From: Clostridia bacterium
GTDB lineage: Bacteria > Bacillota > Clostridia > RGIG6154
Length of the DNA stretch: 64,000 bases
Direction: 5' to 3'
NCBI GenBank assembly: GCA_045589295.1
Contig: JAZNOU010000012.1
Coordinates: 128,001-192,000 of the forward strand
Under the pieces are notes generated by a model. The model saw only the letters and a list, made by a program, of their open reading frames with translations, was not told the DNA's origin and made no database searches. The position numbers and the translations under genes are program-made. How positions within the stretch are numbered: the stretch's first letter is position 1; every line of letters starts with the position of its first letter. This document shows, one piece after another, positions 1-64,000 of the stretch.

Positions 1-1
1 A

Positions 2-1219
2 GAAGACGAAGGCGACTTTTTGTCATTCGATAAGCTTTTCGAAGGGGGAAAAGCGGCACTTGAAACAAGTGAAAAAAGACCATACTTCCATACAGAGGTT
101 GACAAACTCAAACTTTTGGTTTACACATCAGGAACAACAGGCAGAGCAAAGGGCGTTATGCTTTCTGAAAGAAACATTACATCTTGCTGTTGCTACGGCC
201 TTATGATTTCAGACATTGAAGGTGTTTGCCTTTCTGTACTGCCTTATCATCATACATACGAAGCGGTTATTGGTATCTGGGTTGCAATTCACAGACATAA
301 CACGATTTGTATAAATGAAAACTTAAAAACGGTAGTTGGAAACCTTAAGCTTTACAAACCTAATTATTTGTTGCTTGTTCCTGCCTTTGTTGAAAGCTTT
401 TATTCAAAAATCTGGAGCACAATTAGAGAACAGAAGAAAGAAAAAGCATTTAAAATTTTAATTAAGCTCAGCAATTTTATGTTAAAACTTGGTATTGATA
501 ACAGAAAGAAACTTTTTGGCTCAGTTCATAAAGTGTTTGGTGGCGAGCTTGAAAAAATTGTTTGCGGCGGCGCACCAATCAGAAAAGAGGTTGCGGACTT
601 TTTTGAAGCAATCGGTATTGCACTTTTAAACGGCTATGGAATTACAGAATGTTCACCGCTTGTAAGTGTTAACCGCGACTATTTCAACGATCCTGCAACA
701 GTTGGCGTTAAGCTTCCTTGCATTGAGGTTAAGCTTGATGACATCAACGAAGACGGAAATGGTGAAATTTGCGTATCCGGTCCAACTGTTATGCTTGGCT
801 ATTATAAAAATGAAGAAGAAACTGCAAAAGCTATTGTTGATGGCTGGTTCCACACAGGTGACTATGGTATGATTAACGAGCACAAGCAGATTATCATTAC
901 CGGCAGAAAGAAGAACCTTATTGTATTAAACAACGGTAAAAATATTTACCCTGAAGAAATCGAGGATTATATCCAGGGCATTGACGAAGTATCAGAAGTT
1001 ATTGTTTATTCGCCAAAAGATGAAAGCGGGATTCAGAAGGTTTTAATTGCAGAAGTATTCTTAGGTGAAGAAATTTCAAAAGAGGCTTTGGAAGCTAAAG
1101 TAAAAGAAGTTTTAGCACCTCTTCCGTCATACAAACAGGTAAGTGAGGTTATAATAAGAGAAGAAGAGTTTGAAAAAACCACTTCAAGAAAAATCAAAAG
1201 AGCACAGTATAATGCTTAA
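2..1219 (+). CDS. Long-chain acyl-CoA synthetase / AMP-binding enzyme (5'-truncated by window edge)
   Basis: Motifs YTSGTTGRAKG, GYGITE, WFHTGD and GRKKN; the frame is open back to base 2, so the TTG at 20 is probably not the true start. Confidence 0.9.
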   Translation, partial: EDEGDFLSFDKLFEGGKAALETSEKRPYFHTEVDKLKLLVYTSGTTGRAKGVMLSERNITSCCCYGLMISDIEGVCLSVLPYHHTYEAVIGIWVAIHRHNTICINENLKTVVGNLKLYKPNYLLLVPAFVESFYSKIWSTIREQKKEKAFKILIKLSNFMLKLGIDNRKKLFGSVHKVFGGELEKIVCGGAPIRKEVADFFEAIGIALLNGYGITECSPLVSVNRDYFNDPATVGVKLPCIEVKLDDINEDGNGEICVSGPTVMLGYYKNEEETAKAIVDGWFHTGDYGMINEHKQIIITGRKKNLIVLNNGKNIYPEEIEDYIQGIDEVSEVIVYSPKDESGIQKVLIAEVFLGEEISKEALEAKVKEVLAPLPSYKQVSEVIIREEEFEKTTSRKIKRAQYNA

Positions 1220-1229
1220 AGGATAGCTT

Positions 1230-2138
1230 ATGACAGATTTAATAATAATTGGAGCAGGCCCTGCGGGGCTTGCTTGTGCAATATACGCTATTCGCTCAGG
1301 GCTTAGCGTTAAAGTTTTTGAAGAGCTTTCTCCCGGCGGTCAGGCGGCTGTTACACCTGAAATTGAAAACTATCCCGGAATTAAAAAAATCAGCGGTGCA
1401 GATTTTGCACTTGGGCTTTTTGAACAAGCTACAGAACTTGGGGCAGAAATCGCATTTGAGTCTGTTTTGGCGATAGAAGAAAATGGCAAATATAAAATTG
1501 TTAAAACTGCATCTTCGCAATATGAGACAAAGGCGGTTGTTATCGCAAACGGAGCAAAAAGAAGAAAGCTTGAGATAAAAGGCGAGGACGAGTTTTCCGG
1601 CAGGGGAGTTTCGTATTGTGCGGTTTGTGATGGCTCATTTTTTAAAGATAAAACAGTTGCCGTAATAGGCGGAGGAAATACTGCGCTGGAAGATGCCCTC
1701 TACCTTGCAAATATTTGTAAAAAAGTGTATCTTGTTCACAGACGTGATGAGTTTCGTGCGGTTAAAAGTCTTGTTTCAAAAGCAAATCAAAACGACAAGA
1801 TTGAAATTTTATATTCTTTTGTCCCTGAAAAAATTGAGGGTGAACAAAAGGTAAATCGGGTAGTTTTCAAAAATGTAAAGACAGGCGAATTTTTAACAAA
1901 AGAAATCGACGGAGTTTTTGTTGCAATAGGCTTGGTCCCGGAAAACTTACGCTTTGAAAACGTTGTTGTTTTAGAAAACGGATATATCAGCGCGACGGAG
2001 AATTGCAAAACTTCAAATGAAGGCATTTTTGCAGCAGGTGATACAAGGACAAAAACTGTAAGACAAGTTGTTACTGCAGCATCTGATGGTGCGGTGGCGG
2101 CAACGGCAGCACTAGATTATATAAATCAGAATTTTTAA
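1230..2138 (+). CDS. trxB: Thioredoxin-disulfide reductase
   Basis: GAGPAG FAD motif, GVSYCAVCDG CxxC, GGGNTA NADPH motif, GIFAAGD. Confidence 0.93.
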   Translation: MTDLIIIGAGPAGLACAIYAIRSGLSVKVFEELSPGGQAAVTPEIENYPGIKKISGADFALGLFEQATELGAEIAFESVLAIEENGKYKIVKTASSQYETKAVVIANGAKRRKLEIKGEDEFSGRGVSYCAVCDGSFFKDKTVAVIGGGNTALEDALYLANICKKVYLVHRRDEFRAVKSLVSKANQNDKIEILYSFVPEKIEGEQKVNRVVFKNVKTGEFLTKEIDGVFVAIGLVPENLRFENVVVLENGYISATENCKTSNEGIFAAGDTRTKTVRQVVTAASDGAVAATAALDYINQNF

Positions 2139-2140
2139 AG

Positions 2141-2174
2141 AAAAGGGCAAACTGGTACGTTTGCCCTTGCTTTT
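2141..2174 (+). terminator. Intrinsic terminator-like hairpin after trxB
   Basis: aagggcaaac-loop-gtttgccctt followed by gctttt. Confidence 0.7.
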
Positions 2175-2189
2175 GAGGAGTGGAGTTTT

Positions 2190-2315
2190 TTGAATAAAAA
2201 ATATATGCTTACAGCCATCTGGATGTTTCTGTCGGTGGTAGTTATTTATCTCCTTTTGGATAAATTCATTTTAACGCCTGTGATTAACTGGATAAAAGTG
2301 TATTTGGGATGGTAA
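2190..2315 (+). CDS. 41-aa small membrane protein (not in ORF track): MNKKYMLTAIWMFLSVVVIYLLLDKFILTPVINWIKVYLGW
   Basis: Manual translation; TTG start after gaggag/tggag RBS; one hydrophobic helix; stop lies 6 nt before the next gene. Confidence 0.6.
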   Translation: MNKKYMLTAIWMFLSVVVIYLLLDKFILTPVINWIKVYLGW

Positions 2316-2321
2316 TAGATT

Positions 2322-2936
2322 ATGAAATTTATAAAATGGAAAAGTCTTATTGTAACTTGCATAGTGTGTCTTTTGCCTATTATTTTAGGATTGGTATTAT
2401 GGAATGATTTGCCTGACAAAATAGCAATTCACTTTAATTTTTACAATCAGCCTGATAATTTTACATCAAAAGGGTTTTCGGTATTTGGACTTCCTGTAAT
2501 GATGATGTTTTTGCAGATTGTTTGTTGCATTATCAATGATGTAGATGCAAAAAAGCACGGCGACTGTAAAAATTTTGAAGCACCAGCAAAATGGTTAATT
2601 CCGTTTATGGCTGTTGTTTTGCAGACAGTAATTTTATGCTATGCTTTAGGATGGAACATTGATATAAGAAAAGTAGTTGCAGTAATATTAGGCGTGGTAT
2701 TTCTTGTGATTGGTATCTGTTTGTCTAAATGCGATTATGTTAAAAATCATGATGTAGATACTGAAAAAGCGAGAAAAATAAACAAATTTATAGGGTATGA
2801 AACAGTAATTATGGGCATTTTAATACTTTTGACAATTTTCTTGCCGCCCGTTGCGACGATAATATGGTTAATTTTGTTATTGCCTTATACTGCTTTAGGT
2901 ATCATATACGGAATAAAAGTAGCTAAAAACGACTGA
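2322..2936 (+). CDS. DUF1648/SdpI-like integral membrane (immunity-type) protein
   Basis: LPDKIAIHFNFYNQPD after the first TM helix (DUF1648 pattern); about 6 TM helices. Confidence 0.75.
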   Translation: MKFIKWKSLIVTCIVCLLPIILGLVLWNDLPDKIAIHFNFYNQPDNFTSKGFSVFGLPVMMMFLQIVCCIINDVDAKKHGDCKNFEAPAKWLIPFMAVVLQTVILCYALGWNIDIRKVVAVILGVVFLVIGICLSKCDYVKNHDVDTEKARKINKFIGYETVIMGILILLTIFLPPVATIIWLILLLPYTALGIIYGIKVAKND

Positions 2937-2940
2937 TATA

Positions 2941-2980
2941 AACCGGCTTTTAGACTTGCCTCAAAGCCGGTTCTTTTTTG
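2941..2980 (+). terminator. Intrinsic terminator
   Basis: aaccggcttt ... aaagccggtt followed by a T tract. Confidence 0.8.
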
Positions 2981-2990
2981 AGTAATAGTA

Positions 2991-3019
2991 TTGACAATTA
3001 TAAACTTAAATGGTATAAT
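2991..3019 (+). promoter_or_regulatory. Sigma-A promoter for eda-kdgK
   Basis: TTGACA-17 nt-TATAAT with extended -10 TG. Confidence 0.85.
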
Positions 3020-3058
3020 TATCTCTATCTATGAACACTTTACAAGGAGATGTAGATT

Positions 3059-4024
3059 ATGGATATTTTAAAGAAAATTTCTGACATTGGTATTGTTCCT
3101 GTTATTAAAATTAATGATGCTAAAAAAGCGGTTCCGCTTGCAAAAGCATTAATTGACGGCGGACTTCCGGTTGCTGAAATTACATTCAGAACAGATGCGG
3201 CTGAAGAAGCTATTAAATTAGTATCAGAAGCTTATCCTGAAATGATTGTTGGTGCAGGTACAGTTTTAACAATCGAACAGGCTGAGCGCGCTAAGAATGC
3301 GGGTGCTAAATTTATCGTAAGCCCTGGATTTAACCCAAAAGTTGTTAAATGGTGCGTTGAAAATAACATTTTGGCAACACCCGGATGCACATCACCATCT
3401 GAAATTGAACAGGCTTTGGAACTTGGACTTAAAGTTGTTAAATTCTTCCCTGCTGAACAAAGCGGCGGACTTGAAAAAATTAAGGCACTCTCTGCTCCTT
3501 ACGGAAATCTTAAATTTATGCCTACAGGCGGAATTAACCTCAAAAACTTAACCGAATATATGGCTAACAAGAAAATTGTTGCTTGCGGCGGAAGCTTTAT
3601 GGTTAAAGAAGAGTACATAAATGATGATCAGTGGGATAAAATCACACAGCTTACAAAAGATGCTGTTGATATTATGCTTGGATTAGAAGTTGTTCACATC
3701 GGTATCAATTCAGCTGATGAAAACGCTGCAAAAGAGACAGGTTTAAAACTTTCACAGGTTATCAGCAAGCCAATCGAAAGAGAATCAGAAAAAGGCATGT
3801 TTGTAGGTCCTCAGTTTGAAGTTATGAAATCTATGGGCAGAGGAACTCACGGTCATATCGCAGTAGGAACACCAAATGTTGAACGTGCTATTTACCACTT
3901 GTCACAAAGAGGTGTTAAATTTGATGAAGCTTCTGCTACATTTAATGCAGACGGTTCAAGAAAATTCATCTATTTGGCTGAAGAAATCGGCGGATTTGGT
4001 ATACACTTGGTAGAAAAGAAATAA
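3059..4024 (+). CDS. eda: KDPG/KHG aldolase with ~110-aa C-terminal extension
   Basis: AEITFRT, GAGTVL, VKFFPAE, MPTGG motifs; extra C-terminal domain. Confidence 0.9.
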   Translation: MDILKKISDIGIVPVIKINDAKKAVPLAKALIDGGLPVAEITFRTDAAEEAIKLVSEAYPEMIVGAGTVLTIEQAERAKNAGAKFIVSPGFNPKVVKWCVENNILATPGCTSPSEIEQALELGLKVVKFFPAEQSGGLEKIKALSAPYGNLKFMPTGGINLKNLTEYMANKKIVACGGSFMVKEEYINDDQWDKITQLTKDAVDIMLGLEVVHIGINSADENAAKETGLKLSQVISKPIERESEKGMFVGPQFEVMKSMGRGTHGHIAVGTPNVERAIYHLSQRGVKFDEASATFNADGSRKFIYLAEEIGGFGIHLVEKK

Positions 4025-4042
4025 TCGGAAAGGACGAAAAAT

Positions 4043-5068
4043 ATGAAAATTGTTACTTTAGGCGAAATTATGTTAAGACTTAAATCTCCTGGTCTTGAGA
4101 GATTTATGCAGTCACCTGCTTTTGAAGCTACATTTGGTGGCGGCGAAGCAAACGTTGCAGTTTCACTTGCAAACTACGGAATGGATGCTAAATTTGTTAC
4201 AGCGCTTCCTGAAAATGCTATTGCAGAAGCTTGTGTTAGAGAATTAAGAGGCTTTGGTGTTGATGTTTCTGACATTCAGTACACAAAAGGCAGAGTTGGT
4301 ATTTACTATTTGGAATCAGGCACAAACCAGAGACCTTCAAAGGTTATTTACGACAGAGCAGATTCTTCAATCGCTCTTGCTACACCTGATGTTTTTGATT
4401 TCAATAAGATTTTTGATGGCGCAAACTGGCTCCATATCACAGGTATCACTCCTGCACTTTCACAGTCATCAGCTGACGTTTCACTTGCTGCTGTTAAAGC
4501 TGCAAAAGAAATGGGACTTACAGTTTCTTGCGACTTAAACTACAGAAAGAACCTCTGGAAGTATGGCAAAGAAGCAAAAGAAGTTATGAGAGAGCTTGTT
4601 AAATACGTTGACGTTATCATCGCAAACGAAGAAGACTGCCAGAAATCACTTGGTATGGAAAGCTCATCAAACGTTGAAAGCGGCGAACTTGATACTAAAA
4701 AGTATGAAATTTTAGCAAAAGACGTTTTAGACCTTTATCCAAATGCACAGAGAATTGCAATCACACTTCGTGAAAGCAAGAGCGCAAATCACAACGACTG
4801 GGCTGCATGTATTTATGACAGAAAAGAATTTTATGTTTCTAAAAAATATGAAATCAAGAATATCTTAGACAGAGTTGGCGGCGGCGACAGCTTTGGCGGC
4901 GGACTTATCTATGGTCTTTTAAACTACGACAATCAGAGAGATGCTCTTGAGTTTGCAGTTGCTGCAAGTTGCTTAAAGCACTCAATTTCAGGTGACTACA
5001 ACAGAGTTACTGTTAAAGAAGTTGAAGCATTAATGGGCGGCGACGGTTCAGGCAGAGTTCAGAGATAA
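4043..5068 (+). CDS. kdgK: 2-keto-3-deoxygluconate kinase (PfkB family)
   Basis: [34 protein letters not shown]; adjacent to eda. Confidence 0.88.
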
Positions 5069-5081
5069 TCAAGCATAATTT

Positions 5082-5110
5082 GGCAGGGACAGGTTTGTCC
5101 CTGCTTTTTA
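5082..5110 (+). terminator. Intrinsic terminator after kdgK
   Basis: gcagggaca-loop-tgtccctgc followed by ttttt. Confidence 0.75.
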
Positions 5111-5125
5111 CTTGGAAGGTAATTT

Positions 5126-5932
5126 ATGATAATAGATTTTCATACCCACATTTTCCCCGACATAATAGCAAAAAGAACGGTTGAGGCTTTAAAAAAACAG
5201 TCAACAGACAATGGTTATCCTATCGAAAACCATTCGTCTGCCACACTTTCGGGGATTTTAGGCTCAATGCAAGAAAAAAGCATAGATATTTCGGTTGTTC
5301 TTCCTATTGCAACAAAGCCATCTCACTTTGAGTCAATGAACAGGTTTGCATCAGAGGTCAATAAACAACAAAATGTTATTTCTTTTGGTGCAATTCACCC
5401 CCAAGATGATGACTTGAAAGCACGTATGAAGCAAATCAAAGATATGGGCTTTAAGGGGATAAAGCTTCACCCTTATTTTCAGAACGTTAAAATTGACGAC
5501 ATCAAATTTATAAAAACTGTTGAAGAAGCGGTTAAAAATGATTTGATTGTTGCAATTCATTCGGGACTTGACAGTGGCTTTAAAACTGATATGGCAACCC
5601 CGAAAGATACATTAAAGCTTGTAAAAAACATTGACTGCTCAAAAGTTGTGTTTGCTCATATGGGCGGATGTATGCAGTGGGATTTGGTGGAAGAATACTT
5701 GGTTGGAGAAAATGTTTTATTTGATACAAGTTACTGCTTAGACATTATAAAAGATCAAGACCAATTTTTTAGGATTGTAAAAAACCATGGGGCAGATAAG
5801 ATTTTGTTTGGCTCAGATTTTCCTTGGACAGATGGCAGACAAAACGCACACAAAATCGACCAAATGCCGTTTTCACAAGAAGAAAGAGATGCCATTTTTG
5901 CAGGTAATGCAAAAAGGGTTTTAGGATTATAA
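5126..5932 (+). CDS. Amidohydrolase family (TIM-barrel metal-dependent hydrolase)
   Basis: IDFHTH, GIKLHP, AHMGG, LFGSDFPW. Confidence 0.85.
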   Translation: MIIDFHTHIFPDIIAKRTVEALKKQSTDNGYPIENHSSATLSGILGSMQEKSIDISVVLPIATKPSHFESMNRFASEVNKQQNVISFGAIHPQDDDLKARMKQIKDMGFKGIKLHPYFQNVKIDDIKFIKTVEEAVKNDLIVAIHSGLDSGFKTDMATPKDTLKLVKNIDCSKVVFAHMGGCMQWDLVEEYLVGENVLFDTSYCLDIIKDQDQFFRIVKNHGADKILFGSDFPWTDGRQNAHKIDQMPFSQEERDAIFAGNAKRVLGL

Positions 5933-5938
5933 AAAAAG

Positions 5939-5967
5939 TTGCAAGAAGTTCATATTTATGGTATACT
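5939..5967 (+). promoter_or_regulatory. Sigma-A promoter for yebC
   Basis: TTGCAA-17 nt-TATACT with TG extension. Confidence 0.7.
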
Positions 5968-6001
5968 GAAGTGGACACATATTTTTGAAAGGAATGGTTA
6001 G

Positions 6002-6739
6002 ATGTCAGGACACAGTAAGTGGTCTAATATTAAACACAAAAAAGAAAAAAGCGATAGTCAGAAAGCAAAAATCTTTACAAAAATGGGTAGAGAAATTGCT
6101 GTTGCAGTAAAACTAGGAGGTCCTGACCCCGATGCCAACTCAAGACTTAAAGATATTATCGCAAAGGCAAAGTCAATGAATGTGCCTAATGATAACATAG
6201 AAAGAAGTATTAAAAAGGCTGCAGGCGACGGAGATACAAACAATTACGAAGATATCGTATACGAAGGCTATGGTCCGTCAGGAGTTGCGGTTATTGTTGA
6301 AACTCTTACAGACAACAGAAACAGAACAGCATCTGATATGCGCCACTATTTTGATAAATTCGGCGGCAACTTAGGTCAGATGGGTTGCGTTAGCTTTATG
6401 TTTGACAAAAAAGGTATTATCATTATTGATAATGAAGAAGCGGCTTTGGACGAAGAAGAAGTTATGATGGATGCATTAGATGCAGGTGCGGCGGACTTTA
6501 TCGCAGAAGAGAACTATTTTGAAGTACAAACAGAGCCTAATGATTTTTCAAGCGTTGTTTCTGCTTTGGAAGCAAAGGGCTATAAGTTTGCTTCAGCTCA
6601 GGTTGAAAATGTACCGCAAACAACAGTAAAACTTGAAAAAGAAGAAGATATTATCAATATGAACAAGCTTATTGATATTTTAGAAGACAACGACGACGTT
6701 CAAAATATTTATCACAACTGGGAAGAAGACGATGAGTAG
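6002..6739 (+). CDS. yebC: YebC/PmpR family protein
   Basis: [14 protein letters not shown] start, [24 protein letters not shown]. Confidence 0.95.
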
Positions 6740-7235
6740 TTTAAATATTGTTTTAATAGAGCCCCAGATTCCTCAGAATACGGGGAATATCGCAAGAACG
6801 TGTGCGGCAACCAATACCATTTTGCACTTGGTTGAGCCTATGGGTTTTAAAATTGATGATAAAAAGTTAAAGCGAGCAGGACTTGACTACTGGCACTTTT
6901 TAGACATCCGCTATTATGATTCCACGGAGGATTTTTTTGAAAAAAATAAAGGCGGTGAATTTTTCTACTTCACCACCAAGGCGCTTTTAAGACATTCTGA
7001 TGTAAAATATCCCGACAACGCATACCTTGTTTTCGGCAGAGAAGATGCAGGGCTTAATGAAGCGCTTTTGCATGATAACAAAGACCATTGTGTAAGATTT
7101 CCGATGCAAAATGAAGCAAGGAGCTTAAATCTTTCAAATGCAGTTGCAATCGGGGTTTATGAGGTTTTAAGACAATGGGATTACCCCGAGCTTTTAACAA
7201 AAGGAAATTTAACAAAGTTTTCGTGGGACGAATAA
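6732..7235 (+). CDS. trmL: tRNA (cytidine/uridine-34-2'-O)-methyltransferase
   Basis: [32 protein letters not shown] (SPOUT). Confidence 0.93.
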
Positions 7236-7305
7236 GTTTTTAAGAGGGTGATTTTTACTTAATATAAAAATCTTCCTCTTTGTTTTTCTTTATAAGGAGT
7301 AAATC

Positions 7306-8235
7306 ATGTCTTTTACACTTAAAATCAAAAGAGAAATATGTAAAAATTACCCCAAAGACAGGCAAACAGCTTTAGCTGAACTTTTGGGGGTTATTTGCTT
7401 TGGCGCAAACATTAAGGGTACTTCTTTAAACGTAAAAATTGAAAATGCTTTTGTGGCAAAAAGAATTTTTTCCTTGGTAAAGCAGTGTTTTGCGGTATCG
7501 CCAGTTATTAAGACAAGCGGGACTAAAACCAAAAACATTTATTTTGTTGAAATTGCAAATGGAATGGAAGCAATTGATATTTTATCAGAACTTTTGATGG
7601 TTAAAAACTCACACGAGATGAAGAATTTTGTGTCATTTGGTATTGACGAAATATTCATCCCCGATGAAGAAACAAAGCTTGCGGTGTTAAGAGGTGCGTT
7701 TTTAATGGCAGGGTCTTGTGCGCTTCCTGAAAAAGGGTATCACTTAGAAATTGCAACAAACAAATTAAAGCTTGCAAAAGAACTTTTGCGCATAATGGAA
7801 AGTTTTGATATTTATCCTAAGCAAATAAGAAGGACATCCAACTATGTAGTATATTTAAAGGATTCCGAGCAGATTTCAGATTTTCTGGGCGGAATTGGCG
7901 CGACTACAGCAATGTCACATATGCATGACACAATGATTGTAAAAGAAATTAAAAATAATATAAACAGAATAGCAAACTGCGAGTCTGCCAATCTTGAAAA
8001 ATCAATGGATGTAGGGTTTAAACAGGCGACAAAAATTGAAAAAATCAAAGACAACATCGGTCTTGATTCGCTTGAAAGCTCACTGAAAGAGATAGCAATT
8101 TTAAGACTTGAAAATAAGTCGGCATCATTAAAAGAACTTGGAGAAATGCTTTCAAAACCGCTTTCAAAATCGGGAGTTAATCATAAACTTAAAAAATTAG
8201 AAGAAATTGCAGATAGTATAAAGGAGGTAAGGTAA
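7306..8235 (+). CDS. whiA: DNA-binding protein WhiA
   Basis: LRGAFLMAGS, YHLEI, NRIANCESANLEK, C-terminal HTH SKSGVNHKL. Confidence 0.9.
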   Translation: MSFTLKIKREICKNYPKDRQTALAELLGVICFGANIKGTSLNVKIENAFVAKRIFSLVKQCFAVSPVIKTSGTKTKNIYFVEIANGMEAIDILSELLMVKNSHEMKNFVSFGIDEIFIPDEETKLAVLRGAFLMAGSCALPEKGYHLEIATNKLKLAKELLRIMESFDIYPKQIRRTSNYVVYLKDSEQISDFLGGIGATTAMSHMHDTMIVKEIKNNINRIANCESANLEKSMDVGFKQATKIEKIKDNIGLDSLESSLKEIAILRLENKSASLKELGEMLSKPLSKSGVNHKLKKLEEIADSIKEVR

Positions 8236-11200
8236 TGGCATTTGTTCATCTGCACGTGCACAGTCAGTATAGCTTACTTGACGGCGCGTGTAAAATAACC
8301 GACCTTGTGGATAAGGTAAAAGCACTTGGACAGACCGCTGTTGCCATTACTGACCATGGTGCAATGTATGGTGCGGTGGATTTTTATAAATATGCAAAAA
8401 AACAAGGAATTAAGCCCATTATAGGGTGCGAGGTATACACCGCAAAGAGAAATTTAGAGGATAAAACGGCAGAACTAGACTCTGACTATGGACACTTGGT
8501 TTTGCTTGCTGAAAATCAGACAGGTTATAAAAATTTAATAAAGCTTGTTTCAATAGGCTTTACTGATGGATTTTATTATAAACCCAGAATTGATATGAAA
8601 ACCCTTAAAAAATATTCTGAGGGCATAATTGCGCTTTCAGCGTGTTTGGCGGGTGATGTACCTGGAAGGCTTGTAAAAGATGACTACGAGGGTGCAAAAC
8701 AAAAAGCAAAAGAATATCTTGAGATTTTTGGAAAAGAAAACTATTTTATAGAACTTCAAAATCACGGAATAGAAGAACAGATTAAAATAAATCCGCTTTT
8801 GTTAAAGCTTGCAAACGAACTTGGTGTGGAAACAGTTGTTACAAACGATGTTCACTACATAAATAAAAAAGACGCGTTTGCACAAGATGTTTTAATGTGC
8901 ATACAGATGAATAAGCTTGTGACAGATGAAACAAGATTAAAACACGAAACGAGCGAGTTTTATTTAAAATCGGAAGAAGAAATGAAAAAGGTATTTCCAA
9001 ACCTTGAAAAAAGCTTTGAAAATACTGCCGAAATTGCAAAAAGATGCAATGTTGAATTTGATTTTTCACAAAGATTTTTGCCTGAATTCCCCGTGCCTGA
9101 AGATTACACTTCAGAGCAGTATTTAAGACACCAGTGTGCGCTTGGTTTGAAAAAGAGATACGGTGAAAATAATAACGAGGCGAAACAGCGCCTCGAATAT
9201 GAGCTTTCGGTTATATCGTCTATGGGCTTTGTCGACTACTTTTTGATCGTGTGGGATGTTATAAAGTACGCAAAGGATAACGGCATACCTGTCGGACCGG
9301 GCAGAGGTTCGGCGGCAGGAAGCATTGTTTCATACTGTCTTGAAATAACAGATATTGACCCTATAAAATACAGCCTCTTTTTTGAGAGATTTTTAAATTC
9401 AGAGCGTGTTAGTATGCCTGATATTGATATGGATTTTTGTTATGAGCGCAGACAAGAGGTTTTGGATTATGTAACACAAAAATATGGCGAAAATAGAGTT
9501 GCTCAGATAATAACTTTCGGTACCATGAAAGCAAGAAATGCCGTGCGTGACGTAGGACGTGCTTTGGGGTATCCTTATGCTATGTGCGATGAAATTGCAA
9601 AGTTAATACCAAAAGAATTAAACATTACAATTGAAAGCTCACTTGAAAAAAGCAAAGAACTTAAAATGCGTTATGATGAAGATGATGAAGTCAGAAAGCT
9701 TATTGACACTGCAATCACATTAGAGGGAATGCCGCGTCATGCTTCAACTCATGCGGCGGGGGTTGTTATCACAAAAGACCCCGTTTCGACTTACGTTCCG
9801 CTTTATCGTAACGGCGACCTTATTTCAACTCAGTACACAATGGTAACATTAGAGGAATTGGGACTTTTAAAGATGGACTTTTTGGGATTAAGGACGCTTA
9901 CTGTTATCAAACACGCGGCAAATCTTTCGGGCGAAAATCTTGATATGGGAAAGATTGACTATTCAGATGCCAAAGTCTATGAAATGATAGGAAATGGTGA
10001 TACTGAGGGCGTTTTTCAGCTTGAAAGCGGCGGAATGAAAAGGTTTATGCGCGAGCTTAAGCCAAAAAGCTTAGAAGACATTATAGCGGGAATTTCACTT
10101 TACCGACCAGGGCCCATGGATTCAATTCCGACTTATGTAAAAAACAAAAACAACCCTGATGAAGTAACATATCTTCACCCAATGTTAAAACCTATTTTAG
10201 ACGTAACGTATGGATGTATAGTGTATCAGGAACAGGTTATGGAAATAGTTAAACAACTTGCGGGCTTTTCGATGGGCGGTGCGGATATGGTACGCCGAGC
10301 GATGAGTAAGAAAAAAGCGGCTGAAATGGAAAAGGCAAGAAATGAATTTTTGCACGGTAAAAAGGACGAAAACGGAAATGTTTTGGTTGATGGCGCAATA
10401 AGACGCGGAATAGATGAAAAAGTAGCGGGCGAGATAATTGACCACATTATGAGTTTTGCAAGCTATGCGTTTAACAAATCTCACGCGGCGGCATACGCAG
10501 TTGTTGCGTATCAGACTGCTTATTTAAAATGTCATTATCCCGTTGCATTTATGGCAGCGCTAATGTCAAGCTTTTTGGAAGACACCGATAAAATCACTGA
10601 ATATATTGAGCTTTGCAAAAAGATGGGTATGGAGGTTAAAAAGCCTGATGTTAACAAAAGCTTTTTGGAGTTCTCGGTTGAGGATAACAACATAAGATTT
10701 GGCCTTGCTGCAGTTAAAAACGTTGGAAGAAACTTTGTAAAAGCACTCACCGACGAAAGAGAGCAGGGGGGCGAGTTTGAAACCTTTAATCAGTTTGTTG
10801 AGAGAATGATAAAGTATGACAGCTTTAACAAGCGTGCGGTTGAAAGCCTTATACTAAGCGGTTCTATGGATTGCTTTGGACTTAATCGCTCACAGCTTGT
10901 ATTCATATATGAAAGGCTGATTGATGCAAAGACAGATGATATGAAAAGGGTTTCTGAAAATCAGATGTCGTTTTTTGCAGACGATAAACCGACAGAGGTT
11001 GAAATTCCAAAGCTTGATGAAATGGACCTTATGCTTCGTCTTTCCCATGAAAAGCAGACGCTTGGAATTTATATTTCAGGTCACCCTGTAGAGCGTTATA
11101 AAGAGCAATACAAACCTCTTGTAAACTGCAACACACTAGATATTAAAAGAACGGCTTTTGAAGAAGAAACTGATCTTAAAGACGGAGATTTGGTGGCATT

Positions 11201-11675
11201 TGCTGGAATAGTTTCGTCGAGAAAAATAAAATACACCAAGAAAAACGAAGAAATGGCATTTATTTCTTTAGAGGACAAGCTTGGTTCGGTTGAACTTGTG
11301 GCTTTTCCTAAAGTGTTTGCAGAGTTTAAAAAGAACTTGGCAGAGGGTACGGTTATTGTTGCAAAGGGCAGACTTCAGATAAGAGATGAGCAAGACAGTA
11401 CAGTCATTTTAAACCACGTAACAGAGCTTAAATCAAATGTAAAACCAAGAAGACTTTATATAAGATTTGAAAAAGGACAGACTCACTCAGAAGAAGAAAT
11501 TTTAGCGGTTTTGGATAAGTACAAAGGGGATATTCCCGTTATACTTTACGACGAGAAAACAAAGGTTACCAAAACGGCAAGAGCCGACCATTTTGTTACA
11601 ATCAGCGACAGGCTTATTGATGAACTCTCTGATATTTTAGGTGCAAGAAACGTTAAAATCACGGGAAATTCGTGA
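8235..11675 (+). CDS. dnaE: DNA polymerase III alpha subunit
   Basis: PHP HLHVHSQYSLLDG, GPGRGSAAGS, MPDIDMDF, FNKSHAAAY. Confidence 0.97.
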   Translation: MAFVHLHVHSQYSLLDGACKITDLVDKVKALGQTAVAITDHGAMYGAVDFYKYAKKQGIKPIIGCEVYTAKRNLEDKTAELDSDYGHLVLLAENQTGYKNLIKLVSIGFTDGFYYKPRIDMKTLKKYSEGIIALSACLAGDVPGRLVKDDYEGAKQKAKEYLEIFGKENYFIELQNHGIEEQIKINPLLLKLANELGVETVVTNDVHYINKKDAFAQDVLMCIQMNKLVTDETRLKHETSEFYLKSEEEMKKVFPNLEKSFENTAEIAKRCNVEFDFSQRFLPEFPVPEDYTSEQYLRHQCALGLKKRYGENNNEAKQRLEYELSVISSMGFVDYFLIVWDVIKYAKDNGIPVGPGRGSAAGSIVSYCLEITDIDPIKYSLFFERFLNSERVSMPDIDMDFCYERRQEVLDYVTQKYGENRVAQIITFGTMKARNAVRDVGRALGYPYAMCDEIAKLIPKELNITIESSLEKSKELKMRYDEDDEVRKLIDTAITLEGMPRHASTHAAGVVITKDPVSTYVPLYRNGDLISTQYTMVTLEELGLLKMDFLGLRTLTVIKHAANLSGENLDMGKIDYSDAKVYEMIGNGDTEGVFQLESGGMKRFMRELKPKSLEDIIAGISLYRPGPMDSIPTYVKNKNNPDEVTYLHPMLKPILDVTYGCIVYQEQVMEIVKQLAGFSMGGADMVRRAMSKKKAAEMEKARNEFLHGKKDENGNVLVDGAIRRGIDEKVAGEIIDHIMSFASYAFNKSHAAAYAVVAYQTAYLKCHYPVAFMAALMSSFLEDTDKITEYIELCKKMGMEVKKPDVNKSFLEFSVEDNNIRFGLAAVKNVGRNFVKALTDEREQGGEFETFNQFVERMIKYDSFNKRAVESLILSGSMDCFGLNRSQLVFIYERLIDAKTDDMKRVSENQMSFFADDKPTEVEIPKLDEMDLMLRLSHEKQTLGIYISGHPVERYKEQYKPLVNCNTLDIKRTAFEEETDLKDGDLVAFAGIVSSRKIKYTKKNEEMAFISLEDKLGSVELVAFPKVFAEFKKNLAEGTVIVAKGRLQIRDEQDSTVILNHVTELKSNVKPRRLYIRFEKGQTHSEEEILAVLDKYKGDIPVILYDEKTKVTKTARADHFVTISDRLIDELSDILGARNVKITGNS

Positions 11676-11694
11676 CTTTTGGAGTATTTTGCCC

Positions 11695-11723
11695 TTGACA
11701 GAGGGAAAAAGTTATTATATAAT
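11695..11723 (+). promoter_or_regulatory. Sigma-A promoter for ftsZ
   Basis: TTGACA-17 nt-TATAAT. Confidence 0.85.
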
Positions 11724-11825
11724 AAGTAATAATAGCCGATTTATGCACTTTTGCATATTTCACATATTTGACAAAAAAATTAAAAATACTTAATAAAAAG
11801 ATGTAATTCGTTAGGAGGAAAACAC

Positions 11826-12962
11826 ATGGCAATCGATTTTGTTGCTGACGGCATGAACGTTACACAGATTAAAGTTGTAGGCTGCGGTGGCGGCGGAAAC
11901 AACGCTGTTAACACAATGGTTCGTGCAGGTTTAAAAGGTGTTGAGTTTATCGCAATCAACACAGATAAGCAGGCTTTACTTACTTCTGAGGCAGACGTTA
12001 AAATACAGATTGGCGAAAAGATTACAAAGGGTTTGGGCGCAGGTGCTAATCCTGAAATCGGTGCTAAAGCTGCAGAAGAAAGCCTTGAAGAAATTTCTCA
12101 GGTATTAAAAGGCGCAGATATGGTATTTGTTACTGCTGGTATGGGTGGCGGAACAGGTACAGGTTCAGCTCCGGTTGTTGCAAAGCTCGCAAGAGAAATG
12201 GGTATTTTAACAGTTGGTGTTGTAACAAAGCCTTTCTCATTTGAAGGTCAGCTCAGAGCTAAAAACGCTGCATCAGGAATTGAAAACTTAAAAGACAGTG
12301 TTGATACACTTATCACAATTCCAAATGACAAGCTTTTTGAAATCGCTCAGAAAAATACACTTTTAACAGACGCATTTGCAGTTGCAAATGATATTTTAAG
12401 ACAGGGTGTTCAGAGTATTTCTGATATTATCACAGGTCACGGATACATTAACCTTGACTTTGCTGACGTTAAGACAATCATGAAAGATTCTGGTTATGCT
12501 CATATGGGTATCGGCAGAGCAAAGGGCGACAATCGTGCAGAAGAAGCGGCACTTGCTGCTATCAACAGCCCAATCTTAGAAACTTCTATCGATGGTGCAA
12601 GAGGCGTACTCTTAAAAATTACAGGTGCAAGCCTTGGCATCTTGGAAGTTCGTCAGGCTGCAGAACTTATTCAGCAGTATGTTGACCCATCAGCTAACAT
12701 CATCTTTGGTGCTACTATTGATGAAAGCCTTGGTGAAGAAATCGAAATCACTGTTATTGCAACAGGTTTTGACACTAGAAAAGGCGGTCTTCCGTTTGGA
12801 CAGAAAAAAACTGAAGAAGGCCCTTACGTTCGTCCTACAGGCTCAATATTTGAAACTTTAAAGCAGGAAAATGCTGAAAAAGAAACAAAGAAAGAAGCGC
12901 CAGCTGAAAAAGATGACGAATACGAAATTCCTAACTTTTTAAAGTGGAATAAAAACGACTAA
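11826..12962 (+). CDS. ftsZ: Cell division protein FtsZ
   Basis: [17 protein letters not shown] tubulin signature, NLDFADV, C-terminal EIPNFLK. Confidence 0.98.
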
Positions 12963-12965
12963 TCT

Positions 12966-13010
12966 AAAAAAAAGCACCGCAAGAAAGTATCGCTTGCGGT
13001 GTTTTTTTAT
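12966..13010. terminator. Bidirectional intrinsic terminator
   Basis: A tract, caccgcaag ... cttgcggtg, T tract; between convergent genes. Confidence 0.85.
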
Positions 13011-13016
13011 GCAGTT

Positions 13017-13190
13017 TTATTTATTTTCTTGTTCAAAAAAATGTTCTAAAATACTGATTATAACATTATTGAAGCTTGTTTCATTTTCTATTGCCATTTT
13101 ATTAACCTTTTCAGCCAGAACATCAGAAATGTAAAGAGTTTTATATCCGGCTTTAACCTTTTGTTTTGTAGGTTTAAGTTTAAATTCCAT
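13017..13190 (-). CDS. Small ribbon-helix-helix (CopG/Arc-like) protein, 57 aa
   Basis: ATG at 13190 with GAGGTG RBS; KTLYIS strand then two helices (SFNNVIISIL); the track's longer start is unlikely. Confidence 0.65.
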   Translation of the reverse strand: MEFKLKPTKQKVKAGYKTLYISDVLAEKVNKMAIENETSFNNVIISILEHFFEQENK

Positions 13191-13299
13191 GTAATTCACC
13201 TCTGGATATATTTTAATATAAAACAAAACATTATAATATATTTTAAATTTCTGTTGTATTTTTAACATTTATATGCTAAAATATGTATGAGGTGATAAT

Positions 13300-13539
13300 A
13301 TGGATTTAAGATTAGAGCTTATTTCAAAAGAGCTTATGTCAAGGATTTGTGAAGAAATAAAGGGTATTGACATTGACGTTAATCAGATAGCACAAAGTGC
13401 GGCTATAACTGTATTGGAAAGAATAAAAAAAGTAATAATCACAGATGATGATGTACTTGATGATTGCGAGAAAATTGACAAAATACTTTATATTTTTGAA
13501 GAATATAATATTGAAACAGGTTCGTGTCATGATTATTAA
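13300..13539 (+). CDS. Small acidic hypothetical protein
   Basis: GAGGTG RBS; 79 aa; divergent from the RHH gene. Confidence 0.65.
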   Translation: MDLRLELISKELMSRICEEIKGIDIDVNQIAQSAAITVLERIKKVIITDDDVLDDCEKIDKILYIFEEYNIETGSCHDY

Positions 13540-13574
13540 AAAATACCCCCCACACTTTGTGGGGGGATTTTTTC
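13538..13574. terminator. Bidirectional terminator at the leuS 3' end
   Basis: ccccccaca ... tgtgggggg flanked by A and T tracts. Confidence 0.8.
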
Positions 13575-13579
13575 GTGTT

Positions 13580-15991
13580 TTATCTTACAACTACGTTTAC
13601 AAGCTTGTTAGGAACTGCAATTACTTTTACAATTTGCTTTCCTTCGGTAAGCTCTTTAATTTTTTCATTTTCAGTTGCAATTTTTTCCAGGTCTTCTTTC
13701 GAAGTTCCTGCAGGAACATTTATTTTATCTTTGATTTTGCCGTTAATCTGAACAACAATTTCAATTTCAGCATCAATTGTCTTTGCCTCGTCATATTTAG
13801 GCCATGGTGTTGCCGCAATTGTATTTTCAAAGCCTAAGATTTCCCACATTTCTTCTGTGATATGAGGTGCGGTTGGATTTAAGAGCTGAATAAATGTTTT
13901 AAGTTCACCCTTGGTAATAGATTTTTTCTTATAAAAATCATTAATGAGTGCCATAAGAGCAGCAATAGCAGTATTAAACTTCATTTTTTCGATATCGTCA
14001 GATACTTTTTTAATTGTTTTGTGCATACTGCTTTCTAATTCTTTTGAATATCCATTTTCATCAGTTACAAAGTCTAAAAGCCCCCAAACTCTCTCTAAGA
14101 ATTTATGGCAACCTTTAACGCCCTGTTCTGACCATGGTGTTGCCAGGTCAAACGCACCTATAAACATTTCATAGGTTCTGAAAGTATCAGCACCATAGTT
14201 TTCAACAATTTCGTCGGGGTTTACAACGTTTCCTCTTGATTTAGACATCTTTTCGCCGTTTGCACCCAAAATCATACCATGGCTTGTGCGTTTTGCGTAA
14301 GGCTCTTTTGTGTTTACTACGCCGATATCATATAAGAATTTGTGCCAGAATCTTGAATACAAAAGGTGAAGTGTGGTGTGTTCCATACCGCCGTTGTACC
14401 AGTCAACAGGCATCCAGTAATCCAAAAGCTCTTTTGCAGCAAGTGCATCATTATTATCAGGGTCGATATATCTTAAGAAATACCAAGAAGATCCTGCCCA
14501 CTGAGGCATTGTATCTGTTTCCCTTTTAGCTTTAGCACCACACTTAGGACAAACTGTTTCAACCCAGTCTGTCATTTTAGCAAGTGGTGACTGACCATCA
14601 TCGGTAGGTTCGTAGTTTTCAACTTCGGGAAGTGTTAAAGGAAGCTCGCTTTCAGGAATCGGAACGTAACCGCAGTGCTCACAGTGAACAAGCGGAATAG
14701 GTTCGCCCCAATAACGCTGTCTTGAGAACACCCAGTCGCGAAGCTTGTAGTTAACTTTTTTCTTGCCAACACCTTTTTCTGATAAAAATTCAATCATTTT
14801 GGCGATTGCATCTTTAACCTGAAGGCCGTTTAAAAAGCCTGAGTTTATCAATGTGCCTTCGCTCACATCGGTAAACGCTTCTTTTTCTAAATCACAGTCA
14901 TCGCCTGCAACAACCTGAATAATAGGAAGATTGAATTTTTTTGCAAATTCAAAGTCACGTGTGTCGTGTGCTGGAACTGCCATAATAGCGCCTGTTCCGT
15001 AAGTCATCAAAACGTAGTCTGAAATCCAGATAGGGATTTCTTTATCTGTTACGGGGTTGATTGCACGGATGCCTTTGATTTCAACGCCTGTTTTGTCTTT
15101 TGCAAGCTCAACACGTTCAAAATCTGATTTTTTGGCAGCCTCTGCCTGATAAGCCTTAACCTCGTCTAAGTTTTCAATTTTATCTTTATATTTTTCAATA
15201 ATCGGATGCTCAGGTGAGATAACCATGTATGTAGCTCCGAAAAGTGTATCTGCACGGGTTGTATAAACTGTAAGATTTTCGCCTGTAGTAAGCGCAAAAT
15301 CAATTTCAGCGCCCTCAGAACGTCCTATCCAGTTTTTTTGCTGAATTTTAACCTTTTCAATAAAGTCAAGCTCATCTAAATCGTCAATAAGTCTTTGAGC
15401 ATACTCTGTGATTTTAAGCATCCACTGGCTCTTTAACTTTTGCACAACTTCGCCGCCGCAACGTTCACAAACACCGTTAACAACTTCTTCGTTGGCAAGA
15501 CCGCATTTGCAGCTTGTACACCAGTTAACAGGCATTTCCTGTTTGTAAGCAAGACCTTTTTCAAATAATTTAAGGAAAATCCACTGTGTCCATTTAAAAT
15601 ATTTGGGGTCGGTTGTATTTACTTCTTTTGACCAGTCAAAAGAAAAACCAATACTTTTAAGCTGACGCTTGAAGTTTGCAATATTTTGGGCTGTAACATC
15701 TTTTGGATGAACTTTGTTTTTTATAGCAAAGTTTTCTGTCGGAAGTCCGAAAGCATCCCAACCCATAGGGTACAAAACATTGTATCCTTCCATACGTTTT
15801 TTTCTTGAAACTATATCAAGTGCGGTATAGCTTCTTGGGTGACCAACGTGAAGTCCGTGACCTGACGGGTAGGGGAATTCAACAAGACCGTAAAATTTAG
15901 GCTTTGAAAGGTCTGTGCCTGATTTAAAGGTCTGGTTGTCGTCCCAGTATTTTTGCCATTTTTTTTCAATTTCATTAAATTTGTAATCCAT
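13580..15991 (-). CDS. leuS: Leucine-tRNA ligase
   Basis: [24 protein letters not shown]. Confidence 0.97.
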
Positions 15992-16016
15992 TATCCTTAA
16001 GTCCTTTCGGAAAAGT

Positions 16017-16373
16017 TTAATCTATAAGCCAGTTTGATATATCAACTTCTTGAGCATCTGACCACAAACGCTCTAAACTGTAAAACATTCTGGAGTCTTT
16101 TAAAAACAGGTGGACAACAGCAAAGCCATAGTCCAAAAGAATCCATGAAGCGCTGTCGTATCCTTCAATGTGGAGAGGCTTGATGTCATCTTTTGCAAGC
16201 TCAAACTCAATTTCACCAGCGAGCGCTTTTAACTGAGTTGTGTTAGATGCGCTTGCAATAACAAAATAGTCAGACAAAACTGTAAGTTCGTCAATTTTTA
16301 AAAGCGTAATATCGCTTGCTTTTTTGCTATCTAAGGTTTTTATAATTTTTTCGACTGATGTCAAAATTTCCAT
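16017..16373 (-). CDS. rsfS: Ribosome silencing factor RsfS
   Basis: [34 protein letters not shown]. Confidence 0.95.
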
Positions 16374-16407
16374 ACATTACCTCCGTGGGTTTAATACTAT
16401 TATTTTA

Positions 16408-16974
16408 TCACATTTGACCTGATTTAGTCAACAAAAAATTCCTTGTTTTTACAGACGGATAGTGTATTTTTTTGTTTGTTTTTATAAGGTGCAAAAGCGT
16501 TGAGTTAAGACAAGCCAGAACTGCCTTGTCAAGGTCAGTTTTTGCAAGCGTCTTAATTTCATCAAGACCTGAAAAATCCCTTGATGGTTCTATCATATCA
16601 GACAAAAAAACTATTTTTTCAAGTTTTGTCATATTCTCTCTTCCTGTTGTGTGATATCTGCAGGCGTTATAAACCTCAACAGGAACGCAAAAAAGATTTT
16701 TTGCAAGCTCAGCCCCTGCAATTGCATGCATCATAGCTTTTGAACACCTGATGCTTTCATCAAGGTCGAGCTCTTTGGTGATTTCATTCATCTGCTGTAA
16801 AGTAAGCTCTTTTGCAATATCGTGAAGATACCCTGACATTTCCGCATAAAGCTCATTTTCACCGTAAAAGCACGCAAGGTCCTTTGCAGTTTTTGCAACA
16901 CCTGTTATATGAATAAATCTTTTCTCTGAGAGATTATTTTTTACATATTCTATAATTTCAGTTAAATCGGTCAA
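16408..16974 (-). CDS. yqeK: HD-domain Ap4A hydrolase YqeK
   Basis: RFIH, LHDIAK, YHTTG, DMIEPSR; nadD-yqeK-rsfS synteny. Confidence 0.88.
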   Translation of the reverse strand: MTDLTEIIEYVKNNLSEKRFIHITGVAKTAKDLACFYGENELYAEMSGYLHDIAKELTLQQMNEITKELDLDESIRCSKAMMHAIAGAELAKNLFCVPVEVYNACRYHTTGRENMTKLEKIVFLSDMIEPSRDFSGLDEIKTLAKTDLDKAVLACLNSTLLHLIKTNKKIHYPSVKTRNFLLTKSGQM

Positions 16975-16975
16975 T

Positions 16976-17572
16976 TTATTCGCTCCTTAAATATAAACCA
17001 TGGGTTTTGATATAATCTGCGACTTCTTTTGGTACAAGGCCTGATATGTCTCCATTCTGCTGGACAATACTGCGCACCAAAGTTGAAGAAATATCGGGAG
17101 TTTTAACATCTACCACAAAAGCGCTTGCAAGAGATAAAATTTCTTCAAAAAGCTGTTTGTTTTTGTTGTCTTTAAAAAAACCGTTTCTGTCAATTGCAAT
17201 GAACTTGAATTTTTGTATCAAATCGTCACTTCTGTACCATTTTTTTAAAGATAAAAACATATCAGCTCCTGTAATAAAGTAAAACTCATCATCGGGGTTT
17301 TGCTTAGATAAACAAGTTAATGTGTCATAAGTGTAATTTGTTTGTTTATTTAGTTCAATGTCCGATGTAAAAGTTTTGATGTTATCACATACAAGCGACA
17401 CCATATTAAATCGGTGAATAGCACTTGTTTTTATTTCTGATTTGTGGGGTGGGTTTCCGGCCACTACAAACATAATTTTATCGACAATTTGGCTTTGTAA
17501 AATTGCCTCTGCCATTTTTATGTGTCCGTTGTGGATAGGATTAAATGTTCCCCCAAAAACACCTGTTCTCAT
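16976..17572 (-). CDS. nadD: Nicotinate-nucleotide adenylyltransferase
   Basis: GGTFNPIHNGH, PPHK, GADM, ISSTLVR. Confidence 0.93.
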   Translation of the reverse strand: MRTGVFGGTFNPIHNGHIKMAEAILQSQIVDKIMFVVAGNPPHKSEIKTSAIHRFNMVSLVCDNIKTFTSDIELNKQTNYTYDTLTCLSKQNPDDEFYFITGADMFLSLKKWYRSDDLIQKFKFIAIDRNGFFKDNKNKQLFEEILSLASAFVVDVKTPDISSTLVRSIVQQNGDISGLVPKEVADYIKTHGLYLRSE

Positions 17573-17581
17573 AATTTCACC

Positions 17582-18850
17582 TTAGTAAATAAACTCAAAT
17601 TCAAGGTCATACATACGAACCAAGTCGCCTTCTTTGATACCCCTTGCTTCAAGAGCTTTTATAACACCATTTTTACGCAGGGAGTTTTGGAAATAACTTA
17701 AGGATTCGTAGTCTTCCAAGTTACAAGAACCAAGAAGTTTCTTGATATAGTCGCCCTCAACCACATAAACACCATTGTCATTTACAACAGTAAACGGAGT
17801 TTCTTTTTCAAATGTATAAACCTTTGTTTCAGGTTGTTCAATTTCAATTTCAGGGACAGGAATGTCTTTTAGCATACTTCCTGCATACATTATAAGTTCT
17901 CTGACACCTGATTTAGTTGCGGCTGAAATTTCAAAAACTTTAAAGCCCCTGTTTTCAATTTCAGCTTTAAAATCGTCATACATTTTCTGGTCGGTTAAAA
18001 TATCTGTTTTATTCGCGGCAACAATTTGCATACGATTTTCTAAGTCCGCATTATAGCTTTTTAGTTCGTTGTTAATGGTATCAAAATCTTCTATGGGATT
18101 TCTGCCCTCAATTCCTGAAACGTCAACAACGTGAATTAAGAGTCTTGTTCTTTCAACGTGACGCAAAAATTCGTGACCTAAGCCCAATCCTTCGCTTGCA
18201 CCTTCGATAAGTCCCGGAATATCTGCAACTACAAAGCTTTCGCCTTCGCCTGCTTTTACAACGCCGAGGTTTGGAACGAGTGTTGTAAAGTGATAGTTTG
18301 CAATTTTAGGTTTAGCATCGCTTACAACAGATAAAAGTGTTGACTTTCCTACATTTGGAAATCCTACAAGGCCAACATCAGCTAAAAGCTTAAGTTCAAG
18401 TTCCAACTCTTTTTCTTCACCGGCAAGACCCAGTTTTGCAAATTTGGGTGCTTGTCTTGTTGCGGTTGCAAAATGACAGTTACCCCAACCACCGTTTCCG
18501 CCTTTTGCGGCAATAAACTCACTTTCTTTGGAGTTAAGGTCTGCAATAACCTTGCCGTTTTCTTTTATAACTGTTCCCACAGGAACTTTTATATATAAAT
18601 TTTCGCCGCTTTTACCATTACAACGGGCAGCACCACCGTCAGCACCATTTGCGGCGGCATATTTTTTCTTATATTTAAAATCAAGCAGGGTGGATAAATT
18701 ATTATCGGTAACAAAAATTACGCTGCCGCCTTTTCCACCGTCACCACCATCGGGACCGCCTGCTGCAACATATTTTTCACGGTGAAATGACATACTGCCG
18801 TGACCACCGTTTCCTGCTTTTACATATATTTTCGCTTTATCTGTAAACAT
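17582..18850 (-). CDS. obgE: GTPase Obg
   Basis: Gly-rich Obg domain, GFPNVGKS, YHFTT, DIPG, NKTD. Confidence 0.97.
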   Translation of the reverse strand: MFTDKAKIYVKAGNGGHGSMSFHREKYVAAGGPDGGDGGKGGSVIFVTDNNLSTLLDFKYKKKYAAANGADGGAARCNGKSGENLYIKVPVGTVIKENGKVIADLNSKESEFIAAKGGNGGWGNCHFATATRQAPKFAKLGLAGEEKELELELKLLADVGLVGFPNVGKSTLLSVVSDAKPKIANYHFTTLVPNLGVVKAGEGESFVVADIPGLIEGASEGLGLGHEFLRHVERTRLLIHVVDVSGIEGRNPIEDFDTINNELKSYNADLENRMQIVAANKTDILTDQKMYDDFKAEIENRGFKVFEISAATKSGVRELIMYAGSMLKDIPVPEIEIEQPETKVYTFEKETPFTVVNDNGVYVVEGDYIKKLLGSCNLEDYESLSYFQNSLRKNGVIKALEARGIKEGDLVRMYDLEFEFIY

Positions 18851-18875
18851 AGTATCATACCTTTCTCAAGGATGT

Positions 18876-18914
18876 TAAAAAAACAAGCGCCGATATTATT
18901 ATCGGCGCTGATTT
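18876..18914 (-). terminator. Terminator after rpmA
   Basis: Minus strand agcgccgata ... tatcggcgct followed by a T tract. Confidence 0.75.
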
Positions 18915-18920
18915 CGTGTA

Positions 18921-19178
18921 TTATTCTGCTGCGTAAACACTTACTTGTTTTCTTGTTTTGTCTTTTCTTTCGAATTTAACGTGTCCGTCAACAAGTGCAA
19001 AAAGTGTATCATCTCCGCCTTTTTTAACATTAAGACCGGGATGGATTTTTGTTCCTCTCTGTCTAACAAGAATGTTTCCTGCTAAAACAAACTGACCGTC
19101 AGCTCTTTTAACACCAAGTCGCTTGGATTCGGAATCTCTGCCGTTTTTGGTACTTCCGACACCTTTCTTATGAGCCAT
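18921..19178 (-). CDS. rpmA: 50S ribosomal protein L27 (short form)
   Basis: [16 protein letters not shown]; GGAGGTG RBS; in-frame TAA immediately before the ATG. Confidence 0.98.
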
Positions 19179-19216
19179 TTATTGCACCTCCATTTTACAT
19201 GCAAATTTTTAACTTA

Positions 19217-19522
19217 TTATAAGTTGATTTTTTCGATTTTAACCTTTGTATAAGGCTGTCTGTGTCCCTGCTTTTTGTGGTAGCCTTTCTTTGGCTTGTA
19301 CTTGTAAACGATAATTTTCTTATCTTTACCGTGAGCAACAACTGTTGCATCAACAGAAGCGTTTGCAGGATTAACACTGAAGTTTCCGTCTGCATCAGAT
19401 ACTGCTAAAACTTCTTCAAATTTAACAGCTTCTCCGATCGCAACATCTTTCTTTTCGATGAAAAGTGTATCGCCTTCAGAAACCTTATACTGCTTGCCGC
19501 CTGTAACGATAATAGCGTACAT
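19217..19522 (-). CDS. rplU: 50S ribosomal protein L21
   Basis: [14 protein letters not shown] ... GHRQPYT. Confidence 0.98.
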
Positions 19523-19543
19523 AACGGTTCACCTCCTAAAACA

Positions 19544-19605
19544 TTAGACTCGCTGACACAAAGGTAGCCATAAAGCATTTTAAAACCTTTATCACGCGGT
19601 TGCCG
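19544..19605 (-). promoter_or_regulatory. L21 leader (ribosomal protein autoregulatory RNA)
   Basis: Minus strand cggcaaccgcgtgataaagg ... cctttgtgtcagcgagtc stem between promoter and rplU; matches the Firmicutes L21-leader layout as recalled. Confidence 0.7.
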
Positions 19606-19609
19606 TAAT

Positions 19610-19638
19610 ATAATATCACTTTTTGGTATGTTTGTCAA
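19610..19638 (-). promoter_or_regulatory. Sigma-A promoter for rplU
   Basis: TTGACA-17 nt-TATTAT with TG extension on the minus strand. Confidence 0.8.
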
Positions 19639-19733
19639 TAGTTTTTTTATAAATTTTGGTGAAAGCTACATATATAATATATTAATGCATATTTTGAAAA
19701 TTTTGGTGCGATTTTTGTTATTTTTTTTTGAAA

Positions 19734-19760
19734 AAAGGAAATGTGAAGAAAATGTAGAAT
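19734..19760 (+). promoter_or_regulatory. Putative sigma-H promoter for dnaG-rpoD
   Basis: AAAGGAAAT-11 nt-GTAGAAT fits the SigH consensus RnAGGAWWW-N11/12-RnnGAAT. Confidence 0.6.
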
Positions 19761-19807
19761 ATATTTTAAGGCACAAAAATAGTTTATTTGTTTTCGGAGG
19801 TACGCTG

Positions 19808-21562
19808 TTGGCAATTCCAAGTCAGATTATTCAGGAGATTACTGATAAATGTGACATAGTTGACTTTATTTCAAAGTATGTTCGCCTGAAAAGAAGTTCG
19901 GGCGAATATGTGGGGTTATGCCCGTTTCACGGGGAAAAGACCCCTTCTTTTCATGTTTCGGCAGATAAACAGCTTTATCACTGCTTTGGTTGCGGTGAGG
20001 GCGGAACCATTATAAACTTTGTTATGAAGATGGAGAACTTAAGCTTTGTAGAAGCAGTTAAGTTTTTGGGAGAAAGAGTTGGGGTTGCTATCCCTGAGAC
20101 CACCGATTTTGATGATAAAGCAGCAAAAAGAAAGCAAAGGCTTTATGAAATAAATAAGGAAGCGGGAAGATTTTTTTACTCGCAACTGGGAACAGATGAG
20201 GGTAAAATTGCAAGGGAATATTTTAATGGTCGCGGACTTTCAAAAGAAACTATTGTAAAATTCGGGCTTGGCTTTGCGCCTGACAGCTGGGACAAGCTTT
20301 TTAAACACCTAAAGGCAAAAGGCTTTACCGAGTACGAGGCACTGGATGCAGGGCTTATTGTAAAAAGTCAGAAAGGTTCGGTTTACGACAGATTCAGAAA
20401 CAGAGTAATGTTTCCTATTTTTGATATAAGGGGAAATTTAATTGCATTCGGCGGACGTGTTTTAGATGATTCAAAACCCAAGTATTTAAACACAAATGAC
20501 ACGCCGGTTTTTGACAAGAGTTCAAATCTATTTGCACTTAATCTTGCAAAAAAATCTAACAATAAAACATTTGTAGTGGTAGAGGGGTATATGGACGTTA
20601 TAACCCTCCATCAGTATGGAATAGACACTGCGGTAGCATCGCTTGGAACATCACTAACTGACGGACATGCAAACCTTTTAAAAAGGTATGCTGAAGCTGT
20701 TGTACTTTGTTACGATTCAGACGAGGCGGGCGTTAAAGCAGCAAACAGGGGAATGGAAATTTTGTCAAGGCACGACATAAAAACCAAGATAATTACGTTG
20801 CCCGGCTCTAAAGATCCTGACGAATTTTGCCGTAAAAACGGTGCAGATGCGTTTTTAATGGCAATAAGCGGTGCGAAAAACCCCATTTTGTATAAAATAG
20901 GTAATTTAAAGGCAAAATATGACTTAAATGAACCCGACCAAAAAGTTGAATTTATAAAAGAAGCGGCTTTGGAGCTTGTAAAGTTAAACTCGCAGGTGGA
21001 GCAGGAAATTTATGCAAAAGAAATTTCTGTTTCCTGTGATGTTTCATTTGAATCTGTAATGGCTCAGCTAAAACAAAAACGAAAAAGCTTTGTTAAAAAA
21101 GAAACTAAGAAAGAATTAGAAGCAACAATCCGCGATTTAAGTCAGAAAACCATTGTTAAAGACGGAAAGAATATACTTTTGACAGAAACAGAAGAAAAAA
21201 TTATAAATCTTATGTTTTACAGTCATCAGGCATTTGAATTTTTGTCGGCAAAGTATAAGGAAACTGATTTTTCCGACGAGCTGTTGGGAATGATGTTCAA
21301 AAAAATCACCGAGCTTAAAATTGATAAATCAGATATTTCTGAAAGCGAATTTATTTCGCATTTTGAGATGGAAAATGCAAGCAGGATTGCAAAAATATTA
21401 AACATAAAAAACTCTTATCCGGACCCGCGTATTGCGGCAACGCAAATATCTCAGAGTTTGGATAAATTAAAAAAAGACATACAAATCAAGGACTTGGCAA
21501 AGTCGCATGATATGGAAAAAGTGAAACAAATGATTTCGGAAAGAAATCGCAAGGAGGATTAG
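19808..21562 (+). CDS. dnaG: DNA primase
   Basis: [11 protein letters not shown] zinc finger, KYLNT, VEGYMDV, YDSDEAG TOPRIM; TTG at 19808 follows GGAGG, so the track's start at 19628 is overextended. Confidence 0.96.
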
Positions 21563-21567
21563 CCGAT

Positions 21568-22653
21568 ATGGCAGAGGACAAAAAAAATGTTATTAAAGCT
21601 CTTCTGGAAAAAGGAAAGAAACAGGGCAAAATTTCTTACCAGGAGATAGCAGACACATTGGAAGAGGTAGAGTTAGACCCTGAAAAAATTGAAAAGGTTT
21701 ATGAAACTCTAGAGCAAATGGGAGTTGAAGTTATAGGCACAGATTTGGAAATTGAAAAAGATGACGACATCCCATTTGACGAGATTGAAGAGGTAGAGAT
21801 TGACCTTACAATTCCAGAGGGTGTAAGCGTTGAAGACCATGTAAGAATGTACTTAAAGGAAATTGGCAAGGTGCCGCTTTTGACAACCGAAGAAGAGATA
21901 GAGCTTTCAGAAAGAATGTTAAAAGGCGATGAAAGTGCAAAACAACGTCTGGCAGAAGCGAATTTACGACTTGTTGTAAGTATTGCAAAAAGATATGTTG
22001 GTCGCGGAATGTTATTTTTGGATCTTATTCAGGAAGGCAACCTTGGTCTTATCAAAGCAGTTGAAAAATTCGACTACACAAAAGGATTTAAGTTTTCTAC
22101 TTATGCAACCTGGTGGATAAGACAGGCTATCACCCGTGCTATTGCTGATCAGGCAAGAACAATCAGAATTCCTGTTCATATGGTTGAAACTATCAACAAG
22201 CTTATGAGAATTCAGCGTCAGCTTATCCAGGAATTCGGTAGGGAGCCTCAGGTTGAGGAAATTGCAAAAGAAATGAATATGTCGGTGGACAAAGTGCGTG
22301 AAATTATGAAGGTTGCACAAGAGCCTGTTTCTTTGGAAACCCCGATTGGCGAAGAAGAAGACAGCCACTTAGGAGACTTTATCGAAGACGTTGATGCTCC
22401 GCCTCCGGCAGATGCGGCATCTTTCATTCTTTTGAAAGAACAGCTTGCCAACGTATTAGGAACACTTACACCAAGAGAAGAAAAAGTGTTAAGATTAAGA
22501 TACGGTCTTGATGACGGAAGATCAAGAACTTTAGAAGAAGTAGGCAAAGAGTTTGATGTAACAAGAGAAAGAATTAGACAGATTGAAGCAAAGGCATTAA
22601 GAAAATTACGTCATCCGTCAAGAAGTAAAAAGTTGAAAGACTATTTAGATTAA
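21568..22653 (+). CDS. rpoD: Primary sigma factor SigA/RpoD
   Basis: [39 protein letters not shown]. Confidence 0.98.
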
Positions 22654-22667
22654 AGAAGGACATAAAA

Positions 22668-23915
22668 ATGGACAAATTTGAGAATATTGGATTTATTCCT
22701 TGTGATATCTTACTTCCAAAAACAGAGGATTTTTCAAAGTGGAGCGTTGTTGCGTGTGACCAGTATACATCACAGCCTGATTATTGGGATAAGGTTAAAG
22801 AGTATGTCGGCAGTGAAAAAAGCACACTGGGTATGATTTATCCTGAAATTTACTTAAATGAAAATGATGGAGATAAACGAATTGAAAATATAAATAAAAC
22901 AATGAAGAGTTATTTAGACGGCGAAGATTTTAATTGCCTTTCAAACTCGTTTGTATATGTACAAAGAACTGTTGCGGGCGGGAAAGTACGTCATGGTTTA
23001 GTTGGTGCAATTGATCTTGAAAAGTATGACTATGAAAAGGACTCAAAGGCACATGTGAGAGCAACGGAAGGCACAGTTAAAGAAAGAATTCCTCCCAGAG
23101 TAAAAATAAGAAAAAATGCTCCCTTGGAGCTTCCGCATATTATGCTTTTGATTGATGACCCTGATGATTTGGTTTTTGGCGCAGTAGAAAAGGCAGAAAA
23201 GACAGCGGTTTATGATTTTGACCTCATGATGAACTCAGGCAATATAAAGGGATATAAGGTTGCTCCAAGTGATGAGATTGCAGATGCGTTTTTAACACTT
23301 AAAAATGTGCAGGATAAAGAAAACACACTTTTGTTTGCTGTAGGTGATGGCAATCATTCTCTTGCAACCGCAAAAGAGTGCTGGAATTTAATTAAAGCAA
23401 ATCTTTCGGAAAATGATGCAAGAAACCATCCTGCAAGATATGCGCTGGTTGAGGTTGTAAACATTCACGACAGCTCTTTAGAGTTTGAACCTATTCACAG
23501 AATAGTGTTTAATGCAGATTACAAAATCATGGAAAAAGAATTGTTTGAATTTTATCCTACAGCTACTTATGAAAAATCGGACAGTCAGAATTTTGATGTA
23601 GTGGTAGATGGCGTAAGTAAAACAATATACATAAAAGAGCCTGAATTTGAACTTGCAGTTGGCAGTTTGCAGAACTTCCTGGATGCCTTTGTTAAAAAGC
23701 ATCCTGAGGCGGAGATTGATTACATTCACGGCGATGATGTTACAAAAGACCTTTCAAAAAAGGAAAATTCGGTTGGATTTATCCTTTCTTCGATGAAAAA
23801 AGGTGATTTGTTCAAGAGTGTAAGAAGTGATGGTGCACTTCCAAGAAAAACATTCTCAATGGGAGAAGCATTTGAAAAGAGATTTTATTTAGAGTGCAGA
23901 AAAATTTCAAAATAG
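22668..23915 (+). CDS. DUF1015 family protein
   Basis: WSVVACDQYTS, RATEGTV, GDGNHSLATAK, LPRKTFSMG. Confidence 0.8.
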   Translation: MDKFENIGFIPCDILLPKTEDFSKWSVVACDQYTSQPDYWDKVKEYVGSEKSTLGMIYPEIYLNENDGDKRIENINKTMKSYLDGEDFNCLSNSFVYVQRTVAGGKVRHGLVGAIDLEKYDYEKDSKAHVRATEGTVKERIPPRVKIRKNAPLELPHIMLLIDDPDDLVFGAVEKAEKTAVYDFDLMMNSGNIKGYKVAPSDEIADAFLTLKNVQDKENTLLFAVGDGNHSLATAKECWNLIKANLSENDARNHPARYALVEVVNIHDSSLEFEPIHRIVFNADYKIMEKELFEFYPTATYEKSDSQNFDVVVDGVSKTIYIKEPEFELAVGSLQNFLDAFVKKHPEAEIDYIHGDDVTKDLSKKENSVGFILSSMKKGDLFKSVRSDGALPRKTFSMGEAFEKRFYLECRKISK

Positions 23916-24052
23916 GGGAATGTAAAAAGCTCAGAACATAAAAAGGCTTATATTATTACGATAAGCCTTTTTATTACGAAAAACTATAACATTCAGCGTA
24001 TCTAACGCTCTTGCTCAGTTTTTAAGTTCTGAATATTTTTTCCTATTCCCTT
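23915..24052. repeat. Nested inverted-repeat element containing a terminator-like hairpin
   Basis: 14-bp perfect hairpin 23938-23974; outer IR tcagaacataaaaa/tttttaagttctga; terminal gggaat/attccc. Confidence 0.6.
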
Positions 24053-24074
24053 GTAGCATTTATATGAGGAAAAT

Positions 24075-25973
24075 ATGAAAAATGGATTTTTACCAACAAC
24101 TAAAGATGAATTAATTGAGCGTGGCATAGACCAACTTGATTTTGTGCTTGTTTCGGCTGATGCGTATGTTGACCATCCGTCTTTTGGTCATGCAATTATT
24201 TCAAGAGTGTTGGAGTCAGAAGGTTTTACTGTTGGTATTATTGCTCAGCCTGACTGGCATAGTAAAGAAGATTTTATGCGTCTTGGCAAGCCAAGACTTG
24301 CTTTTTTGGTAAGCACCGGGAATATTGATTCAATGGTGTGCCACTATACTGCATCAAAAAAGAAAAGAAATGATGACAGTTATTCGCCCGGAGGCAAGGC
24401 AGGATACCGTCCGGACCGTCCTGCAATTGTTTATACAAACCGAATTAAAGAGGCGTATGTCAAAGTGCCAGTTATTATTGGCGGTATTGAGGCATCATTA
24501 AGAAGATTTGCGCACTATGATTATTGGGACGATAAAGTTCGTCATTCTATTTTAATTGATTCGGGAGCAGACCTTGTTATCTACGGAATGGGTGAAAAAC
24601 CTATTACAGAAATTGCAAAAAGGCTTGATATGGGGATACCTTTGAGCGAAATTACAGATGTTGAGGGAACTTGCTATTTAAGCAAAACAATTCCCGAAAA
24701 ATGTTTTGCGTGTCACTCATATAACGAGGTTAGAAGCGATAAGAAAAAATACGCCGAAAGCTTTATGATACAATATAAAAATCAGGACCCGTTCTCAGGG
24801 AATATTGTAATTCAGCAACATGGCGATATGTACGTGGTACAAAACAAACCGGCAAAACCGCTTTCAACCAGAGAGATGGACAAGGTTTATTCACTACCTT
24901 ATGTGGGAACTTATCATCCTGATTATGAAAAAGACGGCGGAATTCCGGCAATCGAAGAAGTTAAGTTTTCACTTGTTTCGTCAAGAGGTTGTTTTGGAAA
25001 TTGTTCGTTTTGTGCGCTTGCTTTCCATCAGGGCAGAATTATTTCTGCAAGAAGCGAAAAATCACTTTTAAAAGAGGCTGAAAAGCTTGTGTGGGATCCC
25101 GATTTTAAAGGTTACATCCATGATGTAGGCGGACCTACTGCAAACTTCAGAAAACCTTCCTGCAAAAAGCAGGGCGAAAAGGGAAGTTGCCCCAAAAGAC
25201 AGTGTTTGTTCCCTGTTCCTTGCGAAAATCTTGAGGTTGACCATAAGGAATACGCCTCGCTTTTAAGGAAGCTTTCAGAAATTCCAAAAGTAAAAAAAGT
25301 GTTTGTACGTTCGGGTATAAGATATGATTATTTAATTTATGATAAAGATGACACGTTTTTCAATCAGCTATGTGAGAATCATATAAGTGGTCAGCTGAAA
25401 GTAGCACCAGAGCACGTTTCTGATGATGTTCTTTATTATATGGGTAAACCGTCATTTGAGGTTTACAAAAGATTTGCTCAAAAGTATAAAGCGATAAACG
25501 AAAAACTAGGCAAAAAACAGTTTTTAGTGCCTTATTTAATGTCAAGTCATCCCGGCTCAACTCTCCACGATGCTATACTTTTAGCTGAGTATTTAAGAGA
25601 TATAAATTACTCACCCGAGCAGGTGCAGGATTTTTATCCCACCCCTGGAACTCTTTCAACCTGTATGTATTTTACAGGGCTTGACCCAAGAGATATGAGC
25701 AAGGTTTATGTTCCAAAAAGTTACGAGGAAAAGAAAATGCAAAGGGCACTGCTTCAATACAGACGTCCTGAAAATTATGAAATTGTAAAAAAAGCGCTGC
25801 TTAAGGCAGGCAGAGCTGATTTAATAGGATTTGAAAAGCATTGTTTGATAAAACCGCGTGTGATCAAAGGAGGAAATAAAAATGAGCGCACAGATAATAG
25901 ACGGCAAAAAAGTGTCGGCAAGAATAAAAGAGGAATTAAAGCAGGAGGTAGCAAAACTAAAAGAAGAAGGTAA
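24075..25973 (+). CDS. YgiQ-family radical SAM protein (UPF0313)
   Basis: [29 protein letters not shown] (CxxxCxxC), QVQDFYPTP. Confidence 0.92.
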
Positions 25974-26727
25974 AACGGTTGGTCTTGCAGTTATGATTGT
26001 AGGTAACAACTCGGCCTCAAGAGTGTATGTCGACAACAAAAAAAAGGCGTGTGCTGAAATCGGCATTTATTCTGAAGAATATGCACTTCCTGAACAGACA
26101 ACTCAGCAGGAAATTCTACAGATTATCGAAAAGCTTAATAAAAAAGATGATATTGACGGCATTTTAGTTCAGCTTCCGCTTCCTAAACATATTGACGAAA
26201 AAGCGGTAATCAATACAATTGCCCCTAAAAAAGATGTTGATGCATTCCACCCTGTTAATGTAGGAAAAATTATGATTGGCGATTTTGATTTTGTGCCGTG
26301 TACCCCTGCAGGCGTGATGGAGCTTATTAAAGAAAGCGGAATTGACGTTAAGGGTAAGGAATGTGTTGTAATAGGAAGAAGCAACATTGTAGGAAAGCCT
26401 CAGGCAATGCTGTTGCTCCACAGCAACGCTACCGTTACAATCTGCCATTCAAAAACTGTTGACCTTAAGGAAGTTACAAAGCGTGCCGACGTTTTGGTTG
26501 CGGCAGTTGGAATTGCGAAATTTGTCAAGGCGGATATGGTTAAAGAAGGTGCTGTTGTAATTGATGTCGGTATGAACAGAGATGAAAACGGAAAACTTTG
26601 CGGAGACGTTGATTTTGAAGAAGTAAAAAATGTTGCATCAGCCATTACACCTGTTCCGGGCGGCGTAGGACCTATGACTATTGCAATGCTTATGAAAAAC
26701 ACCGTAAAATCAGCAACAATTAAATAA
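25882..26727 (+). CDS. folD: Methylene-THF dehydrogenase/cyclohydrolase
   Basis: [43 protein letters not shown]; AGGAGG RBS. Confidence 0.97.
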
Positions 26728-26731
26728 ATAT

Positions 26732-26771
26732 AAAAGAAAAAAACACCAAGTTTTTGGTGTTTTTTCTTTTT
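26732..26771. terminator. Bidirectional terminator between folD and glgD
   Basis: aaagaaaaaaacacca ... tggtgttttttcttt. Confidence 0.8.
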
Positions 26772-26844
26772 AAATTTTTAATAGCGGATATTACAGATGT
26801 TGTCTGCATATTCATTTAAGCACATAACCTTTTTTAGTCTTAAA

Positions 26845-27957
26845 TTAAGATACTGTTGTTCCCTTTGGTATTATCAGGGGAATTTCTTTAGACCCGCAAA
26901 GCGCTACATTTTCATTTATTGTTACATTTTTATCAATTATTACGTATTCAAGGCGTGCACCTTTTCCTATTTTAGAACCTTGCATTACAATGCAGTTTTG
27001 TACTAAAGCACCTGCTTTTAATTTAACGTCTCTGAAAAATATAGAATTTTTTGCAATTCCTGTTAATGTGCATCCGTCGGCTATAATGCAGTTTTCCACA
27101 ACTGAGTTTTTATGATAAAAAGTAGGGGCCTCGTCGCGGACTTTGGTGTAAACAGGTGCTCCTTTTGAAAAAATTTCATCACGTACTTTAAGATCCATAA
27201 GTTTAAAATTATTTTCAAAATACGATTTTATGCTGTGGTTTTTCAAAACGGTTTTTTCAAATTTGAAAACATTTACATTCAGATTTCCCAGATTAAATTC
27301 ATCTTGCAGAAAATCTCTTTCAAAACTGAACCTTCCGCGTGCAACATAGTTTTGTACTGCGGTTATGAGCATCTTACGGTCAATTACAAACATTCCCATT
27401 CCCAAAAGAAAGTCATCTGCAACAGGTTTTCCTATTGAAATATCTGTTGCTTTTCCGCTTGTTTCTTTTACAAACAGGTCTGTTGGGGCAAAATTCGTCT
27501 TATCGGGAGATGCAATAACAGTTATGTCGGCTTTGGATTTTTTGTGGTTTTCAAGAACGTCTTCAAAATTTATATTGCAGATTACCGTTGTATCACACAT
27601 AATAACATACTTTTCTTTGCGGGTGTATAAAAAAGAAAGCGCGTTTTCCAAAGCCTCTAAATTCCCTCTGTAAACGTTGGTAAATCCCGTTGCAAAGGGG
27701 GGGATAATGTAAACACCTGAATTTTTTCTGTTTAAGTCCCATTCGCTGCAACTTCCCAAGTGGTCCATAAGCGACTGATAGTTGTATTTTGTTATAATTC
27801 CAATTGATGTTAATCCTGAGTTCGACATATTTGAAAGCACAAAGTCAATAAATCTGTATCTTCCTCCAAATGGCATTGACGCAACTGTTCTGCGTTTGGT
27901 GAGTTCTCCCATGGGGGCGTCATACAGATTAGAAAAAATAATTCCTGCCGCGTTCAT
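26845..27957 (-). CDS. glgD: Glucose-1-phosphate adenylyltransferase subunit GlgD
   Basis: MPFGGRYRFIDFVLSNM, YQSLMDHLGS..WDL, YTKVRDEAP; follows glgC. Confidence 0.9.
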   Translation of the reverse strand: MNAAGIIFSNLYDAPMGELTKRRTVASMPFGGRYRFIDFVLSNMSNSGLTSIGIITKYNYQSLMDHLGSCSEWDLNRKNSGVYIIPPFATGFTNVYRGNLEALENALSFLYTRKEKYVIMCDTTVICNINFEDVLENHKKSKADITVIASPDKTNFAPTDLFVKETSGKATDISIGKPVADDFLLGMGMFVIDRKMLITAVQNYVARGRFSFERDFLQDEFNLGNLNVNVFKFEKTVLKNHSIKSYFENNFKLMDLKVRDEIFSKGAPVYTKVRDEAPTFYHKNSVVENCIIADGCTLTGIAKNSIFFRDVKLKAGALVQNCIVMQGSKIGKGARLEYVIIDKNVTINENVALCGSKEIPLIIPKGTTVS

Positions 27958-27959
27958 AA

Positions 27960-29126
27960 TTAAACCTCCTGACCCTGTAGTTTTAAACCTCTTTTAACGA
28001 TTTTGTTATGTTCAATTACACTTATTTTTCTGTTGTTTGTTCCCACCTGTGCATTTTCTTCAATAATGCAGTTTTCGCCGATTATTGAGTAATTTATCAA
28101 AGCGCCGCTCTTTACAACAGTGTTCGGCATTATAACGCTGTTTTGAACTATTGCATTTTCTGCTATTTCACAACCTACCGATACAATTGAGTTTAACACT
28201 TTGCCCTTAATAATACAGCCTTCTGCTACGAATGAGTTATCCAAAACTGCATTTTCTGAAATATAGCTTGATGGCTTGGCGTAGTTTCTGGCATAAATTT
28301 TAAAGTTGGGGTCTTTGAGTTGGATAGGTATTTCGGGGGCTAAAAGATCCATGTTTGCTTCCCACAGACTTTCTATAGTTCCTACGTCTTTCCAGTATCC
28401 ATCAAAAAGATACGCAAAAAGGCGTTTTTCATCTTTTAAAAGCTTTGGAATAATATCTTTGCCGAAATCGTTTGATGAGAGTGGGTTTTGTTCATCTTTT
28501 ATCAGATACTCTTTCAAAAGTGTCCAGTTAAATATATAAATACCCATTGAAGCTTTTGTGCTTTTGGGGTTTTTGGGTTTTTCTTCAAATTCGTAGATTT
28601 TAAAGTCTGGAGTTAAATTCATAATCCCAAATCTTGATGCTTCACTTAAAGTTACATCCAACACGGCAATAGTACAGTCTGCACCTTTTTCCTTATGAAA
28701 CTCGAGCATTTTGGAATAGTCCATTTTATAGATATGGTCGCCCGATAAAATTATTACATACTCCGGATTGTATCGTTCAATAAATTTTATGTTTTGGTAG
28801 ATTGCATTTGCAGTACCTTTGTACCATTCGCTTTTTTTGCTTTTGGCATACGGCGGAAGAATGTGAACGCCTCCGAAGCTGCTGTTTAATCCCCAAGGCC
28901 GACCGTTACCTATATAATCGTTAAGTTCCAAGGGTTGATACTGCGTCATAATGCCTACTGTATCAAGACCTGAATTTACGCAGTTTGATAACGGAAAGTC
29001 AATAATTCTGTATTTTCCGCCAAACGGGACAGCGGGTTTTGCGGTATGTTTTGTAAGTACGCCAAGTCTGCTTCCTTGGCCGCCTGCTAAAAGCATTGCT
29101 ACACATTTTTTTCGTCTTTGACTCAT
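27960..29126 (-). CDS. glgC: Glucose-1-phosphate adenylyltransferase
   Basis: [44 protein letters not shown]. Confidence 0.95.
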
Positions 29127-29399
29127 TATTAATCCTCCTAATCAAAATTTTTATAGTAAACGGCACAAATCGGCGGAATTGTCAGACATAGCAAAAAGGC
29201 AGATTGTGCATAGGTGACTTTTTGCTTTTAAGTTTTTATTTATCATAGTGGTCATTCCTTATTTCTGACGTTATCATATATTATATAAATTTTGTCCAAT
29301 TTTTATGTTATTTTTTTGTGTATGGAGGGAAAAATAAGCAAAACTTTCTTCACATTGAAAAAGAAATGCAAAATTTTTTAAAAAATTATTAAAAAAGTA

Positions 29400-29475
29400 T
29401 TGAATTTTTTTTGAAAATAGTTTATTATATAAGTAAAAGTGGGGGAAAGTGTCATGAGTTGGTAACAAAGTGGGA
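29400..29475 (+). promoter_or_regulatory. dcw promoter with MraZ-binding direct repeats
   Basis: TTGAAT-17 nt-TATTAT, then GTGGG/GTGTC/TTGGT/GTGGG at 29439, 29449, 29459 and 29470 (~10-nt period). Confidence 0.7.
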
Positions 29476-29510
29476 CTTTTTTCTGATATTTTAATGAAAG
29501 GAGCAGGTAT

Positions 29511-29942
29511 ATGCTTATAGGTGAATACACACATAGTTTAGACCCAAAAGGCAGACTTATTATGCCTGCTAAATTCAGAGAAGATATTGGTTCTCACTTT
29601 TATGTAACAATCGGAACTGATGCTTGCCTTCGTGCTTATTCATTTGAAGAATGGGAAAAGTATAAGGCTAAAATAGAAGCTCTTCCTGATAGTGACATCA
29701 AGGCACGTCAGTATAAAAGAGCAATCTTTTCAAATTCAAATGAGTGCGAAGTGGACAAGCAGGGCAGAATTTTAATAGCTTCAAACCTTAAAAACTATGC
29801 AAAGCTTGAAAAAGATGTTGTTATAATAGGGCAGTCGTCATACATAGAAATATGGAGCCTTGATAACTGGAATAATTACAACAAAGAGCAGGATATTAAT
29901 CTTGACGAGTTAGTGAGCGGGCTTTCAGATTACGGGTTATAA
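29511..29942 (+). CDS. mraZ: Transcriptional regulator MraZ
   Basis: LDPKGRL and VDKQGRI duplicated motifs; EIWS. Confidence 0.96.
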   Translation: MLIGEYTHSLDPKGRLIMPAKFREDIGSHFYVTIGTDACLRAYSFEEWEKYKAKIEALPDSDIKARQYKRAIFSNSNECEVDKQGRILIASNLKNYAKLEKDVVIIGQSSYIEIWSLDNWNNYNKEQDINLDELVSGLSDYGL

Positions 29943-29944
29943 AA

Positions 29945-30877
29945 ATGGAATTTTCACATGTTTCGGTTTTACTTGAAGAGAGTATTAACGCACTTTCTGT
30001 TAAGCAAGTTGGAATATATGTGGACGGTACGTTAGGAGGAGGAGGTCACTCCTCCCGACTGCTAACACATTCAGATGGAGCTAAACTCATTGGAATTGAC
30101 AGAGATAAAGAGGCGCTGTCTGCTGCAAGAAAGAGGCTTGAGTGTTTTGGTGACAGGGTTTCGTACTGTCATGGGAACTACTGCGAAATAAAACAAATTT
30201 TAAAAGACAAGGGCATTGATAAAATAGATGGTGCAATTTTAGACCTTGGAGTATCTTCGTATCAGCTTGATAATGGTGAGAGGGGATTTTCCTATAATCA
30301 TAATGCAAAGCTTGATATGAGAATGGACAGATCTAAAGGTATAACTGCCTATGACGTTGTTAACGGATATGAAAAGCATGAGCTTGTAAGAATTTTTCGC
30401 GACTACGGCGAGGAAAAGTTTGCAAGCCAAATTGCAAACAAAATCATTGGTTTCAGACAAACAAAGCCTGTTGAAACCACGTTCGAGCTTTCAGAACTGA
30501 TTAAGGAAGGGATTCCGGCGGCAAAGAGGCGCGAAGGTGGCCACCCTGCGAAAAGGGTTTTTCAGGCTATTCGTATAGAGGTAAATGGCGAGCTTGAGGT
30601 TTTAAGACAATCAGTTGAAGATTTCTTTGACTGTTTAAAACCCGGCGGAAGACTTGCCATAATAACATTCCATTCTTTGGAAGACAGAATAGTAAAGCAA
30701 AGCTTTAACGATTTTTGTAAAGGATGCACCTGTCCTCCGGATTTCCCTATTTGCGTATGCGGGAACAAACCAAGAGGCAGATTAGTGTTTAAAAAACCTG
30801 TTATTGCAGGTGGGGCAGAGCTTGAAGTAAACTCACGTTCATCGTGTGCAAAGCTAAGAGTTATTGAAAAATTGTAA
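29945..30877 (+). CDS. rsmH: 16S rRNA m4C1402 methyltransferase
   Basis: HVSVLL, DGTLGGGGHS, DLGVSSYQLD, FHSLEDRIVK. Confidence 0.97.
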   Translation: MEFSHVSVLLEESINALSVKQVGIYVDGTLGGGGHSSRLLTHSDGAKLIGIDRDKEALSAARKRLECFGDRVSYCHGNYCEIKQILKDKGIDKIDGAILDLGVSSYQLDNGERGFSYNHNAKLDMRMDRSKGITAYDVVNGYEKHELVRIFRDYGEEKFASQIANKIIGFRQTKPVETTFELSELIKEGIPAAKRREGGHPAKRVFQAIRIEVNGELEVLRQSVEDFFDCLKPGGRLAIITFHSLEDRIVKQSFNDFCKGCTCPPDFPICVCGNKPRGRLVFKKPVIAGGAELEVNSRSSCAKLRVIEKL

Positions 30878-30885
30878 AAAAGGAG

Positions 30886-31356
30886 ATGATACCGTTGGCA
30901 CAAACAAGTACAGCTTATGATAATGCACTATATACACCTCAGCCGACTGTTGAGGTTGAGCAGCCCAAGGTCAGAAAAGCCAGTAAACAAAAAGCAAAAG
31001 CAAATCTTGTTGTAAGAGCATCAGTGGCGGTACTTTTCCTTATGATATTTACCGTTGTGTTAAGATACACAATGATAAACGAAAGATTGGCGCAGATAAA
31101 TTCGCTTGAAAAAGAGCTTCAGGAATTAACTGCCGCAAATGAACAGCATATGGTTTATTTGGACAGAAGTTCGGATCTTAAAAGTGTTGAGCAAACAGCT
31201 AAAACCGAACTTAACATGGGCGTCCCTCAAAGCCACCAGGTCGTAAATGTCAGCTTAAATATGAAAGACAAGACTATAAAACCCGTTCAGGAGAAAAACG
31301 GCTTTTTAAATTCTGCCAAAAGCGTTATATCTTATTGTCTGGAATATTTATATTAA
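30886..31356 (+). CDS. ftsL: FtsL-like cell division protein
   Basis: Single TM helix plus coiled coil; lies between rsmH and the PBP. Confidence 0.7.
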   Translation: MIPLAQTSTAYDNALYTPQPTVEVEQPKVRKASKQKAKANLVVRASVAVLFLMIFTVVLRYTMINERLAQINSLEKELQELTAANEQHMVYLDRSSDLKSVEQTAKTELNMGVPQSHQVVNVSLNMKDKTIKPVQEKNGFLNSAKSVISYCLEYLY

Positions 31357-31374
31357 TCAAACTCATAAGTATGT

Positions 31375-31407
31375 AAAAGGGATTTATAAAATGTAAATCC
31401 CTTTTTA
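31375..31407 (+). terminator. Terminator-like hairpin between ftsL and the PBP gene
   Basis: aaaagggattta-7 nt-taaatccctttt. Confidence 0.65.
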
Positions 31408-31457
31408 TGTCTTTTTAAGACGCGCAGCAGTGTTGCGGAAAGGAAATCATAAAAAGT

Positions 31458-33662
31458 ATGAACAAATTGGGCAAAGGTGTTAAAATAAGATTAGTAGGTT
31501 CGCTTTATTTAGTGTTTGCTCTGCTGGCACTTTTGGTTGTACGCATATCATATCACCAGTTTGTAAAAGGTGAAGAATACAGCCGCATGGCAATCGAACA
31601 GCAAACCCGTGACAGAATAATCAGTTCCAAGAGAGGAACCATTTATGACCGAAATATGAAACCTTTGGCAGTATCTGCATCGGTTGAAACCGTTACTGCC
31701 AATCCCAGCGTTGTAAAAGCGGAAAAGCAGGCAGAAGAAACAGCCAGATACCTAGCTGACATTCTTGGTGAAGAATATAATGATATATATAAAAAGCTGA
31801 CTAAAAACAGCAGTTATGAATACATAAAAAGAAAAATTGAGTCAGAACAGGCTGAGCAAATCAAGAAATTAATGGCGGAAGGCAAACTAAAAGGCATAAG
31901 TCTTGATGAAGACTCAAAGAGATATTATCCTTATTCAAACTTTGCCTCCCACGTAATAGGTTTTACGGGAATAGACAATCAGGGACTTTCTGGAATTGAA
32001 CTTATGTATGACAGCTATTTAAAAGGCACTTCGGGAAGAGTGGTTTCCGCAACAAATGCAATAGGACGTGATATGCCTTATGAGTATGAAAGATACTACG
32101 GCTCAGAAGACGGACTTAATGTTGTTCTTACCATTGATGAAGTTGTTCAGCACTTTGCGGAAAGAAATTTAGAAACCGCAATTTTAGACAACGATGTTAA
32201 AAATGGTGCAGCTGCTATTGTTATGGATGTAAAAACGGGTGAAATATTAGCGATGGCTACTAAACCCGACTATGACCTTAATCAGCCATTGGTTGTAACA
32301 AATCCAAGTGATGTTGAGGTTTTGGAAAGCCTTGACCAAAACAGTCAGGAGTATAAAGATAAACTTTCGGCAGCACGTAATAAAATGTGGAGAAACAAAG
32401 CGGTTGTTGACTCATATGAACCGGGTTCAACTTTTAAAATTTTAACTTCTGCAATTGCTTTGGAAGAGGGTGCGGTTACCTTAAACAGTACATTTAATTG
32501 TAATGGAGCTAAAAAGGTTGCAGGTGAAACAATCAGATGCTGGAAAGCGGGAGGACACGGTTTTCAGGACCTTGCAAAAGCAATCCAAAACTCATGTAAC
32601 CCTGCGTTTATGGATATTGGTGAAAGAGTTGGAAAGGAAAACTTTTTTAAATACACAAAAGCGTTTGGATTAAGAGATACAACAGGAATTGACCTCCCAG
32701 GAGAAACACAGGGAATTTTCTTTTCCGAATCTAACTATGGTGTAGTTGAAAATGCAACGACATCATTCGGACAGGGTTTTCAGGTAACTCCAATTCAGCT
32801 TATAAGTGCCGTTGCTGCTGTTGCAAATGACGGCAAATATATGAAACCTCATATTGTAAAACAGCTTACAGACTCTAGCGGAAAAGTTGTTAAAAAGTTT
32901 GAGGGAGAATTTGTGCGTCAGACAGTTTCAAAGGAAACAAGCGACCAGCTTTGCCTTTTGTTGGAAGAGGCAGTACACACAGGTTCTGGTAAAAACGCAT
33001 ACATTCAAGGATACAGAATTGCAGGAAAAACAGGAACAAGTGAAAAACAGCCGAGAAGTGCAGGCAAAAAAATTGCATCAATGGTTGCGTTTGCACCTGC
33101 TGACGATCCGCAGGTTGCTGTGCTTGTTATGCTTGATGAGCCTGAGGGCGGTCAATATTTTGGTGGTGTAATAGCAGCGCCTGTTGTTGGGAATATTATG
33201 AATGACGTTCTTCAGTATTTAAATGTTGAGAGAACACTTTCTAGTGAAGAAATAGAAAATGCAGACATAACTGTGCCTGACATCTTGGACAAAACAAGGA
33301 CAGAAGCAGTTGAAAAGTTATCTTCTGCAGGTTTTAGGGCAAATGTTATCGGAGACGGACAAAATATAGTAAAACAAGTACCAAAATCAGGAACAAGATT
33401 GCAAAAAGGTGCAACAGTTTTACTCTATACAACAGATACTGAACCGCAGACTGTAACTGTTCCTTCGGTCATAGGTCAGTCGGTGCTTTCTGCAAATTCA
33501 AGTATAGTGAGTGCAGGGCTTAACTTTAAGATTTCAGGTGCCGGCAGAATGACGGGTGAAGGTGGTCAGACGGCGGCGGTAAAACAAGATCCTGAAGCGG
33601 GAAGTGTAGTAGAGCGCGGTAGTGTTGTTTATGTTGAGTTCAGGCATCTGGATGTAGAATAG
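31458..33662 (+). CDS. Class B penicillin-binding protein (SpoVD/FtsI type) with two PASTA domains
   Basis: KRGTIYDRN, EPGSTFK (SxxK), SCN, KTGT, C-terminal PASTA repeats. Confidence 0.92.
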   Translation: MNKLGKGVKIRLVGSLYLVFALLALLVVRISYHQFVKGEEYSRMAIEQQTRDRIISSKRGTIYDRNMKPLAVSASVETVTANPSVVKAEKQAEETARYLADILGEEYNDIYKKLTKNSSYEYIKRKIESEQAEQIKKLMAEGKLKGISLDEDSKRYYPYSNFASHVIGFTGIDNQGLSGIELMYDSYLKGTSGRVVSATNAIGRDMPYEYERYYGSEDGLNVVLTIDEVVQHFAERNLETAILDNDVKNGAAAIVMDVKTGEILAMATKPDYDLNQPLVVTNPSDVEVLESLDQNSQEYKDKLSAARNKMWRNKAVVDSYEPGSTFKILTSAIALEEGAVTLNSTFNCNGAKKVAGETIRCWKAGGHGFQDLAKAIQNSCNPAFMDIGERVGKENFFKYTKAFGLRDTTGIDLPGETQGIFFSESNYGVVENATTSFGQGFQVTPIQLISAVAAVANDGKYMKPHIVKQLTDSSGKVVKKFEGEFVRQTVSKETSDQLCLLLEEAVHTGSGKNAYIQGYRIAGKTGTSEKQPRSAGKKIASMVAFAPADDPQVAVLVMLDEPEGGQYFGGVIAAPVVGNIMNDVLQYLNVERTLSSEEIENADITVPDILDKTRTEAVEKLSSAGFRANVIGDGQNIVKQVPKSGTRLQKGATVLLYTTDTEPQTVTVPSVIGQSVLSANSSIVSAGLNFKISGAGRMTGEGGQTAAVKQDPEAGSVVERGSVVYVEFRHLDVE

Positions 33663-33672
33663 GGGAGTATTT

Positions 33673-35091
33673 ATGTTGTTAAAAGACTTGCTCATTGGTG
33701 TGCAGTATAGCGGAAATGCCGATATTGAGATTAAGGATATTGTAAGCGATTCCAGGAAAGTCGGCAAGGCAAGTGCCTTTGTGTGCATAAAAGGCTACGA
33801 AACTGATGGGCATAACTATGCCAAAATTGCTGCAGCCAGTGGTGCTGCTGTAATAATTGCAGAGCATGAAACAGATGCAAACTGTCCTACTGTTATTGTC
33901 AAGGATTCAAGAAACGTTATGGCACTTTTGTGTGCAAACTTTTATCAGAACCCTTCAAAAGAGTTTAAACTTGTAGGTATAACAGGTACAAATGGCAAGA
34001 CTACAACAACATATTTAATTAAAAATATTCTTGAAAAAGCAGGTCAAAAAGTAGGCTTGATAGGCACCAATCACAATATGATAGGCGACAGAATTATAGA
34101 AACTAAAAGAACAACTCCTGACTCGTTTGAACTTCAGGCACTTTTTAAGGAAATGGCATCTGAAAAGGTAGATACAGTCGTTATGGAGGTTTCCTCTCAC
34201 GCACTTTTCTTAGATCGTGTGGCGTATTGTGATTTTGATGTGGGAGTGTTTACAAATCTTACTCAGGACCATCTTGATTTCCATAAAACAATGGAAAACT
34301 ATGCAGATGCAAAGGCAATCCTGTTTAAAATGTGTAAAAAAGGCGTAGTTAACGCAGACGATAAATATGTAGATAGAATTATAAATGGTGCTACATCCGA
34401 AATATCAACTTTTGGTGTAAAAACCAATAGTGATCTTTTAGCAAAAGATGTGGTACTTAAAGAAAACGGCGTTGAATTTTGGGCAGGCGGAAATTCTTAC
34501 AGCTTGCCAATCCCGGGAGAATTTTCGGTATACAATGCACTTTGTGCAATATCTGCTGCAAAAGCACTGGGAATTGATGAAACAATAATTGCTGAGGGCA
34601 TTAAAACTGCTCACGGAGTTAAGGGTAGAGCACAGGTTGTAGATTTGGGACTTGATGCAACATTTATAATTGATTACGCCCATACGCCTGATGGTGTTGA
34701 AAATATTTTAAACACTGTTAAAGGGTTTGCAAAAGGCAGAGTTATCGTGCTTTTCGGGTGTGGTGGAGACAGAGATAATAAAAAACGTCCCATTATGGGT
34801 GAAATTGCAGACAAACTGGCTGATTTTTGCATAGTTACATCTGACAATCCGCGAACAGAAAATCCTACAGAAATTATCAATCAGATTTTAGTGGGAATGA
34901 AAGGCAAGCATCATATTGTAATTGAAAACAGACGCGATGCCATAAAATATGCAGTTGTAAATGCAAAAAAAGGTGATGTCGTTGTGCTTGCGGGCAAGGG
35001 GCACGAAACATATCAGACCATAGGAAAAGAAAATTTTCCGTTTGATGAAGAAAAAATTTTGTTTGAAATAAAAGAAGAATTGGGGGTGTGA
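33673..35091 (+). CDS. murE: UDP-MurNAc-tripeptide synthetase (meso-DAP type)
   Basis: GTNGKTT, MEVSSH, DYAHTPD, DNPR. Confidence 0.96.
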   Translation: MLLKDLLIGVQYSGNADIEIKDIVSDSRKVGKASAFVCIKGYETDGHNYAKIAAASGAAVIIAEHETDANCPTVIVKDSRNVMALLCANFYQNPSKEFKLVGITGTNGKTTTTYLIKNILEKAGQKVGLIGTNHNMIGDRIIETKRTTPDSFELQALFKEMASEKVDTVVMEVSSHALFLDRVAYCDFDVGVFTNLTQDHLDFHKTMENYADAKAILFKMCKKGVVNADDKYVDRIINGATSEISTFGVKTNSDLLAKDVVLKENGVEFWAGGNSYSLPIPGEFSVYNALCAISAAKALGIDETIIAEGIKTAHGVKGRAQVVDLGLDATFIIDYAHTPDGVENILNTVKGFAKGRVIVLFGCGGDRDNKKRPIMGEIADKLADFCIVTSDNPRTENPTEIINQILVGMKGKHHIVIENRRDAIKYAVVNAKKGDVVVLAGKGHETYQTIGKENFPFDEEKILFEIKEELGV

Positions 35092-35097
35092 AAAAGC

Positions 35098-36459
35098 ATG
35101 CTTACAACAGCGGATATTTTAAAAGCAACGGGCGGCGAGCTTATCTCGGGCACGGGTGATAAAAAAATAACAGATATAAATACTGATACAAGGGTTATAA
35201 AAGAGGGTATGCTTTTTGTTGCACTTGTAGGAAGTTCTTTTGATGGAAATGACTATGTTCATCAGGCGGTTAAAGCAGGCGCTGCAGGTTGTGTGGTTTC
35301 AAGGCGAGTTGAAGCAGATACAGATGTCATTTTAGTTGAGGATACCACAATAGCACTTGGACAAATTGCAAAATATTACAAAGAAAAATTCAGTGTGCCA
35401 TTTGTTGGAATTACGGGAAGTGTTGGTAAAACAACAACAAAGGATATGATTTCATGTGCGCTTTCTTGTAAATACAACGTACTTAAAACCTATAAAAATT
35501 TTAACAATCATATTGGACTTCCTCTTACTCTTTTAAGACTTGAAAAAGAGCATGAGGTCGGTGTAATCGAAATGGGAATGAGCGGGTTTGGTGAAATTGA
35601 CTATCTTGCAAGTCTTGTTCATCCCGATGTTGCAGTGTTTACAAATATCGGGCTTTCGCATGTTGAAAAACTTGGATCAAGGGAAAATATTTTAAAAGCA
35701 AAAACTGAAATGCTAGCACATCTTAAAGATGACGGACTTGTTGTTTTGTGCGCAGATGATGATATGCTTTTGACATTAAAAGATGGGTTAAAACATAAAT
35801 ATGTTTATTATGGAATAGAAAACAAAGATGCAGACATTTTTGCTGAAAATATAGTTTCTGATGGGGTAAATACAGAGTTTGATATAGTTGAAAATTCAGA
35901 AGTATATCACGCATCAATTCCTGTGCTTGGGGAACATAATGTAAAAAATGCATTGGCGGCATTTGCAGTTGCAAGACATTTTAGGACACAGCCATGTGAT
36001 ATAATAAATGCGCTAAAAGACTTTGTGCCCGGCCAGATGAGACAAAATATTTTAAAGTCAGGCGGCATTACTGTGATAAATGATTGCTATAATGCAAGTC
36101 CGTCTTCGGCTGAGGCTGGTCTTAAAATATTAAATCAGTTAAGCGGACAAAGAAAGATAGCGGTTTTGGGTGACATGCTGGAAATGGGGGACCTTTCTGA
36201 GTATGCGCACAGGCTTGTGGGAAAATATGTCGTTGATTTTGATGTCGACTTTTTAATTACTGTCGGAAATAAGAGTGAGGAAATTGTAAACGGAGCGATA
36301 GAAAACGGGTTTAACAAGAACAACGCAAAAAGTTTTGCCGACAACCAAAGTGCAATTGAGTTTTTAGACAGCTTTGTAAAAGAGGGCGACATTATATTAG
36401 TTAAGGCATCACGTTCTATGAAACTTGAAGAAATTTCTGAGCATTTGCTCGATTTTTAA
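35098..36459 (+). CDS. murF: UDP-MurNAc-pentapeptide synthetase
   Basis: GSVGKTTTK, NFNNHIG, NDCYNASP, GDMLEMG, KASR. Confidence 0.95.
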   Translation: MLTTADILKATGGELISGTGDKKITDINTDTRVIKEGMLFVALVGSSFDGNDYVHQAVKAGAAGCVVSRRVEADTDVILVEDTTIALGQIAKYYKEKFSVPFVGITGSVGKTTTKDMISCALSCKYNVLKTYKNFNNHIGLPLTLLRLEKEHEVGVIEMGMSGFGEIDYLASLVHPDVAVFTNIGLSHVEKLGSRENILKAKTEMLAHLKDDGLVVLCADDDMLLTLKDGLKHKYVYYGIENKDADIFAENIVSDGVNTEFDIVENSEVYHASIPVLGEHNVKNALAAFAVARHFRTQPCDIINALKDFVPGQMRQNILKSGGITVINDCYNASPSSAEAGLKILNQLSGQRKIAVLGDMLEMGDLSEYAHRLVGKYVVDFDVDFLITVGNKSEEIVNGAIENGFNKNNAKSFADNQSAIEFLDSFVKEGDIILVKASRSMKLEEISEHLLDF

Positions 36460-36476
36460 CAAAGGAGATTTGCAAA

Positions 36477-37430
36477 ATGGATATGGCGGTTTATATAAGT
36501 CTTGTAGTTTCGTTTGTACTTACTGCGGTAATAATGCCTGTTTTAATTCCTGTGCTTCACAAATTGAAATTTGGGCAAACTATAAGGGAAATAGGACCTA
36601 AATGGCACGAAAACAAAAACGGAACACCCACTATGGGCGGAGTTTGTTTTGTTTTGGTTATTTCTGTTGTTGCCTTTTGTATGTGTTCATCTCCCGCATT
36701 AAGACTTTCGGTTGCGGCAGTATTTTTATATGGGCTAATTGGCTTTTTAGATGACTTTATAAAAATTTATTTTAAAAGAAATTTAGGACTAAATGAAAAG
36801 CAGAAACTTGCAGGGCAGACACTTGTTTCGGCAGCATTTTTAGTTACCGCTGTAAAGCTTGGGTATATAACAACAGAAATCACAATCCCGTTTACAAGTT
36901 TTGCAATCGACTTTTCGTGGTTTTATGTGATTTTTATGACTGTATTTATGGTAGGTTTTACAAATGCAGTTAATTTGACTGATGGTTTAGATGGACTTGC
37001 AACAAGTGTTACTGCGGTTGTTACTTTGTTTTTTACAATAGTATCAATACTTTTGAGAAACTATGATGTGTCGTATTTTTCGGCAAGTATTACAGGTGCT
37101 CTGATAGGATTTTTAATTTATAATTATCATCCTGCAAAAGTGTTTATGGGTGATACGGGTTCGCTTTATTTAGGTGGTGCGGTTAGTGTACTTGCAATTT
37201 TACTTAAAATGGAACTGATTTTAATTCTTGTGGGTATAGTATATGTAATTGAGGCTCTTTCTGTAATCATTCAGGTTGCTTACTACAAGAAGACCAAAAA
37301 AAGAATTTTCCTTATGGCGCCAATTCACCATCATTTTGAAATGAAGGGATTAAAGGAAGTTCAGATTGTTTATATTTTCTCGCTTGTTACTTTAGTCTGC
37401 GGAATAATTTCGCTATTTGCAGTAGTTTAA
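36477..37430 (+). CDS. mraY: Phospho-MurNAc-pentapeptide transferase
   Basis: GTPTMGG, NAVNLTDGLDG, FMGDTGS, PIHHHFE. Confidence 0.97.
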   Translation: MDMAVYISLVVSFVLTAVIMPVLIPVLHKLKFGQTIREIGPKWHENKNGTPTMGGVCFVLVISVVAFCMCSSPALRLSVAAVFLYGLIGFLDDFIKIYFKRNLGLNEKQKLAGQTLVSAAFLVTAVKLGYITTEITIPFTSFAIDFSWFYVIFMTVFMVGFTNAVNLTDGLDGLATSVTAVVTLFFTIVSILLRNYDVSYFSASITGALIGFLIYNYHPAKVFMGDTGSLYLGGAVSVLAILLKMELILILVGIVYVIEALSVIIQVAYYKKTKKRIFLMAPIHHHFEMKGLKEVQIVYIFSLVTLVCGIISLFAVV

Positions 37431-37450
37431 AAAAGAAAGGTGAAGGAACA

Positions 37451-38584
37451 TTGAATAAAAAAAAGGGGAAGCTGTCTATAAAAAAGGAACTGTTTGGTTT
37501 TTCAAAGACTGACCCTGTTTTATCCAATCTCGTTTTAATACTTGTATGTTTTGGGCTGATTATGTGTTTCTCTGCATCAGCTCCTACAGCTCAGGTGCAA
37601 AACGGTGACAGTTATTTTTTCTTAAAAAGACAGATGATTTGGGCAGTAATTGGCTTTGTAGCCATGGCTTTTACTGCAAACTTTAATTATAAAAATTACA
37701 GAAAATATTCTTTTATGCTTTATGTAATAACTATCGGACTTTTGTTGATAGTTTTACTATTCCCGGGGATTAACGGTGCAAAAAGATGGATTGGTATTGG
37801 CGGTTTTTCTTTTCAGCCGTCTGAGGTTGCCAAATACGCACTTATTATAATGATATCTCACAAAATGTCGGTCCAGGATTGGGAAAAATCGGAATTTTTT
37901 AGAGATTTTGTGCCATATCTTATTCTGTATGGCGTGTTTGCTCTTCTTTTGATGCTGGAACCTCATTTCAGCTGTACACTTTTATTGTTTGGTGTTACAG
38001 TTGCAATGCTTTTTGTAGCAGGAGCGAAAAAGAAGCATTTTGCAATATGCTTATTGGTAGCAATCCCTGCGATAATATTTCTGGCATTTAGCGGATACAG
38101 AGCGGAACGTATGGCTGTATTCCTTAACCCGATGGCAAGCGATCCGAGTGGTGAGGGTTGGCAGATAAGGCAGTCGCTTTATGCAATCGGCTCAGGCGGT
38201 ATGTTTGGACTTGGAATAGGTCAGAGCAGACAGAAGTTTTTATATCTTCCCGAACCTCAGAATGACTTTATTTTTGCAGTTATTTGTGAGGAACTTGGCT
38301 TTGTTGGAGCTACAGTTGTTTTGTTATTGTTTGCTGCGCTTGTTTGGAGAGGAATTTATATAGCAGTAAATGCTCCTGATAAATTCAGTTGCTTTTTGGC
38401 AACCGGCATTACCGCGCTTGTTGCTATTCAGGTTATAATAAATGTTGCGGTTGTTACGTCGTCTATGCCTGTTACAGGTATGCCGCTTCCGTTTTTCAGT
38501 GCGGGAGGCTCATCTTTGGTATTTTTAATGGCAGGTATGGGAATACTTCTTAACATATCAAAATATATAGGAAGACGAAAGTAA
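37451..38584 (+). CDS. ftsW: SEDS glycosyltransferase FtsW/SpoVE
   Basis: GAKRWI, QPSEVAK, LPEPQNDFIF, PVTGMPLPF..GGSS. Confidence 0.92.
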   Translation: MNKKKGKLSIKKELFGFSKTDPVLSNLVLILVCFGLIMCFSASAPTAQVQNGDSYFFLKRQMIWAVIGFVAMAFTANFNYKNYRKYSFMLYVITIGLLLIVLLFPGINGAKRWIGIGGFSFQPSEVAKYALIIMISHKMSVQDWEKSEFFRDFVPYLILYGVFALLLMLEPHFSCTLLLFGVTVAMLFVAGAKKKHFAICLLVAIPAIIFLAFSGYRAERMAVFLNPMASDPSGEGWQIRQSLYAIGSGGMFGLGIGQSRQKFLYLPEPQNDFIFAVICEELGFVGATVVLLLFAALVWRGIYIAVNAPDKFSCFLATGITALVAIQVIINVAVVTSSMPVTGMPLPFFSAGGSSLVFLMAGMGILLNISKYIGRRK

Positions 38585-38639
38585 CCAAAAATTTAACAGT
38601 TGCATAAGATAAAGCATAGCTTTGTTGGAGGTGCAACTA

Positions 38640-39890
38640 ATGAATTGCTTTGTTATGTCGGGAGGCAGGCGTCTTGAAGGTGAAATTACCGTTCAGGGTG
38701 CTAAAAATTCAGCATTGCCGCTGATAGCTGCCTGCCTTTTAAACAAAGGAAAGTGTGTTATTCACGATTGCCCCGATTTATCTGATGTGCGAGCGGCGGT
38801 TGATATTTTAAAATGCTTAGGGTGCGATGCAAAATATTCAGATAATACGGTGATTTGTAATTCCGAGCATGCAAACAAGCATGTTGTTCCCGAGTATCTT
38901 ATGAACAAAATGCGTTCATCGGTGATATTTTTGGGGAGTATGATTTCCAATATGAAAAAAGCGATACTCTCATACCCCGGTGGATGCGAGATAGGTGCAA
39001 GACCTATTGATATACATATCGAAAGCCTTAAAAAATTAGGTGTTGATATTTTAGAGTGTGAAAATCATCTTACGTGTTTAGCAAATGGAATTGTTCCGTG
39101 CAAAATTGTATTGCCGTTTCCGAGTGTAGGCGCAACAGAAAATATTATGCTTGCAACGGCTGTTTCAAATGGAAAGACAATTATAGAAAATGCGGCTAAA
39201 GAGCCTGAAATTGTGGATTTGCAGAATTTTTTAAATTCAATGGGCGCACACATTTTTGGTGCGGAAACAGGTACAATACAGATAGATGGAGCGGATGAAC
39301 TTTTTAACACCGAATACACTGTTATTCCTGACAGAATTGCTGCAGCAACTTTTATGTGCTCGGCTCTGGCAACAGACGGAGAAATTGTTTTAAACAACGT
39401 AAGGTGCGACCATTTGGATGCAGTAATAAATGCACTTCGCAAATCAGGTGCGCAGATACACACTGATACAACTCAGTTGAGCATAAAAAGAGGTAAATAT
39501 TTTTCAGGCATTGGAAGTCTTGAAACAGAGGTTTATCCCGCGTTCCCAACAGATGCACAGCCTGTTCTTACAGCAGCTCTTTCGGTTGCTGACGGAAAAA
39601 CTGTTTTAAGAGAAAAAATATTTACCGACAGATTTCGCCATGTGCCTTATATGAACAATATGGGTGCAGACATAAAAGTTTTTGGCGACACTGCAGAAAT
39701 AAACGGTGTTGAAAGCCTAAACGGCGATATGCTGCTTGCTCATGAACTGCGCGGAGGTGCTGCACTTGTGATTGCGGGACTTTGTGCAAAGGGCAGGAGT
39801 ACTGTTGGCAATATTCAGTTTATTGACAGAGGTTATGAAAAATTAGAAAATACATTTAAACGCCTTGGTGCTGATATACAAAGAATTTAA
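38640..39890 (+). CDS. murA: UDP-GlcNAc 1-carboxyvinyltransferase
   Basis: GAKNSALP, PGGCEIGARP (catalytic Cys), SVGATEN, FPTDAQ; ATG at 38640 after GGAGGTG. Confidence 0.93.
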   Translation: MNCFVMSGGRRLEGEITVQGAKNSALPLIAACLLNKGKCVIHDCPDLSDVRAAVDILKCLGCDAKYSDNTVICNSEHANKHVVPEYLMNKMRSSVIFLGSMISNMKKAILSYPGGCEIGARPIDIHIESLKKLGVDILECENHLTCLANGIVPCKIVLPFPSVGATENIMLATAVSNGKTIIENAAKEPEIVDLQNFLNSMGAHIFGAETGTIQIDGADELFNTEYTVIPDRIAAATFMCSALATDGEIVLNNVRCDHLDAVINALRKSGAQIHTDTTQLSIKRGKYFSGIGSLETEVYPAFPTDAQPVLTAALSVADGKTVLREKIFTDRFRHVPYMNNMGADIKVFGDTAEINGVESLNGDMLLAHELRGGAALVIAGLCAKGRSTVGNIQFIDRGYEKLENTFKRLGADIQRI

Positions 39891-39901
39891 AGGTAAACAT
39901 A

Positions 39902-40675
39902 ATGGAAAAAAAGAAACAAACCAGCGGTAAAATAATTGATATTAACCGCAAGGAAATCAGAAAACGAAAAAAAAGAGCCGCCAGAAATCGATTTATATGT
40001 TTTTTGGCGGTTATAGCTGTTATATGCTTTTTGATGACGCCTGTTTTCAATATCAAATGGATTGATGTTGAGGGTAACCAGAAAACCAAATTTGGTGAAA
40101 TAGTAAAGGCATCAGGGGTTGAGTATGAGCAGAATATGTTCAGGTTGAATATTAAAAAGAGCAAACAGCAGATAAGGACGATAGCTTATATTGATGATGT
40201 TAAAATAGCCAGACATATTTCAGGCGGAGTAATGATAAAAGTTACTGAAAGAGAGCCTGTTGCTTGTTTAAAATACGCAAACGGCTTTGTGCTGATTGAT
40301 AAGGAAGGAAGGCTTTTAGAAACATTAAAAGAACCTACGGGGTATCCTGAAATTGTAGGCATTAAACTTTCAAAGCAAAAGATTGGCGATATATTAAAAG
40401 AAACTGATGAAGCTAAAATAGCCACTATGGATGAGCTTTTGGATAAACTTAAAGAACATGAGCTTTTACAAAGGACATCTAAAATTAACATTTCAAAAGC
40501 AAATAACGCAGAGTTTGTTATTGACGGCAATAAAAATATTATAACAGGTGGGAATTACAGACTCGATTATAAACTTATGATGCTAGAAGCAACAGTTTCA
40601 GAGCTTTCAAGGTCAGAAGCAGGAACGATAGATTTGTCAACAGAAGGTGAAGCACTCTTTACACCGGACGAGTAA
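39902..40675 (+). CDS. ftsQ: Cell division protein FtsQ/DivIB
   Basis: Basic N-terminus, one TM helix, POTRA-like segment, VTEREP. Confidence 0.8.
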   Translation: MEKKKQTSGKIIDINRKEIRKRKKRAARNRFICFLAVIAVICFLMTPVFNIKWIDVEGNQKTKFGEIVKASGVEYEQNMFRLNIKKSKQQIRTIAYIDDVKIARHISGGVMIKVTEREPVACLKYANGFVLIDKEGRLLETLKEPTGYPEIVGIKLSKQKIGDILKETDEAKIATMDELLDKLKEHELLQRTSKINISKANNAEFVIDGNKNIITGGNYRLDYKLMMLEATVSELSRSEAGTIDLSTEGEALFTPDE

Positions 40676-40690
40676 TCAAAACAGCAAGAC

Positions 40691-40719
40691 TTGACATAAA
40701 TATAATTTAATGTTAGAAT
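40691..40719 (+). promoter_or_regulatory. Sigma-A promoter upstream of the FMN riboswitch
   Basis: TTGACA-17 nt-TAGAAT. Confidence 0.8.
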
Positions 40720-40725
40720 GATTTT

Positions 40726-40835
40726 AAGCTTCGGGGCAGGGTGAGATTCCCTACCGGCGGTTATAGCCCGCGAGCGCAAAAGCGCAGATTTGGTGTAATT
40801 CCAAAGCCGACGGTAAAGTCCGGATGAAAGAAGTT
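40726..40835 (+). ncRNA. FMN riboswitch (RFN element)
   Basis: cttcggggcagggtgagattccctaccggcggt ... agcccgcga ... gccgacggtaaagtccggatgaaagaag. Confidence 0.96.
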
Positions 40836-40854
40836 GTAAAAATTAGTATTTTTT

Positions 40855-40886
40855 GTGCCCCCTTGCATTAGAGGGGCATTTTTTTG
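40855..40886 (+). terminator. Riboswitch expression-platform terminator
   Basis: tgcccc ... ggggca followed by T7, between aptamer and RBS. Confidence 0.85.
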
Positions 40887-40910
40887 TTCCAAAATGAAAG
40901 GAAGATTTAA

Positions 40911-41456
40911 ATGAAAAAGAAAAATTTAAGAAAACTTACAGTTATGGGACTTTTGTGTGCGGTGTCTGTGATTTTGGTGTCAATTATTCACTTTCCACTT
41001 TTTGCGGCAGCACCATTTTTAGAGTATGATCCGGCAGATGTTCCGATATTTATCGCAACATTTTCGTTTGGTCCTGTGGCAGGGTTTTTGGTTACTATAG
41101 TAACTTCTGTTATTCAAGGAACAACTGTCAGTGCATCAAGCGGACTTTACGGAATTTTAATGCACATAATTTCAACAGGAAGCTTTTGCCTTGTGTCAGG
41201 GGTTACATATAAAAAGTTTCACACAAAAAAGGGCGCTGCGATTTCACTTGTTATAGGAACACTTGCTATGACGCTTGTTATGATTCCTGCCAATCTATTT
41301 ATAACACCGTATTTTATGGGTGCACCTGTTTCTGTTATAAAGGGGTTACTTTTGCCCGTAATTATTCCTTTTAACTTTATTAAGGCGGCTGTAAACTCTG
41401 TTATAACATTTTTGCTTTACAAAAGAATTGCAAGACTGTGGGAAAATAAAGAATAA
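40911..41456 (+). CDS. ribU: ECF transporter S component, riboflavin
   Basis: PFLEYDPADVP S-component motif, multiple TM helices, FMN riboswitch upstream. Confidence 0.85.
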   Translation: MKKKNLRKLTVMGLLCAVSVILVSIIHFPLFAAAPFLEYDPADVPIFIATFSFGPVAGFLVTIVTSVIQGTTVSASSGLYGILMHIISTGSFCLVSGVTYKKFHTKKGAAISLVIGTLAMTLVMIPANLFITPYFMGAPVSVIKGLLLPVIIPFNFIKAAVNSVITFLLYKRIARLWENKE

Positions 41457-41505
41457 AAACGTGACTTTTAATTGAATTTGTGCCTATAAAGTCGAATGTA
41501 TCTAG

Positions 41506-41535
41506 TTGACAAAACTAGGTGCAAAGTGGTATAAT
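41506..41535 (+). promoter_or_regulatory. Sigma-A promoter; palindrome overlaps the -35 box
   Basis: TTGACA-18 nt-TATAAT with TG; CTAGTT-N5-AACTAG at 41502-41518. Confidence 0.7.
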
Positions 41536-41561
41536 TTACAAAAAAGTTAAAGGGGTGCATC

Positions 41562-42242
41562 ATGGAAAGAACAAAGCTTAAAGACAGAATTCTTCCCCCA
41601 TATACAAAAGGCGAAGAAATTATGAATATGGTAACGCATATCGTAGGCGGTGCAATAGGTATTGTTGCGCTTGTTTTGTGCGTGATAAAAGCGGCACTTA
41701 ATTCAAACGTTTATGGAGTTGTGAGTGGAGCTATTTTTGGTGCTACTATGATTATACTTTATACAATGTCAAGTGTGTATCATGGACTTAATCCAAACCT
41801 TACTGCAAAAAAAGTTTTTCAGATTATTGATCATTGCTCAATCTTCATTCTCATTGCGGGAACATATACGCCTATCGTTCTTTGCACAATAAGGAGTATT
41901 TCGCCTGTGATTGGCTGGGCATATTTTGGGTTTGTGTGGGCTGTGGCGGCATTTGGTATTGTATTAAATTCAATAGATCTTAAAAAATATGATAATTTTT
42001 CACTTATATGCTATTTGCTACTTGGCTGGTGCATTATTTTTAACATAAAAACAGTGGCGGCAGGTGTTGGTTTTGGCGGAATGATGTTTTTGGTAAGCGG
42101 AGGAATAGCCTATACGATTGGTGCAATATTTTATGCAATGGGCAAAAAAAGGAACACAAAGTATATCCATAGTGTGTTCCATATCTTTGTGGATTTGGGA
42201 AGTTTATTTCACTTTTTCTGCATACTTTTCTATGTAATGTAA
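41562..42242 (+). CDS. Hemolysin III / PAQR family membrane protein
   Basis: EEIMNMVTH, SSVYH, DHCSIFILIAGTYTP, HSVFHIFV. Confidence 0.92.
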   Translation: MERTKLKDRILPPYTKGEEIMNMVTHIVGGAIGIVALVLCVIKAALNSNVYGVVSGAIFGATMIILYTMSSVYHGLNPNLTAKKVFQIIDHCSIFILIAGTYTPIVLCTIRSISPVIGWAYFGFVWAVAAFGIVLNSIDLKKYDNFSLICYLLLGWCIIFNIKTVAAGVGFGGMMFLVSGGIAYTIGAIFYAMGKKRNTKYIHSVFHIFVDLGSLFHFFCILFYVM

Positions 42243-42249
42243 AAAGCAG

Positions 42250-42765
42250 TCAGTTGACTGCTTTTTTTCTTATCAGACTCATTATTGCTAGAGTTATTAA
42301 AATTCCTGAAATACTACCAAAAGAGTCAATTAAAATGTCGGTAAACTGACAACTTCTTCCTGGCACAAATGTCTGGTGGAGTTCATCAGTTATTGCATAA
42401 AAAACACAAAATGTGAGAGAAATAATTACATTTTTTTGAAGGTAGTGGTTGCCTTTTTTAATAAAGCTTAGTGAATTGGATATAAAGATTGAAACTCCCA
42501 GTAACAAAAAAAGAAAAAAGTGTGCGGTTTTTCTTACATAATTATTTATCTTTTTGACAAGCTCATTTTTTTCTTTTTTAGAAATATTTTTGTTTTTGGT
42601 GACTGCAGTTACGATTTTTTTGGTTACTGATTTGCTTACTAAGTTTGATTTTGTGGCGGGTTGTGATGAAAAATAAAAGATAGACGCCATAATAATCAGT
42701 GTGAAAAAGTATGCAATTATTTTTTTGATAATCAGATGCGGATTTGTTCCTGAAATCATAGTCAC
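42250..42765 (-). CDS. VanZ family membrane protein
   Basis: IFYFSSQ, VRKTAHF, DELHQTFVPGR...DILID. Confidence 0.88.
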   Translation of the reverse strand: MTMISGTNPHLIIKKIIAYFFTLIIMASIFYFSSQPATKSNLVSKSVTKKIVTAVTKNKNISKKEKNELVKKINNYVRKTAHFFLFLLLGVSIFISNSLSFIKKGNHYLQKNVIISLTFCVFYAITDELHQTFVPGRSCQFTDILIDSFGSISGILITLAIMSLIRKKAVN

Positions 42766-43211
42766 TCCTCGTCAAACCTTGGTTCAACAAATAAGAACAT
42801 AAGCTGACCGATTTTTATAAGATCTCCCGTTTTTATGGCACAAGGCTCCAACCCTATGCGCTCGCCGTTTACGAATGTGCCGTTTGTTGTGTCATTATCA
42901 ACAATTGTCCACATGTCGTGCGATTTTAAAAACTGTGCATGCACAGTTGACATAAAAGGGTCTGAAATTATAATATCGTTTTTTCCACCTCTGCCTATTG
43001 TGAACTTGTGCTTGATATTATAACTTTCCTCAACTCTGAAAGGAACGGATTTTATTTTGTTTATCAGTTTGATGTATGGTGTGTCATCTAAAACGGTCCC
43101 CATACGTGAGTGCTTGATATCAAGGTAAATCAGTCTTATAATGCTGAACATAAAAAAGTAAATAGCTGTTACAAACAGGTATTTTAAAAGACCTGAAACA
43201 AGCTCAAACAT
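42762..43211 (-). CDS. Membrane-anchored FHA domain protein
   Basis: IGRG..NDI, MSTVHA, TNGTFVNG; N-terminal TM helix. Confidence 0.88.
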   Translation of the reverse strand: MFELVSGLLKYLFVTAIYFFMFSIIRLIYLDIKHSRMGTVLDDTPYIKLINKIKSVPFRVEESYNIKHKFTIGRGGKNDIIISDPFMSTVHAQFLKSHDMWTIVDNDTTNGTFVNGERIGLEPCAIKTGDLIKIGQLMFLFVEPRFDEE

Positions 43212-43351
43212 AAAAAATCCCTCACTTTCTTTTTAATTAGTATAATATAAGTATTGAAAAAATGCAAATTTTTTATTATAATATATAATAGTGTAAATTT
43301 TAACTTTAATATTTACATAATTTGCCGGACATATTAAAGTCAGGAGGGAAT

Positions 43352-44803
43352 ATGGTGCGAAAAAATATTTCAAATCAGGAAGATCCTAATTTAAACAGCT
43401 CGGGGCAGACAACAGAGGTAGCGCAGGAAACAAAAGTAAAAAAAGCTCCGACAAAATTTCAAAAAGCAATTGAATATATCAAGGATAATTCTACAGTGGC
43501 AAAAAGCACAGTGATAGGGTTCTTTGTTTTTGCTGTCATATTGGCAATCGTTTCAAATATTCAGGTGGGTTATGCAGTTGTTTTTAATGATAAGACAATA
43601 GGTTATGTTGCGCACAAAGACACTGCACTTGAAAAAATTGATTTTATTTGCAAAGAAATTACCGACAATATAGCAGACACCGAAACAAATGTTACTGCTT
43701 CTTTGGTGCCTTCTGTTGCACCAGCCTTTAAATTTATAGCAGAGGACGAAATAGAACAGGCTATCAAAGAGGAGATTTCGTATTATGTTAATGCAGCGGC
43801 TGTTTATATAGATGGAGAGTTTGCGTTTGCAGCAAAAGATGCAACTGAGGCAGAAACGTTTATTAAAAAATATCAGGAAATGGTTTGCGGTGACGGAACT
43901 ATTATTTCTTCTCAAAGCGAAAACAAAGTAACATATAAAGATGAAAAGGTTATTCTTACAGAAGTGCTGGACGAGCAGGCGGCAATGTCAAGACTTGCGG
44001 GAACTGACTCAAAAGATGGACTTTATACTGTTGAAGAAGGAGATACACTGTGGAATATTGGTATTGATAACGATATTGCAACAGACTATCTTATGGTGCT
44101 TAACAACTTAGATAGTGAGGTTCTTCAGATAGGAACTGTTTTGAGGGTAAAATATCCAGAACCTATAATTGATGTTAAGGTAGTAAAAGATATTACCTAT
44201 ACCGAAATTCATCCCTACGAAACTGAGAAAAGATATGACAAAAATCTCAACGTCGGAACATATCGAACATATCAAAAGGGCTCTAACGGCGAAACAAGGG
44301 TAAGAGCAATTGTAACTTATGTTAACGGCAATGAAATTGAACGTGAAATTACAGAAAAAACTGTTTTAAGTGAGCCTGTTACAGAAATTCTTTTGGTAGG
44401 AACAAAGCCAAAGCCAAAAACTGCGGCGACAGGAAAGTTTGCAAGACCTATTTCGGGTGGATATGTGTCGTCCTCATTTGGCAACAGAAGCCGTGGATAT
44501 CATACAGGCGTTGACTGGGCAGTTTCATATGGAACACCTATTTATGCATCAGACGGCGGAACAGTTACAGCCGCCGGATGGGGTGGTGGTTACGGCAAAA
44601 TGGTTAAAATTAATCATGGTAATGGGTATGAAACTTTGTATGCCCATTGCTCAAAGCTTGTCGTATCAAGTGGAAAGAAAGTTGCAAAGGGGCAGCTTAT
44701 TGGTTATGTAGGTAGTACAGGAAACAGCACAGGACCTCATTTGCATTTTGAAATAAGAAGAAATGGTTCATACCTCAATCCTACTAAATATTGTGGTGAA
44801 TAA
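43352..44803 (+). CDS. LysM-G5-M23 peptidoglycan endopeptidase
   Basis: TM helix, LysM YTVEEGDTLW, G5-like segment, HTGVD, YAHCS, STGPHLHFE; ATG at 43352 after AGGAGG. Confidence 0.9.
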   Translation: MVRKNISNQEDPNLNSSGQTTEVAQETKVKKAPTKFQKAIEYIKDNSTVAKSTVIGFFVFAVILAIVSNIQVGYAVVFNDKTIGYVAHKDTALEKIDFICKEITDNIADTETNVTASLVPSVAPAFKFIAEDEIEQAIKEEISYYVNAAAVYIDGEFAFAAKDATEAETFIKKYQEMVCGDGTIISSQSENKVTYKDEKVILTEVLDEQAAMSRLAGTDSKDGLYTVEEGDTLWNIGIDNDIATDYLMVLNNLDSEVLQIGTVLRVKYPEPIIDVKVVKDITYTEIHPYETEKRYDKNLNVGTYRTYQKGSNGETRVRAIVTYVNGNEIEREITEKTVLSEPVTEILLVGTKPKPKTAATGKFARPISGGYVSSSFGNRSRGYHTGVDWAVSYGTPIYASDGGTVTAAGWGGGYGKMVKINHGNGYETLYAHCSKLVVSSGKKVAKGQLIGYVGSTGNSTGPHLHFEIRRNGSYLNPTKYCGE

Positions 44804-44809
44804 AACTTT

Positions 44810-44842
44810 AAGCAATCTCTCTTGTATGGGGGGATTGCTTGT
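44810..44842 (+). terminator. Terminator-like hairpin after the M23 gene
   Basis: aagcaatctctc ... gggggattgctt. Confidence 0.6.
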
Positions 44843-44875
44843 AGGTTTTTGTCGCAAAATTTTTAGAAAAAACAC

Positions 44876-44904
44876 TTGATTTTGGTAAGTAGGTGTGCTA
44901 TAAT
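44876..44904 (+). promoter_or_regulatory. Sigma-A promoter heading the RRE/S-layer operon
   Basis: TTGATT-17 nt-TATAAT with TG extension. Confidence 0.8.
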
Positions 44905-44967
44905 TATCTTACGTAGGTATAACTGTGGATTTTTTTGTGTACCAATCAATTTTTGGAAGGTGAACAG

Positions 44968-45231
44968 ATGCGACTAAAAGATGGCTTTTTATTAAGAAAT
45001 GTTGCCGGTGAATATGTTGTTGTCCCAACAGGGAACAGCATGGTTGACTTTAAGGCTATGATATCTCTTAATGAAACAGGCGCGTTTTTATGGGAGCAGC
45101 TTTTAGCAGACAAATCAGAGCAGCAACTTTTAGATGCGCTTTTGAGTGAGTATGACGTTGATGAAAAAACCGCATCTGAAGATATTAAAGAGTTTGTAGA
45201 GTTGCTTAAAGAAAAGAACCTGTTGGTATGA
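44968..45231 (+). CDS. PqqD-family RiPP recognition element (stand-alone RRE)
   Basis: FLLRNVAGEYVVVP, LNETGAFLWEQL, EYDVD...A..DI.EF...L; ATG at 44968 after GGAAGGTG. Confidence 0.9.
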   Translation: MRLKDGFLLRNVAGEYVVVPTGNSMVDFKAMISLNETGAFLWEQLLADKSEQQLLDALLSEYDVDEKTASEDIKEFVELLKEKNLLV

Positions 45232-45680
45232 ATATGAAAAAAGTCTTAAGTACAAAAGAGATTATGCCTCTTGTGGGAGACATCTTAAAAACGGCGGAGC
45301 GAGTTAGGTTTACCGTTAAGGGAAACAGTATGTATCCGCTTTTAAGGTCGGACCGCGACGAGGTAGAGGTTATAAAGTGCGATAGTATAGGCAAGTATGA
45401 TATTGTTCTTTACAAAAGAAACAATGGTGACTATATTCTTCACAGGGTGCTCAAAGAAAATGACAACGCACTTTCAATAGCAGGCGATTTTGAACAGGAA
45501 CTTGAAAGCCCTGTGTATAAAGATCAGGTTATTGCAAAAGTTGTCAATATAATAAGAGACGGTAAAAAAGTTATCTCTTGTAACAACGGCATCTATAAAA
45601 CGTATTGTGTTTTGTGGGCGGCGGTATTTAAAAACAGACGAAGGATACTTAAAATACTTAAGAAACTGAGGAAATGGTGA
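45228..45680 (+). CDS. S24/S26 family peptidase (Ser-His type)
   Basis: VKGNSMYPLL (catalytic Ser), ILHRV, AGD; overlaps the RRE stop. Confidence 0.85.
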   Translation: MNMKKVLSTKEIMPLVGDILKTAERVRFTVKGNSMYPLLRSDRDEVEVIKCDSIGKYDIVLYKRNNGDYILHRVLKENDNALSIAGDFEQELESPVYKDQVIAKVVNIIRDGKKVISCNNGIYKTYCVLWAAVFKNRRRILKILKKLRKW

Positions 45681-47350
45681 AATTGAAAAATAAAGATATC
45701 GCTAAACAATGGTTTTTTAAGAATATCAGACAGGTTTTTGGCGGAGTTTTTGCTCTTACTTTTGTTTCTGTCCTGATTAATGTGTCAGGTGTCGGATTTG
45801 CGATTTCTTCAAAACGTGTTTTGGATGTAGCATCTAATTCAACTGAAGGGAACTTATTAACAGAAGCTTTAGTTTTGTTTTCTTTGGTTGTGATTCAGCT
45901 TATTTTGCAAATTATCCTCTCTAAGTGCTATGTTAAAACGCAGGCACAAACGAGAATTAAAATAAAAACCGACTTGTTTGAAAGCATAGTGAAAAAAGAT
46001 TTAACTGAGGTGAATTTTTATCACTCGGGTGAGTTGGTTAACAGGCTCACAAGCGACGTTAACGTTGTGTCAAACGCGGTGGTGGATATTTTACCAACTG
46101 CGATAGCACTTAGCATTGGGGTTTGTTTAAGCTTTGGGGTATTGTTCAGTTTGGACCCTGTTTATGCAGTTATTTATCTGATAGTTGCACCCCTTGCACT
46201 TTTAACTGCAAGATTTTTTAGAAAAAGGCTTAAAGTGTTACATAAAGAGTCGGTTTCAACCGACGGGATTGTTAAATCGTTTATGCAGGAATGTTTCAGA
46301 AATCTGCTCGTGGTCAAGGCTTTTGAAAAAGAAGATCACGTAACCGAAAAGTGTAATGCTTATCAACTTGCTAACTACAAGGTTTTGATAAAGAAAAACG
46401 ATATCAGCATTTTAGCGAACGTAATGTTCTTTTTGTCCATTACTGCAGGCTATTATTTAACTCTTATTTGGGGGGCATACAAGCTTTCGATAGGAATTTT
46501 AACAATCGGTGAAATTGTTGCAATGCTTGAACTTGTTTCACAAATTCAGTCCCCGCTAAAGTCATTATCATCACTTCTTCCGCAGTATTATTCGGCGGTA
46601 GCTTCATCTGAAAGAATTTTGGAGCTTGAAGATTTGCCTGATGAAAAACAACTAAATGCAAGCAGTGAAAAAGTTGATGACTTTTCAAAGCTTGTCATTG
46701 ACAATATGTCTTTTTCGTATGATGAAAGTTTAATTTTTGATAAAGCTTCCTGCGAAATTGAAAAAGGCGACATCGTCGGAATTTACGGCGAGTCGGGAAT
46801 TGGAAAAAGCACACTTATAAAACTTATTTTAGGAGTGCTTAAGCCCAATAAGGGCGAGATTTACATAGTTGACCCGAGCGGTCAAAAGATTTTGGTTGAT
46901 ACAGAAACTAAAAACCTGTTTTCTTATGTGCCTCAAGGTAACCTGATATTATCTGGCACAATAGCAGAAAACGTGGTTTTCGGTTCTGACAACATAGATA
47001 TAAAGCTGGTTGAACGTTGCATCAAAGTGTCGCAGCTTGATGAAATGGTCAGTCAGTTGCCACTAAAACTTGATACAGGTTTGGGTGAAGGCGGCCTAGG
47101 TCTTTCTGAAGGACAGGTACAGCGATTATCTATCGCAAGGGCATTGTATCGGAATTCTGAAATACTGTTGCTTGATGAAGCAACGTCGGCTCTTGACCGA
47201 GAAACCGAAATCAGGGTGTTGGAGGAAATGAAGAGTTTGAATAAGACTTGTCTTTTCATAACTCACCGCAAAGAAGCACTTTTAAGTTGCAGCAAGCTTT
47301 TAAGTGTGAAAAACGGAAAGATTTCCATCGACAGGCAGGAAATTTTATAA
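45674..47350 (+). CDS. ABC exporter (fused TMD-NBD, no peptidase domain)
   Basis: About 6 TM helices, HSGELVNRLTSD, GESGIGKST, LSEGQVQR, LLLDEATSALD. Confidence 0.92.
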   Translation: MVKLKNKDIAKQWFFKNIRQVFGGVFALTFVSVLINVSGVGFAISSKRVLDVASNSTEGNLLTEALVLFSLVVIQLILQIILSKCYVKTQAQTRIKIKTDLFESIVKKDLTEVNFYHSGELVNRLTSDVNVVSNAVVDILPTAIALSIGVCLSFGVLFSLDPVYAVIYLIVAPLALLTARFFRKRLKVLHKESVSTDGIVKSFMQECFRNLLVVKAFEKEDHVTEKCNAYQLANYKVLIKKNDISILANVMFFLSITAGYYLTLIWGAYKLSIGILTIGEIVAMLELVSQIQSPLKSLSSLLPQYYSAVASSERILELEDLPDEKQLNASSEKVDDFSKLVIDNMSFSYDESLIFDKASCEIEKGDIVGIYGESGIGKSTLIKLILGVLKPNKGEIYIVDPSGQKILVDTETKNLFSYVPQGNLILSGTIAENVVFGSDNIDIKLVERCIKVSQLDEMVSQLPLKLDTGLGEGGLGLSEGQVQRLSIARALYRNSEILLLDEATSALDRETEIRVLEEMKSLNKTCLFITHRKEALLSCSKLLSVKNGKISIDRQEIL

Positions 47351-47372
47351 AGTTTGTTTGGGAGGAATAAAG

Positions 47373-48329
47373 ATGAAATGTAAGAGAATTATCAAAGTAG
47401 TAAGTGCGCTTGCATTAACTGTAGCTTTGTTAGTATCTGCTAGTGTTGTTTCATTTGCTGCAACATATACAACACAGACAACATACATTAATGAAGATAC
47501 TATTGAAGTTATTTCAAGAGCTACAGGCTTAAACGATGGCGAAATGGCTACTTATGTTGCTTACAGAAACGGCGAGTTCTCAGAAACTAATGCAGTTTAC
47601 ATCGACCAGGCAACAGAGCAGGACAATGCAGTTGAATTTAGATATCAGGCAGATTCTGATGATGTAAAAGCAACAGTATTGTTCGGCGGTGAAAGCGCAC
47701 CGAATACATTGGAGCCGGATAAAGTTGGTCATAAAATTACAGTATATGTTAACGAAGTGGCTCAAGGCGACCAAGTTGCTGCTTATGCTGTAGCTGACTA
47801 TGACGGCGAATATCTCGCAAGAGAATTTTCGGTAAACATTGAAAACGGAAAAGCTATTAAAAAAGTTGAATTCGCAGCTGATGGAGCTGAAAAAACAACT
47901 GTAGAAGCTTGGTATGTTAAAAATGGCGCGTTGGTTGTATTAAGCCGTGTTATTGAATCAGATGGTTCATTGTACATTACAGCAGAGGATGCAACCATTT
48001 CTGTTAAACTTGGTGCTGTTACTGGTACTGAAAACACAATTACTGCATTTGCCAAAGCAGTTTGCACAGATGATGCAGACTACGGAATCTTAATTGCGGA
48101 CTCAGAAGTTGAAATCGAAGCTGCTGGTCGTATTGACTGGAAAGATGCTGAAGACTACACAACTCCGGTTTATTTCAATGCTTTAGGCAAAGGTAACAAT
48201 GGTGTATTTGCAGTAGAAGTAACTGATGAAGACTGCTTTGTTGCAGGTAAAAGCTTTAATGTAAAAGCTTATGCTGATTCTGGAGAGACAGAAGTGTATT
48301 CAATTGATACTGTAACTGTAAGATTATAA
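47373..48329 (+). CDS. Secreted acidic beta-rich protein of unknown function
   Basis: ATG at 47373 after GGAGGA; Sec signal peptide ending SFA-A; VYIDQ motif; Ig-like beta pattern. Confidence 0.75.
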   Translation: MKCKRIIKVVSALALTVALLVSASVVSFAATYTTQTTYINEDTIEVISRATGLNDGEMATYVAYRNGEFSETNAVYIDQATEQDNAVEFRYQADSDDVKATVLFGGESAPNTLEPDKVGHKITVYVNEVAQGDQVAAYAVADYDGEYLAREFSVNIENGKAIKKVEFAADGAEKTTVEAWYVKNGALVVLSRVIESDGSLYITAEDATISVKLGAVTGTENTITAFAKAVCTDDADYGILIADSEVEIEAAGRIDWKDAEDYTTPVYFNALGKGNNGVFAVEVTDEDCFVAGKSFNVKAYADSGETEVYSIDTVTVRL

Positions 48330-48376
48330 GAGCGACTGTATCATTTAACGATACAAATTCAGGAGGAGAATTTACT

Positions 48377-48538
48377 ATGAAAAATTATCAAAAACCTGTT
48401 TTAGAGGTTGTTGAATTAGCAGTTGCTGAAAATATCGCTGCATTAGTGCCGAAAACTATCTATAAAAGATCAGTTGGCAAGAAGATGGCTCAGGACACCA
48501 GAATAATGCTTGTAGAAGATTTAAGTAATCTTAGCTAA
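48377..48538 (+). CDS. Putative RiPP precursor, 53 aa (not in ORF track): MKNYQKPVLEVVELAVAENIAALVPKTIYKRSVGKKMAQDTRIMLVEDLSNLS
   Basis: Manual translation; AGGAGGAG RBS; YQKPVL RRE-binding motif; C-terminal Ser; directly upstream of the kinase-like gene. Confidence 0.85.
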   Translation: MKNYQKPVLEVVELAVAENIAALVPKTIYKRSVGKKMAQDTRIMLVEDLSNLS

Positions 48539-48587
48539 TTTTAGCACTGCAAATTAAATAAAAATTTGAGAGGATGTTTACTTTAAT

Positions 48588-49463
48588 ATGCAATATACTG
48601 TCGCAGGTTTTAATATTGATGTTGTCAGTGAACATCCTTCTTATCTTTTTATGAGACTCAAAGACTATGAAAGCACTTTTTCGGGGGAAGCAGACTTTAC
48701 AGTCAGGTGTAAAGAAGAAAAAAATATCGCTCTCCCCGATGATATTGTGCTTATAGGTCAAAGAGTCGGAAGATGGATATGGTTTGAAAAAAAAGATGGT
48801 ACGCTCGGTGCGTACATAAAATATGACGATGTCGAAAACATTGCGGCATTGGCATTGTGGGATAAAGCTTTTAAAAATATTGAATTATCTGTTTATGATA
48901 TTGAGCCATACGGCAATTTGCCAATAGCTCAAAGAATTTTTTATTTACTGGGAGATGTTATTGCATACTCGGTATTAAACTGCGGTGCAGGAGTTTTCCA
49001 TTCTTCTGCGATAAGTTATAAAGGAAACGGGATTTTATTTTCCGCACCATCGGGAACAGGAAAATCCACACATACATCTTTATGGAAAGATGTTTTTGGT
49101 GATAATGTTGTTATATTTAATGACGATACACCAATACTTAAGATAGAAAATGACGTTTGTTTTGCCTACGGCTCACCTTGGAGCGGCAAAACTGCGATTA
49201 ATGAAAATATAAAGGTTCCGCTTAAGGCGATTGTATGCCTTGACAGAGCGCAGACCAATTCAATAAAAAGACTTACGGGGATTAGTGCTTTTTACAGAAT
49301 TTTCAATGAAATGAGAAAGCCTCCGGTTGAGAGTCTTATGGACAAGAGTCTTACGGTTATGGATAGTATTTTGCAGAAAGTTCCGGTTTACGAGCTTTTT
49401 TGCAATAAAAATAAAGATGCAGTAATGACAGTTTTTGACGCTGTCGGTTTTGACAAATTATAA
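48588..49463 (+). CDS. HPr-kinase-like P-loop protein (peptide kinase candidate)
   Basis: FHSSAI, APSGTGKST Walker A, NDD acidic pair, GSPWSGK. Confidence 0.8.
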   Translation: MQYTVAGFNIDVVSEHPSYLFMRLKDYESTFSGEADFTVRCKEEKNIALPDDIVLIGQRVGRWIWFEKKDGTLGAYIKYDDVENIAALALWDKAFKNIELSVYDIEPYGNLPIAQRIFYLLGDVIAYSVLNCGAGVFHSSAISYKGNGILFSAPSGTGKSTHTSLWKDVFGDNVVIFNDDTPILKIENDVCFAYGSPWSGKTAINENIKVPLKAIVCLDRAQTNSIKRLTGISAFYRIFNEMRKPPVESLMDKSLTVMDSILQKVPVYELFCNKNKDAVMTVFDAVGFDKL

Positions 49464-49477
49464 GAGAGGTAAAAAGG

Positions 49478-51088
49478 ATGAATAAAAAAATATTTTTTGG
49501 TACACTTTTGTGTATGGTTTTATGTTTAAGCATTGCGACATGCGCATTTGCCGCAACATTTTCTGATTTATCAAAAAGCCACTGGGCGTACGATAATATT
49601 GTCGAATTAAGTTCACAGGGGGTTATAAACGGATACTCTGACGGTACATTTCGCCCCGAAGCATATGTTACGAGAGCTGAATTTGTTAAGCTTATAGGTA
49701 CAATCGATACAATCAAAAATGGTGACTTTGACGACCTACCTAAAACTCACTGGGCATATGAATACGTTATGAAATCAGGGGTTGATGTTGACAGAAAGAA
49801 CTTTCGCCCTGATGAAAATATCACAAGAGCAGAAGTTTTAGATATATTGTGGAACAGATATGGAACTGAAACAGATGCAAAAGTTCCCGGAATTATAGAA
49901 AATCAGCACAAAAATGTTCCGGCTGTTACCTGGGGATATTCTTACGGACTTATGATAGGCGATGACGGAATAAATTTAAGACTTAGTGATGATTTGTCAA
50001 GAGCAGAAGCGGTTACACTTATTTTGCGCTCCAGAAAGATTGATACATCAAAGCAAAAGTTGCTTGCAGACAATGTAAACAGCAAGATTTTGGAAAATAT
50101 TTTTAATGATACAATGCTTTTTGATAAACCTTACAGTGAAAATGAAACAGTTACAGTTGGCGAAATTTCACACGCAGCTTTAAGACTTGCATATCAAACA
50201 AAGCAAATTCCATATAACAAGGATTTGTATATCGGCGATCCACAATTTGATGGTGATTATGCACTTGATATTGCTCACATGGCAAAACAAGTATTTGGTG
50301 AAGCTTCAAACAACAAAGAGTTTGCAGAAGGCAAGGCAAATCAACAGCAGGTTTTGGCAGCACTTATGTATGGTTATATGTTTAAAGCAAACGACTCGCC
50401 TGTAATCGGCAGAATGGATGATTACTACAAAGATGCAGTTGTTGCAAAAGGTCTTACAATGCAAAATATGTTACTTACATACACTAACAGACGCGGCATT
50501 TTTGCAAGCGCTGACGGACTTTTGCATAATGACAAAGCTGTAACACATAAAGAAATTGCATCAATTCTTTTGCAACTTGATAACTTTACAGGTTCACAAA
50601 TAAGCTATTCAAACGGCAAAGAATCGGATGAAAAATTAAGCACAGATGCTTATATTTACGAAAATGCAGATGATGGATTTGGAATTTTATTAAAAGGCAT
50701 TCCAAACGTAGTTTACGAGACACCAATGAAAGCTCCTGCTAAAGAGTTTACAGTTTTTGCAAGAGATTTCTTTGAAATATTTACTACTCTTTCAGATGGC
50801 ATTAAGGCAAAAGCCAAAAGCGAGGGCGCTGAAATTGTTTTAAGAGTTTATCCAACACTTATTGCAAATGCAGGCAATGAAGTTATTATGAGAACAAAGA
50901 TATATGTAGCTTCAAATCCAAAAGGCTTAAATCTTGGTGAAATTATCGGTAAGTGCGATATGAATACAGATATTAAAGCCTTGGAAGGTAAAACGTATTT
51001 TGTTGATATTTCAACCAATCATCCATTGGATGACATGTACATCAATCCTGAAAATGTAAGCTTAAAACAGCTTATATGGAATGATTAA
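49478..51088 (+). CDS. SLH-domain surface protein
   Basis: Signal peptide (AFA-A), FSDL...HWA, GYSDGTFRP, TRAE/TRAE/SRAE. Confidence 0.88.
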   Translation: MNKKIFFGTLLCMVLCLSIATCAFAATFSDLSKSHWAYDNIVELSSQGVINGYSDGTFRPEAYVTRAEFVKLIGTIDTIKNGDFDDLPKTHWAYEYVMKSGVDVDRKNFRPDENITRAEVLDILWNRYGTETDAKVPGIIENQHKNVPAVTWGYSYGLMIGDDGINLRLSDDLSRAEAVTLILRSRKIDTSKQKLLADNVNSKILENIFNDTMLFDKPYSENETVTVGEISHAALRLAYQTKQIPYNKDLYIGDPQFDGDYALDIAHMAKQVFGEASNNKEFAEGKANQQQVLAALMYGYMFKANDSPVIGRMDDYYKDAVVAKGLTMQNMLLTYTNRRGIFASADGLLHNDKAVTHKEIASILLQLDNFTGSQISYSNGKESDEKLSTDAYIYENADDGFGILLKGIPNVVYETPMKAPAKEFTVFARDFFEIFTTLSDGIKAKAKSEGAEIVLRVYPTLIANAGNEVIMRTKIYVASNPKGLNLGEIIGKCDMNTDIKALEGKTYFVDISTNHPLDDMYINPENVSLKQLIWND

Positions 51089-51118
51089 TCTGGTTTAATT
51101 TACATGGAGGAAAAATAA

Positions 51119-51811
51119 ATGGAAGAAAGAGAAATTGATATCTGGGGACTAATACAGTCAATAATTAAGAGATGGTGGATTGTTGCTATTATCACTGTTA
51201 TAGTCGGAACAACAGGTTTTACATATTCAAAATTTGCAATCACTCCTTTGTATGCGGCAAAAGGAACACTTTATATTACCGTAGACAATACTGCCTCCTT
51301 GCAAGGTGGAACAAGTCTTGATTACAACTCAATTTTGGCGGCACAGGAGCTTACAAAAACATATTCTTTAATACTTTCAAGTAATACATTCTACAGAATT
51401 GTTGCTGCAGAAAGCGGACTTGACTACAGCTATAAAGAAATTTCAAGAATGGTTACAATGGGCAACGAAAATGACAGTGAAATTATGTCGATTACAGCAA
51501 AATGTGCAAATAGAGAACACGCAGCTATTATTGTTGAAACTATACTTAACAATGCACAGGCAGAAATTTCAAGAGTGGTTATTGGCGGAAGTGTAAGAAT
51601 TATTGACCATCCTGAACTTCCTAACGGACACTCATATCCTAACGTAACAAAGAACACATTCTTATGCTTGGCGCTTGGTGTTATCTTAGGTTGTGCTCTT
51701 GCAATTTTCATTGAATGGCTTGATGATACAATCAAGAGTGATGAGGATGTGCTGAAGTTTGGCATCCCGATATTAGCAGTTATCCCGCTTTTAGAAACAA
51801 AAAGCGAGTAA
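51119..51811 (+). CDS. Wzz/CpsC(CapA)-type polysaccharide co-polymerase / BY-kinase modulator
   Basis: EIDIWGL, two TM helices flanking an extracellular loop, IIDHP..P..PN, LDDTIKS, GIPILAVIP. Confidence 0.85.
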   Translation: MEEREIDIWGLIQSIIKRWWIVAIITVIVGTTGFTYSKFAITPLYAAKGTLYITVDNTASLQGGTSLDYNSILAAQELTKTYSLILSSNTFYRIVAAESGLDYSYKEISRMVTMGNENDSEIMSITAKCANREHAAIIVETILNNAQAEISRVVIGGSVRIIDHPELPNGHSYPNVTKNTFLCLALGVILGCALAIFIEWLDDTIKSDEDVLKFGIPILAVIPLLETKSE

Positions 51812-51851
51812 AAAAAGACAGTAAAATTTTTCAGAAAGGGTGAGAGAAGAT

Positions 51852-54800
51852 ATGAGAAAGCGTGTAAAATCGCTTATTGGCATGATTATTGCAATGACTA
51901 TGATCTTGCCGACGGCTTTGCCGGTGACAACTCCTGTTTCGGCACAAAATTCCTACGGATTTAATGATTTTCCTACCGGATGGTCAGCACCTGCAATGTC
52001 ACATGCAGTTGAAAACGGATTGATATACGGAAAATCCGAAGACCGTATATGTCCTACAGATAATTTAACTAGAGCGGAAATGGCTACAATCATTAACCGT
52101 GCATTCGGTGCTACGGTGGAAAAGGATATTTCGGCATTTTCAGATGTAGCTCAGTCAGCTTGGTATTACAATGAAATAAAAAAGGCATACAATATGCAAA
52201 CCCTTTATGGTGATGCAGGCGGCACTATGCGTCCCGATGCCTTTATTATAAGAGAAGAAGCCATAGCGATTGTTGCAAGAGCTATGGTTTTAAGTGGTTA
52301 TTCGGCTTCTAATCTTGATAAGTTTAATGATAAAGACCAAATTGCAGATTGGGCAGTAGATCCGCTGGCTTCAATGGTAGCAAACGGCTACGTTAACGGC
52401 GATGAAAAGTCTAATATGAATCCGAAGGCATTCATTACCAGAGAAGAATTTGCTCAGCTTTTACATAATATTGTTAAGCATTATTATGATGCTGAAGATG
52501 GCGTAACAACATTCAACGGGAATGTTATGATTAATGAACCGACCACTTCATTGAGTGATTTGGTTGTTAATGGCGATCTTATTTTGGGTGATGGTGTTGG
52601 AACAAGCAACATTGTTCTAAAAAATGTTAAAGTAACAGGTCGTATCCTTATCAGAGGCGCAACCCATATTTCGTTTAAAAACAGCAACTTTGGTGGCGGC
52701 GTTACAGTTAAAAATGTTAATGATGTGGTACATTTTGATCATTTTAGTGATGAAGTGCATTTTAATGATATGCAAGATCACACAGAGGTCACATTTAAGA
52801 AGAAAACTACCGGCGGTGGCGGTGGTGGAACTCCTCCGGCACCTACAACTGCTAGTTATAAAGTGGAACACTATCAGGAAGCTTTGGATGGAAGTTTTGC
52901 AGTTTTTGAAACAGAAACCCTTTCAGGCAGTATTGGTGCAAGTGTTACAGCAGTAGCTAAAACCTATACAGGTTTTAGCGAAGATACTGTAAATCCATCA
53001 AGAGTTGCAACAGGCACTGTTGTATCTGATGGTTCTTTGACTCTTAAGCTTTTTTACACAAGAAACAGTTATACAGTAACATTTGATGCTCGCGGCGGTG
53101 CTATTTCAGGCACACCGAAAACTGTTTATAAATTCGGTGAAACATTAGAACTCCCTGTACCTACAAAAGGAACAGACACATTTGGCGGGTGGTGGACAGC
53201 GCTAAATGGAACAGGAACAAAAATTGAAAATACAAGCGTATTGGGAACAGATATTACATCTGCTGCCATTACTGTTTATGCGCATTGGATACCTGCAGCT
53301 CCGACTCCCACAGCTACGACGTTTACAGTAAAACATTTGTTTGAAAAACTTGACGGAACTTATGAAACTAAAGCAGAACGCGGAGATGAACTTAACGTTG
53401 CCGGTGATATAACGGTTTCAATCGTTCCTGAAAATTACAGAAATCCGATTGCGGGATTTAATTATTTTGATTATAGCTTTGACGGAACAGACAATGCAGG
53501 CATGCCAAAAGCAGATGGAAGCACTGTTCTTAATATCCGTTATAATAGAAAGAGCTACGACATCGTATATAACTATGGTGAAGCAGGCGGAAGCAACACA
53601 GTTTCATTTAGATATGGTGAAAGTGTAGATCTTTCAATTCCGACAGTTACACCACCTGTAGGTAAGTATTTTGCAGGTTGGTATGATGCACTTGTTGGCG
53701 GCACACAGGTAACATTCCTTGAAACACCTGTTGGCGGAACAACAATTTATGCACGTTGGGCAGAAGATGTTGGAGTTTATACTGTTGAATTCTATCAGCA
53801 GAATTTGGATGGAACTTACACCCAAGTAACTGCGGACACTTTATCAGGACTTACTGGTGTAGTAGGAACAGATGTAAGTGTGGATAAAAATTCGACCACA
53901 ATCAAAGATAAGTATATAGGTTTTGAAGTTAATGAAACAGAAAGTACACTCACACAAAGACTTGCTAAAACAGGCACAGTACTTAAAGTTTATTATGACA
54001 GAAAGATTTATACAATCGATTACGACTTTGATGGCGGTTATGCAGATGGAACATATACTGATACATTTATGTATGGCCAAACCGTTGCGCTTGCCAAAGG
54101 TAAAAATAGCAATGGCAAGGTTTTAGGCGGTTGGTTTACCGATTTAGATGGTAATGGCACACAGGTAACAGATACTGCAAATATTGATGCTATCTTAGGC
54201 GCGCTCACAGGCAATACAATCACACTTTATGCTTATTGGGTAGAAGAAATAGGCGAATATTCTGTTGAATTCTATCAGGAAACTTTAGATGGTGCTGATT
54301 ATACTCTTGTTGCAGCTGACACTATTGTCGGTCTTACAGGAACAGTCGGCGAGAAAGTAGCTATTGATGCAACAATAGATGAAGTTAAGAATAAATATTC
54401 AGGCTTTACAGTAAACGTTGCAAAGAGTGAACTTTCAAAAACACTTGCTAAAGAGGGCACAGTTCTTAAAGTTTACTACGACAGAAATATTTATACCTTG
54501 TATTACAATTATAGCGATGCTGATACTGTGGGAATTGGAAGTGCGACCTTTAAACATGGTCAGAATATCACATTCCCTGATGAATCAACATTCAATAAAG
54601 AATCATTTAGCTTTGCAGGCTGGTACACAACCCAGGACTTTAAAGATGATGAAGTTGTAGATACAGGCAATACAATCGAACAGATTATAGACATTGCAAA
54701 TGGTGAAACAGAAACTACCATATATGCTAAATGGGCAAAATTCTTCACAGTAACATTCAGAGAGGGTGCAAAAATAGGAACGTACACAGTTGATCCTGCT

Positions 54801-57800
54801 GTTGAAAACACAGTTCCGTATTCTGCATTCCCTTACGACAAACTTGTTGAACGTTATAAGACAGGTTACTTTGAAGATGAATCTGTATCTTCTGTATACG
54901 CAGGTAATGAGTATAAACACACATTTGAAGGACAGTGGTACTACACAGATGAAAACGGCAACGATGTCGTATTTACAGACGAAACAATTGTAGACCGCGA
55001 TCTTACAGTAAGATATAAATTCAGATATGTGAGACTGGAACTTTTTGTTGAGAAATTAGGTCATAACCTTGTACTTGAGGTGCCTTTTGAAGAAAGTACA
55101 AGAATTATCGACACAATTAAAGATGAATTGTTTGTAAATCAGGAAAAAATACTTTTGGTTGCAGATGAAGTTGATGCAAGAAGCAAGTTTATGGCGTTGA
55201 ACCTTAAGTTGGTTAACTTCCTTGACAGTAAGGGAATTGAAATAGTTGAACCTGGTATGATTTTCGCCGAAGATGGCGAAATCTTAAAGCAACATATCAG
55301 ATTTAATGCATTTGCATATCTTGATGAAGCAAGTGTTAAGACTGTTGTTGTAAACGCAATCAGAACAACATTCAAAAATGATCCTTTAAGAATGCGTGGC
55401 GTTATCGATGAAATGATGACAGAACAGGATGAAGACGTTGTTAACCTTATGGATACAATGCTTGTATCTATGCTTTCAGGTTCAGATGCTGCAAGAATCA
55501 AGGGTATTATTGCAGATGCGGTGGAAGATGCGGTTGCAAATGATACAACCGGTGAGTTCAAAAACAAAATTAAAGACATCATAACAACACAGCTTGATGC
55601 AGGTAATACAACAGTTGAAACAAGCATTAAAAAGGCAATTAAAGATTACTTTATGAACAGCGCAAATGATGCTAAAATCAGAGAAATCGTTTCAGACCTT
55701 ATTGATGATGCTTATAAAACTGATGATGAAACCGATCCGGTAAGGAATTTCGTGAAGAGTTACATAAAGACATATCTTAACGAAAACCCAACAGTTTTAG
55801 ATGATATGATCAGAGAAATGGGCGAAAATTTAGATCCTAATGATCCTAACGATGCGCACATTATTGATCTTATTCATGAAGTTTTAGACGAAAATGTAAT
55901 ATATCTTGAAAAACTTGTTGATGATGCTATCAAGAACCTTAAAAACACAATAGGCGAACCAATACACAGCTTTATCGTTGATGCCATCACAACAGAGCTT
56001 TCAACTAATGCTGCTGAGCTTGATATTTTGATTGATGAAATCTCAAATGCAAACGTAACTGATATTAAGTCGGTGCTTGCAACAGTTATGGAAGATAACG
56101 ATACATTTGAAATTATTGTTAAAGATGCAATTGCCGATGAAGCGGTATTTAATAAGGTTATCAAAGCTGCTCTTGACAACGCAAGTGTATTTGATGCAAT
56201 CGTAAGCGAACTTTGCAGCGGCGATACGAGCTTCTATAATATGCTTGTAGACATTGCACTTTCGTCAGATTCACTTAAGGGCGAGGTTAAAAATGCAGTT
56301 GTTAATAATGATGATGCACTTATAAGCGTACTTAATGAAGTGGCATCTGATGCTTCACTTAAAGCTGAAATGGTTGAAGAAATTTTAGTTGCTTCTGATG
56401 CTAAGCTTAAAGATCAGCTTACAAGCCCGCTTTCTATAACATCGGATTATTATGCAGACGTTAAAGCTCAGGCACTCAGTCAGGCTGAAACTGAAATAAT
56501 AGGCATAATCGAAACAGGTATCAATGAAGATGAACACCCAGATTACTGGCCGATTGCTTTTGAAAAGGCTATGGAAATAGCAGAAGCAAGAGTTAGACAG
56601 GATCTTATTGCTGGCAGTGTTGATCCTAACGGTTCACTTTGGGATACAATGTATGCAGAGGCAATGGCTCAAGCAGCAATTGATGTCAAAGCAGAGCTTA
56701 ACGGAGGTATTACTGATGCTTCAGAATACTACGCAGCTGCTGTAAATGGTGCTAAAGAGCAGGCAGAAAAAGAAATTACAGACTTACTTTCAACAGGTAT
56801 TACTGAGGGTAGCAAGTACTGGGATGTTGCATATAGTACTGCAAAAGGAATTCTTAGAACCGAAATTGACACATCATTCGATTCAAAGATTGTAGAAATC
56901 AAGACAGATGCTAATCTTAAAGCACAGGTGGTAGCTTGGGCACAGACAGCGATTAATAACACTAATATAGAAAGTGCTATTAAGAACTATGCTAAAGGCT
57001 TGGCTACAAGCACAGACTCTGCGGATGTTAGCCTTAGAACATCAATTATTGACACTGTAATCAATACAGCAGATAGCTTAGAACCAGGTAAAAAAGAGAC
57101 ATTGGTTAGTGATATTATCACAGAGCTTTTGAAACCTGCAAATGCAACAGTTAAAGAGACTGTTGAAAACAAGGCTATTGAAGTATTAAACAGAGCTGAA
57201 AACAATGCACTTAAAACTACGCTTATCGATAGTGTGCTTGAAGATATCTTTGCTGACAACACACTTAAAGGCGATTTGATTGCAAGACTTAAGACTAAGG
57301 TTAAGGACCCTGCACAGGAAGCATTTAAGTTAACTGTTATTAGCGAAGCTATCAATGCAGTTGTTAATGATAGCTCAGTTAATGCAAGGGCAGTTATAAT
57401 AATAAATGACCTGATTGAAACAGATACTGCATTTAAGGCAGACATTATAGAGCACATCGTCGACTATATCTTAGAAGATGCTACTGTTAGAGCTGAAGCT
57501 ATGGAAAAGGTTGTCGAAATGATTGAAGATCCGGAAGATGACAGCCATAAGCAGGAAGCAATCGACTTTGCGTTTGACACCCTTAAGGGCGACACAACGA
57601 AACGTGCAGAAATTGTGGATAAGTTCTTAACAAACATCTTAGGTAATAATGACAAGAGAGAAGATATGGCAACAGAAGTTATCGACATTATGTTCTCTAA
57701 CGATACCTTAAGAAATAGGATTTTAGATCTTGGGTTCGAACAGATGTTCGCAGGTGAAGATACAATTGCAGAAATTGTTTCACTTGCACTCGACGAACTC

Positions 57801-59066
57801 ATTAGTGACGATACCGTAAGACGTGATATGATTATTGCAGTAATCAGCACTGAAAGCGGAAGAAGAAAGATTTTAGACATTCTCTTTGATGAACTTGAAA
57901 GGGATCCTGAGTTCATTGACGAAATAGTTGACATCGCAATGAACGGCAAGTATGGCGATTTGGTTGATATATTTGTATCCGACCTTATTTACAACGGAAA
58001 GATTCAGATTAATCCAGACAACAGACAAATCGCAGAAGAAATCGTTCTTCCAATGTTAGACGACATTTCTCTTGATACTGTTTTAGGCAAATTGCCCGCA
58101 AAAGTTACAGATGTTTTACCAACATCTGTAATCGAAAAGGCGTTTAACAAGTTTAAGTCAAAAGCAAGAGAACTTTTGGTTGAAGGTATAAATGAAGCTA
58201 AAGAAGGCAACTGGAAAGACATTTCAGTTATGGTGGACAACGAGCTTGATATAATTAATGAAGTTTTAGTTCCGCTTTATAATAAAGTATTCCCGAAAGT
58301 TGTTGACAAAGCTGAGGACTTCTACTACTACAACGAAAATGTTTACTTAAAAGCAATAGTTGACATGATTGACCCTGAGTTCTTGCTTGATAACACAAAA
58401 CCGGCATCAATTGGTGGAACAGGATACAGATTAAGAACAACAGAAGAATATTATGAAATTATCAGAAATATCTCTGTTTTAGTTGATGATGCAGCAAACT
58501 GGTATATGGAAAACATTTCTGATGACCAGATTAACGGTGCTATTGACAAAGTTGCAGGAAAAGTTAATACTTTACTTGCAAAGGTTAATGGACTTGTGGG
58601 CGGAAGAATACCAATGTCTAAGATTGACAAAGTGGTTGAATACACCAAGAAGGCTCTTGATAAGAGAGAAAGCGTTTATAATATTACAACAAATGGTGTA
58701 TTTGAAAAGGTTGACAAGGTTTATAACAAGCTTATTGAAATTGTTAAAAACAAAACCGGTGTTGATATTACTAAGTCTACTACGATAGAAGTTACTTTTG
58801 ACGGAAGTGAAATCGACGTAAACGGTAAGGATGTCAACATTGACAATCGTAAGATAAGCATCAGTGTTAAAGGTTACAAATTTGAACTTGATTCAGAATC
58901 AATCACAGCACTTAACAAAACTGTTAATATTGACAGATTTGTTCAAAAAGCTGCCGATTTATTCGGAACAAGAAGTGTAACATTTAAAATTATAAATGAT
59001 GCTCCGTACAGCTACGGTGCTTATGTGGGCAATAACTACATAAAGTTAGCTGCTGAGTACAAATAA
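51852..59066 (+). CDS. Giant (~2400 aa) SLH-anchored surface protein with tandem beta repeats and a long helical region
   Basis: Signal peptide, 3 SLH, Gly6 linker, about 4 units of MucBP-like plus Listeria-Bacteroides (InlB B)-like repeats, then an acidic helical region; ATG at 51852 fits the RBS better than GTG at 51840. Confidence 0.88.
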   Translation: MRKRVKSLIGMIIAMTMILPTALPVTTPVSAQNSYGFNDFPTGWSAPAMSHAVENGLIYGKSEDRICPTDNLTRAEMATIINRAFGATVEKDISAFSDVAQSAWYYNEIKKAYNMQTLYGDAGGTMRPDAFIIREEAIAIVARAMVLSGYSASNLDKFNDKDQIADWAVDPLASMVANGYVNGDEKSNMNPKAFITREEFAQLLHNIVKHYYDAEDGVTTFNGNVMINEPTTSLSDLVVNGDLILGDGVGTSNIVLKNVKVTGRILIRGATHISFKNSNFGGGVTVKNVNDVVHFDHFSDEVHFNDMQDHTEVTFKKKTTGGGGGGTPPAPTTASYKVEHYQEALDGSFAVFETETLSGSIGASVTAVAKTYTGFSEDTVNPSRVATGTVVSDGSLTLKLFYTRNSYTVTFDARGGAISGTPKTVYKFGETLELPVPTKGTDTFGGWWTALNGTGTKIENTSVLGTDITSAAITVYAHWIPAAPTPTATTFTVKHLFEKLDGTYETKAERGDELNVAGDITVSIVPENYRNPIAGFNYFDYSFDGTDNAGMPKADGSTVLNIRYNRKSYDIVYNYGEAGGSNTVSFRYGESVDLSIPTVTPPVGKYFAGWYDALVGGTQVTFLETPVGGTTIYARWAEDVGVYTVEFYQQNLDGTYTQVTADTLSGLTGVVGTDVSVDKNSTTIKDKYIGFEVNETESTLTQRLAKTGTVLKVYYDRKIYTIDYDFDGGYADGTYTDTFMYGQTVALAKGKNSNGKVLGGWFTDLDGNGTQVTDTANIDAILGALTGNTITLYAYWVEEIGEYSVEFYQETLDGADYTLVAADTIVGLTGTVGEKVAIDATIDEVKNKYSGFTVNVAKSELSKTLAKEGTVLKVYYDRNIYTLYYNYSDADTVGIGSATFKHGQNITFPDESTFNKESFSFAGWYTTQDFKDDEVVDTGNTIEQIIDIANGETETTIYAKWAKFFTVTFREGAKIGTYTVDPAVENTVPYSAFPYDKLVERYKTGYFEDESVSSVYAGNEYKHTFEGQWYYTDENGNDVVFTDETIVDRDLTVRYKFRYVRLELFVEKLGHNLVLEVPFEESTRIIDTIKDELFVNQEKILLVADEVDARSKFMALNLKLVNFLDSKGIEIVEPGMIFAEDGEILKQHIRFNAFAYLDEASVKTVVVNAIRTTFKNDPLRMRGVIDEMMTEQDEDVVNLMDTMLVSMLSGSDAARIKGIIADAVEDAVANDTTGEFKNKIKDIITTQLDAGNTTVETSIKKAIKDYFMNSANDAKIREIVSDLIDDAYKTDDETDPVRNFVKSYIKTYLNENPTVLDDMIREMGENLDPNDPNDAHIIDLIHEVLDENVIYLEKLVDDAIKNLKNTIGEPIHSFIVDAITTELSTNAAELDILIDEISNANVTDIKSVLATVMEDNDTFEIIVKDAIADEAVFNKVIKAALDNASVFDAIVSELCSGDTSFYNMLVDIALSSDSLKGEVKNAVVNNDDALISVLNEVASDASLKAEMVEEILVASDAKLKDQLTSPLSITSDYYADVKAQALSQAETEIIGIIETGINEDEHPDYWPIAFEKAMEIAEARVRQDLIAGSVDPNGSLWDTMYAEAMAQAAIDVKAELNGGITDASEYYAAAVNGAKEQAEKEITDLLSTGITEGSKYWDVAYSTAKGILRTEIDTSFDSKIVEIKTDANLKAQVVAWAQTAINNTNIESAIKNYAKGLATSTDSADVSLRTSIIDTVINTADSLEPGKKETLVSDIITELLKPANATVKETVENKAIEVLNRAENNALKTTLIDSVLEDIFADNTLKGDLIARLKTKVKDPAQEAFKLTVISEAINAVVNDSSVNARAVIIINDLIETDTAFKADIIEHIVDYILEDATVRAEAMEKVVEMIEDPEDDSHKQEAIDFAFDTLKGDTTKRAEIVDKFLTNILGNNDKREDMATEVIDIMFSNDTLRNRILDLGFEQMFAGEDTIAEIVSLALDELISDDTVRRDMIIAVISTESGRRKILDILFDELERDPEFIDEIVDIAMNGKYGDLVDIFVSDLIYNGKIQINPDNRQIAEEIVLPMLDDISLDTVLGKLPAKVTDVLPTSVIEKAFNKFKSKARELLVEGINEAKEGNWKDISVMVDNELDIINEVLVPLYNKVFPKVVDKAEDFYYYNENVYLKAIVDMIDPEFLLDNTKPASIGGTGYRLRTTEEYYEIIRNISVLVDDAANWYMENISDDQINGAIDKVAGKVNTLLAKVNGLVGGRIPMSKIDKVVEYTKKALDKRESVYNITTNGVFEKVDKVYNKLIEIVKNKTGVDITKSTTIEVTFDGSEIDVNGKDVNIDNRKISISVKGYKFELDSESITALNKTVNIDRFVQKAADLFGTRSVTFKIINDAPYSYGAYVGNNYIKLAAEYK
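53770..54740 (+). repeat. Intragenic tandem duplication, ~480-nt unit
   Basis: ctgttgaattctatcag at ~53782 and ~54262; acttgctaaa..ggcacagt.cttaaagttta at ~53960 and ~54443. Confidence 0.75.
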
Positions 59067-59075
59067 TTAATGGTC

Positions 59076-59104
59076 AGCGGGTAAACAGTATAAGTTTACC
59101 CGCT
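59076..59104 (+). terminator. Strong stem-loop after the giant gene (terminator or mRNA stabiliser)
   Basis: agcgggtaaac-7 nt-gtttacccgct with a weak U tract. Confidence 0.65.
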
Positions 59105-59131
59105 TGATTAAAAAAGAGAGGATGATACATT

Positions 59132-60697
59132 TTGAAAAAAGCATTATGTCTTGTTTTAGCTTTAATGTTATGTCTTCCATCTGTGGTTGCTTTTGCAGAC
59201 ATAGAAGGAACTGTACAGGGCGATATAATGCTCACTTCAACAGAGGGCGAAGCTTTGCCTGAGGATAAAGAAACTGCAACTGAAACATCAGATGCGCTTA
59301 AGTTCAGCGATATTATTGCAGATTCGGTTCTTGGTGAGGCTGTATACAAGCTTGTTGATGCAAAGGTGATATCGGGGTATCCTGATGGCACATTCAGACC
59401 TGATTCAGGGGTGACTCGTGCCGAACTTTGTAAAATGATAAATCTGGTTTATGATTTAGATGTAAAAGCGACAAGTATGTCTTTTAAAGATGTAACAGAA
59501 GAAGACTGGTATTATGATTACGTTTTGGTTGCGGTCCAGGCGGGATATATTAAAGGCTTTACAGATAACACATTCAGAGGGGACGACCCTGTTACAAGAG
59601 AACAGGCGTGTGCTATTATAAACAGAGTAACAACAGCAAAAGGTGCAAGTCTTTTTGACTTACCTTTTACAGATAACATAACAGATGCTGTGTCAGATTG
59701 GGCATTGGAAGATGTTAAAAAAATTATTGCAAACTATGTAATGCCTTTGGAAGCAGGCGGTAAATTCCGTGCAACAGAGGATATTACAAGAGGCGAGCTT
59801 GCGCTTGCATTAGAAGGTTTTGTTGTTATAGTTCCTGAATATACAGTAACTTTTGAAACAAATGGAGGAAGTGAGATTGCTTCTGTTGTGGTTAAAGAGG
59901 GTAAAACAGTTGCAAAACCTGAAGATCCGAAAAAAGATAACTATACTTTCAATGGTTGGTATACAGACAGTAAGCTTAAAACTGCTTATGATTTTGAAAA
60001 AACGGTTTCAGATAACATTACACTTTATGCAAAATGGCAGGCAAAAGTAACAGGCGGTGGCGGTGGAGGAGTTTATATTCCGCCTTCAGGTGGTACACCT
60101 TCATCGTACACAGTAACCTTTAATTCAAAAGGCGGCAGTGCAGTTGACAGCGTAACGGTTACATCGGGCGCAACAATTTCAGCACCTGCAGAGCCTACAA
60201 AAGAAATGAAAGTGTTTACAGGCTGGTATACAGACTCTGCTTGCACAAATCTTTTTGATTTTACAACTCCAATAACAGGCAATATTACGCTTTATGCGGG
60301 TTGGGAAGATGACCATGCGGCTATGAATGGTCAAAAAATATCCGACCTTACAATATTTAAAGAGGCGTTGGTTGCTACTACATTTGACATTCAGCCTCAT
60401 ACAGACATGGCAAGCATAATTGTTTCCACGTTTGAAAGTGTGATTTCTGATGGTGAGTCCGGAATAATTCTTACAAATGACTATATTAAAACAACGTACG
60501 AAGCAAATATGCTCCAGATAAAAGATATTTGGGAGAATCAGCTGTTTGTAGATACATTCTCAGACGAGCAACAGGATTTTAAAGATAAAATAGCGCTTGT
60601 TTTAACAGATGCACAAGCAAACGGCTATTCAATGTCACTTTCAGAAACTTATGTATTGTTCAGAACAATAATAGGTGATTTTATAAATTGGGAATAA
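59132..60697 (+). CDS. SLH protein with two Listeria-Bacteroides (InlB B)-type repeats
   Basis: Signal peptide, GYPDGTFRP/TRAE, TREQ, TRGE; two YTVTF..GGS...F.GWYTD...ITLYA.W repeats separated by TGGGGGG. Confidence 0.88.
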   Translation: MKKALCLVLALMLCLPSVVAFADIEGTVQGDIMLTSTEGEALPEDKETATETSDALKFSDIIADSVLGEAVYKLVDAKVISGYPDGTFRPDSGVTRAELCKMINLVYDLDVKATSMSFKDVTEEDWYYDYVLVAVQAGYIKGFTDNTFRGDDPVTREQACAIINRVTTAKGASLFDLPFTDNITDAVSDWALEDVKKIIANYVMPLEAGGKFRATEDITRGELALALEGFVVIVPEYTVTFETNGGSEIASVVVKEGKTVAKPEDPKKDNYTFNGWYTDSKLKTAYDFEKTVSDNITLYAKWQAKVTGGGGGGVYIPPSGGTPSSYTVTFNSKGGSAVDSVTVTSGATISAPAEPTKEMKVFTGWYTDSACTNLFDFTTPITGNITLYAGWEDDHAAMNGQKISDLTIFKEALVATTFDIQPHTDMASIIVSTFESVISDGESGIILTNDYIKTTYEANMLQIKDIWENQLFVDTFSDEQQDFKDKIALVLTDAQANGYSMSLSETYVLFRTIIGDFINWE

Positions 60698-60703
60698 GTT
60701 GTT

Positions 60704-60736
60704 AAAAGGTGAAAGTTTTATCTTTCGCCTTTTTTA
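60704..60736 (+). terminator. Intrinsic terminator ending the surface operon
   Basis: aaaaggtgaaag ... ctttcgccttttt. Confidence 0.75.
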
Positions 60737-60751
60737 TGTACTAAAATACTA

Positions 60752-60780
60752 TTGACTTTATTTGCTAAATATTATATAAT
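60752..60780 (+). promoter_or_regulatory. Sigma-A promoter for secDF
   Basis: TTGACT-17 nt-TATAAT. Confidence 0.8.
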
Positions 60781-60819
60781 ATTTATACATGTGGACAAAG
60801 TTTTAAGGAGGAAAAAAGC

Positions 60820-62121
60820 ATGGGAAAAAGTTTTGCAAAGCTTTTGGTTGCAGTACTCTTGATTGCAGTTATTATTTATCTTGCATTCTTTGATGTTACA
60901 ATCGGAAGTTTCAAAAAACCGGGCGTTTTCAGTGATGAAAGTGGTGTTGGCTCGGTTATTAAAGGTTTGGATTTAACAGGTGGTTCTGTTCTTACATTTG
61001 AGGCACAGGCAGACTCTGTTACAACAGAACAAATGTCAACTGTTATCAATATTATGAGAACACGTCTTGACAGCCTTGGTTATACAGAGGCTACAGTTAG
61101 AAGTCAGGGCGACAAGAAATTTGTTGTTGAAATGCCGGCTATTACAAATCCGGATCAGGCAGAAGCTCTCTTAGGAAGAACAGCGCAGCTTAGATTTGTT
61201 GATGCTGATGGAAATGAAGTTTTGAGCGGAACAGATGTTAAAAAAGCTGTAAAATCATATGGACAGCTTTCACAGACAGCTGCTGCTGAAAACTATGTTG
61301 AACTTCAGCTTAATGATGAGGCTATTGCAAAGTTTGCTGCAGCAACAAAAGCAGCGGCTAACGCACAGCCTGATGAAAACGGAAATGCTAAAAACTTTAT
61401 AGCTATTATGCTTGATGAGGAAGTAGTTTCTGCTCCTTCAGTTAGTGCTGAATATGCAGCAGAAGGTATTAATTCAGATACTGCTATTATTTCAGGTGGT
61501 TTCACTGCGCAAGGCGCAGAAGAGCTTGCAAGCATCATTAATGCAGGTCAGCTCCCGTTTGCCTTAAAGACAGTTTCTAAGTCATCTGTTGGTGCAACAC
61601 TTGGTGAAAGAGCTTTAGAATCAAGCCTTTTTGGTGCATTAATCGGTCTTATCATCATTTTGGCGTTTATGCTCATTATCTATAGAGCAATGGGATTAGC
61701 TGCTGATATTGCGCTTGCTTGCTACATCGGTATCTTAATGCTTATCATGGGACTTTTAAGAGTTAACTTAACACTTCCTGGTATTGCAGGTATCATTCTT
61801 TCGATCGGTATGGCAGTTGATGCTAATGTTATCATCTTTGAAAGAGTTAAAGAAGAATTAAAATCAGGCAAAACAACAAAGGCTGCGGTTGCAGCAGGTT
61901 TTAAAAGAGCGTTTGCCGCAATCGTTGACTCAAACATTACAACTCTTATCGCTGCAGTTGTACTTTATGTAGTTGGCGCGGGTCTTATCAAAGGTTTTGC
62001 TATCACATTGGGATTAGGTATTATTGTAAGTATGTTTACTGCAATTTTTGTAACTAAGTTCTTGCTTAAACAGGTTGTTGAGCTTTTTGGCAAGAATCCT
62101 AAGTTGTACTGCGGAAGATAA
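60820..62121 (+). CDS. secD: Protein translocase subunit SecD
   Basis: GLDLTGG, VGATLG, LTLPGIAG, GMAVDANVIIFER, DSNITT. Confidence 0.95.
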   Translation: MGKSFAKLLVAVLLIAVIIYLAFFDVTIGSFKKPGVFSDESGVGSVIKGLDLTGGSVLTFEAQADSVTTEQMSTVINIMRTRLDSLGYTEATVRSQGDKKFVVEMPAITNPDQAEALLGRTAQLRFVDADGNEVLSGTDVKKAVKSYGQLSQTAAAENYVELQLNDEAIAKFAAATKAAANAQPDENGNAKNFIAIMLDEEVVSAPSVSAEYAAEGINSDTAIISGGFTAQGAEELASIINAGQLPFALKTVSKSSVGATLGERALESSLFGALIGLIIILAFMLIIYRAMGLAADIALACYIGILMLIMGLLRVNLTLPGIAGIILSIGMAVDANVIIFERVKEELKSGKTTKAAVAAGFKRAFAAIVDSNITTLIAAVVLYVVGAGLIKGFAITLGLGIIVSMFTAIFVTKFLLKQVVELFGKNPKLYCGR

Positions 62122-62134
62122 GGGGGGCTGAAAA

Positions 62135-63022
62135 ATGTTTAATATTGTAAAAAATAAAAAGATTTTCTATATCGTTTCAGCAGTTATTATCCTCGCAGGT
62201 ATTGTTTCAATGCTTACACAGGGCTTTAAAATGGACATTGATTTTGCTGGCGGTATTGAATGTACAGTAAATGTAGGCGCTGAAGTAGACAGTGCTAAAT
62301 TAAGTGAAATTGCAAGTATTGTAAAAGAAGCAACAGGTTCTAATGCAACTGTTATTAAAACAGGTGTAAATGGTACAGAAGCACTCATTAAAATTTCTGA
62401 TGAGCTTACAACAGAAAAAGAACTTTCTATGAAAGCTGCACTTAAAGAAAAGCTTGGCATCGAGGATAATGCAATTACAAACTTTGAGGTTGTTTCACCT
62501 ACAGTAGGAAAAGAAATGCAGACTTCTGCTTTGTTGGCGGTTATTATCGCAGTAGCTTTGATGCTTGTTTACATTTCTGTAAGATTTGAATTTTTGTCAG
62601 GTTGTGCTGCAGTATGTGCACTTATCCATGACGTTTTGATTATGCTTTCATTCTACTCAATTTTTGGAATTGCAATCAATACAACATTTATTGCTGCAAT
62701 TCTTACAATTTTGGGTTACTCAATCAACGCAACTATCGTTCTTTTCGACAGAGTAAGAGAAAATCAGAAACTTACAAGAAAAGAAACATTTTCAAACATC
62801 GTAAATACAAGTGTGTGGCAGACAATGTTTCGTTCATTAAATACTTCAATCACAACACTTGCAACAATTATTGTATTGTTCTTTGTTGGTGTTGATTCAA
62901 TCAAAGAATTTGCACTTCCTATTACAGTTGGCGTTGTTGCAGGCTTTTACTCATCAGTATTCCTTTCAGGTAACATCTGGGTTGAGTTTAAAAAACTTGC
63001 TAAGCACAAAAATGTTGCATAA
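62135..63022 (+). CDS. secF: Protein translocase subunit SecF
   Basis: IDFAGG, VSPTVG, YISVRFE, HDV, GYSINATIVLFDRVREN. Confidence 0.95.
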   Translation: MFNIVKNKKIFYIVSAVIILAGIVSMLTQGFKMDIDFAGGIECTVNVGAEVDSAKLSEIASIVKEATGSNATVIKTGVNGTEALIKISDELTTEKELSMKAALKEKLGIEDNAITNFEVVSPTVGKEMQTSALLAVIIAVALMLVYISVRFEFLSGCAAVCALIHDVLIMLSFYSIFGIAINTTFIAAILTILGYSINATIVLFDRVRENQKLTRKETFSNIVNTSVWQTMFRSLNTSITTLATIIVLFFVGVDSIKEFALPITVGVVAGFYSSVFLSGNIWVEFKKLAKHKNVA

Positions 63023-63039
63023 AATATTAGTTTAAATTA

Positions 63040-63074
63040 TAGCTTCCCGACTTAAATAGTCGGGAAGCTTTGTT
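63040..63074 (+). terminator. Terminator after secF
   Basis: agcttcccgact ... agtcgggaagct followed by ttgtt. Confidence 0.8.
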
Positions 63075-63132
63075 ATATATTTTTTGTTTTTGCACGGTTT
63101 GGGTCAATAATGTATAAATATTCATAAATCAG

Positions 63133-63161
63133 TTTACTTTTTTGAATAATTGTGGTATACT
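63133..63161 (+). promoter_or_regulatory. Sigma-A promoter for the OLE RNA
   Basis: TTTACT-17 nt-TATACT with TG extension, ending just before the RNA's closing stem. Confidence 0.7.
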
Positions 63162-63175
63162 ATTGTTGTAAAATT

Positions 63176-63779
63176 GGGTGGTGCAGTATTCTAGTCAGAT
63201 TTTTTCATTCCCAGGACGGGCCTAAAAATCCGTTGAAGGGCACATCGATGAAGTTTCTGGTGCGGGCTTTCGACGCCCAGTCGAGGGTTTGTGCTGGGAG
63301 TTAAGGATTAAGGGCGGTCGGCAATGGCATGCAGAATTCGACCCTTCTTCCGTGGAGACCTATACTTGTGCCGTATTGGCCGACTAGTCTGTGAAGACTC
63401 GGCTGAAAAGGTACGACTTAGGATTAAACCTGCGTTGCGGTCTTTTTTGGCTGTGCGCAGAGTAGCCTGCCTTGAGCGGTTGTGGTGGATTGCAAGATCA
63501 GGTTTTGTCTGGTTGGCCGACCGGACAAAACTATTGCTTCATGAAACCACATTTGCAAAAGAGGCTAAGATTGATTAAATCTGTCGAGGAAATCTCCTAG
63601 ACTGTTGGAAACAGATACGCAAAGGATTGAAGTGCGGACTAAGTGGCAATCGGGTACAAAGTTGAGCGATCGCTTTGGTCTTCTTTTAAAGGGAAACCGC
63701 TTACATCGGCGACGAGTGAGCAAGAAGGCGGGAAAGCCAACCCGACCTAAGCCGTAAATTTTACTTTGTGTATTACCCC
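63176..63779 (+). ncRNA. ole: OLE RNA (ornate, large, extremophilic RNA)
   Basis: Ordered blocks recalled from OLE: ggtgcagtattctagtcag, gggcacatcgatgaagt, gtgctgggagttaa, gcaatggcatgc, taaacctgc, gtagcctgccttgag, ttgcaaaagaggctaag, ctcctagactgtt, gtgcggactaagtggcaat, taaagggaaaccgc, gggaaagcc, gccgtaa. 5' GGGTGGTGCA pairs with 3' TGTATTACCC; ~600 nt; GC-richer than flanks. Confidence 0.92.
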
Positions 63780-63811
63780 TTAAATTTACATTTATTTGGG
63801 AGAAATGATAA

Positions 63812-64000
63812 TTGAAAAAGAAAATTAGATTTAAACCGGGAAAGAAACAAATAAGCATAAAATATATTTTTGTGATTTCTTTAATAACTCTTGCTATTGC
63901 CGTTTTAATGAAAGCAATAAGCGATGCTATTTTGGAAAATATTGTATTAACATACAGCTATTTTATTCTGCTGGGAATAATTTTAATTGGTATTATATTT
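63812..64000 (+). CDS. oapA: OLE-associated membrane protein OapA (3'-truncated by window edge)
   Basis: TTG start; MKKKIRFKPGKKQISIKYIFVISLITLAIAVLMKAISDAILENIVLTYSYFILLGIILIGIIF; two TM helices; directly downstream of OLE, where oapA is normally found. Confidence 0.72.
   Translation, partial: MKKKIRFKPGKKQISIKYIFVISLITLAIAVLMKAISDAILENIVLTYSYFILLGIILIGIIF

Follow-up and report, generated by a model that had tools for sequence, protein, structure and literature searches.

A 53-codon gene that probably encodes an LppA-like precursor in a cyclase-less, RRE-dependent operon of a Clostridia bacterium

The 53-codon open reading frame at 48377..48538 on the forward strand of the window (the whole stretch of 64,000 nucleotides that was analysed) is, judging from its sequence and its conservation, a real gene. 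In our reading, in which we have considerable confidence and which combines sequence comparison, a structural model of a complex and analogy with a described system, the frame is translated and encodes an LppA-like precursor, while the genes around it make up an operon for RRE-dependent peptide maturation that has no cyclase and is related, on the clostridial side, to the LPP (linear polyphosphorylated peptide) systems. The latter were first described in 2026, in Bacilli. Namely, clusters of the type lppA-K-B-S-D-N occur in Paenibacillus alginolyticus DSM5050 and other Bacilli, where their distribution is patchy, and in the paper on them (Popov et al., Nat Commun 2026, PMC13381572) the gene set is described as yielding a phosphorylated linear peptide. 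According to the same paper (PMC13381572), cutting by LppS (WP_029196374.1), whose triad is S29/H68/D93, requires the RRE LppB, and the leader follows the consensus YxxPxVLxHQxIxFETxxS. Two residues of LppA matter for its cleavage, the Phe at P3, which is buried in a hydrophobic cleft, and the Thr at P1; LppK acts on the phospho-acceptor Ser at core position 3, leaving the S3T and S3Y variants unphosphorylated; and the core genes include an uncharacterised NTP-transferase, LppN (PMC13381572). That work made use of Bacillus subtilis 168 as expression host and followed cleavage by LppS in vitro on a peptide-GFP fusion.

The mechanism that we propose for the clostridial operon would run as follows. 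The leader, residues 1-22, would use Y4, P7 and L9 to bind the PqqD-family RRE, adding a beta-strand to it, as both conservation and the model suggest. The RRE would present the peptide to an HprK-fold kinase, which would phosphorylate a Ser near the C-terminus; in the peptide's own genus the acceptor would be the invariant last residue, Ser53, as in the paeninodin type, whereas LppA has its acceptor Ser in the third position of the core. The RRE-leader pair would dock on the N-terminal helix of a soluble Ser34/His72 peptidase, which would cut after I20-A21-A22, and the 31-residue core (LVPKTIYKRS...NLS) would exit through an MsbA-like ABC exporter.

The peptide gene and its neighbours

In the ORF listing, the frame opens with an ATG at 48377 and closes with a TAA at 48536-48538. 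Eight nucleotides 5' of the ATG, on the same strand, lies a GGAGG-type ribosome-binding site, AGGAGGAG (48361..48368), and a site of this type precedes the peptide ORF in most of the 13 related loci compared. The gene for the HprK-fold protein starts at 48588, after a gap of 49 nt. The first-pass annotation of this DNA had described a 53-residue ORF with its translation, a strong ribosome-binding site, a YxxPxL motif and a terminal Ser, placed directly before a kinase-like gene, and all of these are present exactly as it gave them. Its description of the ORF as uncalled is correct for its own ORF track, but not in general: a public protein collection contains the exact 53-residue protein (P0001, 2 member sequences), and some of its close relatives have been deposited as 'hypothetical protein'.

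What is more, each of 12 same-family loci has a small homologous ORF in the same position, directly 5' of the kinase-like gene; homologous loci lacking the ORF, which had been named earlier as a finding that would speak against it, did not occur among these. Further afield, the leader profile has a match in 45 of 80 more distant loci, many of them clipped by contig ends, which were anchored on the peptidase with a 4-sequence peptidase alignment. Within the genus, codons 1-31 display 2-5 synonymous as against 0-1 non-synonymous differences (dS 0.11-0.30, dN 0-0.014), and the gene is present as a single copy in the genome. Of 536 candidate proteins, 219 matched the peptide profile at E<=0.001, all of these 219 being unnamed or 'hypothetical', and searching solved structures with the peptide and with its profile gave 0 matches at E<=10.

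The likely upstream boundary of the operon is a terminator-like hairpin with a 14-pair stem and a T-run (44809..44841, forward strand, from a consensus scan only), which follows the upstream M23/LysM/G5 gene. The best promoter-like site, TTGATT-17-TATAAT with TG (44876..44904, forward strand), has 10/12 matches and precedes the RRE gene; it likewise comes from a consensus scan only, and the regional count of such sites is not above that in shuffles. The RRE gene itself (44968..45231, forward strand) encodes 87 aa when read from its ATG, the ORF lister having placed the start at a TTG at 44935, and matches Pfam PqqD at 4.9e-19. Its closest solved structures are lasso B1 proteins (TbiB1 7.6e-6, PbaB1 0.014), with LppB at 0.018, and by sequence it is closer to the former than to LppB. 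D72 is invariant in an alignment of 54 of 56 sequences, L074 (internal stop in the coordinates used) and L077 (over-long ORF call) having been left out.

The following gene (45228..45680, forward strand) encodes a 150-aa Ser/His peptidase of the signal-peptidase-I-like, SipW/archaeal type (TIGR02228 1.8e-5, below the cut-off), which shows no variation at S34, H72 and D87 across 72 sequences and is our candidate leader peptidase. It is followed by an MsbA-like ABC exporter (45674..47350, forward strand), a half-transporter with ABC_membrane (2.7e-32), ABC_tran (2.9e-26) and MsbA-type NCBIfam matches and no peptidase domain match. Directly 5' of the peptide gene, a further gene (47373..48329, forward strand) encodes a secreted protein with a signal peptide and then three beta-sandwich domains. 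This protein has no Pfam match, its AF2 model (pLDDT 85) gives generic Ig/FN3-like matches at a TM of about 0.2, and most loci that have both the kinase and the SLH gene hold a homologue of it in the same slot. On the other side of the peptide gene, the HprK-fold P-loop protein of 291 aa (48588..49463, forward strand) carries the Walker A motif SGTGKST and is modelled with high confidence (AF2 pLDDT 95.4), its top Foldseek matches being HPr kinase/phosphatase (1knx, 1.8e-6) and PEPCK. H138, K159 and D180 are invariant, and D179 is kept in at least 90%, in an alignment of 41 of 46 sequences (L065, L071, L075, L092 and L097 were left out because of an internal stop in the coordinates used). Its modelled fold and these residues make it a candidate peptide Ser kinase, while curated family cut-offs are reached neither by it nor by the peptidase. 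An SLH-domain protein (49478..51088, forward strand; SLH 1.9e-23) is encoded 3' of the kinase gene, and a Wzz capsule/envelope gene (51119-51811) comes after it. Of 80 related loci, 30 have an SLH relative, which in most of them likewise follows the kinase gene.

SipW, the archaeal-type signal peptidase of Bacillus subtilis, processes TasA and TapA. The present peptidase is of the same Ser/His type, with 'GxSMxP' and 'HR' boxes, but, unlike SipW, it has no N-terminal membrane anchor by sequence inspection, is paired with an RRE, and has a likely substrate whose leader is acidic and not a signal peptide. The idea that the secreted protein is TasA-like, with the peptidase acting as SipW for it, is unsupported, as that protein has only the generic matches given above; a TasA entry is absent among the structure matches listed for it.

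The leader, its partners and the cut site

Conservation, the complex model and purifying selection together mark out the leader, codons 1-22 (48377..48442, forward strand; MKNYQKPVLEVVELAVAENIAA). It contains the motif Y4-Q-K-P7-V-L9, in which Y4 and P7 are invariant among 58 distinct relatives, and M1, L14 and E18 are each kept in at least 90% of these. Counted over 57 of the 58 (L101, with one extra residue before the Tyr, was left out), position 9 is I, V or L in 45, E18 is kept in 53, position 20 is I, L or M in 52, and position 21 is A or S in 54, while position 22 is A in 34, T in 6, G in 6 and C in 3 (one of these four in 49/57) and never Ser. Beyond position 22 the family sequences diverge. 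From this pattern, I20-A21-A22 are the likely P3-P1 residues, with the cut presumably falling after A22. Two signal-peptidase-style cut sites had been put forward for the peptide in the first-pass annotation; I-A-A is supported as plausible by the conservation of positions 20-22, whereas A-V-A was rejected because positions 15-17 are not conserved.

The same annotation held that the YxxPxL leader fits the adjacent PqqD RRE and named structure prediction of the two together as a check. Run with the peptidase as third chain, this prediction scored 0.67 (runs 0.67, 0.72 and 0.66) as against 0.29 for the best of 3 controls; the mark for such scores is reached by 58/80 solved complexes and 2/110 mismatched pairs in a calibration that was set up otherwise, the present model having used its own alignments and three chains. 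The runs share at least 88% of their contacts, and partner pLDDT is at least 60. In the modelled interface, which comprises peptide residues 1-24 and 28, RRE residues 28-38 and 58-83, and peptidase residues 2-15, 28-35 and 68-72, peptide residues 4-14 lie on the RRE and the chain then runs on to residue 24 at the active-site region of the peptidase. The fit between leader and RRE is thus upheld both by the invariant Y4 and P7 and by the modelled contacts, and the model supports binding of the leader to the RRE, with the reservation that its passing score may reflect memory of solved RRE-leader complexes.

Would the leader not rather be cut in the register of LppA, with the Tyr at -16? The cut would then come after N19 and give a core starting I-A-A-L-V-P-K-T-I-Y-K, an arrangement that we regard as improbable, though worth weighing. 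Namely, in a gapless overlay on the LPP consensus, Y4, P7, L9 and the well-conserved E18 fall on the Y, P, V and Glu(-2) of LppA. That said, the P1 residue of such a cut would be position 19, which is N in 18, S in 12, R in 11 and D in 5 of the 57 relatives, and the P3 residue would be position 17, which is E, K, R, A or S, as against the Thr (P1) and Phe (P3) that are described as mattering for the cleavage of LppA. The pattern of a hydrophobic P3 and a small P1 is better matched by positions 20-22, and the extension of the modelled interface to residue 24 also speaks against the LppA register. The cut after A22 is the one we prefer.

A lasso-type maturation was considered as well. The first-pass annotation saw no canonical Thr(-2)/Gly1 junction in the peptide, and the family agrees, as it has no conserved junction with Thr(-2), a small first residue and an Asp/Glu at 7-9 that could close a ring, and diverges after position 22. 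The nearest approach that it offered, S-V-G34 with Asp at core position 7, does not hold up as a lasso-like junction, because neither B2 nor a cyclase was found: in the genome, which is 97.4% complete, PF13471 (B2) has no match and PF00733 (Asn synthase/cyclase) has only two short, weak ones, of 27 and 22 bits, in unrelated ORFs. The gene content supports the view of the operon as a cyclase-less set of RRE, peptidase, kinase and exporter.

The core and the choice of acceptor serine

The proposed core (codons 23-53, 48443..48535, forward strand) consists of the box LVPKTIYK(R), a hypervariable middle and Ser53, whose codon is AGC at 48533-48535. Within the genus, its tail diverges far faster than the leader. 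In the peptide's own clade, i.e. the variants with the same leader, the box is kept and 41 of 41 sequences end in [LIMN]S despite the hypervariable tail, with the terminal Ser being the sole Ser in several of them. Family-wide, on the other hand, only 10 of the 58 distinct members have a terminal Ser, and other clades hold an internal one, in the form of 'Y-K-K-T-S' 4-10 residues from the end, '[TS]S-I-I' or '[TS]S[LM][AT][KN]A'. The earlier suggestion that homologues would keep both YxxP and the terminal Ser therefore stands for YxxP in all 58 of 58, and for the Ser, together with the significance attached to it, only in the own clade. A Ser within the last five residues is found in 65.5% of family members as compared with 38.9% in shuffles, a level reached by 0/2000 shuffles, although this enrichment is overstated because the sequences are related. 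Ser32, in T-I-Y-K-R-S, was rejected as the acceptor because residue 32 varies among own-clade variants (A, D, E, G, K, S or T).

Phosphorylation at the very end of a precursor is known from the paeninodin type, with precursors PadeA/ThcoA and kinases PadeK/ThcoK (Zhu et al. 2016, as summarised in PMC9266682). In that summary, the kinases are described as targeting the C-terminal Ser of the precursor and as having a common His-Lys-Asp-Asp motif (PMC9266682). The present system resembles this type in its YxxPxL-type leader with a discrete B1 RRE and in its HprK-like putative kinase with the His-Lys-Asp-Asp set. The conserved C-terminal Ser of kinase-linked precursors has its counterpart in the own clade (41 of 41), but in only 10 of 58 members across the family. 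The system differs in that no lasso cyclase, B2 cysteine protease or Thr(-2)/ring-forming junction was found here, and in that it would be a serine peptidase that takes off the leader.

It could also be that the precursor is as we propose, but that the last Ser is not what the HprK-fold protein phosphorylates. The protein would then act on another residue, such as a Ser/Thr in or after the T-I-Y-K box, or would assist the RRE and the peptidase with leader handling in an ATP-dependent way, as may be the case for its ScmC-like relatives within radical-SAM cassettes; we give this only a modest chance. The scarcity of the terminal Ser across the family and the internal Ser motifs of other clades would fit such a role, as would the fact that LppK, as described, targets core Ser3 and not a terminal Ser. 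The kinase-like gene is, moreover, retained in sister loci beside radical-SAM genes and Cys-rich cores, and so may have a role other than Ser phosphorylation, and the sole curated match of the protein is ScmC (TIGR04249, 7.4e-5, below the cut-off). Against this, the last Ser is, beyond the box residues, the only invariant hydroxyl residue of the own clade, several of whose variants contain no further Ser; the protein has kept its P-loop as well as the His/Lys/Asp/Asp set; the LppA S3T and S3Y variants are reported to stay unphosphorylated; and Ser is enriched near the C-terminus across the family, with the overstatement by kinship already mentioned. Phosphorylation of Ser53 in the own clade is the reading that we retain.

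Another candidate role, in which the T-x-Y box of the core would act as a donor strand by mimicking the 'TTTxY' strand at the N-terminus of the secreted neighbour, was rejected. A 9-column PSSM of that strand gave p<=0.05 against shuffled cores in only 8.5% of 165 cores, and p = 0.82 for the peptide itself.

Related systems and spread across Clostridia

The likeness to the LPP systems extends over most of the operon. Both have a discrete PqqD RRE, a SipW/archaeal-type peptidase (S34/H72/D87 here as compared with S29/H68/D93 in LppS), an HprK-like kinase, predicted here from fold and conserved residues, and an MsbA-like exporter, with no cyclase in either; both have a precursor with a conserved N-terminus bearing YxxPx[VL] and a variable C-terminus; and capsule/envelope genes adjoin the cluster in both, here the Wzz gene. 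For LppS, LppK and LppA this likeness goes by the published description, a sequence score being at hand only for LppB (the E of 0.018 given above). The differences are equally clear. After YxxPx[VL], the leader here continues as xVVELxVxExhAA and not as VLxHQxIxFETxxS, so that only the Y, the P, the V/L position and one Glu of the LPP consensus coincide in the gapless overlay; the Ser3 acceptor position corresponds to Ala22; the likely cut comes 19 residues past the Tyr, as against 16 in LppA; and the own clade has its invariant C-terminal Ser. No NTP-transferase is encoded between 44968 and 51811, and the genome has a single PF14907 gene, which lies next to a galactokinase-like gene on a different contig. 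Also unlike LPP, the system here is co-conserved with a secreted Ig-like protein and with an SLH protein, and it is retained across whole clostridial families, whereas that of Bacilli is described as patchy. In a literature search, only Popov et al. 2026 linked a signal-peptidase-like enzyme to an RRE; the text of that paper does not contain 'Clostridi', 'gut' or 'S-layer', and its supplementary tables may list clostridial homologues.

The SynChlorMet systems pair an HprK-related protein, ScmC (TIGR04249), with a PqqD chaperone, ScmD (TIGR04248), much as here, and sister loci of the present family have radical-SAM genes and Cys-rich cores. The matches here are weak, however (ScmC 22.2 bits against a cut-off of 125, ScmD 16.9 against 100), and the present operon has no radical-SAM gene.

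Among the 80 peptidase-anchored loci, PqqD is present in 74, an ABC exporter in 60 and the kinase in 53. Of 401 genomes sampled from the class, 148 match the peptidase profile, and whole families keep the system (14/15 in f1, 12/14 in f7 and 11/12 in f10). Cultured carriers include Anaerocolumna xylanovorans DSM 12503 and Acetivibrio sp. MSJd-27. Such retention, which is unlike that of typical antibiotic clusters, and the linkage to envelope genes in many loci could also be read as the marks of a conserved small protein that is never processed, e.g. a regulator or assembly factor for its secreted or SLH neighbours, with an incidental YxxP. We find this very hard to believe. A leader that is conserved, followed by a hypervariable tail, is the pattern of a precursor, Y and P are invariant at precisely the positions that lasso-type RREs require, and most loci link the gene to an RRE, a peptidase and an exporter; what is more, leaders of this type also occur in fusion with Cys-rich cores, next to radical-SAM enzymes. 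An exported, processed peptide remains our reading, and gene linkage points to a connection of this product with the cell envelope.

One can go further and speculate, at rather long odds, that the peptides form a lineage-retained, strain-variable envelope or signalling module and are not sporadic antibiotics. In such a module, the leader and the box would stay constant while the tail is swapped or diversified between species, and the exported product, with its C-terminal Ser phosphorylated, would work with the Ig-like and SLH proteins, possibly as a surface tag that differs between strains, as a peptide linked to a wall polymer or as a kin signal. The trio of RRE, peptidase and HprK-fold protein might, by the same token, be a general leader-handling unit that other clostridia reuse with radical-SAM enzymes.

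In any case, the present peptide comes from a clostridial branch that is much larger than the one described in Bacilli and is unstudied, and that has its own leader grammar, probably a different acceptor site and genes tightly linked to those of envelope proteins. As it combines hundreds of cores with one leader, the branch offers a natural series for recognition by RRE-guided signal-peptidase-like enzymes and HprK-like peptide kinases, and it may point to a role of phosphorylated linear peptides in abundant, mostly uncultured gut anaerobes. A pattern scan matched 452 species genomes. The clostridial branch is common in gut and rumen MAGs.

A small gene within a conserved operon

The small ORF proposed by the first-pass annotation is, in every detail, as described there. 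On the + strand, a ribosome-binding site AGGAGGAG (48361-48368, by reading of the sequence) precedes an ATG at 48377, from which the ORF lister follows 53 codons to AGC TAA at 48533-48538, i.e. to a terminal Ser and a stop, and the translation of 48377..48538 is MKNYQKPVLEVVELAVAENIAALVPKTIYKRSVGKKMAQDTRIMLVEDLSNLS. The adjoining gene on its 3' side (48588-49463, +) encodes a 291-residue kinase-like protein with the Walker A motif SGTGKST and a weak match to ScmC alone, and a scan found no + strand terminator-like site between the two. On the 5' side, all on the same strand, lie genes for a PqqD-family RRE (44968-45231; Pfam, 4.9e-19), a 150-residue protein whose only family matches are to archaeal/SipW-type signal peptidase I (45228-45680; TIGR02228, 1.8e-5, below the cut-off), an MsbA-like ABC exporter (45674-47350) and a secreted protein without a Pfam match (47373-48329), while the kinase-like gene is followed by genes for an SLH protein (49478-51088, +) and a Wzz-type chain-length determinant (51119-51811, +). 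In the same scan, the strongest promoter-like candidate of the region lies at 44876-44904 (+) and a terminator-like hairpin at 44809-44841 (+), the latter just 3' of an M23/LysM/G5 wall hydrolase gene (43322-44803, +). Only 3 of 80 related loci, the ones closest to the window's genome in peptidase identity, have this hydrolase linked to the operon, and it therefore probably stands outside the peptide system.

The kinase-like protein is present in 24 of 41 related genomes (17 of 17 from the same family, 6 of 23 from other families of the class), and its gene is directly preceded by a small ORF sharing the peptide's N-terminus in all 12 loci recovered, the window's own included, in most cases behind a GGAGG-type site. 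Codons 1-31 are under purifying selection on the protein sequence: namely, comparisons within the genus give 2-5 synonymous versus 0-1 non-synonymous codon differences (dS 0.11-0.30, dN 0-0.014). A profile of 58 distinct peptides matches 219 proteins at E<=0.001 among 536 candidates from a large protein collection, the window's own protein included; of the 120 matches listed, none has an assigned Pfam domain, and those with a name are all called 'hypothetical protein'. The peptide gene is single-copy in its own genome.

Leader, proposed cut site and terminal serine

The reading of the peptide as a precursor whose YxxPxL leader is an RRE motif is supported by its relatives, as Y4 and P7 are invariant in the 58 distinct sequences, with M1, L14 and E18 conserved in at least 90%; the leader consensus is MKxYxKPxhxVVELxVxExh[AS]A. 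Counts over 57 of the 58 sequences, leaving out one that has an additional residue, give I, L or M at position 20 in 52 and A or S at position 21 in 54; at position 22, A is the commonest residue (34 sequences), ahead of T (6), G (6) and C (3), with divergence beyond. One of two cut sites suggested earlier, I-A-A (20-22), falls on this conserved hydrophobic-small-small triplet, a pattern that would suit the P3-P1 preference of a signal-peptidase-type enzyme; the other, A-V-A (15-17), occupies unconserved positions and can be set aside. The lasso-like junction mentioned there as the nearest fit is wrong, since its own genome, 97.4% complete, holds no match to Transglut_core3, the domain of the lasso cysteine protease B2, and just two Asn-synthase matches, both short and weak.

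Structure prediction of the peptide with the RRE, proposed earlier as a check, supports binding at the level of a model, although the pass may be memory of solved lasso or LPP RRE-leader complexes. The complex of RRE, peptidase and peptide, each chain entered as an alignment, scored 0.67 (runs 0.67, 0.72 and 0.66), and the highest of three controls gave 0.29; the mark applied is one that 58 of 80 solved complexes attain, as do 2 of 110 mismatched pairs, in a calibration whose set-up differs from the one used here. Contacts agree between runs to at least 88%, at a partner pLDDT of at least 60. The confident interface comprises peptide residues 1-24 and 28, with residues 4-14 modelled on RRE residues 28-41 and 62-76, and on the peptidase it takes in residues 2-15 at the N-terminus together with two active-site stretches, 28-35 and 68-72. 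This arrangement fits a cut near residue 22, and it agrees with the RRE-leader sheet packing on the peptidase N-terminal helix that is described for LppB and LppS (PMC13381572).

The terminal Ser is conserved within the own clade, i.e. the variants that share the window peptide's leader, but is not general in the family as a whole. In the clade it is invariant (41 of 41): the C-terminus reads [LIMN]S in all 32 variants with identical residues 4-31 and in all 9 that differ there at one or two positions, residue 32 takes seven residue types, the tail is hypervariable, and in several variants the terminal Ser is the sole Ser. Family-wide, the last residue is Ser in 10 of 58 distinct peptides (A in 16, G in 9). 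Other clades carry Ser a few residues before the end, as in N-V-T-I-Y-K-K-T-S (4-10 from the end), [TS]S-I-I and [TS]S[LM][AT][KN]A. Ser occurs within the last five residues in 65.5% of cores versus 38.9% in shuffles, a level reached by 0 of 2000 shuffles, a contrast that the kinship of the sequences overstates.

The turnover of the tail is far faster than that of the leader, possibly via replacement. Between the window's genome and its congener G002 the tail is saturated (pS 0.77, pN 0.62), and between the congeners G001 and G003 dN is 0.305 and dS 0.181, on the small numbers of 13.7 non-synonymous and 2.3 synonymous changes. Over 48470-48535 and the same stretch in three related loci (L002-L004), pS between species of one genus is 0.77 versus 0.10 in the leader 90 nt away, and the core tail looks like a case of cassette-type replacement or very strong diversification.

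Enzymes and likeness to polyphosphorylated peptide systems

The best solved relatives of the RRE, whose D72 is invariant in 54 sequences, are the lasso B1 proteins (TbiB1, 7.6e-6; TfuB1, 0.004), followed by PbaB1 (0.014) and LppB (0.018). In the peptidase, S34, H72 and D87 are invariant in 72 sequences, and reading of its sequence revealed no N-terminal membrane anchor. The kinase-like protein has H138, K159 and D180 invariant and D179 in at least 90% of 41 sequences; its structure is predicted at a pLDDT of 95.4, and its best solved fold matches are HPr kinase/phosphatase (1knx, 1.8e-6; TM 0.57-0.59 against the 1jb1 and 3tqf catalytic domains) and PEP carboxykinase.

A system of this kind was first published in 2026, namely the linear polyphosphorylated peptide (LPP) systems of Bacilli defined by Popov et al. 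(Nat Commun 2026; PMC13381572). As outlined in that paper, the gene set consists of a SipW-like peptidase LppS, an RRE LppB, an HprK-like kinase LppK, an NTP-transferase LppN, an MsbA-like exporter and precursors with YxxPxVLxHQxIxFETxxS and variable C-termini, and the clusters are located in capsule loci. Core Ser3 receives up to four phosphates from LppK, and LppS (S29/H68/D93) requires LppB for its cut after Thr(-1), which is inefficient in the absence of phosphorylation and for which residues F(-3), E(-2), T(-1) and L(-10) are important (PMC13381572).

Sharing five of these six core gene types, the window operon would work like an LPP system. It appears, however, to be a new, clostridial variant of the LPP kind and not a plain member, because the NTP-transferase is absent from the cluster and the extended leader motif and the Ser3 acceptor are absent from the peptide; a gapless overlay on the LPP leader consensus coincides at Y, P, the V/L position and one Glu only. 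In the invariant C-terminal Ser of the own clade, paeninodin precursors look nearer than LppA: the description of paeninodin-type lasso peptides in PMC9266682 has the kinase target the precursor's C-terminal Ser, with a His-Lys-Asp-Asp motif common to the kinases. Judged by sequence and model, the first interpretation seems largely right for the precursor, the RRE motif, the I-A-A site and, inside the clade, the terminal Ser, its A-V-A site and lasso-like junction excepted.

A cut in the LppA register, after N19, was also considered; it has poor P1 and P3 residues, and the conserved [ILM]-[AS]-[ATG] triplet lies three residues on. The sole gene of the own genome for NTP_transf_5 (PF14907), the family of LppN/PsmN-type enzymes, is found on another contig beside a galactokinase-like gene (G000:C10:10529-11239; L103:1153-2316, - strand), and this unlinked protein could act on the peptide in trans. 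A second PqqD-domain ORF, of 110 aa, sits between two large hydrophobic transporter-like ORFs (G000:C13, L108:1495-1827, - strand).

Spread of the family and sister loci

A pattern scan with a peptidase alignment, run on a single genome for each species, matched 494 stretches, 452 of them encoding a relative. The best 80 loci are all Clostridia/Bacillota records, mostly gut and rumen MAGs, with a few cultured strains, e.g. Anaerocolumna xylanovorans DSM 12503 and Acetivibrio sp. MSJd-27. Across these 80, many of them truncated by contig ends, PqqD is present in 74, the ABC exporter in 60, the kinase-like gene in 53, a leader-profile peptide in 45, an SLH relative in 30 (mostly just 3' of the kinase gene) and Wzz in 15; the SLH linkage suggests that the peptide system is tied to the cell wall or S-layer. 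When the class is sampled evenly, matches to the profile of the peptidase occur in 148 of 401 genomes, covering 79 of 216 genera; they are near-complete in some families (f1 14/15, f7 12/14, f10 11/12, f12 11/12), and none was found in others (f8 0/15, f30 0/11).

The secreted protein at 47373-48329 is modelled as a signal peptide followed by about three tandem beta-sandwich domains with generic Ig/FN3-like matches only. Most loci with both kinase and SLH genes hold homologues of 200-490 residues in this slot between exporter and peptide gene, and Y38 and Q79 are invariant in an alignment of 33 sequences.

Eight sister loci (L052, L057, L065, L071, L075, L077, L089 and L092, ~4500-7500 each) carry an MKxYxKPxhEhVEL leader on Cys-rich cores, with an upstream gene bearing, by eye, a radical-SAM-type Cys motif and an HprK-fold gene that abuts the peptidase gene. 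Given that this leader type recurs on Cys-rich cores next to a radical-SAM-type gene, the trio of RRE, peptidase and HprK-fold protein may serve more than one chemistry, so that a non-kinase or differently aimed role of the HprK-fold protein is conceivable. Some of the sister loci with Cys-rich cores have two or three precursor genes.
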